The position numbers were made by a program, and so were the translations under genes. Below the pieces are notes generated by a model. It saw only the letters and a list, made by a program, of their open reading frames with translations. It ran no database searches and was not told the origin of the DNA. DNA of 64,000 nt from Sminthopsis crassicaudata (taxonomy: Eukaryota), in assembly GCF_048593235.1 (NCBI RefSeq), contig NC_133619.1, forward strand, positions 640,500,558-640,564,557, written 5' to 3'. Of this stretch, positions 1 to 64,000 are shown in pieces; positions within the stretch are counted from its first letter, which is position 1; each line of letters starts with the position of its first letter.

Positions 1-229
1 TCTCTCCTTCCCCCCCCCCCCCCGCCCAGGCATGAGGTGGAAAAAGCCTAGAAGAGGAGGACGGGGAGCCCTAGAACAGGGACCAGCGGTGGGAGGCCCC
101 TCGGGAGCCAGGTCCCTTCCCACTCCAGACCTGTGGCGCAGCCCGTGTTCAGACCAGGGCAGGATTTGAAGCCGGGCCTTCCCGCCAGTCGGGACTACAG
201 CTCCCGACCTGAGGAGCTCTGTCTTTCAG

Positions 230-1767
230 AACTGCAGGGCATTATCATTGCCACCAAAGGGTGCTTCCGCGAGACCCTGCAGGAGCCCACCGTTGTCAAG
301 TACACGCAGCCCCCGGGCGTGGCAGCCACGTCCTACACGCACTTCTGCTCCACCGACTTCTGTAACAATTACACTGACCCAAAGCCGCTGACGAAGCCCC
401 CGAGAGGGGCAGGTGAGAATGAGAATGGGTGGGGGGCCAGGGACTCAGCCTTGGAGGAGCATCTCTGACCCTGCTGTGCGCTCAAGCAGGGCCTTCCGCT
501 CCAGGCCTCAGTCTGCCCCTCTGCAAAGTGGGCCCGTCCCAGATAAGGTTCCATGGAGCTTTATGGTTCTATGGACTAGACGGGCCCTAAATCCTGCAGT
601 GACCCTGATGTTCAGTCACAGCCCAACCCTTGGGACCCACCTGGGGTTTTCGTGGCAAATGTATCAGAAGGGTTTGCCATTTCCTTCCAGATGAGGAAAC
701 TGAGGCAATTGCCCAGGATTCTAGGGTCAGACAGCTAGTAAGTACCAGAGGCTGGACTTGTACTTGGGTCCTCCTGAGTCTGAACCCAGGGAGCTCTCTG
801 CTGTGCTACCCAGCTGGCCACTCTGATGAGCCGGACAAGGTTGAATGGGAAACAGCTGGATTATTGCAGACCTTGGAGGAGAGTCCCTATGGATCAATAT
901 GGAAGGAAATGGCTGATGGATTCAAGCAGGGAGGGATGGGAAGGACCCCCGGGGGTGGGAACGCTCCCTGGATTTGGAGCCAGTGGGTCTGGGCGATCCT
1001 GGGGTCTCAGTGGCCTGAACTGAAGGATCCGACCTCCAGGGTCCCCTCCTGCTCTGCCAGACTGAGCCAGGCCTCAGACCCATGGATGTGGCAGTGGGGT
1101 GGCAGGGCCCCCAGTCAAAAGTTGGCAGTCCGGGTCAGTTACAGCAGAGGGCCTTGGCTGCAGCCCTGCAGAGCTTGGACTTTGCCTCCCCCCCCCCTCC
1201 CGGTTCTAGGCGCTGGGGCCTCTTGCTTGTGAGAGCTCAGGGACACCGTCCCCACTGATGGCCTTTCTCCCCCCCTTCCAGTCAGCCCCCACCGAGAGGG
1301 CCTCATGTGCCCCACCTGCGTCTCCCTGGGGCCCTGCGTCCCCGGCTCCCCGGTCATGCACTGCCCCAAGCTCACCCTCTCCTGTTACAGCGGGACCATC
1401 ATGATCAAGGGAGGTGAGTGGCCAGATGGGCGGGGAAGGGGCTGCCCCATCGGGAAGGTCCGGCTCTCAGAGGACACCGGGGTCCCCCAGGGCTGTGGGG
1501 CGCACCCCTGGGCGGTGCCTGGAGACCGGAGAGCCCTGCTGAGCACCCTCCCCCACAGGAGGCATCTGGACTCCAGTGGACCTGGAGGGCTGCATGGGCG
1601 AGATCAGCTGCCGCCTGCTGAACAAAACGCACACCATTGGGCCCCTGGAAGTGAACGAGCTGTGTGACCGCAGCAGCTTGTTCGAAAACTTCAGGATGGA
1701 CGGGGCCAGCTGCCTGCTCCCCGCCTTTGGGTGGGCTCTGGGCCTGGGCTTCCTGCTGCTCCTGTAG
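230..1767 (+). CDS. TEX101-like (CD177/TEX101 clade) GPI-anchored Ly6/uPAR protein, 3' part only (5' exons lie left of the window)
   Basis: Three phase-1 GT-AG exons: 230-412, 1282-1413, 1559-1767 (TAG). Translation: ELQGIIIATKGCFRET...PPGVAATSYTHFCSTDFCNN / LMCPTCVSLGPC...CPKLTLSCYSGTIMIKGG / GIWTPVDLEGCMGEISCRLLNKTHTIGPLEVNELCD...GASCLLPAFGWALGLGFLLLL*. The Cys spacing and hydrophobic GPI signal match TEX101/CD177. ATKGC, the retained final Cys (ELC) and GASCL favour TEX101 over CD177. Confidence 0.85.
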
Positions 1768-1819
1768 CCCGGAGGGGAGGGTAAGGGCCTGGCTAGGACC
1801 CCACGCCCCCACTGAAGTC

Positions 1820-2125
1820 TGCTTCTGCCCCCTGCTGCTCCCTCCTGCCCCCTCCCTTCTCCCTCCTGCCCCCTGCTCCTGCTGCCTCATTCTGTTCCCT
1901 CCTGCCTCCTGCCCCAGATACCTCCCTACCCCTTCCTTTCTCCCTTTTGCCCCCTGCCTCCTCCTCCTCCTCCCTTTTACCATCCCCTTCCTCATCTTTC
2001 CTTTCCCCTTCCTCCTCCCTTTTCCCTTTTGGCCCCATCTCTTCCCTTCTCTCTCTTGCTTCCTCCATCCTGCCCCCTGCTCCCTCCCTGCCATCCACTG
2101 TCCCCTGCCTCCTGGCCCCTGCTCA
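1820..2125 (+). repeat. Low-complexity polypyrimidine (CT-rich) tract in the presumed 3' UTR
   Basis: Long run of cctcctg/cctttc/cctccc motifs. It produces the spurious Gly/Arg/Glu-rich minus-strand ORFs. Confidence 0.8.
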
Positions 2126-2339
2126 GACTCTCTCAGCTCACGGCCAAGGAAGTCTGAAGACCAGACTTAGAATCATTCCATGAAGTCCCAGCTCCAAAAG
2201 CCCAGGTGGGCGATGCTCCAGCCATCACTACTGTTAGTTATAGAGACAAGTGCCAGTAGTACCTTCACATACACGGTTTTCACTCCGTCGCTTTCGAATT
2301 TGCATTTTGCCCAGTCTCGTCCCTGTGGTGTCTATCTAG

Positions 2340-2490
2340 AACCAGCTGAAGCCTGGCACATCTGATCCTCCTGTGGTCTTACAGTCACTGTGCCAGGCGG
2401 CTTTCCATAGACTGGGCTGCATTTCCTAATCCATTGGGTGACCTTTTCTTTTGATAGAGGAATTCAGCCCATTTACATTTAGGGTTGTTT
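2340..2490 (-). mobile_element. Degenerate LINE-1 ORF2 endonuclease N-terminal fragment
   Basis: The reverse complement reads TTLNVNGLNSSIKRK (frameshift) VTQWIRKCSPVY, resembling the start of L1 ORF2 (TLNVNGLNSPIKR..A.WI). Confidence 0.7.
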
Positions 2491-4151
2491 GGTTTGATTA
2501 TGTTTTACATTTATTAAATTATTTTGTCAAAAAAATTTACTGGCACTAAATCTCACATACATGCAGCCTTAAACACCTGTTTCTGACTATGAACCCCCTA
2601 GTTTTTGGTGACTCCCTCTTTCTTCCCCCTCCCTCCAGCCTCAGCCCCGACTCTCTCATCATGATAATGGCTGCTGACATTTACCCAGTGCTGGGCTCGC
2701 CCTTTTCACAGATTCCTTCCGATCCCTGGGAGGTAGATCCTGTTCTCATTTCATAATTACAGAAATTGAAGCAGATGCGAAGTGACCTTCTAGGAGTCAT
2801 GCAGTAAGGCTGGATTTGAACTTGGGGCTGTCTGCTTTTCCTGCCCCCCCCCACTTTAGCTATGATTCATGTGATTTAGAATTCTAGTTTCCAGTTTAGC
2901 CCAAACTTATTTTTTCCCTGAGAAAGCATAGCCCAAAGGGGTCAAATGACCCTGCCAGGGTGCCAGGGCAGGGCGAGATCAGTCCCAGGGCCTCTCCCCA
3001 TTCCAAACTCTTCCACCTCTCCCCCCAGCAGCAACAAGCCTCCCCTGGGCTTCTTGCTGCTGCTGGGAGTGCATGAACTCCTAAAGGATGCTCGGGTCCT
3101 GGGTCCCGGTTAGCTGAGATGCTCCTGTTGGAGGAAGGCCTTTCTTCGTCTCAAGGCTCCAGGCCAGAATCTCCCTGGATCTCCCACTTGGCCTTTCCAG
3201 GAGGTGGCCTGGCGGCATGTGCAGGAGGAACGGGCAGCAGTCTCATTATGAACAGCACTAATTGTTTGAGGCTTTTTACTTCTCCCTCGGTGCCCGGAGC
3301 TAGTTGGGCCCCAGGCCCAAACCCTGGTTCTTTGAGCCACATCCTGCCCTCCTCCACGCCATCTCCCCCGAGGTGACATCTATGGTGACCAGAGACTGCT
3401 AAGCAAGTCCAGGGTCCCCCTGCCCCACCTCCAGCCTAGGAACCGGGAGGCCCCTGGAAAGCTGCTGCGGATGCACACAGAGCAAACCCATTTGGGCAGT
3501 GGTGAAGCCGGGCTGAAAGCCGTCGTCCCGGTGCCTGGCTGTGTGAGCAGACCTCTTCCACTCAGGCCTCTGGGAGCCTCCAGCAGGAGGCCAGGAGTGG
3601 GCTTGGTCAGTCTGCAGGCCCTCCAGGCATGTCCCGGCCTTCCTCTGGAAGGACCACCTACACAAACTCGTGCACAGGGACTGCAGACACTACATGGATC
3701 CTGAGGCCCGGGCGCAAATACTGAGGGCCTTGATTTGAATCTGGGACTTCTACTCCCAAGTTTGAGGCCCAAGGGCCGGCAAGAGTGGAGCACTTATCAG
3801 CCTCCTAGAAACAGGGGCCATGTTAGTGGCTGGGGAGGGAGGAGGTCCCACCTAAAGGAAGCGGGTAACTATTAGGAGCTCCCAGAGAAGGGGACTGGCT
3901 TCTGATACTGGCGATCCGTGCTAAGGGCTGGCGGCAGATAGGGGGCACAGAATAGTCCGTTTAAATCTTTATTTGATACCTGTGTGGTAGGCATCCCTGG
4001 GCTAGGGCTGCTGCACTTTGGGCACACCTCCTACCCCTGGGATCCCAGGGCCGCCGCCTCTGCCAGCCCCTAGGCAGCCCACCGTGTAGGGGGCTCCCTC
4101 TGCCCGGCTTCTGGGAGACTGGCGGGACGTCCAGGTCGAGGACACCTCGGC

Positions 4152-7100
4152 CTACAGAGTGATGAGCAGTCCCAGCATGAGGGTCCAGAGCCAACCGGGT
4201 CGAGGCACGCTCTGGCTCCTGGGCCACAGGAGGCTGTGGTGGTCCACACACTTCTCGCTCAGCGTGAAGGAGCCCACCGTCTCCATGCCGAGGAACAGCT
4301 CACAGGTGGGCACGGTGGAGCAGCCGAGCAAACCCAGCACGTAGGAGGTGCTTTCTGTGGAGGAGGAAGAGGGCCGGTGGGTGCCCTGGGGCCCAGGGCC
4401 ACAAAGGCCCTGCTTCTGCCACCAACTGGGGCCTCCGGTGCCCATAAAATGACTTAGATGGCCTCGAGGGGCCCAGACCCTCAGCTAGGAACCAAGGCCC
4501 TGGGCCAGAGGATCGAGGTGGTGTAGAGCCTCATACAGCCGAGAACCTCTGTGGCCCAGAGCCTCCTGTGGCAGAAAGCCTATGATGGAGGGCCTCCTGC
4601 GGTGGAGGCCCCAAATTTTGCATTCTAGCAGCTCACCTGGCCGGGGGGGGGGGGGGGGGAGAGGGCCTAGCTGCATGAACTCTTCTGGGCTCACAACCAC
4701 CTCTGCGGCTGAGGGAGCGGCCCGGGGCCTTTCCAAGCCCAGCGTTCCCTCTGACACTCGAGCTGGGCAGGAGGCGCCTCAGGCCCAACTCTGTCCAGCC
4801 GGTGGCCCAGAGATCACACAGATAGAGGCAGCACCAGGGCTCAATGCCCGTTCTTGCCCCCCCATGCCCATGGCCATGGAAACCAGGAACCTGGCTCCAG
4901 AGGATGGCTCTGCCCCTCCCGTGGGCCAGGGAACCGCTCCCCACTGCCGCCGGGCCAGCACTCACCTCCCTTGATAATAATGGTTCCGTTGTAACACCTG
5001 AGGGTCTTCTCGCCGCACCGACGGAAGCGGACCTTTGTGGGGCAGGAGTACAAGGCCAAGCAGGTTGGGCATCGCAAGGCCTGGTCTGGGTTTTTGATGA
5101 CTGGAGGAAGGGAAGGGGCATGGCTGCGGCCTGTGGGCACTGAGGAGGAGTGCCCAGGAGAGGGGGGCCTGGGGTCCCAGGGAGGCCCTTCTCTGTGGGC
5201 AGCCTCTGCCCAACGGTCTCTCCTTCAAGCCATCTTTCACTCCAGCCCCCCAGTATTCTAGCAGGCCCCGTCTTGTGGATGTGGGCCTTCTGCCTGCCCC
5301 CATGACACTGACTATCCCCCCCCAGCCCCCTCCCTCCCTGCACTGCCAGGGCTGAGCCCCGCTGCCCATCAGTTAGCCCGGGCCCTGGCTGTAGGCCAGC
5401 CCCCATGATACTGACTGCCCCCCCACTGGTCCCTTCCCTCCCTGCACTGCCAGGGCAGAGCCCCGCTGCCCATCAGTTAGCCCCGGGCCCAGCCACAGGC
5501 CCGCCTATCCCCTGCCCGGCATCCTGCACTTCCCGGGGGCCTCCTGCTCCCACTTTGCCGCCACACTGAGCTGCAGATGGGCCCCGGGGCTCACCGGGTC
5601 TACAGCAGCCAAGGCAGGCTCTACTCTGGCTGAGAAGCTGGGAACAAACCCCAGCTGCCTGAGCCCGGTTCCCAGGACCCCCCAGGGGTGCCAGGCTTAG
5701 GTTGTGACGAGTTCTTTGGGAAAACTGAGCGTCACACAGGGTGACCAGCTGGGAATCCACCCAAGGAGCATGGGGACGCGCCACAGCGAGGCAGGCTTGG
5801 GAAATACAGTGAAAAGGGAGAGTGGGGCAGAGGCTTAGTGGAAGAGACTGGAGATTGGGAGGGGGAGAAGTTAGTAGGAGACCAGGAGCTTTGGGCAAAG
5901 GGAGAGGGTCGAGGAGCTCTGGCCACTGGGGGGGGGCACGGAAAGCAGGGGGCGAGCCCCGGCCCCGGGCTACCTAGGTGAGCCTTGGGCCTCAGCACCG
6001 GGGCCGTGCTGCTTGAGTTGTTACAGTAGTTGACATTGCAGAAGCGGACGTAGGAAGTGATAATAATTCCTGGTGGGCCCAAGTGCTCCGTGACCCCCGA
6101 CATCCGGTTCCCTGCTGGAGTGCAGCCCTTACTGCCCATTATCAGTGACTGGGGCCCTAGGAGAGGAGCAGGAGGTTGGCAGAGGCTGGCACCCCCGCGG
6201 GGGGCAGAGGCGCTGGGCCCAAGCTTCGGGTCAGTTAAAAGAGCATAAAGGCCTCTGGACTTCGGTTTCAACCCCCATCCCCCTCTCTACCCGCTGAGTA
6301 ACATCCCCACCGGGATCAGCCCCTTTCTACATGTTGGCACAAGCCGGACGGCTACCCTAAGTGAGGCAAGAATCCAGGGCAGCGGGGGGAGGGGAGGGAG
6401 GCCTTGCTGCCTTCCCCTGGCTTTTAAGATTGGCCAGGAAGGAAACTGAGGACAGAGCCAGGTATCTCATCCAAGAGCTTCTGGAGAGGGGGTGGACAGG
6501 GTCCTTGACATCCCGGACTAAATGGGACTTCCTCCCCATAGCGTCTGGGTGATGGACGGAGGCACCCGTGGACGGTGGTGGGCACGTTGGGCGAGGGCGT
6601 TCTGCGGCTCGGGGCCGCTCCTGGCTGGGAAGTGGGGGTCAAGCCCTGCACCCCGAGAACCGCCGGCCAGCTTGGCCGGGAAGGTGCTTTTTGAGCAGCG
6701 CCCCCCAGCAGGGGGTCCCAGCAGGGCGGGGCACAGCCAGGGCGCAGGGGGAAGCCAGCCCATGGCAGAGGGCACACTGGCAGGGTCGGGGCCCCCCCCT
6801 ACTCCCACATCACCGGGTCCTCCACACACGTGGCACCAATATCCGCGTAACCGCTTTTCCATCTTTTGTGCCGTGCAATAACCTGTCCGGGCATCCCAGG
6901 GCACAGGGCCTTTAATTGTCGCCTTTTCTATGGCATTTGAGACCCATCTTTGGTTTTGACCCAGTGGCCTCTGGCTGGCGCGTCCCGGTAATTACACCAT
7001 GAGTTTTAATGGGCGCTGACCCCCAGGGGAGAGCGGCCATGTCAGGGATGACCCCAGAGGGCACGTATAGAAGAGAAGCCTGGGGTTCAGAGAGGGCCCG

Positions 7101-8446
7101 TGAATCATAAATCGCAGATTATAACAATTGGGACACTTCTGGCAATCAATAGTGACCCTTCTTCATATTCTCGACAAGTACCCGGCCTCGAGAACTCTAA
7201 AGCAGCCCGATTCAAAGCCGCTGACCCCCAGTTTACCTGTCTCCAGCATCAGCAGGGTCTCCTGGCACACCTCCCAGTTCTCGCAGCGCCGGGAGTGCCG
7301 CAGGCTGGAGCTCCAAAGCTCGGGCTCCGAGTTCAGCATCCGCCCCAGGTACAGCATCTCCGTGTGGTAGCAGGTGATGGGGGGCAGCAGTGGGAAGATG
7401 GGGTGTAAGGGGCGGCCCCCTGCAAAGAGAGGGAGGCCCGTCAACCCGCGACCCACACAGTCCGGCCCCCTCCCTGGGGACCCCCATATAACCTGGGCCC
7501 CCTCCCCTGACCCTCCCCACATGGTCCCAGCCCCCCACCCTGACCCTCCCTACTCGGACCCGGCCCCCTCCCTGGGGACCCCATATAACCTGGGCCCCCT
7601 CCCCTGACCCTCCCCCCTGCCAGGGGACTCTGCATGGTCCCGGCCCCCCACCCTGACCCTCCCCGCTCTCTCCCTGGGGACCCCCATACAACCTGGGCCC
7701 CCTCCCCTGACCCTCCCCCCTGCCAGGGGACTCTGCATGGTCCTGGCCCCCCACCCTGACCCTCCCCCCTGCCAGGGGACTCTGCATGGTCCTGGCCCCC
7801 CACCCTGACCCTCCCTGCATGGTCCGGGCCCCCTCCCCTGACCCTCCCCCCTGCCAGGGGACTCTGCATGGTCCTGGCCCCCCCACCCTGACCCTCCCCC
7901 CTGCCAGGGGACTCTGCATGGTCCCGGCCCCCCCACCCTGACCCTCCCCGCTCTCTCCCTGGGGACCCCCATACAACCTGGGCCTCCTCCCCTGACCCTC
8001 CCCCCTGCCAGGGGACTCTGCATGGTCCCAGCCCCCCCACCCTGACCCTCCCCACACAGTCCCAGCCCCCCCACCCTGACCCTCCCTGCATGGTCCCAGC
8101 CCCCTCCCCTGACCCTCCCCGCTCGGACCCGGCCCTCTCCCTGGGGACCCCCATACAACCTGGGCCTCCTCCCCTGACCCTCCCCACACAGTCCCAGCCC
8201 CCCACCCTGACCCTCCCCGCTCTCTCCCTGGGGACCCCCATACAACCTGGGCCTCCTCCCCTGACCCTCCCCGCACGGTCCCAGCCCCCCACCCCGACCC
8301 TCCCCGCTCGGACCGGGCCCCCACCCCGACCCTCCCCGCTCGGACCGGGCCCCTCCCCGGGGACCCCCCACGGACGCCCACACACCAGGCTGGGCCAGGG
8401 AGGCTCCCACGAGTCCGAGCAGCAGCGGGAAGGCCGGACAGCCCAT
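4152..8446 (-). CDS. Two-LU-domain GPI-anchored Ly6/uPAR protein of the CD177/TEX101/LYPD4 clade (about 254 aa); orthology unresolved
   Basis: Five exons, all phase 1: 8446-8386 (MGCPAFPLLLGLVGASLAQP signal peptide, Kozak accATGG), 7419-7237, 6156-5974, 5100-4966, 4354-4152 (TAG). Total 765 nt with no internal stop. Domain 1 has 6 Cys (ITC...RRCENWEVCQETLLMLETGPQSLIMGSKGC...SYVRFCNVNYCNN). Domain 2 has 8 Cys (LRCPTC...SEKC). Hydrophobic tail GWLWTLMLGLLITL*. Minus-strand AATAAA at 3968-3973. Confidence 0.9.
5300..5490. repeat. About 104-bp imperfect tandem duplication in intron 3 of the second LU gene
   Basis: catga.actgact...ccctccctgcactgccagggc.gagccccgctgcccatcagttagccc occurs at about 5301 and about 5404. 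Confidence 0.8.
7466..8360. repeat. Modular C-rich (G-rich on the minus strand) minisatellite filling intron 1 of the second LU gene
   Basis: Shuffled modules ccctgaccctcccc, tgccaggggactctgcatggtcc and ctggggacccccata(c/t)aacctgggcc repeated over about 900 bp. Confidence 0.95.
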
Positions 8447-8849
8447 GGTGCGGGGTCTGCAGTTGTCCCTGGCCCCTGGGACCCAGGAAGAGAGCAGGGC
8501 AATGAAGGGCACCCTTGCTAGGACGCTCCTGTCCGCTCCTCCCCCAGACCCCGCTCCGGGGTCTTCTGGGCCAGCAGACCCCGCATCCGCCCCATGTCAG
8601 GCCCCTCCCATCACCGCTCCCACCCCCAGGACGCTCGGTGCCCCCCAACCCCACAACTGGTCTTTAGGTCCCAGAGAGAGGAGCCTCCTAGGGGTGTTCA
8701 GAGAAGCCTCCTCCCCATCCCTCCTCCATCCGGAGCCCCACAACCCCTGCTTCCTTCCTTCCCAATCAACGAGCATTTATGTGCCCACGCCAAGACCCCC
8801 CCCCAGTCTCCTCTCTCTCCAACACAGAAAGCTCCTCCCCTCCAACTCT

Positions 8850-9460
8850 TAAGCCCCGCCCCACCCACAAGCCCCGCCTTAATCCCCAAACGAGCCCCGC
8901 CCCCACCCTCCCCATAAAACAAGCCTGGCCCATCCAATCCTACGTCCCTCCCCTAACCCACAAGCCCTGCCCTTCCCCTCCCCCACAGTACAAGTCCCGC
9001 CTCTTTCCCTCTCCCACATCAGGGCCCACCCCCAAAGGCCCATCCCCTTCTCAGGCCTCGCCTCTCCCTCCCCGCCCCCTCAGTCAAGCCCCGCCTCCCT
9101 TCCTCCAACGGCCCCTCCCTCGAGCCTGTAGACAGGGGGCGGGGCCAGTCTGCCCCATTCCCACCCTTCCCCTAATGTGAAGAGATTGGGGGGAGAAGAC
9201 TCCTTGCCCCATTGGTCAGACAGACTTTACGTCCCTCACCATCCCCATCCCATCCCCCACTGTGCTCCATTGGCCAAAGTCTTGCAAAAGAGTGAATTCC
9301 TATTGGCTATTTTAAGGGAGGGACGAAGCATTCTTCGGCATTGGCAGAGGGATTGGCTCCTGGGAGGGGCTTCTCTCCCCATTGGCCGGTGGGGCACGTG
9401 ATTGACATGGTTCCCACGTGCACTCCTCTTCGCACCTTTCCCTCCAACCGAGCACCAATA
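8850..9460 (-). promoter_or_regulatory. Putative promoter of the second LU gene: GC boxes plus a dense CCAAT cluster and two E-boxes
   Basis: Several ccgccc boxes at 8850-9140. ATTGG/CCAAT at 9185, 9211, 9269, 9302, 9340, 9352, 9381 and 9455. CACGTG at 9395 and 9415. Confidence 0.5.
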
Positions 9461-10249
9461 GGAGAGTCCCTTACAAAAATGGGCCAGAAAAGTCCAAGCC
9501 GAGCAGACCCCACAAACTTGAGAGGTGGACAAAACAACAAAGCTGTAGTTTAGCTCCCCTGTTTTCTGCTTCCCCGTCTCTTTCTGTGGTATCTCCCAAA
9601 ATGCCTGGGAGGTTCAGAGAGTGGGAGATACTACGATGGAGAGATGGGGGGAGAAATCTGCCCCCACATGGAAGGCTCAGATGTTACTAAGGGGATTCAA
9701 ATCCTGCCCCGCACATCCAGCCCCCTTTCCAGGGTATCCAGGGGGTCCTAACGGCTGCAGCTGGCTCGTCAGTATCTCTGCAAAGTTTGCTATCTTCTCC
9801 ATCGGGTGTCTGAGAGGGAGAGTTGGAGTGCTGTTAGCAACCCCATTATGCAGAGGAGCAAACTGAGGTTTCCCAAGGTCACACTGCTTTTAAAGGTCAG
9901 AGGCAGCATCTCATCCCGAGCATACTCTTGGTCCCACACCCCGCCCACTACACCATCCTGCCTGCCTGCCTCAGAACAGACCACAGGGGTTCCTTCCAGG
10001 TCTGAATGTGTATTTCACGTTGCCATGGTTCTGGTAATAACATTGTCTCATTTTATCCTCACAACAACAAGAGTAGCAGATGCTGTTATTATTCCCATTT
10101 TGTGGCTGTTTCCTTGGCAGAGTGGAGCGACTTGCCAGTTTTCTTCTTCAGCTCATTTTACAGATGAGGGAAACTGAGGCTCCCATAGATTCGATCCTTT
10201 TTTCCAGCCCTAACCTCTCTCCTGATTTCCAGTCTCATCTCTCCAACTA

Positions 10250-11110
10250 CTGGTTACCCACTTCATACTGAGTGTCTTGTAAACTCCTAAACTCACACAT
10301 CCAAAATTCACCTTTTCCTCTCCAAAGAGCTTTTCTTCCTAACTTCCTTTTTACTTCTGAGGGCACGACCAGCTTCCCAGCTACCTTAGGTATCATCCTC
10401 CAATCCTTACTTTCTCTCCTTGCAGCCCCCCACCCCTCCCTCATTGTTTACCATATCTGCTCCATCTCTATCTCTCCCTCCTTCTTCTTTGCTCTGACCT
10501 GAATCAGGTAAAGACCCCCCTGACCCCTGGATTCCTTAATAGCCCTGGTTGGTGTCCCAGCTGACCCTTTCTGCTGTCCATCAGGGCTTCCTAAAGTGCC
10601 ATCTGACCATGTCACCATCCTGTCAGAAAGCTCCCTGTTGCCTCCAAGATCAAATACAAAATCCTCAGTTGGATGTTTAAAGACCTCTCTGACCTTTCCA
10701 GTTCTCCTACACTCCCTCACTCCACCCTTCCAAGGACCCAGTGATTCACTGGCTGCTCCTTGAACAAAAATACACCGATCTCTCCTCCCTCATGTGGCCT
10801 CTTGGCTAAAATCTCACCTACACAAAGCCTTGCCCGGCCCTTCTCCATAGCATCCATGTCTACCTCTTGAGATTATCTGATTTATCCTGTATGAATCTTG
10901 TTTATGCTCAATGGTTTCCATGTGATCTCTTAGGAAACCAGGAGTTCTCTTCAAAATAGGAACCATTTTTTGCTTTTCTTTTTATCTCCAGTGCTCACTA
11001 CATACCTGACAAAGTGTGTGCTTTAAAAGATACTTGCTAAAAACAAACAAATAAACAAACAAACAAACAAATGAATGAATGAATGAATGAATTAATAAAT
11101 AAATAAATAA
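10250..11110 (+). mobile_element. L2-type LINE 3' fragment with (TGAA)n/(TAAA)n tail
   Basis: Typical L2 3' text (ctgaccatgtcac..., atcaaatacaaaatcctc..., ttttatctccagtgctcactaca) ending in aatgaatgaatgaatgaatgaattaataaataaataaa. Confidence 0.75.
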
Positions 11111-12260
11111 AAAAGTGGTACTTGTTGAATGGCAATACAGAAATAATGTTTTGAAGACTGTACAACTTCCAACTATCAAATTTCTTGCTTTTCAAGGAGG
11201 AGGAAGGAGACAAAAGGTGGGAAAGAATCCGGAACTCAATTGTTTTTTAAAAAGGTTTAAAAGGATTTTTACACGTAATTGGATTTTTTTTTTTTTTTAA
11301 TTTAAGTGCAGGTGGACTTCCAAACACTAATGGGATCCTTCCATTTCATAGGATTTCCCAATGTTTTTCTCCATCTGTCACCTGCTACTCCCACTACTTT
11401 CCCCTCTCGCACTAATCATTTCAGACTCCCCTGTTTCTCTTCTCCCCAGTATCTCCCTAATGGAAAGTCTGTAACCCCACAGCGGAGCTCTGGCCCTGGA
11501 GCTGACACGGGGAGTGCCTTCGAGGGGCCCCGACAGGAGAAGCAGGTTGGTTCTCGGGAACAGGCCTGGGCATATCTGCTGAAGCTCGATGATGGGGATG
11601 AGTGACTCATGAGAACAGAGCCCAGGACCACTTTCAGGATGGTGAGGAGCCCTGGAAGCTTCCTCCTCTGGGCTGAGGGCCGCTTCTCTTTCTGAGGCGG
11701 GGAGGCATTTCTGGAGCCCAGAGAGCCGGGCAGCTGGCCCCCCAACCTGGCAGGGCCTCCCAGTTGCTATCCACAGAGGGGGCTGAGATAAGGGGGGGGG
11801 GCCTTAGCCATTCAGAGAGCAGGAAAGGGTCTAAGGGAGGAGGTCTAGGCTAGGGAGTTATTCCCACCTATTCCACAGTCTGGGTCAGGTGACAAAGTGG
11901 CCCACTGATGTCACAAGTGCTTCCCTTCCCGGGAACCTCCCAGTGCATTCTGCCCCAATTCTGCCGCCTCTCGCTGATCCCCAAAGGGGCCACTTCCCTA
12001 TGACCCTCCCCCACCACTTACATCCCGCTTCCGACCCTCCCTGGAGCCCTCCCCTCTCCAGGAATAAACAACTTGGGCGAGGACTTAAATACACGGTCGT
12101 TTTATTTTCTAGACAGATGAGACCTGCTCAGCCTGGTGGGGCGGGACGAGGAGCCACTCTGGCTCGGGGTGGGACCGGCCCAGCCCAGGGAAGAGAAGGG
12201 AATCTGTGTTCCGGGAAGGGTGCCCAGGGCCTCGAGGAGGGGAGGGGGAGGGGCGGGGGC

Positions 12261-15200
12261 TCACAGGAGGGTCCGGGCAGCGGTGGCTGCCAGGAGCGCG
12301 GCCAGCGGAAGGGCCAGGGGGGTCCTGGGGCTCCCACTGGTGGGGTGCTGGGAGCCGCCCTTAGGGGGCAGCTGCCCCATGTTGCTTCGATCGCTGTGCC
12401 CCGCGGCCCCCCTGCCGGCCCCGCCCTCCTCGCTGAGAGTCGCCACAGATGTCCCGGAGTGAGCGGGCGCCTCGGTGGCGGGGGCCCGGAGCGTGGTGGC
12501 CGGGGGCCGGCTGCTGGGGGCGGCCGGGGCCGCGGTGGAAGCGGGGGCGGGGGCCTTTGTGGCTGTGGAATTGGGGCGGGCGGTGGTGGGCGCGGGCAGC
12601 ACCACGAGGGGAGGGATGCCAGGGGCAAAGTAGGTCTTGTTGCGGAGGTCGGCGTTGCAGCGGGAGCCCTCGCAGCAGGAGCCGCTCAGGGAGAAGCCGG
12701 GGCCGGTCACCCCGTCTCTGGTGCAGTCCTCGTCCTGGACGCAGCCTCGGACTGGCAGGGACACGGTCACGTTGGCTGAGGGAGACCAAGGGGCGGGGCA
12801 GTGGTTAGAGCCCCGCGGCGGGAGGGGTCGGGGAGGGGCTCGGGAAGCCCCCGACCCCCCTCAGCTCTCCCCCTCATGCACCGAACACCCCTGAGGGAAT
12901 CCCTCGCCCTCTCCGGCCTCAGTTTCCAAATCTGTATAAAGGTCCCCGATTCCGCTCTGGGGGTTTTCGGGTGACCGACGGATTCTCCGAGGGGGCTGGG
13001 CCGCGATGGAGGGGGAGGGGTCCTCTGCCGGGGGACTCTCCGCGAGCATCTGCAGCCCTTCTCTCCCCGCTGCGGCTCTTCTCTCTCCTCCAATCACCTT
13101 CCACGTATCACCTGGGTACACGACGCGTCCCCCTCCCCTCCCCCGTAAGTCGCCTGAGGGCAGGGACCGTTTCTTTGGGGGGTGGGGGGTGCCCTTGGGC
13201 GCTGTTTCCCAGGAGGCGGGGCGGCGCCCCATCCCCCACCCCTGCCGTCCCCCTCACCTGCGGTCAGGGTGACGTTCCCGTCAAAGCAGCCCTTGTGCAG
13301 GCGGTCCCTCGCGTTGTAGCACTGCGCCAGGGGGGGCTTCGAGCCCGCGCACGCCTCCCGGCTCAGCCCCGCGCAGCTGTAGCACTGGACTCCGTTGGGC
13401 TCGTGCGCACTCTCGTTCCCTGGGGGCGACGGAAGGGGGCCGCGGGTGAGATGTTCCGCGGGCTTCCCCGAGTCTCCGCGCCCCCCCCCGCCCCCTTCTC
13501 AGTCTGCTCCCGGTCCCCCTGCGCCCCTAGAAAGCGCACACGGAATCCATTCACACCCAGGGACGCGGGCTTTCGGGGAAACCGAGGCAGGCTCTGACTG
13601 CTGGACAGCCTCCTTCCCCGGGGCCCGGCTTAGGTCCGGTGGCTCCTCCCGAGAAATACTTTACAAATCGTATTTTCCCCAGTTACTTGGAATGACAGTT
13701 CTCTCATATTTTAAAATAAGGTTCGAGTTCAAAGTCTTCTCCCTCTCCCCTCCCTAAGACTGTAAGCAACTTGCATAATTATACATGCACAAACATGCAA
13801 AATAGCTTCCAAATATTAAAAAAAATCCCATGCACCCCACGCAGTCCTTTCTTCTCCTGGGCCCCGCCCATTTCTGCAGGTGATGCTCATGGGCTTCCTT
13901 GGCGAGAATGAGGGCTCCTTCCTCCGGACCGCCCCCAGCTTCTCACTGACCTTGGCAAAAGGAAGAGCCCAGCCTGAGTCCAACCTTCCTTCTGGGGCCA
14001 CCCAAGGCAGCGGAGGCCGGGCCGGGCCCATCCCAGACACCGAACGTGCCTTTCTGAATGCACTAAGATCAAATCAGCTTTCTGGGGTTTTTTGATCTCT
14101 ATTAAACTTGTGGTCCACTAACATTCGCAGATCTTTTTCTGCTCCCTCCATTTTGTACTTGAGAAGTTAGTTTTGTTTTTCCTTTTCATTGAAATGTAGA
14201 AGCTTACATTTAGTAAGTCATTTTTGGCCAGCTAGGTGACTGAGTCTGGAGTCAGGAAGCCTCATCTTTGGGAGCTCAAATCTGGCCTCTGACACTTAAC
14301 CCTTCCTGGCTGTGTGACCCTGGGCAAGTCGCTTAACCCCAAATGCCCCAGCCAAAAAAAAAAAAAAAGTTATCTTAATGTTTTTTAATGAAGCATTTTG
14401 CAAAAATTAAAATGCTATATAAATGTAGGGTAATATTAAGTTTTATTTTCTACTTGTTTCTCAATTGGGACAAAATAGGAGGGAGGGATTAATTAAATTA
14501 ATTTAATCAAAAAATTAATTTAATTAATAATTAAGTTAGTTATTTTAAATTAAAATTCATTTTTGATATTTTATATCTATTGTTTGGCATGTGTATAGAC
14601 AGCTGTATAAAACAAAGATGAGGAAATAAAATTTGTTTTTACAAAGATTATCTATGTACACATTTACATATATATCTAAAGCAAGGATTGTTTTAAAAAT
14701 AAAAATTAAAAATGTCATCTTATTGGAACTGACCCAAGATCCCATCATGCTGCAGTCTTTTGGAATCCAGACAGTTATCCAGAGTCTTGGAATCACTGCC
14801 CCGCCCCGCCTCTTGTGACATTTGTCATGAGCTTACTACCTCTAGCCCAGGTCCAAGCAGAGGTTCCCTCCTCTAGAGCCTTCCTAGGGAGACCAAGCCT
14901 TAATGGCAGCTCCTTGAGTCTGTCTGTTTCACCAGTTCTGCCCCGCTTGAGGACATCCTCCATTTTGGCCAAGAAAAAAACCGTATGAGATCCTTGGTCA
15001 TAGGCTTGGCAAAAATGCCCATCAACGCTACCAGGCCCAGTGCAGCAACCTGGCAAAAATGGAGCTAAGCTCCCTAATAAAGGTGGGGTTTAGAGTTGCA
15101 TCCTGGGAATCATCTAGTCCCATCTCTTCATTTTACGAAGGGGGACCCCAGGTAGAAGTGGCTACGTCACATGACCAGAGAACGGCAGAAACAGAATTTA

Positions 15201-17129
15201 AATCCAGAGGCTCTGGTTCCCAATGAAGAGAACCGGGCCCCTGCGCCCCCTCCCTGGAAGCCGGGGCCCTTGGCTCACCGCTGGGGTTCAGGTGGTGTGA
15301 GGTCAGGTTGAGCTGGTTGTTACATAGGTCCTTGTCACACTGCTGCAGCTGGAGGAAGGCCATGATCCCGTGCAGGTCCAGCCCCCGGTCGTTCTTTCCC
15401 GAAAGTCCGGATCCACAGCCTCGGATAGCCATCGAGAACTGCCCGTGAACTGCAGGGAAGACCCGGGGTGTGGGGTGGGGTGAGAAGAGAAGGGTCAGAC
15501 CAGGGAGGAGTTAAGGAGGACCAGGAGAGGGAGGACTCAGAGGGAGACTCCAGAGGAGGAGGACTTGGAAGTGGAGAAGTGAGAGAAGGAAGACTCAGAG
15601 GGAGGACTAAGAGGGAGGATCCAGAGAGAAGGATCCAAAAGGGAAAGATCCAGAGGGAAGGATGCTGAGACTGGGTGGGTGGGAGAAGTCAGAGAGAGGT
15701 TTGAGAGGAAAGAGATCTTGAAGAGCTCATAATGGAGTGAACATTCAAAGCTGGGGAGCAGAGCTCAAAGGGAAGACTCAGAGAGGGAGACTCCAGAGGG
15801 GGAGGACTCAGAAGTGGAGAACTGAGAGGAGGAGGACTCAGACAGAGGGACAACTCAGAGAGGGGAGCAGCCACATGGGGAGTCTCTGAGTCAAAGGTGG
15901 AAGAGGAGATCTGGAGCGAATGGGGGCCCGGGGTTCCATGTGATAAAGCTTCAAGGTCCTGTGGTCTCATCCATAGACGAGCCTGGACCCTCAGGGAAAG
16001 GGTGAGTCTGATGGGGAGAGGGCTGACTCAGAAACCGCTCCCCTCAACTTCCTGGGGCTCCCTCCATCTCCAAATCTTATGACTTCAAGCTCCCCGGACC
16101 CCTGGGCACTTGCTTAACTCCATTGCCAAGGAGACCCCAGGCCGACCCCTTCCCCCCCAGGAGATGGGCCGACCCAGGGGCTTTGTAAGTCTGGATTTAC
16201 CCCATGAAGTCATTCCACACGATGGGCCCCCGACCCTCCTCCCAGGGACTCTTACTCACTGGTCTCCACAGCCCCCACAGCCTCTGTGCAGATCGTTAAG
16301 TCCGCAGGGCAGGTAACCGTCTTCATCTTCCCGGGGGAACATCCTTCATCGGCTTTCTGGATGCAGCTGTAGCATTTAAGAGCCGAGGCACCTGGGACAG
16401 AGTCGAACCACGTCAAGCGCCTTCTTCCCCTCCCAGATTTCTTGGCCCATTCTAGAGGAGCCCTCTCCCGGGGAAGCCCTCTCCCAAGCCTTCTGCCGGC
16501 AGCTCCAAGTCCGGCTGAGAGTGGAGCCCTCCGGGGACCTCCTGAAGAGGGAAGGCCTTCTCCTCCACATCTCCCCCTCACACGAGGGGAGCCCCCTTTC
16601 CTGTGGCCTCAATCTCTGTGGGGACACGAGGTCCCTCTGCAGCTTTTTGAACTGAGTTGTAGCGTTTAAGACCCTCTCCCCAGCCTGGGCCAATCTTCCT
16701 GTGTCCTGTTTTCTAGATGGGAGAGCCAGGTGTGTGGGGGGGCCACACGCTCCTCTCTGTCCAGAGGGGAGACTCCTTTGCCTTGTAAGCATGGGAAGCC
16801 CCCCGTCCTACTCTCCCCAGGGCCAGGGAGCCGAACTCCTCCAGTTAGCTCCTTCTGAGGCCCCCTTGCCCACAGCCCCTCTCCCTGCAGTGGAGAATCT
16901 CCCGTCCCTGTGATCCCCCCTCCTGGCCATAAGGATTATCTCCCCTGCCCCCCGATCGCCTTCTTTCCTGCCCTTCCACTCTTCTGGGCAGGGGGACCTT
17001 TCTGGGCTCCTCTGCCTGGGATGCAGAAGCATCTCCTCCTGCCCAGAGCAACAGTGGCTCACCTGGGCCAAGCAAGGACAAGAGCAGGACGGTGGCCCCG
17101 AGGATCCCTGGGCTGCATTTTTTCTCCAT
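12261..17129 (-). CDS. LYPD3: Ly6/PLAUR domain-containing protein 3 (C4.4A), about 348 aa
   Basis: Exons 17129-17063, 16391-16260, 15449-15279, 13419-13258, 12775-12261 (1047 nt). Reads LKCYSCIQKADEGCSPGKMKTV...HGQFSMAIRGCGSGLSGKNDRGLDLHG...NVTVSLPVRGCVQDEDCTRDGVTGPGFSLSGSCCEGSRCNADLRNKTYF, then an S/T/P/A-rich stalk and GPI signal. Minus-strand AATAAA at 12101-12106. Confidence 0.97.
14228..14370 (+). mobile_element. Marsupial tRNA-derived SINE (WSINE1-like) with poly(A) tail
   Basis: cagctaggtg...ggagtcaggaag...ctcaaatctggcctctgacacttaac..ttcct.gctgtgtgaccctgggcaagtcgcttaaccccaaatgcc..agcc followed by an A-rich tail. Confidence 0.7.
15470..15910. repeat. Purine-rich degenerate repeat in LYPD3 intron 2
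   Basis: gagggagactccagagg..gaggact..gaagtggaga block at about 15541 and about 15783, within GA-rich sequence. Confidence 0.65.
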
Positions 17130-17569
17130 GGCTGCTCCTGTCCTGCTTCTTCCGAGGTCCCCCAGGGTGTGTCTGCTCTGTGCCCCAGCCGGGCCCTCTT
17201 ACCTGAACCCTAAGATGAGTAATTGCCCCCAGGCCCTCACTCTCTCCTCCCCCAGCCCAGCCCAGCCCAGCGTTCACTCTGGGGTGGGTCCCCATTTCCT
17301 TGCGTCACATCCCAGGGAGCATCAGCGCTGGCTCCTGACTGCATCTCAGAGGGATGGGGGATCCAGGCCCAGACAACAGAGCCCTGCCCTGGGGCAGCTG
17401 GTTCTGGGAAGTGACTGGGTGGGGTGGAAGGGGCAGGAGCCCAAGGAGAGCCCAAGCCCATCTCCATCCAGAGTATGGATCCAGGGCTCTGCAGGGGGCA
17501 TCTGGGCCAAGCCCCTCTTTTGGCAGACAGGGAAACGGAGGCAGAAGTGATTTGTCTGAGCAGTTCTCT

Positions 17570-17665
17570 CAGCCTCAGTTTCCTTTTCTGTAAAATGGGG
17601 ACAACAACACCTGCCTCATAAAGTTGTTATGGGGATTAAATGAGATAATCCAAGTGAAACCATTT
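17570..17665. mobile_element. MIR/CORE-SINE fragment
   Basis: gcctcagtttcc..tctgtaaaatgggga...cctgcctcat..agttgtt.tg.ggattaaatgagataat core. Confidence 0.8.
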
Positions 17666-19499
17666 TGGAAACCTGAAAGTGTTGGGAAACCACGGCTTCT
17701 TATTTTCCAGAAGGAAAATTGCACGAGCCCAGAGTCCTGCCTCTCTAGGGATCCCTGGGCCTAGAAGGGGCCTCCCAGGAGCCCAACATGGACTTTTTGC
17801 GGGGGCCAGCGGGGCCTACAAGTTCAGGCTCTCCATTCTCCGATGCAGTAGTGCGGGGCTGTCTCCCCAGACCCTGGCGGGAAGCCACAGGAGAGCGGGG
17901 CTTCCAGGCCAGAGAGCTGAGGGTGGGCGGGCCATGGCTGCGGGGTCCTGAATGCCATCTCCCCCTGCCCCACAGTGTGGAAGTTCAGGGGCCTCGGCCG
18001 CAGGAGGGGGAGCGTGGGAGCCAGAGTTTCGAGGGCGGGCCCCAATGCGGAGCTCCCTCCCCAAACTGGCTGGACCGGAGAGACAGGCATCTGGGGAGCA
18101 GGGCTGCTGAGGGGCGGCCTCTGCCTGGGCCTGCAGGACCCCTCCGGTGCCTCCCTAACCCACGGAGAGACCTTCTTCTGAGCGCATCAATTTATAGGGG
18201 TTTGGGAACCGAGGCCGGAGAGAGGAAGGGATTCGGGGCAAGTTTGCTGTTACTTCAGTCTAGTCCCTTTCCTCCTTAAGAAATGCCAGATTTGGGCTGG
18301 CGTAGGGTTCTCCCTGGGGTCCCCGGGCCGCCTCTCATCTCCCTGTTCTAAGGTCGCCCCACCAATGGTGTCTCGGTGCTCCGGAGCCCAGCGGGTCTAA
18401 TCCCAGGCCTCCAAGACCGGGACCCTTCTTCGGAGAATAGAGAACCTTCAGAAGGGAGCGAGGACCAGGGGACAGCTCAGACAGTCGCTTGTAGCGTTTA
18501 TTATGTTTCCAAAGTACAAAGCAGAGATGCGGGGTCTCAGAAAACTGCGTTCTACTTTGTGATGGAGAAATTCTCTTTTTTAAATGTTATTTTGTGTTTA
18601 AGTTTAAAAAAAAAAAGTCGGAGATGGGCCGGAGATGGATACTTTCTCTCTGGGAGGCACCCCATCCAGGATGGGAGAAAACACACCTTTCCCTCAAGGT
18701 TCCTGCTCTCTTCGGTCATCCTACAGCTGTGGTTTTGAAAAACACTCCCGGCTTAGGCGGCCCCTGCCCTTTGACCCCTTCGGGCCAGTCCTTGTGCTCT
18801 CCAGCTCGGGTTTTGGATGGAATGAAAGGATGAGGGCTCTGGGGGAGGAGGGCCGTGGGGAGGACGGAGCAGCCGCGGAATGAACGCCCAGGGAGGGTCC
18901 GCGCTTCCTTCCAAGGGTGGGGCTCGAGCTCCAGCGGGTCATGGGAGGAGAAGGGGACCTAAGGCTCCCTGACTCAGACTCGCTTGGGAGTCCCAGCCCC
19001 CTCCCCAAGCTCACAGGATGTATCTGCCCGTCATTCTCCCCGAGCGCCTCGAAAAAAGAGGGGCTGGGAGCGCCAGGGCGGTGCTGTCCGAGTCGTGAAA
19101 AAGGGTCCCTAGGGAGCGAGAAATGGCGCTGGGGTCCCTGGATGGACACGGGGGGGGGGGGCCCGGGGAGGCGGAGGGGGGCTTAGTGCTCCCTGACAGA
19201 AGAGGGCGTCCCCAGAGGAGAAGCAGCTCGTCCGGGTCGGGGGCGAACAACTACAGGCTCGACGGTTTTTCCAGTGTTTAATGTAACCCCACGTGCGCAC
19301 CAATAAATAAACCTCCCGCCCCCGCGCGCCCCGGTGCCCGGAGAGTCCGCGGGGCGAAGCCGAGCTCGGAACCGGCCGAGCGGAGGAGAGCGCTTCCGGG
19401 CCTGGGGGAGGGAGCAGCGGGGCTGATGTTCGGGATAGTTCTGGAAATAGGAAAGCTGCCGCGAAAGTGGCTAACAATGGAACGTTATGGGTAAGAAAG

Positions 19500-20015
19500 A
19501 TGGGCCGAGGGCGGGGTCTCCCGGGAAAGTTACAAGCAATGGAACACGGGGGGGGGGGGGGGGGAGGGGAGGGGAGAGGGGAGACCTCCCGGGAAAATTA
19601 CCAGCAATTGGACATCGGGGGTACTAATACTCAAGAGAGGGCGGGGCCTCCCGCGAAAATGACAATAGAACATTAGAGGTAAGAACGTTCGGCCGAGGGC
19701 GGGGCCTCCCGGGAAAGTTACAAGCAATAGGACACCGGGGGTACGAACACTCGGGAGGGGGCGGGGCCTCCCGGGAAAGTTACCAGCAATTGGACACCGG
19801 GGGTACTAATACTCAAGAGAGGGCGGGGCCTCCCGCGAAAATTACGAACAATAGAATTTTAGGAGTAAGAATGTTCGGCCGAGGGCGGGGTCTCCCGGGA
19901 AAGTTACAAGCTGTAGAACACTGGGGGTAGGAACGTTCGGCCAGGGGGCGGGGCCCCGAGAAAGTTGCCAGCAATTGGACACCGGGGGTACGAACGTTCG
20001 GCGAGGGCGGGGCCT
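19500..20015. repeat. CpG-rich tandem array of about 9 units of about 60 bp with a trimeric higher-order structure
   Basis: gggcgggg(c/t)ctccc(g/gc)ggaaa recurs near 19509, 19581 (degenerate), 19639, 19697, 19758, 19820, 19883, 19945 and 20004. Unit tails cycle through three variants. Confidence 0.9.
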
Positions 20016-20228
20016 CCTGACTGGCATGCCCGAGCTATAAACATTGGCGTCTTTAAACGCTGGGGGCAAATTCATAGCATCTGGGACCGAGCAGGAAGGA
20101 CCGAGCTAATCTGGCCCCATTTTACAGAAGGGGACACTGAGGTCCAGGCTAACAGAGCCTGGGCGGCGTTCGTAGGAGGCAGTGGGCGGAGGCAGTCGGG
20201 GGCTTCTGGGGAGGCGGAGCCGGGCTGC

Positions 20229-25885
<5,657 letters not shown>

Positions 25886-25999
25886 GTCCCTGGCTTCCCG
25901 GCCTCCTCCGGCCCAGGCAGGGGGACTGCGGGGGGGAGGGGCTGTGAGCAGAACTCCACAGCCGCTCCGGGGGCGGGGCCTGAGGGACTCGAACCGAGA

Positions 26000-27000
26000 G
26001 TCTGGGGGCTCCCAGCTGAAGGAGCAAGGGGGCTCCGGGATTGGGTGAGGGGCTCAAGGGGCGGGGCCTGTGGAGCGCCAAAGAGGAAGAGAGGAGGGGG
26101 AGTGGAGGAGCTCGGGGACCCGGACCCGCGATTGCCGAGGACGGGGCGCTCAGGGGGTGTGGCCTAAGAACCAGGGCAGGACTGGGGAGCCGGGGGCAGG
26201 ACCTGGAGGGGCTCCGAGACTGGGTAAGGGTCTAAGGGGTGAGACCGAGGAGAGGCGCGAGGGGCTCGGGCGCTCGCTCGGAGGGGCTCCGGGATCGGGC
26301 AGCGGCTCGGGCGGGATCGGACGGACTCGGGGGCGGGATCGGACGCGCTCGGAGCAGAGCCGGGGGGCGGGCTCTGACCCGAGCTTGGGGCGGGGCCGAG
26401 AAGCCTCTGGGAGGGACGGAGGGGCTGGGGAGTGGGATCCGGAGGGGCTGGGGCCCGGCGCGCTCGGCTCGGGCCGCGGATCCCGGGGCGCGGAGTTCCC
26501 CTTTTTATCTCTCGCAGCCCTCGGCCTGGAGCAGCGCCCGGGAAGCCCCTTTCCCAGGAGCCGAGTCCGACCAGCCCTGACCCCGACCTTTCCCGACCCC
26601 GAGGTCGGAGTCCCCAGGGCCCTCCCCCGAGTCCGGGCGCTCGGCTTTACCCGGACAGACCCGCTCACGCGCCCTCGTCCTTCGGGACCCCGACCCTCCC
26701 CTCGCCCCCGGGGGGCTCGGCGTCCTGCTCCTCCCCCGCCCCCTCCGCGCTCCGGTGTCCAGCCCCCTCACCTGCTCCGGCTCCTCCGCAGGCCTCTCCC
26801 TGTTCCCGGAGCCCGGGCCTCTGCCCACGGGACAGGTGGCGGGGGAGGAGGGCGGGGCCGCCCCCAGCGGGAGCCCGGATGCGGGGCGGTGGGAAGTGGG
26901 AGGAGAAAAGGGAGGGAGAGAACAGGTCTGACAGCTCCGCAGGGAAGCAGGTATCTGGCCCTTCCAGTGCACACGCCCTGGGAACCAGGCGTCCTGGGGG
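26000..27000 (-). promoter_or_regulatory. PHLDB3 CpG-island promoter with a probable non-coding first exon (donor near 26771)
   Basis: High CpG density and GC boxes. Minus-strand GCAG|GTGAGG donor at about 26771-26766. Confidence 0.55.
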
Positions 27001-28065
27001 GGGTGGGCAACACTTCAGACCCCACCCAAGAGGCCCGAGCCTCAGGACGCCCTCTTCAGGGAGCCAGGGGTCCTGCGCCCACGAGCCCAGGCAGGACTGG
27101 CCAGCCCCGGCCCCAAGGACAGAAGCAGCCAGTTTCCCACCTTCAAAGTTTCTTAGTCCCAACGCTCACTTCCGGCCCCCTGGGCCGTGGCTGCAGGTGG
27201 AGGGGTGGGGCTCTTCCCCTCTAATGACCCCTTTGAAGGGCTGGGACCCCACGGTGAGTGACGGGGAGAACCGGCGAGTCCCCACGGCACAAGGGGGTGG
27301 GGGCCCTGGCGGGAGGGGCTCAAGGTCATGCTGCCAGACCCTTCCTCTCCGGGCAAAAACAGGAAGCTCACATGAAACTTTCCAGCGCCCTCCTCCCCAA
27401 ACAGGCCCACAAGGGCCCAGCAGGGCCAGGCTTCTGGTCTGCGTGCCCTTGGCCCATGGGCACCCGACTGGCAGACCACGGAGTCCCGAGTCCCCCGCGT
27501 GCTCCCCCTAGTGGCCCCGGTCCCCAAGAGCACCTCAGACCCAGCCTCCCAACCTCTGCCTGTCTTCAGATGGGAACCAGAGACAACAACATCACCCACA
27601 TCCGGGGCTGTGAAGCTCAAAGGAGATAATAGTATCTGGAAACATCACAGAGACGAGCGGGCCCTCAGGCAAAGTCAGGCTCCAGGGGCCTTGCTGAGGC
27701 CCCACGGGGAGCACGAGCTGCAGGAGCCTCCGAACCAGCGCCCCCCCTTTGCACCATCCTGCCTCCTCCCCGGTACCCGAGCATTCGGCTTCGAAGCCAA
27801 CCAGGCCCCGTCGCCGCCAAGCTCTCCATCCACACGGGACAGAGCTTTGTGACCACAACACTTCAGAGGGGCTTGGCAAAGTAAAGTGGGAGCCAAGGCG
27901 CCCGTGCGTGCAGACAGGAGCCACTGGGACGGCGCCTAACGAAGGAGGGCCAGGAACGGTTAAGCAATAACGTTTATTAACGGAATCTGGAGGGGGATGG
28001 GGTCCATCCTGTTTGAGCCCCATCCCAAGAACTGAGGTGCTGAGCTGTGGGCGGCCGAAGAGAAG

Positions 28066-31000
28066 TCAGCTGGGGACCTCCTGCACGCCGCAGCGCATGT
28101 TGGCGGGGACGGCGACATCTGGCGAGGGAGGAGGAGGGGAGATAAGGGGGAGCTCCCCCTGGTCGCCCCCAGGCATTCAGGCACCCCTTTCCCAAGGCCG
28201 GACCCCGGGCATCCCACCTTCCTCGTCAGGGGCCCCCAACAGCCGGACCTCCCGGCTTCTCACCGATCTGCTTGGGCTTGGGCAGGTTGAGGTTGTTCAT
28301 GACCTTGACAAAGTCCTCGCAGCTCAGCGTCAGGCGAGGGTTGAAGGTCCGCTCCTCCTCCACTGTAGACACTGTGTGCCCTGTTTGCCAACAAGCATCG
28401 CCCCATGCGCCCGTTGGGTTCCCAGAGCAGCTCTGTCTGGCCCAGAAGCCCCCAAGTCACTCTCAGGCTTCCCCCCAACCCCAGGAGTAGGGACTTCCCC
28501 TCTGAGTCTTATCCCACTTCTCTGTGGTGCAACTGCCATATTGCACCCACACTAGACTACATATCCCATCGGCCCCTGGAGCGAATCTGGCTGAGCCCCA
28601 GTGCCTTTATGGGCAGTGGCAACAAGGCTGACTCCCATGCTCTCTGGTCTGTCCCATCTCTACTGAGAAGGATGAAGTCCTCATCCTGATGCTCTCTGAG
28701 AATTCTGCTCCCTCCATTCTTAAAACACGCGGCCTGAAAGCCTCTGGGAGCTGTAGTTCTGAGTTCCCAAAGGGCTCTGGGAACTGTGGTTCTGAGTTCT
28801 CAAGGGCCTCTGGGAACTGTAGTTCTGTTCCCATCTGAAAGACCTGTGGAAACTGCAGCTTACAAGGGCTTCTGGGAGTTGTGATTCTAAGTTTCCAAGG
28901 GCCTCTAGAAACCCTGATTCTGAGCATACCCCAAAGGCCTCTGGGAGTTGGGCCCCCAAGGAGCTTGGGGAGGTGTGGATCATCTGTGTATACTCCAAGG
29001 GCTTCTGGGAGTTGCAAGTTTCCTTATATCCACAATCTACTAACCAGTCTTCCCTCCCCCCAGGCAGGAAGCCCCCAAACCTTGGTAGTCATGAGCTGGG
29101 TAAACCAGGCAGTCTCCAGGAAGGGTGAAGATCTTCTCATGGACTGAATGGTACAAGGTCTTAGCACAGCCTGGAGGGAGAGGGAAGAGGAAAGGCGGTC
29201 TGCTGATGAGGGCGGGGCTGCCCTAGAACAAATAAGATAATACTGAACAGTAGGTGCCATATTAGTGCTTATTCCACCCAACCTCCCAGGGAGAACCAGA
29301 ATCCAGCAGCAACCTCACCCACCTCCCTACCCAACATAGTGGGGCACAGAGGAAGACAAGGAAGGGAGGCTGGAGAGAAGGATGTGGCCGAAGAGGAAAA
29401 TGTCTACTCCTGGGGGCCCTGCCAGCCTCACGGTGCCATCTCAGGGGAACACCTTGTCCTCTTTGGGCCTCCATCTGCAGAAGGACCCCAGCCTCAACCC
29501 AGCAAACCCTGGCTCCCCATCCGGCTCAGCATTCTTAGAGGGAACTGCAGAGGGAGGGCGCAGACCTTGCTGGAAGTCGGTGCGGCCGCATCCTCGGATA
29601 AGTAGGGCGTCCCCCGTGAAGGCTATGCTGTGGTCACTCAGTACAAAAGTCAGGCAGCCATCCGTGTGGCCTGGGCTGGCCCGCGTCTCCAGAGCCTGAG
29701 AGGGAAACCGAGATCAGAGCAGGCCCGTCTGCCCCCACCTCACCTGGGCTCGAGGGCCTGAAGTTAGGGAAATCCACCTTTGAAATCCAGCCTCAGTTTC
29801 CCCATCTGTAAAAACAAGTGGGTCAGACAGAGGTCCCTGCCACTGCTTCATTGGCATCTGACACTCTCTGGCTGCATGACCTCCGGAAAGAGGGAGTTCC
29901 ACTGTGGCCCCACTTCCTTCCTAGAGAATTTCAAAAGAACTACTCACTTGCCAAGGGTGGCTTTTTCCTCTCCGCAGACTGCACGGAGCTGCCTGGAGGC
30001 CCTGGATTCTTTAAATTAAGTGACTTAAGAGTCACAAAGCCAGGATGGAGAATGGCATTTATCCATCAGTCACCTCAAGCGACCCCAAAATGGGGGATTT
30101 TACATGGAAAATCACGTGTGTGCGTACATATATGCGTACTTAAACACAGAATGTGGCGGAATCCTCGGTATCCCAGACGTGTGTGCGTGCACAAATACGG
30201 GTAGAGGTGACACACACATGTACAAATACACACACACATCAGAAGAGATGATGTAATAAACATCATCTCTATAAGGCCCGGGGTCCTGAGTGTATGTGTA
30301 CACATGAACACGTACAGGACACATAAACACCCAACCTTATATGTGATGTAATAAACACATAATTTTTACAAAGTCCTGCGCGTTACTGATGTGTGTGTAC
30401 CCAGACATAGATGTAGCACACATGTACAGGACACACAAACACCCATCCTTATACGTGACATAATAAACACCATCTCTACAAGGCCCAGGGCCCCATGTGC
30501 ATAACCCATGGTCATACATGTAACACACACATACAGACATACAAGCACCCATCCTTATACTTGATGTAATGAACATCGTCTCTACAAGGCCCCGTGTGCA
30601 TAACCCACGCACATACATGTAACACACACGTACAGACATACAAGCACCCATCCTTATACTTGATGTAATAAACATCGTCTCTACAAGGCCCCGTGTGCAT
30701 AACCCACGGTCATACATGTAACACACACGTACAGACATACAAGCACCCATCCTTATACTTGATGTAATAAACATCGTCTCTACAAGGTCCCGTGTGCATA
30801 ACCCACGGTCATACATGTAACACACATGTACAGACATACAAGCACCCATCCTTATACTTGATGTAATGAACATCGTCTCTACAAGGCCCCGTGTGCATAA
30901 CCCACGCACATACATGTAACACACACGTACATACATACAAGCACCCATCCTTATACTTGATGTAATAAACATCGTCTCTACAAGGTCCCGTGTGCATAAC

Positions 31001-32858
31001 CCACGCACATACATGTAACACACACGTACATACATACAAGCACCCATCCTTATACTTGATGTAATAAACATCGTCTCTACAAGGTCCCGTGTGCATAACC
31101 CACGGTCATACATGTAACACACATGTACAGACATACAAGCACCCATCCTTATACTTGATGTAATAAACATCGTCTCTACAAGGCCCCGTGTGCATAACCC
31201 ACGGTCATACATGTAACACACATGTACAGACATACAAGCACCCATCCTTATACTTGATGTAATAAACATCGTCTCTACAAGGTCCCGTGTGCATAACCCA
31301 CGCACATACATGTAACACACATGTACAGACATACAAGCACCCATCCTTATACTTGATGTAATGAACATCGTCTCTACAAGGCCCCGTGTGCATAACCCAC
31401 GCACATACATGTAACACACACGTACAGACATACAAGCACCCATCCTTATACTTGATGTAATAAACATCGTCTCTACAAGGCCCCGTGTGCATAACCCACG
31501 GTCATACATGTAACACACACGTACAGACATACAAGCACCCATCCTTATACTTGATGTAATAAACATCGTCTCTACAAGGCCCCGTGTGCATAACCCACGC
31601 ACATACATGTAACACACATGTACAGACATACAAGCACCCATCCTTATACTTGATGTAATGAACATCGTCTCTACAAGGCCCCGTGTGCATAACCCACGCA
31701 CATACATGTAACACACACGTACAGACATACAAGCACCCATCCTTATACTTGATGTAATGAACATCATCTCTACAAGGCCCAGGGCCCCGTGTGCATAACC
31801 CACGCACATACATGTAACACGCCTCCTCACAGCTCCGTAGTACCGGCCTCATCTCCCAGTGTCCCTGCGCGCTGCAGACACTGGCTGCCACTTCCTCGGC
31901 CCTCCCCTCCCTCTCCGGGGCCAAGTCCAGGGCACTAGCCCAGGATCCCAGTGAGTCACTGCCCAGTCCCCGGCCACACCTGCCCTTCTCACCCACAGCC
32001 AAGGGTGTGTTTACGGCCCCTCCAGCCAAGCCCCGGGAGCCCGCCAGACCCCTGTGCCCTGGGCAACTCACAAATCGCCCAAAGGTGAGGATGTCGCCGT
32101 CCTCGAGGAACAGGTCGGCTTTGGCCCCGCTGAGGCGGGAGATGACCGATTTGCAGCCCGGAATCATGGACCGGAGGAGCCCGGTGCCCGTGACATGGTC
32201 CGCATGGCAGTGCGTGTTGACTGTAGGGGGAGGGGAGGAGGGGATGTCAGGGGGCACGGCGCTCCCCGTCCTCTAGCGCGCGCCCTCTGGCTGGAGAGCC
32301 CGCAGCTTCCCCTCCTCCGGGGCACGCTTTCTCCTCTCGCTGCCAGTGGGGCGAGGCGGATGGCCGCCTCCAGCCGGCCCTCCCCAGCAATCAGCGGGCC
32401 TCCCGGGGGTGGGGGAGGGAAGGGTAGCCGCTCTTCCTCCGGGTGCCCGGGGCACGCTCAGGCCCCCGCGGGGCCGCCCCCGCCGCCCCGGGCCCAGGCT
32501 CACCTGCGTACCGGAGGTGCAGGCCGAGCTCCCGGACGAGCCGAGCATCCCTGGCGGCCGTCTCCAGCACGGGGTCGATCAGCACAGCCTCCCCGGAGCT
32601 CCGGTCCCCCAGCAGATACGTGTACGTGCAACTGTTGGCTTCGAAGAGCTGCAAACGGGGGGCGGGGCGCGGGGTGAAGGGGGTCCTCGCTCCCTACGCC
32701 CCCTGGCCGCTGCCCCGCTCCCCCGCCCCCGCCCGGACCCGCACCTGGCGCAGCAGGAGGCCGTCCCCCCGCGAGCTGAGCGCCCTGGGAGCCGGCCCCC
32801 GGCGCGGCCCCGGGGCCCGCAGCAGCCGGCACACGCGCAGCAGCCGCCCCGGCCCCAT
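28066..32858 (-). CDS. ETHE1: Mitochondrial persulfide dioxygenase ETHE1, about 265 aa
   Basis: Exons 32858-32745, 32648-32504, 32220-32072, 29695-29566, 29170-29081, 28380-28264, 28118-28066 (798 nt). Motifs [39 protein letters not shown] and [11 protein letters not shown]...AVPANMRCG. Arg-rich targeting peptide. Minus-strand AATAAA at 27973-27978. Confidence 0.97.
28735..29020. repeat. Diverged 33-bp tandem repeat in ETHE1 intron 5
   Basis: tgggagctgtagt at 28745, tgggaactgtggt at 28778 and tgggaactgtagt at 28811 (period 33), with more diverged copies at about 28873 and about 29006. Confidence 0.75.
30200..31820. repeat. 99-bp VNTR in ETHE1 intron 3 (13 near-identical copies plus about 3 diverged 5' copies)
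   Basis: Unit tacatgtaacacac(a/g)...gcacccatccttatacttgatgtaat(a/g)aacatcgtctctacaagg(c/t)cccgtgtgcataacccacg. The TGATGTAAT anchor steps by exactly 99 from 30562 to 31750. Confidence 0.97.
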
Positions 32859-35200
32859 CCTTGCTACAGTCAGGGCAGCAGGGACGGCCAAGGGAGCCGA
32901 GGCGGGGGAGGGGCCGAGCCCGCCCCGGGGCGGGGTCTAGACCCGCCGGGGAGGGAGGGGCCTTAAAGGGGCCGCGCATTCAAATCCCTTTTAGACTCGA
33001 GAGACTGGCGGGTTCGAATCCGGGCCTCTGGCTCTCACCCTGTCTGAGCTCAGTCCTCCAATCTGTAAGAAAGGTCTGCCAATTTCCTACGCAGGCCTAA
33101 GTGAGTTTGGGGAGCTCGAAGCGCCGAGGAAATGGGGAGAGGAGGAATTCACATGAGCGAAGCGCTGATCTCACACCAGTCCTGTAGAAAACCGAGGCTC
33201 CGAGTGGACCACGGAATAGCCCCGAGGCACGCCGGGAACCGCTGACTCTCGAGTCTCCGGCCGTTATTGGATACCCGGCCTTGTGCAGCAATTCTTCATA
33301 ATCATAACTGCTCTTCTTGTCACCGGACTCCGGACACCCAGGTTCCAATCCCGCCTTTGGCAGGGACTCAATCCCTCTCCTCCCCCCCCCCCCCCCCAGT
33401 GCTCAAGGGATGTGGGGAGGCAGGGTTTAGTAATGGAGCCGCTCTCCCCCAAGTGCAGTTCCAAGGGACGCTGCCTGTGGGCGCCTTATCCCGAGGCAAG
33501 ACTCCGGGACTCTTTTTTTTTTGCAGACTCGGACCTGAATTCAAGTCACCCGTGTGACCCTGGGCAAGTCCGTGGACCTCCCCAGTCCAGTCTCTCAGGA
33601 GGCCCAGAGGCTCGAGCAGAGGCACGCACAGATGCATGGAGGAATGGATGGATGCGGGATGCATGAACGGAGTGGGGTGGATGGATGCAAAATGAATGGG
33701 AGCTGAAATGTACCCGAAAGGCCGGCCAAGGAGAGCAGCGTGAGGCGCGATGCAGGGCTGGGAGGCAGGCCTTGGTCCTGGGGCTCAGCTGCCAGGCTCT
33801 CCCCCACCGCGCGGGGGCACTCTGCTCTAGGGGCCTCAGAGAAGACTTCCGGATCCCCGTGCTGACAGCAAGGCCTGAGGCCAGTCCTGGTTCCTGCTGC
33901 GACTGGGGGGGAGGGGGGAGCGAAGGCTGCGGAACTCTTCTTTATGGGAAGTTTAGAGAACTTGGGGGCGGGAGAAAAGTGCACAGTCACTATCCTGGGA
34001 AGGAAGCCAGAGAAGCCCCTCCTCTGCAGCCCAAAGGATACCCCTGGTTGCGGGACCCCCGCCCACATCCTCCAGTTCCGGGTCCCCGCCTCCTCAGTTC
34101 CCCCGCCCGCAAACTCCAGGACCCGCGCCCCTCATCTGCCAGCTCTCCTTAGGGCTCATGAGTTCGTGCAGCAGCTGGGCTCTCCTCTCCGCCTCCCCGG
34201 CCCCGGGCACCCCCAGCTCTGGCTCGGGGCTCCTTCGCGTGTCCATCTCGGTGTCTCGGGCTGACTCTGATCAGAAATAAAAGCTTGCAGGGACTCTCGG
34301 GAGTCTTTCGGGAGAACCCCGCCATTTTACAGATAGGCAAACTGAAGCACTGAGGAAGTGACTGCAGGCAGTATGTGTGGGCGGGCCCGGGACCTTGGGG
34401 GAGACTTTTCTCTTGGGCCTCAATCCCCGCTCTGGGAAAGGAAATCCAGACAAGAGCTGGGAGGGCTCCTGGCTAGCAAGGGAAAGCGAAGCTGTCTCAT
34501 AAGACGATCTTGATCCAGGGCGGCCACTGTAGCTTCGCTCCCCCGTTATCCTTAGATTTTTTTTGCATCTGCACGGCTCTCTCCCGATCGCCTCCGTCGG
34601 CGCATGCGCCCGTTCTCCCCTAGCTTTAGAGCTGCGCGGGTACCCTGCGTTTTGTGCTCGCTCCCGTTTTCCTCTGTAGAAAAAGTAGTACGCAGGGCGC
34701 GTGCGCGCGGCTCCGTCCCCGCCCACTTCTCGGGCGCGCGCTCCGAGCTGCAAGCCCCCGCAGAGGCCGAGGAGCAGTGCAGCAGCAGCTGGCGGCGGCG
34801 GGGGCGGCAGGAGGGGCTGGAGCCCCGCCCCCAGGGAGGGGCCGCCCGGAGGTCTGGGTGAGGGTCCAGGTCCCGGACCCTGGACCCCAAGCAGGGTGGA
34901 CGGGGCTGGGGCCCGACTCTGGGCTTGTCAAGGGGCCGAGGCCGGACGCCTGGGTCCTCCTCGCATCGTTTGCTCCAGCTGCTTCCCCTTCCAGGTCTCC
35001 TTGCGCCCTTCCCCGCCAGGCGCTGGCGATGAGACGCGACCACGGGCACGAAGGGGTTAACGAGCCCTCCATGGACCCGGAGCGAGCCTGAGCCCCGGAA
35101 CCGGGTAACTCCGCCCCCAGGCTTCTCGGCCACGCCCCCAGAACTCTAGGCCAGTCCCCTGTCACCCACGACCTCGCCCCGCGGGAAAAACCACGCCTCC
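32850..35200. promoter_or_regulatory. Divergent ETHE1/ZNF575 CpG-rich promoter region
   Basis: Head-to-head genes, GC boxes near 32925, and a perfect NRF1 palindrome GCGCATGCGC at 34600-34609. Confidence 0.65.
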
Positions 35201-35394
35201 TACTCACAGTCAACTATGGCCCCGCCCCTGATCAGCCTCCCAGAGATGCTAGGCCCCGCCCCCATGCAGGTTTCCTGCTTCTGCCAGGGCAGCCGAGCCC
35301 CCTGCGGCGCCCCATCTTGTGCCCGCTGGGGCAGACATGGCTGGCCTTGCTGAGTACCCATCTGTCCCCTCCCAGCTCCAGCCCCCCTGGCATC

Positions 35395-36382
35395 ATGCTG
35401 GAGCGAGGGGAGCAAGGGCCTGGGGGCAGAGGGAGGAGCCCTTCTGCCAAGGAGTCAGTGACCAACGGAGGGGGTGAGAACCAGGCACCTGCTGGGGGGG
35501 GGTCTCCACCCCGGGAAGAGGGCGGGGGATGCACACGGAGGGTTGGAGAATGGAGGCGTAAATCCCGCGGGCAGCCCCCTAGAAAAGGCATGGGAGGGAG
35601 GGGAGCCTCAGGAGACCCTGGGAGGGCATGGCAGCCCCAGGGGCCTCTGTGGCTGGGTGCCAGCCCTGGGGCGTTGTCTGATCCCCTCCCCAGCCTCCAG
35701 CAAAGCCTCAAAGCCGAAGCGGAGCCCCGCAGCTGTGGCCGAGCGCCCCGGTCCGTCCAGGGCCCGCCGGCCTCCACCCCTCCAGCGTCCACACCGCTGC
35801 CCGGACTGCGACAAGGCCTTCTCCTACCCCTCCAAGCTGGCTACCCACCGCCTGGCTCACGGTGGCGCCCGCCCGCACCCCTGCCCTGACTGCGACAAGG
35901 CCTTCTCCTACCCCTCCAAGCTGGCTGCCCACCGCCTCACCCATAGTGGCGCCCGCCCCTTCCCCTGTCCGGACTGCCCAAAGGCTTTTGGTCACCGATC
36001 CAAGCTGGCTGCCCACCGTTGGACCCACTCGCCGGCCCGCCCCTACCCCTGCCCAGACTGCCCCAAGTCTTTTTGCTACCCCTCCAAGCTGGCCGCCCAC
36101 CGACACACCCATGCTGGTGGCACCCGCCCCTACCCCTGCCCACAGTGCCCCAAGTCCTTCTGCTACCCCTCCAAGCTGGCAGCCCACCAGCGGCGCCACA
36201 CCCCCACTGCCCCGGGAGCCCCCATCCCGGCCGCCCCCACGCCTGCCGCCGCAGCAGACCCTCAGCACCGCTGCCCCAACTGTGGCCAAACCTTTGGCCA
36301 GCGCCGCCTCCTGGTCCTTCACCAGCGGAGCCACCGTGGAGATGGGAAGGCTGGGAAGGGAGGAAAGGGGGAGCGGGCCTAA
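35395..36382 (+). CDS. ZNF575: C2H2 zinc finger protein 575, about 255 aa
   Basis: Exons 35395-35473 (MLERGEQG...SVTNGG) and 35694-36382 (768 nt). Six C2H2 fingers: five of the CPDCxKAFSYPSKLAxH type plus CPNCGQTFGQRRLLVLHQRSH. AATAAA at 36411-36416. Confidence 0.96.
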
Positions 36383-36705
36383 ACCCTGCCCCAGGCCCTC
36401 GCCTGCTGCCAATAAAGAGACGCTTTCTACACCCGGGTTCCTGTGCGAGCACTTGGGACCCTCTGCATTGCTGCCAGGGGTGGCCCGGAGGGAGCAGTAT
36501 TACACGGAGTCCCCCCAAAAGGGGCTTCTCCACACCTTCCATGGCCCGAGGCGGGACAGCACCCCAGAGCCTGTTCCACCAAAGGAGAGAGTGCCAGGGA
36601 TCCAGCCCCACTCAGGGGTCCCCAGAAAAGGGCAGGCAGGGGCTGCTCCAATAATGACTTTTATTAGAACTTGGGGTGAAAGGGGAAGCTCATTTGCATG
36701 TCCGG

Positions 36706-39700
36706 TCAGGCCTGGGGGACCACCCCATAGAGCTGATAGGGCAGCAACCTCTGCTGCTCGTTGCAGCTGTAAATCCAGCGGGGACGCACGAAGGCCAACG
36801 ACGGGTTGTCCAGGAGGGCCTGGGGAGGACGGCACAGGCTGAGGCTGGGGCCATGTCCCAGCCCTGCCCCCCTCCCCCTTGCCCCCAGGGTGGAGCAGTG
36901 AGGGGCCCTCACCTCCTCGAAGCTGGGGTCCCACTCTTGGGCCGTGATCACAAACTGGACCTGATCATTCATGTAATCTTCTATCTCCCTGGGGGATTGT
37001 GGAGGCAACACATCAAAGGGGAGCCCCTGAACGCTCCCAATTGCCTCTCACTCCTCCCCCCAACTCTGCTGCTCTCACTCCTCCCCTCAGTACTCCCCTT
37101 ACCCCCCTTTGGCACCCCCCCCAGGAGTCTGACCCGTTGAACGCAGTAACGTAGCGGACAAGCTGCCGTCGCTCCTCACCAGGAAACTCTCCATAGAAAA
37201 AGAAGTGTTTGCCCTGGAAAAAATCTGGGGGACAGGGATGGGGATGGGACGGGACAGTAAGGGACCTTGGAAGCACCGAGCTGGCAGGTGGTCCCAGGAC
37301 AAGGGAGCTGGGAGGCAGGAAGCGCTCCCAGGGCATGCTGGGAGAGCCAGGGAGGGGGCGGGGACGCCACCTGGCAGCTCAGGGATGGGCTGGTCCGGGG
37401 GCTCGGGGCTCTCATCCTCTGTGTTTTCATCTGTGGAGCCGGCATAGGGGTCCTCTCCGTTCTCTCCTTGGTCTTGGGGCTGCTTCTGGTCCTTCGGCTT
37501 GACCACTCTGGAAAGGCACAGATCGGGTCCCAGTCAGTGCCGGGCCCTTGCCCGACCTGGCCAGGCCCGTCTCGGCTCACCCACCTCCTCAGCTCATCCT
37601 CCGTGTCCCCGGAGTCATCGGTCCCGTGGTCCTGAGCACCTGGGGGCAGAAAGCGCCAGCTTGGGCCCGGGCTCCAGGGGCCCCCCCCCCACCGCCTCAC
37701 CCTCTCCTCCCAGCTCAGGGGCCCACCTGCCAGCTCCTCTTCTGGGTCTGGGGCTCCCTGGGGCCCTCTGTGAGCCGGGCCGGCCTCCTGGGGGGATGGA
37801 GTCCTGGAGCCTGATTTAGGCCCCGCTGGGGGAGCCTGATGGTTAGCCTTGGGATGCTAAGAGAGGGTCAGGGTCACAGCATCTCACTTTGGGGTGCTCC
37901 ACCTGCCCCCCCTCCCTTCTTCCTTTCTCCTCTCTCCCTTCCCCTCCTCCTCCTTTCCCCCTCTTCCCCCTTCTCCATCCTCTCCCACTCCCTCCTTCCT
38001 GTTCCCTCTCTTTCCCCACCCACCTTCCATTCCTTTCTCCCTCAGACCCGGTGGCCGCCCCCCCCCCCCAGGCCCCTACATCTGCTCTGGCTTCCAATTG
38101 CTCTGGCCCCAGAGGTGCTGGCTGGGCCCCTCAGCCTTACCTTGGTGGTGGGAGGGGGCGGCGTCTCCTCATCGCTGCTGGAGTCCGGGCCTGCCATGAG
38201 GTAGCTGGGGAGGGGTGCAGGGGTAAAGGTTAGGCACGGAGTCAGTCAGAGATCAGAACCCCCCCCACCTCTCCCCTGAGGGGTGCTCACCGCCGACAGG
38301 GCAACCTCCGCCGCATGCGGTGGCAGTCCAGCACCCACTCCTTGCGCACGATGCGCCCGCCCCGGCTCAGGACCGCGCTGTACTTGGGCGTGTTGGCAAA
38401 GGCACAGCTGAGGGCAAAGGGCAGAGGTCAGGAAGATGCTTGGGGCCCCCTGGAATGAATAGGAAGGGAATGGGCGGGCAGCTTACATGAGGTGGGTGCT
38501 GTCCGAGGTCCAGTCTGGCCGGTACTTGGCGCCGAGCTCCAGGGCCTTGTCCCGAAGCTCTGAGCGGAAGGGGTTCTGGAAACCGCTCAGGACCACCACG
38601 ACGCCCTCCAGGATCCTCCCCAGCTCCACAGGCCCAGGCCTGGGCCCGGCCCTAGCCTTCGGCCCTTTCTTTTCAGCTTGGGGAGGCCCCTGGGCCGGGG
38701 CTGGGCCCGTAGCAGGCCCTGAGAGAGGCAGAAAATTGTGACTCTGGGTCCTGGAGGTCTAAGGACCCCAGGCCCAGCCCCCTCTGGCTGCCTCACCTTT
38801 GGGCTTCTTGGGGGCTGGTAGCTTAGGGTGGGCCGGACGGGCCTGGGCTCTGTTTCCTGGTTCATCCTGGCTTAAGTCCAGTTTCCTCTTTCCCTTGGGA
38901 GACTCTTGGGGCTGGGGAAAGGAGGGGCGTATGGGGACACATCCGGCTATCTGGTCACCCCCCCAGGATCCCCACTTGCTGAGGGCACTCACCTTGCCGG
39001 GAGCTTTGCTTGCAGAGGGGGGCTGAGGGGACGACAAGGGAGGAGTCTGGGGGGTCACGCCCTCGGAGGCCTGCAGGGTGGCGGCTGCGTAGCTGGGGCC
39101 CGGCTGCTCTCTGGGGGGGGCTGGGAGGAGAGCCAGCTTCCAGGAGCTGCGCCAGAGCCTGGGGACCTGACTGGCGGCCAGCCCCGAAGTCTCTCCCACA
39201 GCCTTAGAGACCTCTTGATCCCCCCTCGCCCAGTCCCTGACTTCCCGTTCCTTGGGAACAGGAACCCCAACCTCCCGGCCTCAGAGGGAGCCAGGCCGAC
39301 TCCTCGGGCCCAGTCCTACTTCACCTGGGGAAGCCTTGCTGGCCCGGCTGAAGAAGAGGGACCCGGGTCTCAGGGAGCTGCCGGTGCCATCGTCCTCCTT
39401 CACTCGGAAGGCTCCCAGCTTGGTCACCTTCTGTGAAGAAGCGGGGTCAGGGGAGGGGGCAGCCCCCGGCCAGAGGCAGCAGAGAGACAAGTGGGGACAC
39501 TCACGGGGCAGGGGCTGCTCTCGGGCTCCTCCTTCTCCGGGGGGCTGTGCAGACGTATAAAACTCAGGCCGTAGGCAGAGTCCTGGAGGGCCAGAAAGGG
39601 GAGAGAGCTGCAAGGCTCGGGGAGCCCCTGGGCCCCCTCCCGGCCCCCCGGGGAGCCCGCCGCCGCCCCGACCTTGCTGTAGGGCTGGCTGCACACGATC

Positions 39701-42700
39701 TTGACGCGGTCCCAGCGCTTTTCCGCGGTGGCCCGGACCAGCTTGTCGGCAGCAAACAGGCGGACCCGGTTGGAGTTAGTCCCACTCCGGCTCTCAGACG
39801 GGGACATGAAAGACGAGGTCACGAGGAGGACCTGAGAACAGAACACACAGAGACAGAGATGCAGAGATGCAGCTCTAACCTCATGGCATCTTGTCCAAAA
39901 GCTCGCCCCAGTCCCGTCCCCGGGAAGCCCCCCAGGGCCCCGGGTCTGTCCCGCAGACTCCCCCCTTCCCCGTCTGGAGGCCCCTTTTCTCACCTCATAG
40001 TCATGCTCCCCGGCGCCCCCCGCGGAGCTGCCCGCCAGCACCTCGACGAAGGCAGAGCCCTCATTGCCGATGTCTATGCTGTGGATCTGCTCCTCCTTCT
40101 CCAACTGGGGGGGAGGGGGACAGTGCATCAGGCCCGGAGGACCCTGACCAGCAAGAGCTGCGGGTCAGCGGCCGCCCCCCAGATGACAGAGAAGGATCCC
40201 CACGCCCGCCCGGAGATGGGGTCCAGGGCGGGAGGGGCAGAGCCCAGAGAGCCTGGGGGGGAGGGGCTTCCTGCAGGGTGGGGGTGCAGATGCCTGGGTC
40301 ACCTGCAGGATGACGGAGATCTGCTTCTCCCCAGCCTTGGCGGAGCGCCATTTCCGGTAGGTGTCGGCCTTCAGGAGGTTGTCTGCGCAGTGGGTCTGCC
40401 AGGGAACAGAGTTAACTAAACACCTCCCAGTGACATATGACCTGGTAGCCCTGGGAGGGAGGGGCTGCCCACGTCCCTCCCGTGGTGAACACCCAGGGGT
40501 GCTGCTAGCGAGGGGACTCCGGGGGACGCCTGCCCAGCCAGTCTCCGCAGCACCTGAAGTGTGGAAAGGGGGTGGAGGGAGGGGAGCCCAAAGCTCTGAA
40601 GGACCAGCCCCCCTCGGGCCCAGACCCCCTTAGTCCACTAGAGCCGGGTGGGCAGTGAGGTCACTCTCGGGCCCAGCCCCCAACACCCCTCACAGGCCAG
40701 CAAACTCCCAGAAGCCCTTCTGGCCACTCCTGGAATCACCCCCTCAACACTGCTCCTCAATGACAAACACCCAGGAAAACTGCCCCAGAGAAAGCTTTGG
40801 AAAGCCCCGCCCCCCCTTCCCCTCTTCCTGGGGAGAAGCTTGAGATGCTCCAGGACGCCACCTAGAGACAAGACAGTTTCCTAAACCTAAAGGCCCCCCC
40901 CAGGCCTCCTATAGAGACCCTCACAGACCCCCCCCAGGCACCTCCTATAGAGACCCTCACAGCCCCCCCAGGCACCTCCTATAGAGACCCTCACAGCCCC
41001 CCCAGGCACCTCCTATAGAGACCCTCACAGCCCCCCCAGGCACCTCCTATAGAGACCCTCACAGCCCCCCCAGGCACCTCCTATAGAGACCCTCACAGAC
41101 CCCCCAGGCACCTCCTATAGAGACCCTCACGGCCCCCCCAGGCACCTCCTATAGAGACCCTCACAGCCCCCCCAGGCACCTCCTATAGAGACCCTCACAG
41201 CCCCCCCAGGCACCTCCTATGGAGACCCTCACAGACCCCCCCAGGCACCTCCTATGGAGACCCTCACAGCCCCCCCAGGCACCTCCTATGGAGACCCTCA
41301 CAGACCCCCCCAGGCCTCCTATAGAGACCCTCACAGACCCCCCATATAGAGACCCTCACAGACCCCCCCAGGCACCTCCTATAGAGACCCTCACAGACCC
41401 CCCCAGGCACCTCCTATAGAGACCCTCACGGCCCCCCCAGGCCTCCTATAGAGACCCTCACAGACCCCCCCCAGGCCTCCTATAGAGACCCTCATAGACC
41501 CCCCCCTGGCACCTCCTATGGAGACCCTCACAGACCCCCCAGGCACCTCCTATAGAGACTCTCACAGCCCCCCCCAGGCACCTCCTATAGAGACCCTCAC
41601 AGACCCCCCAGGCCTCCTATAGAGACCCTCACAGACCCCCCCCAGGCACCTCCTATAGAGACCCTCACAGACCCCCCAGGCCTCCTATAGAGACCCTCAC
41701 AGACCCCCCCCAGGCACCTCCTATAGAGACCCTCACAGGCCCCCCCAGGCCTCCTATAGAGACTCTCACAGACCCCCCCCAGGCACCTCCTATAGAGACC
41801 CTCACAGACCCCCCCCAGGCACCTCCTATAGAGACCCTCACAGACCCCCCCCAGGCACCTCCTATAGAGACCCTCACGGCCCCCCCAGGCACCTCCTATA
41901 GAGACCCTCACGGCCCCCCCAGGCACCTCCTATAGAGACCCTCACGGACCCCCCCAGACACCTCCTATAGAGACCCTCACGGCCCCCCCAGGCACCTCCT
42001 ATAGAGACCCTCACGGACCCCCCCAGACACCTCCTATAGAGACCCTCACAGACCCCCCCAGGCACCTCCTATAGAGACCCTCACAGACCCCCCCAGGCAC
42101 CTCCTATAGAGACCCTCACGGACCCCCCCAGACACCTCCTATAGAGACCCTCACAGACCCCCCCAGGCACCTCCTATAGAGACCCTCACAGACCCCCCAG
42201 GCCTCCTATAGAGACCCTCACAGACCCCCCAGGCACCTCCTATAGAGACCCTCACAGACCCCCCCAGGCACCTCCTATAGAGACCCTCATAGACCCCCCC
42301 CTGGCACCTCCTATGGAGACCCTCACAGACCCCCCAGGCACCTCCTATAGAGACTCTCACAGCCCCCCCCAGGCACCTCCTATAGAGACCCTCACAGACC
42401 CCCCAGGCACCTCCTATAGAGACTCTCACAGACCCCCCCCAGGCACCTCCTATAGAGACCCTCACAGACCCCCCAGGCCTCCTATAGAGACCCTCACAGA
42501 CCCCCCCCAGGCACCTCCTATAGAGACCCTCACAGACCCCCCAGGCCTCCTATAGAGACCCTCACAGACCCCCCCCAGGCACCTCCTATAGAGACCCTCA
42601 CAGGCCCCCCAGGCCTCCTATAGAGACCCTCACAGACCCCCCCAGGCCTCCTATAGAGACCCTCACAGACCCCCCCCAGGCACCTCCTATAGAGACCCTC

Positions 42701-43326
42701 ACAGACCCCCCAGGCCTCCTATAGAGACCCTCACAGACCCCCCCCAGGCACCTCCTATAGAGACCCTCACGGCCCCCCCAGGCACCTCCTATAGAGACCC
42801 TCACAGACCCCCCCAGGCACCTCCTATAGAGACCCTCACAGACCCCCCCAGACACCTCCTATAGAGACCCTCACAGACCCCCCCAGGCACCTCCTATAGA
42901 GACCCTCACAGACCCCCCCCCCGGAGCCTCTCATGGACTCCCTCACACACTCCTAATTTGTTTCCTAAAGACCCTCATAAGACGCCCACAGGTGTTTCCT
43001 ACAGAGACCCTCAAAGACATCGCCGTTTCTTATAGACGCCCCCAGATGTTTCCCACAGACGCCCCTTATGTGTTTCTAGAGCCCCTCACAGACCCCCCAG
43101 TCGCCCCTCTCGGACACCCTCACAGACAGCTCCAGGGGCTCGTCTAGACACACCCCGGATCACCCAACACAGACACTCCTGGAACCTTAGAGTAACCGGA
43201 AGTCCCTCCCGCAGGGCTTCCCTAACCGGAAGTCTGCAGAAACCCGTGGCCCTCCCTCCCCTCGGGTTCCCTCACCGGATCCTGGCTGCTGCACGACACT
43301 ACGTGGCGGAGGCGGATCTCAGGCAT
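36706..43326 (-). CDS. XRCC1: DNA repair scaffold XRCC1, about 618 aa
   Basis: 17 exons: 43326-43276, 40395-40303, 40104-39994, 39831-39673, 39582-39505, 39430-39325, 39120-38993, 38911-38797, 38718-38487, 38407-38291, 38204-38141, 37856-37727, 37639-37585, 37507-37371, 37224-37134, 36988-36913, 36819-36706 (1857 nt). NTD start MPEIRLRHVVSCSSQD, BRCT1 (VVVLSGFQNPFRSELRDKALELGAKY), FHA-binding motif YAGSTDENT, and BRCT2 ending QLYGVVPQA*. Minus-strand AATAAA at 36660-36665. Confidence 0.97.
40893..42925. repeat. About 34-bp minisatellite (roughly 60 copies, about 2 kb) in XRCC1 intron 1
   Basis: Unit c(6-8)agg(ca)cctcctat(a/g)gagac(c/t)ctcac(a/g)g(a), with length variation in the C-run. Confidence 0.98.
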
Positions 43327-43500
43327 AGCGGGGCCAAGGGCCAGGCGGGATGACACCTTCAAGTCCGAGGCCTCTGGACCAGGCCAGCGCCTGGGAAGGA
43401 GGTGGCCGCTCTTTTAGGGCAGCACTAGTGCGCAGGCGCGCGGCCTCCCGGGACCTGTTTAAAGTCGAGCGCGCGCTCCCTGCTGCTGCGCAGGCGTACT
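43190..43500 (-). promoter_or_regulatory. XRCC1 promoter/first-intron elements: ETS and NRF1-like sites
   Basis: CCGGAAGT at 43196 and 43226. tgcgcaggcg at about 43430 and about 43487. CpG island. Confidence 0.6.
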
Positions 43501-45354
43501 GGCCCTCTCCCCAACTTCCCCTGGCTCCGCCTCCCATAACCACTCTAGCCTCTTCTCTCTATGATTCGTCCTGGCTCTAAGCCCGTCCCATGAGTCCGCC
43601 CTTCCTTGGTCTGTCCCTCCAATGGCAGCCTTTGTGGTCTCTCTGCCCTCTCTTCTCTCCTAGCCCCACCTCTCCCCCCCCTCCACTCTAGCCCCTTTTC
43701 TCTATGCCACATTCCCTTTGCTCCACCCCTTTTTCTAGCCCCTCTCTAGCCCTTCCTCTCGCTGACCCACCCTCAGGCGGGCACCGTGACATTTCCCGCC
43801 TCCCGGACTCCGGAGCCCATTTCCATTGGTGGCTGCGTCCCTGTTCTCCTTTTCCATTGGATGGCTTGGTCCGAGGGAACCTGCTCCTGGCTGCCCAAGT
43901 AGGAGTCCAGGGCTTTGCTGTACCCTAAATCAACCCAACTTGAGGGCGGGGGTGGGATGAGCCCCCGCAGACCCATTCGGGCCCCGATAAACCAGGCAGT
44001 CTGGGCAGCTGCTGAGCCCGCGTGGTCGGAGGCAGCCCAGAGGGGCCACTTCGGAGGCGTAACTAGAACCCAGGACCAGAAGTCGTCCCTCTGACTACAG
44101 ACGGTTCAGTTAAGAGCGCTTCTACCCTCAGCTCCGGGTTCTCCCCCCATTCTGTCCTTAGGGAGGCTTTTTGTTTGGGGGGTGCCGCTTGAACAAAGAC
44201 CAGCAAATACAAAGTAACGCCGGGGAAGGGCGACGGAAGGCTTCCTGGAGGAGGGGGTGCCCGATGGCCCCTCTGGGGGACAAATGTTGCCCGGCCGGGC
44301 TTCAATAGAGACAACTTTAATAATGCTGATCAAACTTGGTCTAAATCGGGTGGTCTACCCTTGTCTTTATACCTTGTAAATCCCTCCCCCGCCCCCGGAG
44401 CTCCCCTGTGTGGACACCGGAACGGCTCGGGTCATGGCCCGGTACCGGGCTTCACCACCGCTTTGGAGAACCCCCTTCTGGACTTGGACACTCATCTTCC
44501 CGATGGGGGTGTTCAAGTTCCTGAACCCCAGTTTTCTGAGGGAACCCCAAATACAAGAGCCCTGGAAGCAGCTCGAGGGGAGGAAGGTTTCAGTGGTGTG
44601 GGGAGCGCCGGGCCCCCATTGCAACGGGGGGGGGGGGGTGTGAATGGAGTTTATTCCCAGCCCCTCCGAGGCCCGTATCAGCACAGGTGTAAGGCGCGCC
44701 CCCAGTGGCGGCCGTTTGCGTTCACCTGGAGGGCCCCGCCCACCTCCGGGTCCCGGTCTGTGTCGGTGCCTGGAGGCGGGGCTTCAGACCCCCCACCGAG
44801 CTTCCGCTTTGAATGTTTGCTATCTGTTTTAAAAAAATAGACTTCCTCGGGGATTTTTTATACTTGGGGAGTGGAACGGGTTCACTGCCCCAAACCCGCA
44901 AACCACGTGGGATGGTCCCAGAATGCAGCCCGCAAGCCGACGTCGAGTGGGGGTGGGGCTTGCCTCGGGAGAGAGCTCAGCTTTCCGAAGGGGATCTGAG
45001 CCGGCAAGAGGCCCCCGGACCCGGGCTCCCGGAGTCGGGGTGACGGCCGCGGGGGGCGTGGCTAGTTGGCAGGCGTTAAAGAGGCGGGTCAGGGGGCGGG
45101 GCTTGCTTCCGGTGTGTGCTCTTCTCGGCCCTGCCAAGCTTCGGGCATCATCTGGGTCTCGGAAAAGTCGCCAGAACTTCGGGGCCTCCCCCGTGGGGCC
45201 CACCTGGGGCGGTCCCCTTGCTGGAGACGCCTCGGAGCTCGGGAGGGAGGCGCCCTCTGTGGCTTCACGTGCAGCGGCCGAGTGCTTAGAGCGCTTCAGT
45301 CAGCGCCGCCCGAGTGCACATCCTACCCCAGTCCCCGACTAGGTGCGTGACCCC

Positions 45355-45480
45355 GGTGAAATCACTTCAGTTTGTAGAGTTTTCCCATCTGTAAAATGGG
45401 GGCGATAATAGCATCTTTCTCCCAAGTTGTTGTGAGAATTAAATGAGATATTTGCAAAGTGTCTGGTTTACATTAATGTT
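45355..45480. mobile_element. MIR/CORE-SINE fragment
   Basis: agttttcccatctgtaaaatgggg..gataatagca...gttgttgtgagaattaaatgagata. Confidence 0.8.
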
Positions 45481-47864
45481 GTAAATCATAATTATTACAT
45501 TACATATAATACGGTAGGAAATGTATTTTGCATTATCTATGGAGTGCAACATGCCTCCTTTTTTTCCTCTTACCCTGTCAGGGTTCTGGTGCAGACCCTC
45601 AGCGCCTCACACCGGGAGGGTGGCCTCCTGCCTTTGAGACTCCATTCAGCCACTCAAACCCACATCTCACTACCTCCTCCCCCCTCAACGAATCCCAGCG
45701 GCTCCCTCTTGTCCGAGTTTGGATGCAAAATGCTCGGCCTCCCTCGTGACCCGGCCCTTCTTTTCCAGTGCTCTTCTGCTGTGGCCAGAACTTGAAACGA
45801 GGTGTAATGCTTTAAAGGAGTCCACACATTAGACATTAGAGAGCACGCGCCCACTACAGGACAAGGCCACTCTTGGACTTCTGGGAGACTCCCAAGTCAG
45901 AAGCCCACTCTGGGAGGAGTTCAGATTCATTCCAGCTCCCACCTTTGTTCGGGCTGGAGATGTTCGGAGAGAGCTCTCGGAACCAAGGAGAGAGCTGGGC
46001 CTCTAAGAAAGCTAATACCGGGCCCAGGAAAGGAGACAAGAATTAAAAGGAACAATAAAGGATTTGGACTCCTGGTTGCATTTGGGCTTATTACAATGAA
46101 CTGAAACTAGGGCTGCTCCAGAAGCTCCCCAAGAAAGCTGCTCCCAGAGAACATTACAATCTAGAGAAGAGAACATTACCCTCTTAGCCCTTGCTCCTCC
46201 GCATGCACTCCGTAGATCCGAGACACTGGGTTCCTGTCCCCTCCTTGTGGTTGCCGTTAAGCCCCCCCTTTCTGTAACCCCCTCAATCTCACAGCCTCCC
46301 TGTGGATGACTTCCTCCTTCTCTATGTCCCTCACTTTGCAGATTTTCCATTAGATTTCAAACTCCTTTAGGGCGGGGGCGGGCGTTCCTTTACCTCTTCT
46401 TGTATCCCCAGAACTTAGGATAATGGCTGGCATGGAGTAGGCCGATTGACAGACTGAATGAAATAAAGGCTGCTTTGTGTCCCCTATAAATGTACTGTTA
46501 CCTTGAGTCCTTGTAAAGGATCTGAGGGAACTAATTTTTTTTTTTTTTTTTTAACAACCAACCAGGAACCATAGCCAGAGATTTCCCAGAGTGAATCCTG
46601 GGTATGAGCAGGGGGTTAACCCAACTCTCCCCTCCCCCAGTCTCCACTCCCTGCCCCCCCAGCTCAAACCCAGACCCTCTCGTTATAAGGACCTAACTTC
46701 CTACTTCTGCCACTTTCTCAAGATGGAGGAACGACACTTGAGCCCCCAGAAGTCACGCCCCCATTTCTTGCCCGATGATTCACTTGAAAATCTGCTGCTG
46801 CTCCCAGTTCTGGCCAGCATGGAAACTGAGGCAGGGAGAATTGGTCCAGGTAGAGAATTCATATCCATTGACCGCAAATTGCCAGTGGAAGACTTTCAGG
46901 TGCTCTTCCATGCGTGAGTGGCCCCTTTCTCCAGTGGGTTACAGACCTCCTTTTCCCCTCCTAATTTTTTCAGACACTGGGAGGGGTGTTCTATGGGAAG
47001 CCCCCATTCTCTTAGGTCTCTCCAAGCTCCTTTCCTGAAACCGCTCTGTGAGGTAAGCATCAATGATCCCATTGTACAGGTACAGAAACTGAGGGGAGAG
47101 AATGTGATTTGCTCGGGGCAATGATAGGTGCGTGGGAAAGTCATCAGAAGGCCCAGTTCTCCAGGCCAGGTTCTCCTCTTGATTATGAGATCGTGGGTGT
47201 TGATCTGGTAGGAACTCGAGAATTCATCTATTCAGTGAATGGGAAAACAGGCCTGGAGACATGAAGGAATCCAGCGAGAGTGAGCTCCTTTTCCCCCCTA
47301 GAAAGCGAGGGGGTTAAAGCTCTGGGCGTCCTCCCAGCTCTGACGTGAGGGGTTTTCGTGCTCCGATAGTTTTCCAGGTATCGTCCGACTCTGGCCCTGG
47401 AGGATCTTACCCTGGGGATCCCTTCCCCGATCAGGGACGGGGCTTCTGCCCCCTCCCTGGGAGGGTCAGGTCCGAGGGCGGCAGGGGAAGGAGCCTTCAC
47501 ACAAAGGCAGGAGTGTGAGCAGGTCATGGGGGAGGAGGGCCCCAGACATCCTGTCCCCCTCAGCGACGTGTAGGAACAAGCTGGGCAAAGGCAAGCTGGG
47601 TGGAGAAGCTGGGCAGGCGGGCTGACTCATTGCAGGCAGCTGTCTTAAGAAAACTGGGCAGGAGAGGAGGGACTTGGGGCTTTGACCCCTCCCAACCCCT
47701 GTCTCTGCTCCCCAAGCTGTGGCATCCTGTTCGGCGGAGATGGACGAAGGAAGGGGAGGAGAGAGGGAGCGAGCCCTGGACTCTGAGATTATCCTGGTAA
47801 CTGGAATGGGGCTGGGGGGGAGGCGGGGATTAGACTGGCCCTGCCCCCCCCACCCCGTCCCTGC

Positions 47865-47880
47865 CCTTCTATAAGGCCCG
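47865..47880 (+). promoter_or_regulatory. Candidate TATA-like box of the proximal PINLYP promoter
   Basis: TATAAG at 47870-47875, preceded by GC boxes and 40 nt upstream of the ATG. Confidence 0.45.
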
Positions 47881-47909
47881 TGGGCCCCGATCTAGGAGCA
47901 GACTTCACG

Positions 47910-50683
<2,774 letters not shown>

Positions 50684-51369
50684 GGAGTCCGGCGGACAAA
50701 CCCGGGCGCCCCCCGGCCAGCTCCGTGCGGCTTTCGGGAGTCCCGGCGGGCGGCGGAGGGGGGGCAGGGCTGGGGGGCAGGGCGCGCATGGTCTGCGTCT
50801 CTGAGCCTGAGGAGGCAGGAGGCCCAAGAATAAATCCCACTTCCCCCGGGAGGGGAGCCTGCGGCTGTTGCCTCAGTTTCGTTTCCCGAGAGAGCGCGCC
50901 CCAGCTTCCCCCGAGATCCCGCGCCGGCCACAAAGAATAAAAGCAAGCGGCACGTGTACGCACGCAGCCCCCCCCCCCCACCTCGCCCCCACCTCTGCAA
51001 AGGAGGATGGAGGTTTTTTTCTTTGAGGGGAGGGGGATGAGGCAGCTGGGGTTAAGGGTTAAGCCCAGGGTCACACAGCTAGGAAGTGTTAAAAGTGTCT
51101 CAGGTCACATTAGAACTCAAGTCCTCCTGACTTCTGCGCTGGTGCTCCACCCACTGCGCCACCTGGCGGCCCCAGGATGGAGTTTTCAGCTCTTCTTGGA
51201 GGCCCAGCGTGGTCACAATGATTAAACTGTATTGTACGTGGCTTTTGGGCTTATTGCTGTTAAATGGAGGAGGTCAATTGGAAAGGAAGGCCCTGACCCT
51301 CCCCCCCTCCCAAGGGTCAGCGGAGGAGCCCTACAAAGAGAGGCAGGGGTGGCCTCGGGCTCCGGAGAA

Positions 51370-51540
51370 CGGCACCGCTAGGCGGGATGCAGCGCACGGA
51401 CCGCCCAGCCTGGAGCAGAAGACTGACTCGGGATGAGTTCGAATCTGTCCCCGGACATTTACTGGCCGTGTGGGCCCGAGCACGTCCCTTCACCCCGTCT
51501 GCCTTAGCTCCTCATCTGTAAAATGGGTTGGAGAAGGAAT
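51370..51540 (+). mobile_element. MIR-type SINE, heavily GC-substituted
   Basis: gctaggcgg..gcag...cctggagcagaagac...gagttcgaatct...catttactggccgtgtgg...ctcatctgtaaaatggg. Confidence 0.7.
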
Positions 51541-51749
51541 GACAGACCCATCCCGTACCTCTAAAACCCGAATAGGGACACAAGTCAACGACAACAATGG
51601 GCCAGCCCACAACGAGCTAATACTCTCTCAGGGAGTGTGACGGAATCAGACAGACAAACGGGGGGGACCGGAGGGACGCTAGCAGCACCCGGGAAGAGCA
51701 GGAGAGACCCTCGGGAGGGGGAGGCTTTTGCAGTTCTAAGGTGAAGCTA

Positions 51750-52900
51750 GTTGTGGGTAGAAAGAAACTAATCATGAAAAGTTGTGGCTAGGTAGAAACT
51801 AGTTGTGGTTAGACAGAAACTAGTTGTGGCTAGATAGAAACTAATGATGAAAAGCTGTGGCTAGATAGAAACTAGTTGTGGTTAGACCGGAACTAGTTGT
51901 GGCTAGATAGAAACTAATGATGAAAAGCTGTGGCTAGGTAGAAACTAGTTGTGGCTAGATAGAAACTAATAATGAAAAGCTGTGGCTAGGTAGAAACTAG
52001 TTGTGGTTAGACAGAAACTAGTTGTGGCTAGATAGAAACTAATGATGAAAAGCTGTGGCTAGATAGAAGCTAATCATGCAAAGCTGTGGCTAGATAGAAA
52101 CTAGTTTTGGTTAGACCGAAACTAGTTGTGGCTAGATAGAAACTAGTTGTGGCTAGATAGAAACTAATGATGAAAAGCTGTGGCTAGATAGAAACTAGTT
52201 GTGGTTAGACCGAAACTAGTTGTGGCTAGATAGAAACTAATGATGAAAAGCTGTGGCTAGATAGAAGCTTATCATGCAAAGCTGTGGCTAGATAGAAACT
52301 AGTTGTGGTTAGACAGAAACTAGTTGTGGTTAGATAGAAATTAGTTGTGGTTAGATAGAAACTAATGATGAAAAGCTGTGGCTAGATAGAAACTAGTTGT
52401 GGCTAGATAGAAACTAATCATGAAAAGCTGTGGCTAGAAACTAGTTGTGGTTAGATAGAAACTAATGATGAAAAGCTGTGGCTAGATAGAAACTAGTTGT
52501 GGCTAGATAGAAGCTAATGATGAAAAGCTGTGGCTAGATAGAAACTAATTATGAAAAGCTGTGGCTAGATAGAAACTAGTTGTGGTTAGACAGAAACTAG
52601 TTGTGGCTAGATAGAAACTAGTTGTGGCTAGATAGAAACTAATCATGAAAAGCTGTGGCTAGATAGAAACTAATCATGAAAAGCTGTGGCTAGGTAGAAA
52701 CTAGTTGTAGTTAGACAGAAACTAGTGGCTAGATAGAAACTAGTTATGAAAACTGTGGCTAGACAGAAACTAGTTGTGGCTAGATAGAAACTAATTATGA
52801 AAAGTTGTGGCTAGATAGAAACTAGTTGTGGTTAGATAGAAACTAATAGTGAAAAGTTGTAGCTAAATAGAAACGAGTTGTGAATTGATAGTTGTGAGTA
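51750..52900. repeat. AT-richer minisatellite with 21-bp and 31-bp units and a 73-bp higher-order period
   Basis: Unit A ttgtgg(c/t)tagatagaaactag. Unit B ctgtggctagatagaaactaat(g/c)atgaaaag. TGATGAAAA anchors at 51845/51918 and 52168/52241 are each 73 apart. Confidence 0.95.
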
Positions 52901-53279
52901 AATAGAAGAAATGGAAAGATTGTCAGGTCTGCAGTCAAGAAGGGCTGAGTTCAAATTCACCCTCAGATATTTACCAGCTGTGTGAATCTGGCAAGTCACT
53001 TAACCTGTTTCCCTCAGTTCCTGTTGGAATATATGGGAGCCACCTGCCAGTGGCTGCTGGAGATCCAACCTAGAATGGATCTCCTCTTGGGAGAGGATGA
53101 TACAAGGAGACTAGAGGCAGTTGCTGTTCTCTGACCTCTGGCTGAGAGGCTATTGTGTTGTCTGACCTCTCTCCTCTTCCCTCTGACTCCAATGTATCTC
53201 ACTCCCACTCCGAAACACCTGTGTCAGTCAAGGCTGCCCTGCAGCTCCTTCAGATGCTGTGATCTACAGCTGTGAGACT

Positions 53280-53430
53280 CTCGGAGAACTGACCTGGGTC
53301 TTAACAACTGTAAAATGGGGATACTAATAATACCTACCTTGAAGGTTGGTGGTGAGGATCAAATAAGAGAATAGGTATAAAAAAGCACTTAATAGAGTGG
53401 CTGGCACATAGTAGGCATTATATAAATGCC
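53280..53430. mobile_element. MIR fragment
   Basis: ctgtaaaatggggatactaataatacctacct...gttggtg.tgaggatcaaat...aaagcactta...cctggcacatagtaggc. Confidence 0.8.
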
Positions 53431-53899
53431 TTAATATTATAAGAGGCAAAGGGGAGGAAGGCAATGCATTCTAAGAACGAAGGATTCAGCTTGTTCAAAG
53501 AAAGAAGATGCAGTGGAATATGGGACAAAATATAATGGATTGTAGACAGTTTGAAGGGGAGTAACGTTTAAGTCTTGAAATGTAGACGGCAACCAGTTTG
53601 CAAAGTCTTTAAATACTTAATGGATTATATGACCCTAGAAGAAATAGGGAACTACTGCCGTTTATTGAGCAAGAGAGCACCCTGAATTTTGGGAATAAAA
53701 CTTTGGCAGTTGTTTATTGGATAGCTGCCATCAGGAAGAAAGAAGGGTGAGGGGTGCAATAGTTCAAAACAGAGGTGTTATAAGTTCCTGAACTAGGGTC
53801 ATGTGAGTGGAGAAGAAACCGGTTAGCCAGTTGTCACAAGAAAGCTACCCTAGAATGAGTGTCAGGAGAGAGTACTGTCACCCAAACCCAAGACTGGAG

Positions 53900-54420
53900 G
53901 AGGGCCATTGTTCAATTCAAGTCAATAAGCATTTCTTAAGCCCCTATTACAGGCCTGGTCCCTGTATCCCAAGCAGTGGGGATACTAAAAGAGGCAAAAA
54001 TCTGTCTGCCCTCAAGGAGCTTCCTTTTAATGGAGATAACTTGCAAACAAATGTACTTACAAGGGATAAATGGGAGATAATTAAAAAGGGAAAGTACTGA
54101 ATTTTAGATGGGACTTAAAGGAAGACAGGGAGGCCGGAAGGCAGAATGGAGGAGGGACATCCTTCCAGGGATGGGGGACCGAGAAAACGCCTAGAGCAGA
54201 GGAAGGGAAAAAACCAGGAGGCCAGGGCCACTTGGATGGAAGAGGATGTTTTGGGGAGTGTAAGGAGACTAGAAAGTCAGGAAGGGCTTTGAATGCCAAA
54301 TAGCATTTTGTGTTTGATCCTGAAGGCCATAGGGGACCTCTGGAGTTGAGTGTGTGTGTGTGGGGGGGGGGGTATATGTATGTAAAATGTAATTTTAAGT
54401 CACTCTGATGGCTTAATATT
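53900..54420 (-). mobile_element. L2-type LINE 3' fragment, antisense
   Basis: ttcaattcaagtcaataagcattt.ttaagc.cctatta...ggggatac.aaaagaggcaaaa..ctgtctgccctcaaggagctt is the reverse complement of a marsupial L2 3' end. Confidence 0.7.
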
Positions 54421-55703
54421 GGACAGACTATAGTGGGAATCAGCTTGAGACCGGCAAGCCCCCCTGGCAGCTGTTAACAGAAGTAGTCTAGATACAAGGT
54501 GATGAGGGTCTGCACCAGCAGGGAGCGTTAGGAGATGAGGAGGTGTATGTGAGAGATACTGCAGATCCCCAGGTTATTTGGGGGGATGGAGGGGGGAGGG
54601 AAAGTGAGAAGCCAGGATGACTCCAAGATCAGGAGCCCGAGGGTGGGAGGATGGCGTTGCCCTTCCCAGTAATAAGAGGTAGGGGTGAGGAGGGCTTGGG
54701 GGAAAGCCCAGTTCTGTTTTGGATATACAGAGTTTAAGATGGAAATTGTGGGTCAGCAGAAATTGGGGCAGGAAGGGTAGATTTAAGAATCCCTAACATA
54801 GAGAGGGGAATTAAATCCGAGAAGATGAAGAGATGGTGGAGGAGGGAGAAGGGAAAAGGCCATTCACAGAGAGCTCCATCTTCTCCCCTCCAGGCTGAGA
54901 AGGCTGGCTTTCTGGGGATGTGCCTAAAGTCTTCCCACCCTGTAGGGAAAGTTTTCCACAAATCCTCTCAATTCTAAAACTTTCCCTTTTAATCCCTCTT
55001 AATCTTTTTTCCCTCTTAATCCTATCTACTGCTAGCTTTGTTTGGACTTTTGTTTGCACAGCATCTCCCCCATTACACTAAGCTCCCCGAGGGCAGGCTT
55101 TGTCTCCCTCCTTTTTGCATCCCTTCAGGCTGAGCACTGGGGGTGCCCCTGGTTAGGCACTAGATGTTTATTGAGTTAAATTCAGCCTCTCTCCCACAGG
55201 AGACCTAGAACAGTACCAAGGTCAGCGGCTGTGACCTGGAAGTAAGGAGACTAGGGGGATGGGCTCATTTTGGGGAGAACCAGAAAGGAACCTCCAAAAG
55301 GAGAGAGTGATCCCTAATGTCAAGGGGGGCAGAGGTCAAGGAGAAGGAAGATGGAGAAAAGGCTGTTTGATTTGGCCCGGAGATCAGTGGGAAGAGGGCA
55401 GCATCAGTAGCATGATGGGTAGGGCCGAAAGCTGGATTGTGAGGGAAAACGGATCTGCTGAGCCCGCCTCAGTATAGCAGCAGAGGGCAGAAGGGTGGAT
55501 CTCTGGGAGACAGGATGGACTGGGATCATCTGGGCAGCAGAGGGGGGACCTTGCTAAGGAGTAAGGCACGGGACATGAGAGAGAAGGTGGAGCTCGTGGT
55601 GAGTGACCTCCATTTTATCTATGAGAGAGGGAGGGCAGGGGGGCCACAGGAAGTTTGAGAAGAGGTCTTCCAAGAGCTGAGAGACTGCTACATTGGGCAA
55701 TTA

Positions 55704-55706
<3 letters not shown>

Positions 55707-55777
<71 letters not shown>
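55707..55777. repeat. (TA)n microsatellite
   Basis: About 35 uninterrupted TA dinucleotides. Confidence 0.98.
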
Positions 55778-55778
<1 letters not shown>

Positions 55779-57335
55779 CCACTGAATAAGAGGACTAGGG
55801 CAAGTATTCAGTCTCATAAAAATCAAGGACCCAGGTACAAGCAAGGATGACTCTTTGGAAAGCCACCATGTTTAGGACTGGGGAAGTGATGGTCCCAGGG
55901 CATCGGGTATATTTACATTCAGTTTAAGAAGGATATCGATAAGCATATTAATGTCTGGCAGAGGGAAAACAAGGCAGCAATGGTCCTAAAGATCCTACCA
56001 GATGATCAAGCTGTACAAAAGTCACGAGACATCTTCATCAATCCCTTTTAGACTTGAACATGGTTCCCCTGGGCAGAACAGGGAGAAACCGGGTGGCAAT
56101 TGTGCCCAAGGTAAAGGAAAACTTTCCAATCTGGAAAGCTGGGGCTTCTCCACCCTTTGTGTCCTGGACCCCGAGGCAGTCTGGTGAGAATGGTAGGAGC
56201 CAGGTGTGAGGTGACCTAAGTATGGCGCCAGCTTGACATAAACACCAGAAGAGTCTTGAACTTGAACAGGGGATACCCTGGGAGATGGACTTGCCCCTGT
56301 GCCCTCCCTGGCAATTTGTCTTTCTTCTGTTTCTGCTGGAGATCTTAGTGCCCTGCTGCCGGCACCCAGGCTGAGTAAACTCGCTCAACTAACACAATAA
56401 AGCCCTAATAGCTCCATACACCAGCACTGCCCACCGCACTCCCAGTCCTCTTGGAGGGTCTACCCCCCCCCCAATTAGCAAAACCAGGGAAGGGCACTTC
56501 AACCCGTTTTCGGCTTGTCTGTAAAAGCCTACACATATATTCTCTTGAAATGTTACCAAAATATTTATTAAAAACGCAACAAATTCCTGGTCAAGATCCC
56601 CTGCTCCCCAAGATCACTCTGGGCTGGCGCCGTTGGGAATGAGCTCTCCCACGGAAAGACGGGTTTTATGTAGAGATCCGGGTACTTGGTCGCTTCGGTC
56701 CCCGACTTTGACAATCTAAAAGCCTGAAGCTGGCGATCTCTTAGTGGCCAGGGTATCTGTGGGGGTCGGGTGGCTTTTCAAGGTCGCCATCCTTGGAGAT
56801 GTTGCTCATTTCTTCCCTTTTCCAGTGGAAGACACAATCGTAATGGAGCCACCTTGATAGGATTCCCCCTCCCCAACTCACCACTGAGGTGGGGTGCGGG
56901 GAGATGGGATGAAAGGGGATAAAAGCGTAAAAAAAGGCAACTTCTGGTCCACAGCTCTTTCCACCTAGCGGATTCGCCCTACAATACACTGCAGATCTAA
57001 GAACAACAAATGAGGGGGAGGCAGTCCGCAGCTGAGAGCACCCCCGGCAGGCTGGATGCGTCCCCTGTCTCCCAACGCTGTCCCTCCGTGGGCTGCCGCT
57101 GGGTCTCCCCATCCCGGGGCCGGGCAGCCTCGTTTCCCCCAGTCCCATCTTCCTTCCCGGCCCTAGGTGCAGGCCGGCCCTCCGAACCCCACTCCCTCCC
57201 ACTTCCAAGCCCCAGACGTGCAGATCGCCCAGCCAGTGTCCCATCAGCCCCGGGATGCAAGCTCCTGGACCGTGCAGGCGTCCTCCTCCCGCAGCAAACT
57301 CCCGGCATTTCTGGCCCAGCAAAGAGGGGCAGCCT

Positions 57336-59371
57336 TTATTCGGGGTCGGGGCCCGGGCCCAGCACGGCCTCGGCGTCGGCCTGCAGCTCGTCGATGGCCG
57401 CCAGGAGCACGCCGTGGGCCGCGCGGTAGCCGAGGCCCCCGGTGGCCGCCGCTCCGCCCGCCGGCCACAGGAAGGAGAGCGCGCCCAGGGCCGCGCCCCC
57501 CGCGGTGCCCTCGCCGGCCCAGAGCCGCAAGCGCATCTCCACCTCGCCACGGGCCACTCCTCTCATGGCCAGGAGCGAGCGCTGGCGCGCCAACAGGGTC
57601 CCGGGCTCCAGGCCCATGGCGAGCTCCCGGCGCGCCACGGCGGCCGCCTCGAGCCCCATCGCGCGCCGATAGCCGGCCAGCTGACCCCGCAGCAGCGCCA
57701 CGTCGCACGCGTGGCCCAGTCCCGGGGCCGGGGACGCAGCGGCGGCCACGCTGGCCAGCAGCGCCGCGCGCCACGCTCCGGCCCGCAGCGCGTCCGCCTT
57801 GGCGCGCGCCTCCCGAACGGACGCGGGGGGCAGCGCCAGCAGCAGCGCGGTCGCCTGGGTGGGGGTCAGGGCTCGGCGCAGCGCCGCCGTCAGGCCCGGC
57901 AGGCCCCCAGGCCGCAGGGGGAAGACCGGCGGGGGGGCGTCCTCTGCCTCCTCGGCGCTCAGCACTTCCCAGTCCTCCCCATCCCCCCCACCCGACTTCG
58001 TGGGCTGCTCCCCAGCGCCGCTGCCCGCGGCCTTCCCGCCGCCACAGTTCTCTGCGTCCTCCCCACCCCCTCCGCCAGATTTCTCTTCGTCCTCTTCTGG
58101 CTCGGGGTCCTCGCCCTCGCCGTCAGTCCTCACGAAGAAGAGGGGCGTGTCGGGGCCCGCCAGCGCCCTCCCCCTGGCTACCTCGGCCGGCTCCGGGGCT
58201 CCCGGAACCACCAGCACCACGGCATCGTAATGAGCCGGCCCGGAGCCAGGGCCGGGGGCAGCGTCGGCCGGCAGGGCCCAGAGGACCACATTGGGCCTCT
58301 CGGGGGCAGGGTGGGGGGCCGGCTCGGGGCAGGAGGGAGTGGGTTCAGGGTCCTCCGCGAGAAGGGAGCCTATGACCGTGGGGGCTTCTGCCCCGGCCAC
58401 GCCCAGGTCCACCCGGGCGCTGCCCAGACGCTCGAGGCCCGAGCGCAGCCAGGTCATGGCGGCCTCCAGGCCGCCCGCCTCGAAAGCCTCGCGCACCGCC
58501 TCTAGCTCGGCCCCTCCTATGACCTCGAAGCCTTCCTGGGCAGGAGGCAGCAGCCTGCAAGGGAAGAGCATCGGCTAAGGATGGCGCGGGGGCCGCTGGG
58601 AAAGAACCCCCAATAGCCTGAGCCCTAGGTGGGGAATTTCCGGGCGCTTTCGGGGCCCCGTAACCTGCCCCCTCCCCTCGGCTATCACCCCCCTTAACCG
58701 CGGGTCGAGACTGTGTGATGGTCAGGAGTGGGGTCCTGAGGAGAGCCGCGGGAGAGGCAGGGAGCCCGCCCCGGAGACCCGCTGGGGCTCAGGAGAGGGA
58801 GGGGAGCGGGGTGGGGGCGTCTCACTCACCTCTCCAGCGCCGCCCCCCGGTCGCGCAGCGCCTCCCGGAGTCTGGTGAGGTCAGCGCCTCGGGGCCCGGG
58901 CCGGCTAAGCACGTAGAGCGGGGCCTCCCCGAGCCCGGCAGCGGCCAGCTGGGCGGCCGCCCGCACCCTTTCCTGCTCCAGGTCTTCAGGCTGCTCCGGG
59001 CTGCCGGGGTTGCCGCTCCCGGGGCCCCGGATCCACACGGCCAGCAGGGGTGCCCCCCGAGCCAGGGCTGCTCGCCCGGCTGCCCCCAGGCCTTCGGGCA
59101 GCGTCCCGTCCTCTTCCTCGTCTCCGCTCTGGCCGCGGGGCCCCCACACCAGCACCAGCACATCAGCCTCGGCGGCCCAGGGCTCGGGCGCTGCCGGGGG
59201 GCAGCTCAGCTCGCCCAGGAAGAGGCCGGGGCCGGCGGGGTAGAGCGCGGGGACGCGGGCGTCTTCGTGCCAAGCCTCCGGAGCCTCCCTGAGGGCGGCG
59301 ATGAGCTCCGACTTCCCCGAACCCGGGGGGCCAAGGAATAGGGCGGTCACGTCCCCCTTCGTGGCAGGCAT
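57336..59371 (-). CDS. IRGQ: Immunity-related GTPase family Q protein, about 586 aa
   Basis: Coding exons 59371-58830 and 58554-57336 (1761 nt). Reads MPATKGDVTALFLGPPGSGKS, AGPGLFLGELSCPPAAPEPWAAEA, LLPPAQEGFEVIGGAELEAVREAFEAGGLEAA, PPPVFPLRPGGLPGL, WAGEGTAGGAALGALSFLWPAGGAAATGGLGYRAAHGVLL. An acceptor at 59379 lies 8 nt before a gccaccATG. Non-coding exon 1 donor at 60226. Confidence 0.97.
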
Positions 59372-60329
59372 GGTGGCGTCTGCGGGGGGAGAGGCGGGAG
59401 GTCACGAGGCTTCCCCCCCCCCAGGACCCTGACCCCACTCCGCTAGCTTCCCAGAGACTTCCTATTCCAATCTTCAGCCTTCCATGGGGTCACTCAGCCC
59501 GGTGACTAGGGGGCCCAGCACTCAGCACCCACGTCCCCTTAAGCCCCCCCCATCCTTAGACTTTCTCCTGAATCCCCTCCTTTCTATGGCCCTCCCCTCC
59601 CCAGAACTCGGGAGATCCCCACAGGCCCTGGCACCCACGAGGGCTCAGAACTGTTTCCTTCACTCAGGCCGCACGGGCAGCACCCCGAGACCATCCCCGG
59701 GGCCGAAGCTCCCAGACTCCCCCCACCACCACGAGCCAAGCATCCCGCCTCGCTCCTGTTCGGGACCAAGGAACCTTCCTTCTCCCGCGACCACCCACAC
59801 GCACTCAGCCGCATCCGGGCGTCAGCCACCCAGAGCCATTGGCCCCAAGGTCAAAACCCTCCCCCATCCTCCTCTTCCGTCCTCGGGACCCCTGCATCCT
59901 GGTCCCCGTCCTCTGGAAATGGCCACCTAGTCCTCCCCCCGTCTGCCACTCAGGCATCCTACCCCCCCACCCCAAACCTAGCAACGCCCTGGGCGTGCTC
60001 CCCCTTCCCCTCCTGAAAACTGGAAGGACGTCTGTGTCCCCTCCCCACACCTGCAGTGACTCAGGCATCTGTCCCCTCCGGCACAACTGGAGATGACAAC
60101 AGGCGTCCCCTTCCCTGCGCCCCACAACCACCAGGCGTCCCGCTCCCCTCCCCGCACCGGACAAAGCCCCAGGCGTCCCGTCCCCCTCCCTCTCCCACAG
60201 CGGGAGTGCCAGGTTCGTTCCTCACCTGGCAAGGACTGCGGCTTACGCGCTAGTCACGCCGTCCTTCGGACTGGGGACCCGGACTCGCGGTAAATAAATA
60301 GCCGGCGTCCGGCGCAGTTCTGAGGGCGG

Positions 60330-60530
60330 TCAGCTCCCCGAGGTCCCGCCCCCCCCTTCGTAGGGCGGAGCTTAGGGACCAGAAGAAATCTAGGTGACGT
60401 CACGGCCCTTCAGTCATGACAATGACGTCACCGGAGGGGCCTCCCTAGGAAAGGCAGGAGTGGCGAACGCATCAGGTGACGCACGCCCAAACAAAGGCAG
60501 CAAAGACTCGGCGCCTGCGCAGACGCTCGA
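60330..60530 (-). promoter_or_regulatory. IRGQ promoter with two perfect CRE palindromes
   Basis: TGACGTCA at 60395-60402 and 60423-60430, a half-site TGACG at about 60477, GC boxes at about 60345-60367, and NRF1-like gcgcctgcgca at about 60511. Confidence 0.65.
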
Positions 60531-61270
60531 CCCGCCCCATCTGGCGGAAGGGGAAGGGGCGCGGAGGCGTCGGGAGCACGCCGAGGAGGGAGGGGAAAGA
60601 GCCGGGTCAGAGATCAAGGGGCGGAACCCCTGGAGATTGGATGGGCCCCAGCGACTCGTGGATGGAATCACGTGGGATCAAAAAACAAGTGATGTCATCG
60701 CAAGATCAAAGGTGACTGTCACGTGGGGTCGAAAGTTAAGAATAAACCTAGTGAAGGTCAAAGGTCAGTCTTTGAGGATGCTTGTATGTGCTGGAAAGGG
60801 TCCTAGTGCTGTGGGATGAAGGGGCAGGTGTAGACCTGGTCAGAGATGGTAAGAGTAAACAAAGGTCAGTGTCAAAGGTCAAGGCAAGAAAGAGAATCCA
60901 ATCCCTGCCGGGGTCCCTCCCTGCTCTGGGTCTGATATCATTCTCATTAAGCGTTCTTGGAATCAAACTGCGCCCATCCCCCCAAAAAAGAGAAAGTTGG
61001 TAGGATTTGGAGCAGGGGGAGCCCTGACCAAACTCTTGGGGCTCCCCCAGGCTCGGGCCCTTTGTCAGTGTGCCACAGCCCTCAGTGGCTCCTGGCATTG
61101 AATAAGGCCCGGGAATGCCCTTCGGTTTGTGGGCCTGGTGGTCCTCCTGTGCCCCAGGGCCAGCCTTGTGCCATCCGCCTCCCAGAAGGTGCTGGTGGGC
61201 GCTGGCTCAGAAGCTTAGGCCCTATTTGGTCCTCATTTCTGTGGAGCCCAGCTCCAGGCCCAGCGCTACA

Positions 61271-61650
61271 CCCGTCTCCGGCCCGGCTGCCCTCGTCCGG
61301 CCCGGCTGCCCTCGTCCGGCCCGGCTGCCCTCGTCCGGCCCGGCTGCCCTCGTCCGGCCCGGCTGCCCTTCTCCGGCCCGGCTGCCCTCGTCCGGCCCGG
61401 CTGCCCTTCTCCGGCCCGGCTGCCCTCGTCCGGCCCGGCTGCCCGTCTCCGGCCCGGCTGCCCGTCTCCGGCCCGGCTGCCCTCGTCCGGCCCGGCTGCC
61501 CTCGTCCGGCCCGGCTGCCCTCGTCCGGCCCGGCTGCCCTTCTCCGGCCTGGCTGCCCTTCTCCGGCCCGGCTGCCCGTCTCCGGCCCGGCTGCCCTTCT
61601 CCGGCCCGGCTGCCCGTCTCCGGCCCGGCTGCCCGTCTCCGGCCCTGCCT
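61271..61650. repeat. 19-bp CpG-rich minisatellite (about 19-20 copies)
   Basis: Unit ccggcccggctgccc followed by tcgt, ttct or gtct. Confidence 0.97.
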
Positions 61651-63304
61651 CTGAGGATCATTGGCTGAAATCCTAAGGACTTGAACCATGTGTGGATTTT
61701 CAAGGGCTTGGCTCACAGCAGCGCAGCAAGGCCGATTTGTGCCATTTTACAGTTGGGGAAGCTGAGGCGCGGAGCTCGGGGGCTTTCTCCAGAAGCACCG
61801 CAGATCCCACAGAGGGCCTGGGAGAGGGGAAAGCGTTGTGGGCTTGAGGAGCCAGCATCTGTGTAGGCGCCAGTCTGGGCTTGTGGGGGACCTCGGACCA
61901 AACTCACTAGTACCCTCTGTAAAATGGGGTGTGCTGTTTTCCATGAGTCGCCTCCCCCTACCTCTGACCTGCCCCCCTCAGCCCTGAGGTCAAGCCCTGG
62001 GAATCCTCCCCTGAAGTAGTCTCCAGGCTTTCCTCCACAGTCTCTGGGTCCAGCGTCACAGGCCAGCTTGCAAGGTCACTGCAGAGGGCAGCAGCACCGA
62101 GCTGGCTGCCCAGGGCCCCCAGCCTTAGTCCTGCCAGGCTCCCGGGAGACCTCTGGGCACCGGGCCAAGTCCAACGCTGCCGGATGGCCTGGCGGTCCGT
62201 CTGGTCCCCAGCCCAGATCCCGTTCTGGTCAGCACTGAGTGCAGCAAGAATCTCTCTGACATTTATGAAGCACTGTATTAGCCGTGCCCGCTGGAAGGGC
62301 CCGCCGCCAGCTCGGGAAGGGAGAGAAAGCCCAGGCCGCGTGGGGGGCAAAGCCGGGTTGTGCTGCTCGCAGCTCTGCGGCCCCTCCCCTCCCGGCCTCC
62401 TCTGAACCCCAGACTGCCTTGGTTTGAACTGCTTCAGTCCCTTCTCCTTTGGTCTGGAAGAGAGGAGAGGCCCACAGCTGGCCAGTGAAACCCCTTCAGT
62501 ACCAGGTTCTCGGCCATGTCTGACTCTGGCCCATGGGAGGCTTTCTGGGCAGACACTGCAGTGGTTTGCACTTCCTTCTCCAGATAAGGAGAGCCAGCAA
62601 GCTTGGTCAAGTGCCTGCTCAGGGTCCCACGGTTAAGTGTCTGAGTTGGCCCTGGACTCGGGTCTTCCCACCTCCAGACCCGGTGCTCTGTGCACTGCCC
62701 TTCGGTAAACAGCAGGGGTGTTTGGTCTCCATGGTTTGTCCGCTTTGTACTTCCAGTGCTTAAGCTCAGTGCCTGGCACACAGCAAGTGCCTAATAAATG
62801 CACCTTTGCAGCAGGGTGATGGAAACGCTCTGTAGACTTTTTAGAGATTTGTGGCAGGGAGAGGTGTTCTGGGCCAGATGCTCCCAAGGATGCTCCCAAG
62901 GAGCTAAGTCAGTGGGATGGAGAGACAATAGTTATCTGATTTAGCTCGGTCGGTGTGACTGATCTGACCCTACCAGGAGATGTTCTGGGCCTATAAGCGG
63001 GAGCCTCAGCCAGGAGTTAGTCGGGGAGGTTCAGAGGGCAGAGAAGGAGGCGGGAGCTCAAGCTCTCAGAACCAAGGACAGAAGAGGCCTCCGGAAAACT
63101 AGCCCGGCCCCAAGTGTGGGAGACAAAGGAGACGATGAAGGATTTGGACTTTAGCCCCTGCTGCTCATGGGGTGATCACTGAACTGAAAGGAAGGCTGCC
63201 CCAGAGATCCCCAGGAAACCAAACAGAGATTACAGTTTGGAGAGAGCATTACAGAGTCCTTCACGCGTGGGAGGCAGGGAGGCCCTTGGGGTGGACTTGG
63301 ACGT

Positions 63305-63378
63305 TCACTTGTTGAGAATGACGCCGAGGGGACTCCTGTCCACGTACAGGGTGGCCCAGATGTCGGCTTTAACCCCGG
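63305..63378 (-). other. Candidate terminal coding exon of an unidentified minus-strand gene
   Basis: Strong pyrimidine tract plus CAG acceptor (ccactcccccctccatccttccag). The phase-1 reading xGVKADIWATLYVDRSPLGVILNK* has mostly G/C third positions. No protein identity recognised and no canonical poly(A) signal found. Confidence 0.3.
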
Positions 63379-64000
63379 CTGGAAGGATGGAGGGGGGAGT
63401 GGCAGGTGCGCGCTCTCTGATGGATGACGAGGTGCGCAGAGGGACGGACCCTGTGGTCCGCCCTCATTTCTGAAGACCCACGGCCCCGGAGCCCTGCCTG
63501 ATTCCCACGGGTCAGCCCCAGCGGTGGGCCGAGCCACTGAGGGGATGGCGAGGGGCGGTCCTGGTGCCTCCATGTCCTTGGAATAACTTGTTCCCACCTG
63601 CTCGTTCCACCGGGGAGGTCGTTGGCGCAGACATCCCCACGCTTTCCAGCCCCCGGCCTGGCACCTGCCGCGGCTTCTTGGAGCCCCAGGCCGACACCAG
63701 CGGTGGATGAGCAGCCCCAGAAAGGGCCGGCGCCACACAGACCCTGGCCAGGGCGCCAGGCCTGCACTCAGGACACTCCCTCTGCTGCGTCCTAGCCGGG
63801 CGACCCTGCTCAAGTCCCTTCGCTCTGCCTCAGGTTCCTCATCTGTAAATGGAGCTGGAGGAGGGAGTGACAAGGCACTCCGGTATCTCTCCAAGAAAAT
63901 CCCTAACGGGCAGAGGTTCCTAACATGGCAGCCTTACGCCTGGCATGCCCAGGCTCTCTGTCCACTGGAATCCTATTTCCGGTGCCCCTTTGTCTCTACC

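What the first reader, a model, noticed from the sequence alone, without database searches (positions are those of the whole stretch)
4152..8446. Extra, intact, inverted Ly6/uPAR GPI gene between the TEX101-like gene and LYPD3
Seen: a complete 5-exon gene of about 254 aa with signal peptide, 6-Cys plus 8-Cys LU domains, GPI signal and poly(A) signal. It is tail-to-tail with the first LU gene, and its exon 3 has the same 183-nt length. Known: in human this interval runs CD177-TEX101-LYPD3 with no opposite-strand two-LU gene that I know of, and LYPD4 lies elsewhere on 19q13. The protein mixes CD177-like (ETGPQ, SKGCT, VTEH) and LYPD4-like features (CY..., PPGxxIxSYxRxC, GSxxxxE, W..xLGLL tail). 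Mouse TEX101 and LYPD4 are both needed for sperm migration into the oviduct. Inference: this is either a lineage-specific paralog or LYPD4 in its ancestral position. In either case it points to an undescribed marsupial sperm- or neutrophil-surface LU pair. Best novel-gene candidate in the window.
Basis: partly seen in the sequence, partly recalled or inferred. Interest (0 to 1): 0.8.

Follow-up and report, generated by a model that had tools for sequence, protein, structure and literature searches.

The report
Marsupial-only TEX101/CD177-like surface protein gene
This is a real, spliced and conserved gene for a small cell-surface protein related to the sperm protein TEX101; it occurs only in marsupials, and gene databases already predict it under inconsistent names, so it is a modest addition to a known family.

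Summary
The minus strand at 4152-8446 carries a five-exon, 254-aa gene. It has GT-AG introns (all phase 1), a signal peptide, a 6-Cys and an 8-Cys LU domain, a hydrophobic tail and an AATAAA signal. RNA contigs from two libraries show exactly the four predicted splice joints and a 3' end near 3956.

The gene is not unknown. RefSeq predicts orthologs, mostly 254 aa, in at least nine marsupials. They are named "TEX101", "TEX101-like" or "CD177 antigen-like". No paper I found describes it.

- **Neighbour gene:** the plus-strand neighbour is the TEX101 ortholog. It groups with placental TEX101 (support 96/91) and has TEX101's position and orientation.
- **Distribution:** the gene forms a marsupial-only clade. 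Platypus and echidna have no such exons between their TEX101-like gene and LYPD3.
- **LYPD4:** this reading is not supported. CD177 and TEX101 are closer than LYPD4 by sequence and by fold.
- **Origin:** its origin within the CD177/TEX101 group is unresolved, because no AU test rejected any placement.
- **Selection:** dN/dS against the Tasmanian devil is about 0.2, so selection is purifying.
- **Expression:** the same two RNA libraries hold its mRNA and TEX101's, which hints at testis expression. The tissue was not shown.

It is a new member of a known kind, of modest interest.

The parts
8386..8446 (-). Coding exon 1: ATG at 8446 with A at -3 and G at +4, encoding the signal peptide. The 5' UTR runs upstream past 8500.
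   Evidence: The RNA joint 7418|8385 and an X5 contig reaching 353 nt beyond 8500 are.
7237..7419 (-). Exon 2 (183 nt), first half of LU domain 1
   Evidence: RNA joints; same length in Sarcophilus
5974..6156 (-). Exon 3 (183 nt), second half of LU domain 1 (GPQ...SKGCT...VTEH...PPG...FCNVNYCNN)
4966..5100 (-). Exon 4 (135 nt), first half of LU domain 2
   Evidence: weak Pfam UPAR_LY6 hit on the exon alone; RNA joints
4152..4354 (-). Exon 5 coding part (203 nt with stop): second half of LU domain 2, linker and hydrophobic GPI-type tail
3956..4151 (-). 3' UTR, with AATAAA at 3973-3968 and the transcript end at about 3956
7466..8353 (.). GC-rich minisatellite filling most of intron 1, with units of about 33, 50 and 104 nt; G-rich on the transcribed sense strand
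230..1767 (+). Neighbour gene, the TEX101 ortholog: last three coding exons 230-412, 1282-1413 and 1559-1767. Its first two exons lie before the window.
12627..16380 (-). LYPD3 (C4.4A) coding exons for the two LU domains, same strand as the gene under study and upstream of it
   Evidence: Sarcophilus gene order

Best explanation
This is a functional protein-coding gene. It encodes a secreted-pathway, probably GPI-anchored glycoprotein with two Ly6/uPAR (three-finger) domains, and it belongs to the CD177/TEX101 branch of the multi-LU gene cluster.

It is a marsupial-restricted paralog sitting between the true TEX101 ortholog and LYPD3. It most likely arose by a local, inverted duplication of a two-LU unit (TEX101 or a CD177 unit) on the marsupial stem lineage, before opossums and Australian marsupials split. 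It has been kept under purifying selection since.

By analogy with TEX101 and LYPD4, and because its mRNA occurs in the same two RNA libraries as TEX101 mRNA, I infer that it acts on the surface of male germ cells as a binding or chaperone-type partner for other sperm membrane proteins.

Shown: the gene structure, splicing, conservation, fold, synteny and selection. Inferred: the GPI anchoring, the tissue, the function and the time and source of the duplication.
For: - **Structure and splicing:**
- **Orthologs:** they occur in Sarcophilus (92.5% identity), Vombatus, Notamacropus, Petaurus, Dromiciops, Monodelphis, Macrotis and Trichosurus. Most are 254 aa. The exon lengths in Sarcophilus are identical.
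- **Selection:** dN/dS against Sarcophilus is 0.16-0.27, with dS 0.16-0.23.
- **Family membership:** Pfam UPAR_LY6 scores E 8e-12 on the ortholog. The AlphaFold model of the ortholog has pLDDT 81. It matches the crystal structures of CD177 (TM 0.68, rmsd 2.2, 32% identity) and TEX101 (TM by target 0.87).
- **Trees:** the gene forms a marsupial-only clade (100/100). The neighbour gene groups with placental TEX101 (94/92, and 96/91 after marsupial CD177 units were added). Marsupial CD177 units group with placental CD177.
- **Synteny:** platypus and echidna have one TEX101/CD177-like gene and then LYPD3 about 2 kb later, with no exons of this gene. In Sarcophilus, wombat and tammar the gene lies just downstream of LYPD3 on the same strand. 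In Sarcophilus the full order is CD177-like, TEX101, this gene, LYPD3.
- **No outside ortholog:** no non-marsupial protein came closer than about 49% identity over exon 3 among 1.84 billion representative proteins.
- **Expression:** the same two RNA libraries (X5, X6) hold this gene and TEX101. Thirteen other runs added under the same species label hold next to none of it.
Against: - The tree does not place the clade. The ML tree puts it weakly (67/80) beside the CD177 N-terminal unit and the monotreme gene, not beside marsupial TEX101.
- AU tests reject none of the six placements tried (p 0.12-0.48). The source and date of the duplication therefore rest on parsimony of presence and absence, not on the tree.
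- Absence from placentals is shown only at the level of annotated proteins. No placental genomic DNA for the TEX101-LYPD3 interval could be searched, so a pseudogene remnant is not excluded.
- The tissue of the two RNA libraries is not on record, so testis is an inference.
- GPI attachment was judged only from the hydrophobic tail.
- The structure and the Pfam score come from the Sarcophilus ortholog, not from the window's own protein.
Confidence: 0.75

Rival explanations
1. It is an old fourth lineage of the CD177/TEX101 group that already existed before marsupials and placentals split (or before monotremes split off). It was later lost in placentals and monotremes.
For: In both trees the clade is as deep as the TEX101, CD177-N and CD177-C lineages, each of which has marsupial and placental members. 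It does not nest beside any marsupial member. Its identity to every other lineage is a flat 27-33%.
Against: This reading needs two independent losses. The monotreme interval is only about 2 kb and holds no remnant. No placental protein of this clade was found among 1.84 billion representatives. The AU test does not reject a sister relation to marsupial TEX101 (p 0.33). Fast early divergence after a duplication gives the same picture.
Confidence: 0.25
2. This gene is the real TEX101 ortholog, as RefSeq names it in opossum and wombat, and the plus-strand neighbour is the extra copy.
For: RefSeq calls it TEX101 in Monodelphis and Vombatus. The AU test does not reject a clade of this gene with placental TEX101 (p 0.33). 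No plus-strand neighbour was called within 10 kb in wombat.
Against: The ML trees join the neighbour, not this gene, with placental TEX101 (94/92 and 96/91). The neighbour has TEX101's position and orientation: downstream of CD177 on the same strand and convergent with LYPD3 (the human order is from general knowledge). This gene is inverted. RefSeq calls the neighbour TEX101 in Sarcophilus and Trichosurus.
Confidence: 0.08
3. It is LYPD4, sitting in an ancestral position next to TEX101.
For: The overall architecture and length are the same. The protein-language-model search ranks the LYPD4 cluster second, almost level with TEX101. Foldseek hits LYPD4 at E 1e-13 to 1e-15.
Against: An exhaustive phmmer search with exon 3 found 49 proteins at E<=1e-3. 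Forty-eight are of CD177, TEX101, rodent CD177-derived, monotreme or this clade's type, and one is an unnamed metagenomic protein. None is LYPD4. LYPD4 identity is 24-27%, below CD177 (31%) and TEX101 (27-33%). I could not fetch LYPD4 sequences, so they are not in the tree. I also could not check whether marsupials have a separate LYPD4.
Confidence: 0.03
4. It is a decaying or non-functional duplicate that happens to be transcribed.
For: It evolves faster than its neighbour, with dN/dS about 0.25 against 0.05-0.10.
Against: The reading frame is intact. All 14 domain cysteines and the exon structure are conserved from opossum to dasyurids. dN/dS is well under 1. The spliced mRNA is abundant.
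Confidence: 0.02

Closest known systems
TEX101 (testis-expressed protein 101; PDB 7BPR/7BPS)
   Same: It is a two-LU-domain, GPI-type protein of about 250 aa with a 6-Cys plus 8-Cys pattern, five coding exons and phase-1 introns. It is the adjacent gene. The fold match has TM by target 0.87. The same RNA libraries hold both mRNAs.
   Different: Identity is only 27-33%. The gene has the opposite orientation. The neighbour gene, not this one, groups with placental TEX101. Exon 2 is 183 nt against 138 nt.
CD177 (NB1/HNA-2a; PDB 9IGP)
   Same: It is the best sequence and structure match: 31-32% identity, rmsd 2.2 Å over about 195 residues to the D3-D4 pair. Exon 3 shares the GPQ, SKGCT, VTEH and PPG motifs with CD177. 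It lies in the same gene cluster.
   Different: CD177 has four or more LU domains (two or more pairs) against two here. Marsupials have their own multi-LU CD177 (Gracilinanus 623 aa, Vombatus 455 aa), and its units group with placental CD177, not with this gene.
Rodent Lypd10/Lypd11-type 'CD177 antigen-like' two-LU genes
   Same: They are also lineage-specific two-LU genes spun off within the same cluster, about 250 aa long.
   Different: They nest inside the CD177 C-terminal unit clade of rodents (99/94 and 100/99). They share only about 29% identity with this gene. They are an independent event.
LYPD4
   Same: It has the same two-LU GPI architecture and length (246 aa), with Foldseek TM about 0.66.
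   Different: Identity is lower (24-27%). It was not recovered by the exon-3 sequence search. In human it lies elsewhere on 19q13 (general knowledge).

Membership tests
Ly6/uPAR (LU) domain superfamily | Significant match to Pfam PF00021 UPAR_LY6 | tested here: met
   The Sarcophilus ortholog (92.5% identical) scores E 8.1e-12, 45.9 bits against a cut-off of 24.8, over residues 149-225. The window's exon 4 alone gives only 18.3 bits. Domain 1 is too divergent for Pfam.
Ly6/uPAR (LU) domain superfamily | Three-finger beta fold held by conserved disulfides | tested here: met
   The AF2 model of the ortholog has pLDDT 81, with domain cores above 90 and all-beta structure. Foldseek matches CD177 and TEX101 crystal structures at E 1e-14 to 4e-18. 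This was tested on the ortholog, not on the window's own protein.
Multi-LU GPI proteins of the PLAUR/LYPD3/TEX101/CD177 cluster | The N-terminal LU domain lacks the 7-8 disulfide (PMC6600238) | tested here: met
   Domain 1 has 6 Cys and domain 2 has 8. Their columns align with those of TEX101 and CD177. Which bonds are missing is inferred from the alignment, not shown.
Multi-LU GPI proteins of the PLAUR/LYPD3/TEX101/CD177 cluster | Each LU domain is encoded by two exons, with the generic intron pattern preserved | tested here: met
   Exons 2+3 encode domain 1 and exons 4+5 encode domain 2. All introns are phase 1, as in the neighbouring TEX101 ortholog.
Multi-LU GPI proteins of the PLAUR/LYPD3/TEX101/CD177 cluster | Signal peptide and C-terminal GPI-attachment signal | tested here: inconclusive
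   The N-terminal stretch has hydropathy 2.0. The C-terminal 14-mer has hydropathy 1.8 and follows a Ser/Pro/Gly linker. The linker has low pLDDT and is followed by a terminal helix. No GPI predictor was available and no experiment was done.
TEX101 orthologs | Forms a clade with placental TEX101 | tested here: inconclusive
   The ML trees exclude it, because the neighbour joins TEX101 at 94/92 and 96/91. The AU test does not reject the alternative (p 0.33).
TEX101 orthologs | Syntenic position: downstream of CD177 on the same strand, convergent with LYPD3 | tested here: not met
   This gene is on the LYPD3 strand. The neighbour gene has the TEX101 position and orientation.
LYPD4 orthologs | LYPD4 is the closest known family by sequence or structure | tested here: not met
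   CD177 and TEX101 rank above LYPD4 in Foldseek, at 31% and 27-33% against 24-27% identity. No LYPD4 appears among the 49 phmmer hits.
LYPD4 orthologs | No other LYPD4 gene elsewhere in marsupial genomes | not testable with these tools
   Only the window and 10-kb flanks of given proteins could be read, and no LYPD4 sequence could be fetched.
CD177 | Four or more LU domains in pairs | tested here: not met
   The 254-aa product has only two LU domains. Marsupials have a separate multi-LU CD177.

The most novel reading that the evidence does not exclude
The gene is a marsupial-specific germ-cell surface partner or sub-functionalised twin of TEX101. Marsupial sperm maturation or sperm-oviduct and sperm-egg interaction would then use a two-gene TEX101 system that placentals lack. 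Alternatively, it is a surviving fourth ancient lineage of the CD177/TEX101 group that placentals lost.
Probability: 0.3. Interest if true: 0.5.

Novelty: new member of a known kind. Interest (0 to 1): 0.35.

Why it matters
TEX101 and LYPD4 are needed for mouse sperm to pass into the oviduct (PMC6744855 and its reference list). The multi-LU cluster is a textbook case of expansion by local duplication (PMC6600238).

A conserved, expressed, marsupial-only member next to TEX101 adds a candidate fertility gene for marsupial reproduction. It also gives a dated example of birth-and-death evolution in this cluster: the gene is older than the split between opossums and Australian marsupials.

On the practical side, it exposes inconsistent RefSeq naming. 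The same gene is called TEX101, TEX101-like or CD177 antigen-like. In opossum and wombat it carries the TEX101 name that belongs to its neighbour, which could mislead cross-species comparisons of TEX101.

Tried and rejected
- **Pfam on single exons:** almost nothing turned up, because LU domains are split over two exons.
- **Spliced window protein:** I did not pass it to remote tools, because it has no reference and I avoided typing it. The 92.5% identical Sarcophilus ortholog P0051 stood in for the structure, Pfam and atlas searches.
- **LYPD4 sequences:** none could be obtained. All three word-based protein searches returned only CD177, TEX101 or this clade. LYPD4 is therefore missing from the tree.
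- **Ortholog DNA:** The look-up of encoding contigs gave no DNA for wombat and tammar. It had no record for the opossum, glider and Dromiciops products. dN/dS is therefore a single pairwise estimate.
- **AU tests:** six placements were tried and none was rejected.
- **Hyena 'LYPD3 isoform X6' (P0044):** I checked it as a possible placental counterpart. It is a CD177-type sequence, 64% identical to bear CD177.
- **Runs X1-X4:** they cover introns evenly and show no joints. They look like genomic or unspliced material and were not used as expression evidence.
- **Earlier scan notes:** searches by gene names found nothing on LYPD4, TEX101 or DMRTC2.
Full report
**1. The observation**

Reading the minus strand of 3800-8800 and splicing it in a script gives five coding exons. 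They are 8446-8386, 7419-7237, 6156-5974, 5100-4966 and 4354-4152, with lengths 61, 183, 183, 135 and 203 nt. Every intron is GT-AG and phase 1. The CDS is 765 nt and encodes 254 aa.

The protein has the following features:
- a hydrophobic N-terminus;
- six cysteines in the first LU domain and eight in the second;
- N-glycosylation sequons at 127/128 and 180;
- a hydrophobic 14-residue C-terminus after a Ser/Pro/Gly-rich linker.

AATAAA lies at 3973-3968 on the minus strand.

**2. Transcription**

RNA contigs from two libraries were laid on 3900-8500. These were X5 and X6; X9 appears to be X6 filed twice. They carry exactly the four predicted joints with GT..AG ends. They cover exons at word depths of 100-470 and introns at about zero, and they end at 3956/3957, 12-17 nt past the AATAAA.

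A minor form retains part of intron 3 at roughly 6-12% of the depth. It matches a RefSeq isoform predicted in bilby.

Thirteen other runs added under the same species label hold next to none of the sequence, so expression is restricted. Runs X1-X4 cover introns evenly without joints and were set aside as genomic or unspliced material.

**3. Relatives**

An exhaustive phmmer search with exon 3 against 1.84 billion representative proteins found 49 hits.
- Two are close: bilby at 92% and opossum at 80% identity.
- By name or by BLAST assignment, 46 of the rest are CD177, placental TEX101, rodent CD177-derived two-LU genes (Lypd10 type) or the monotreme gene.
- One weak hit (P0048) is an unnamed metagenomic protein.
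- None is LYPD4.

Searching with the opossum protein returned only marsupial proteins. They come from Sarcophilus, Vombatus, Notamacropus and Petaurus (254-258 aa) and from Dromiciops, Macrotis, Trichosurus and Monodelphis. RefSeq names them "testis-expressed protein 101", "testis-expressed protein 101-like" or "CD177 antigen-like".

My spliced model is 92.5% identical to the 254-aa Sarcophilus protein and 66-82% identical to the others. The Sarcophilus gene has the same five exon lengths. So the gene is already predicted by automatic annotation, but under three different names. Two literature searches found no paper that treats TEX101 in marsupials.

**4. The neighbours and the gene order**

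The plus-strand gene at the start of the window has its last three exons at 230-412, 1282-1413 and 1559-1767. Over those exons it is nearly identical to the 242-aa Sarcophilus protein that RefSeq calls TEX101, and I rebuilt that Sarcophilus protein exactly from the locus.

LYPD3 exons lie on the minus strand at 12627-16380. In Sarcophilus the order is a CD177-like exon (+), TEX101 (+), this gene (-), LYPD3 (-). Wombat and tammar show LYPD3 followed by this gene on the same strand.

This is the human CD177-TEX101-LYPD3 order (general knowledge; the cluster is listed in PMC6600238) with one extra, inverted gene.

In platypus and echidna a single TEX101/CD177-like gene is followed after about 2 kb by LYPD3 on the opposite strand. 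LYPD3 there is 65-78% identical to devil LYPD3. TBLASTN finds no exons of the extra gene in between.

**5. Phylogeny**

I built a careful IQ-TREE analysis of 56 and then 59 two-LU units. It included CD177 split into its N- and C-terminal pairs, three units of a marsupial CD177, and devil LYPD3 as outgroup. The results were:
- The extra gene forms a marsupial-only clade (100/100).
- The neighbour gene joins placental TEX101 (94/92, then 96/91).
- Marsupial CD177 units 1-2 join the placental CD177 N-terminal pair (98/93).
- Rodent Lypd10-type genes nest in the CD177 C-terminal clade.

The position of the extra gene's clade is not resolved. It sits weakly (67/80) beside the CD177-N plus monotreme group. 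AU tests gave the following:

| Placement tested | p-AU |
|---|---|
| with marsupial TEX101 | 0.33 |
| with all TEX101 | 0.48 |
| with placental TEX101 only | 0.33 |
| with marsupial CD177 unit 3 | 0.41 |
| with marsupial CD177 units 1-2 | 0.16 |
| with the monotreme gene | 0.12 |

None of these is rejected. Mean identities between lineages are a flat 27-33%. The tree therefore says "distinct lineage of the CD177/TEX101 group" and no more.

**6. Origin**

Three facts bear on the origin:
- The gene is present in every marsupial order sampled.
- It is absent from the same interval in both monotremes.
- No member of the clade exists among the annotated proteins of hundreds of placentals.

One gain on the marsupial stem is more parsimonious than two losses. 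The tail-to-tail position and the shared exon plan fit a local inverted duplication. This is an inference, because placental genomic DNA could not be searched for remnants.

**7. LYPD4**

I could not fetch LYPD4 sequences. The test therefore rests on the exon-3 search, which found no LYPD4, and on Foldseek against Swiss-Prot models:

| Match | Identity |
|---|---|
| Human CD177 D3-D4 | 31% |
| TEX101 | 27-33% |
| LYPD4 | 24-27% |
| LYPD5 | 22-25% |

An ortholog would be expected to rank first. The protein-language-model search put the TEX101 and LYPD4 clusters almost level, which shows family likeness only. I give the LYPD4 reading about 3%.

**8. Protein and selection**

The AlphaFold model of the devil ortholog, built on a 30-row alignment, has mean pLDDT 81. 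The domain cores are above 90, the linker is floppy and there is a terminal helix. It matches the crystal structures of CD177 (rmsd 2.2 Å, 32% identity) and of human and mouse TEX101 (TM by target 0.84-0.88). Pfam UPAR_LY6 hits domain 2 at E 8e-12.

The six-cysteine first domain fits the rule that N-terminal LU domains of multi-LU proteins lack the 7-8 disulfide (PMC6600238).

Between the window's species and the devil, dN/dS is 0.16-0.27 (dS 0.16-0.23) for this gene. It is 0.05-0.10 for exons 3-5 of the TEX101 ortholog. Selection is therefore purifying but looser than on the neighbour.

**9. Function**

Nothing here tests function. The two libraries that hold the spliced mRNA are also the only spliced-RNA holders of the TEX101 ortholog. 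TEX101 is a germ-cell marker in placentals, so testis is the likely source, but the libraries' tissues are not on record.

By analogy I propose a GPI-anchored germ-cell surface protein that binds or escorts other sperm membrane proteins. I hold this at about 50%.

**10. Verdict**

The LYPD4 alternative is not supported. "Undescribed" is true for the literature I could search but not for RefSeq. This is a new member of a known kind, of modest interest. It also corrects inconsistent database naming.

Noticed in passing
window 7466-8353: Intron 1 of the gene is almost wholly a GC-rich minisatellite with nested units of about 33, 50 and 104 nt. It is very G-rich on the sense strand (GGGGAGGGTCAGGGTGGGGGG-type runs), so it could form G-quadruplexes in the pre-mRNA. 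In Sarcophilus the same intron is only about 140 nt (exon 1 ends at 10061 and exon 2 starts at 10202 in L001), so the array is a recent expansion.
   Followed up: partly
window 5292-5490: A 104-nt unit is duplicated in tandem (88% match) inside intron 3. The low-level intron-3-retaining RNA contigs (5432-6003) overlap it.
   Followed up: no
L002 10001-12452 (platypus), L003 10001-12468 (echidna): The single monotreme gene in the TEX101 position is named TEX101 in platypus and CD177 antigen-like in echidna. It groups, moderately (89/86 to 90/84), with the CD177 N-terminal unit rather than with TEX101. It may be a pre-duplication or CD177-type gene, so monotreme 'TEX101' orthology looks doubtful.
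   Followed up: partly
wombat locus of P0052 (no DNA served): In wombat no gene is called within 10 kb downstream of this gene, where the TEX101 ortholog should lie, and RefSeq gives the TEX101 name to this gene instead. Either the true TEX101 is unannotated there or it has been lost.
   Followed up: no
proteins P0034, P0131, P0132, P0143 and relatives: The rodent Lypd10-type 'CD177 antigen-like' two-LU genes nest inside the CD177 C-terminal (D3-D4) clade of rodents. They are an independent, rodent-specific spin-off of half a CD177 gene, which parallels the marsupial case.
   Followed up: partly
window 8447 to beyond 8500: An X5 RNA contig continues 353 nt upstream of position 8500. The 5' UTR is therefore long, or there is an upstream non-coding exon. 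LYPD3 ends only about 3.7 kb upstream on the same strand, so read-through from LYPD3 was not excluded.
   Followed up: no
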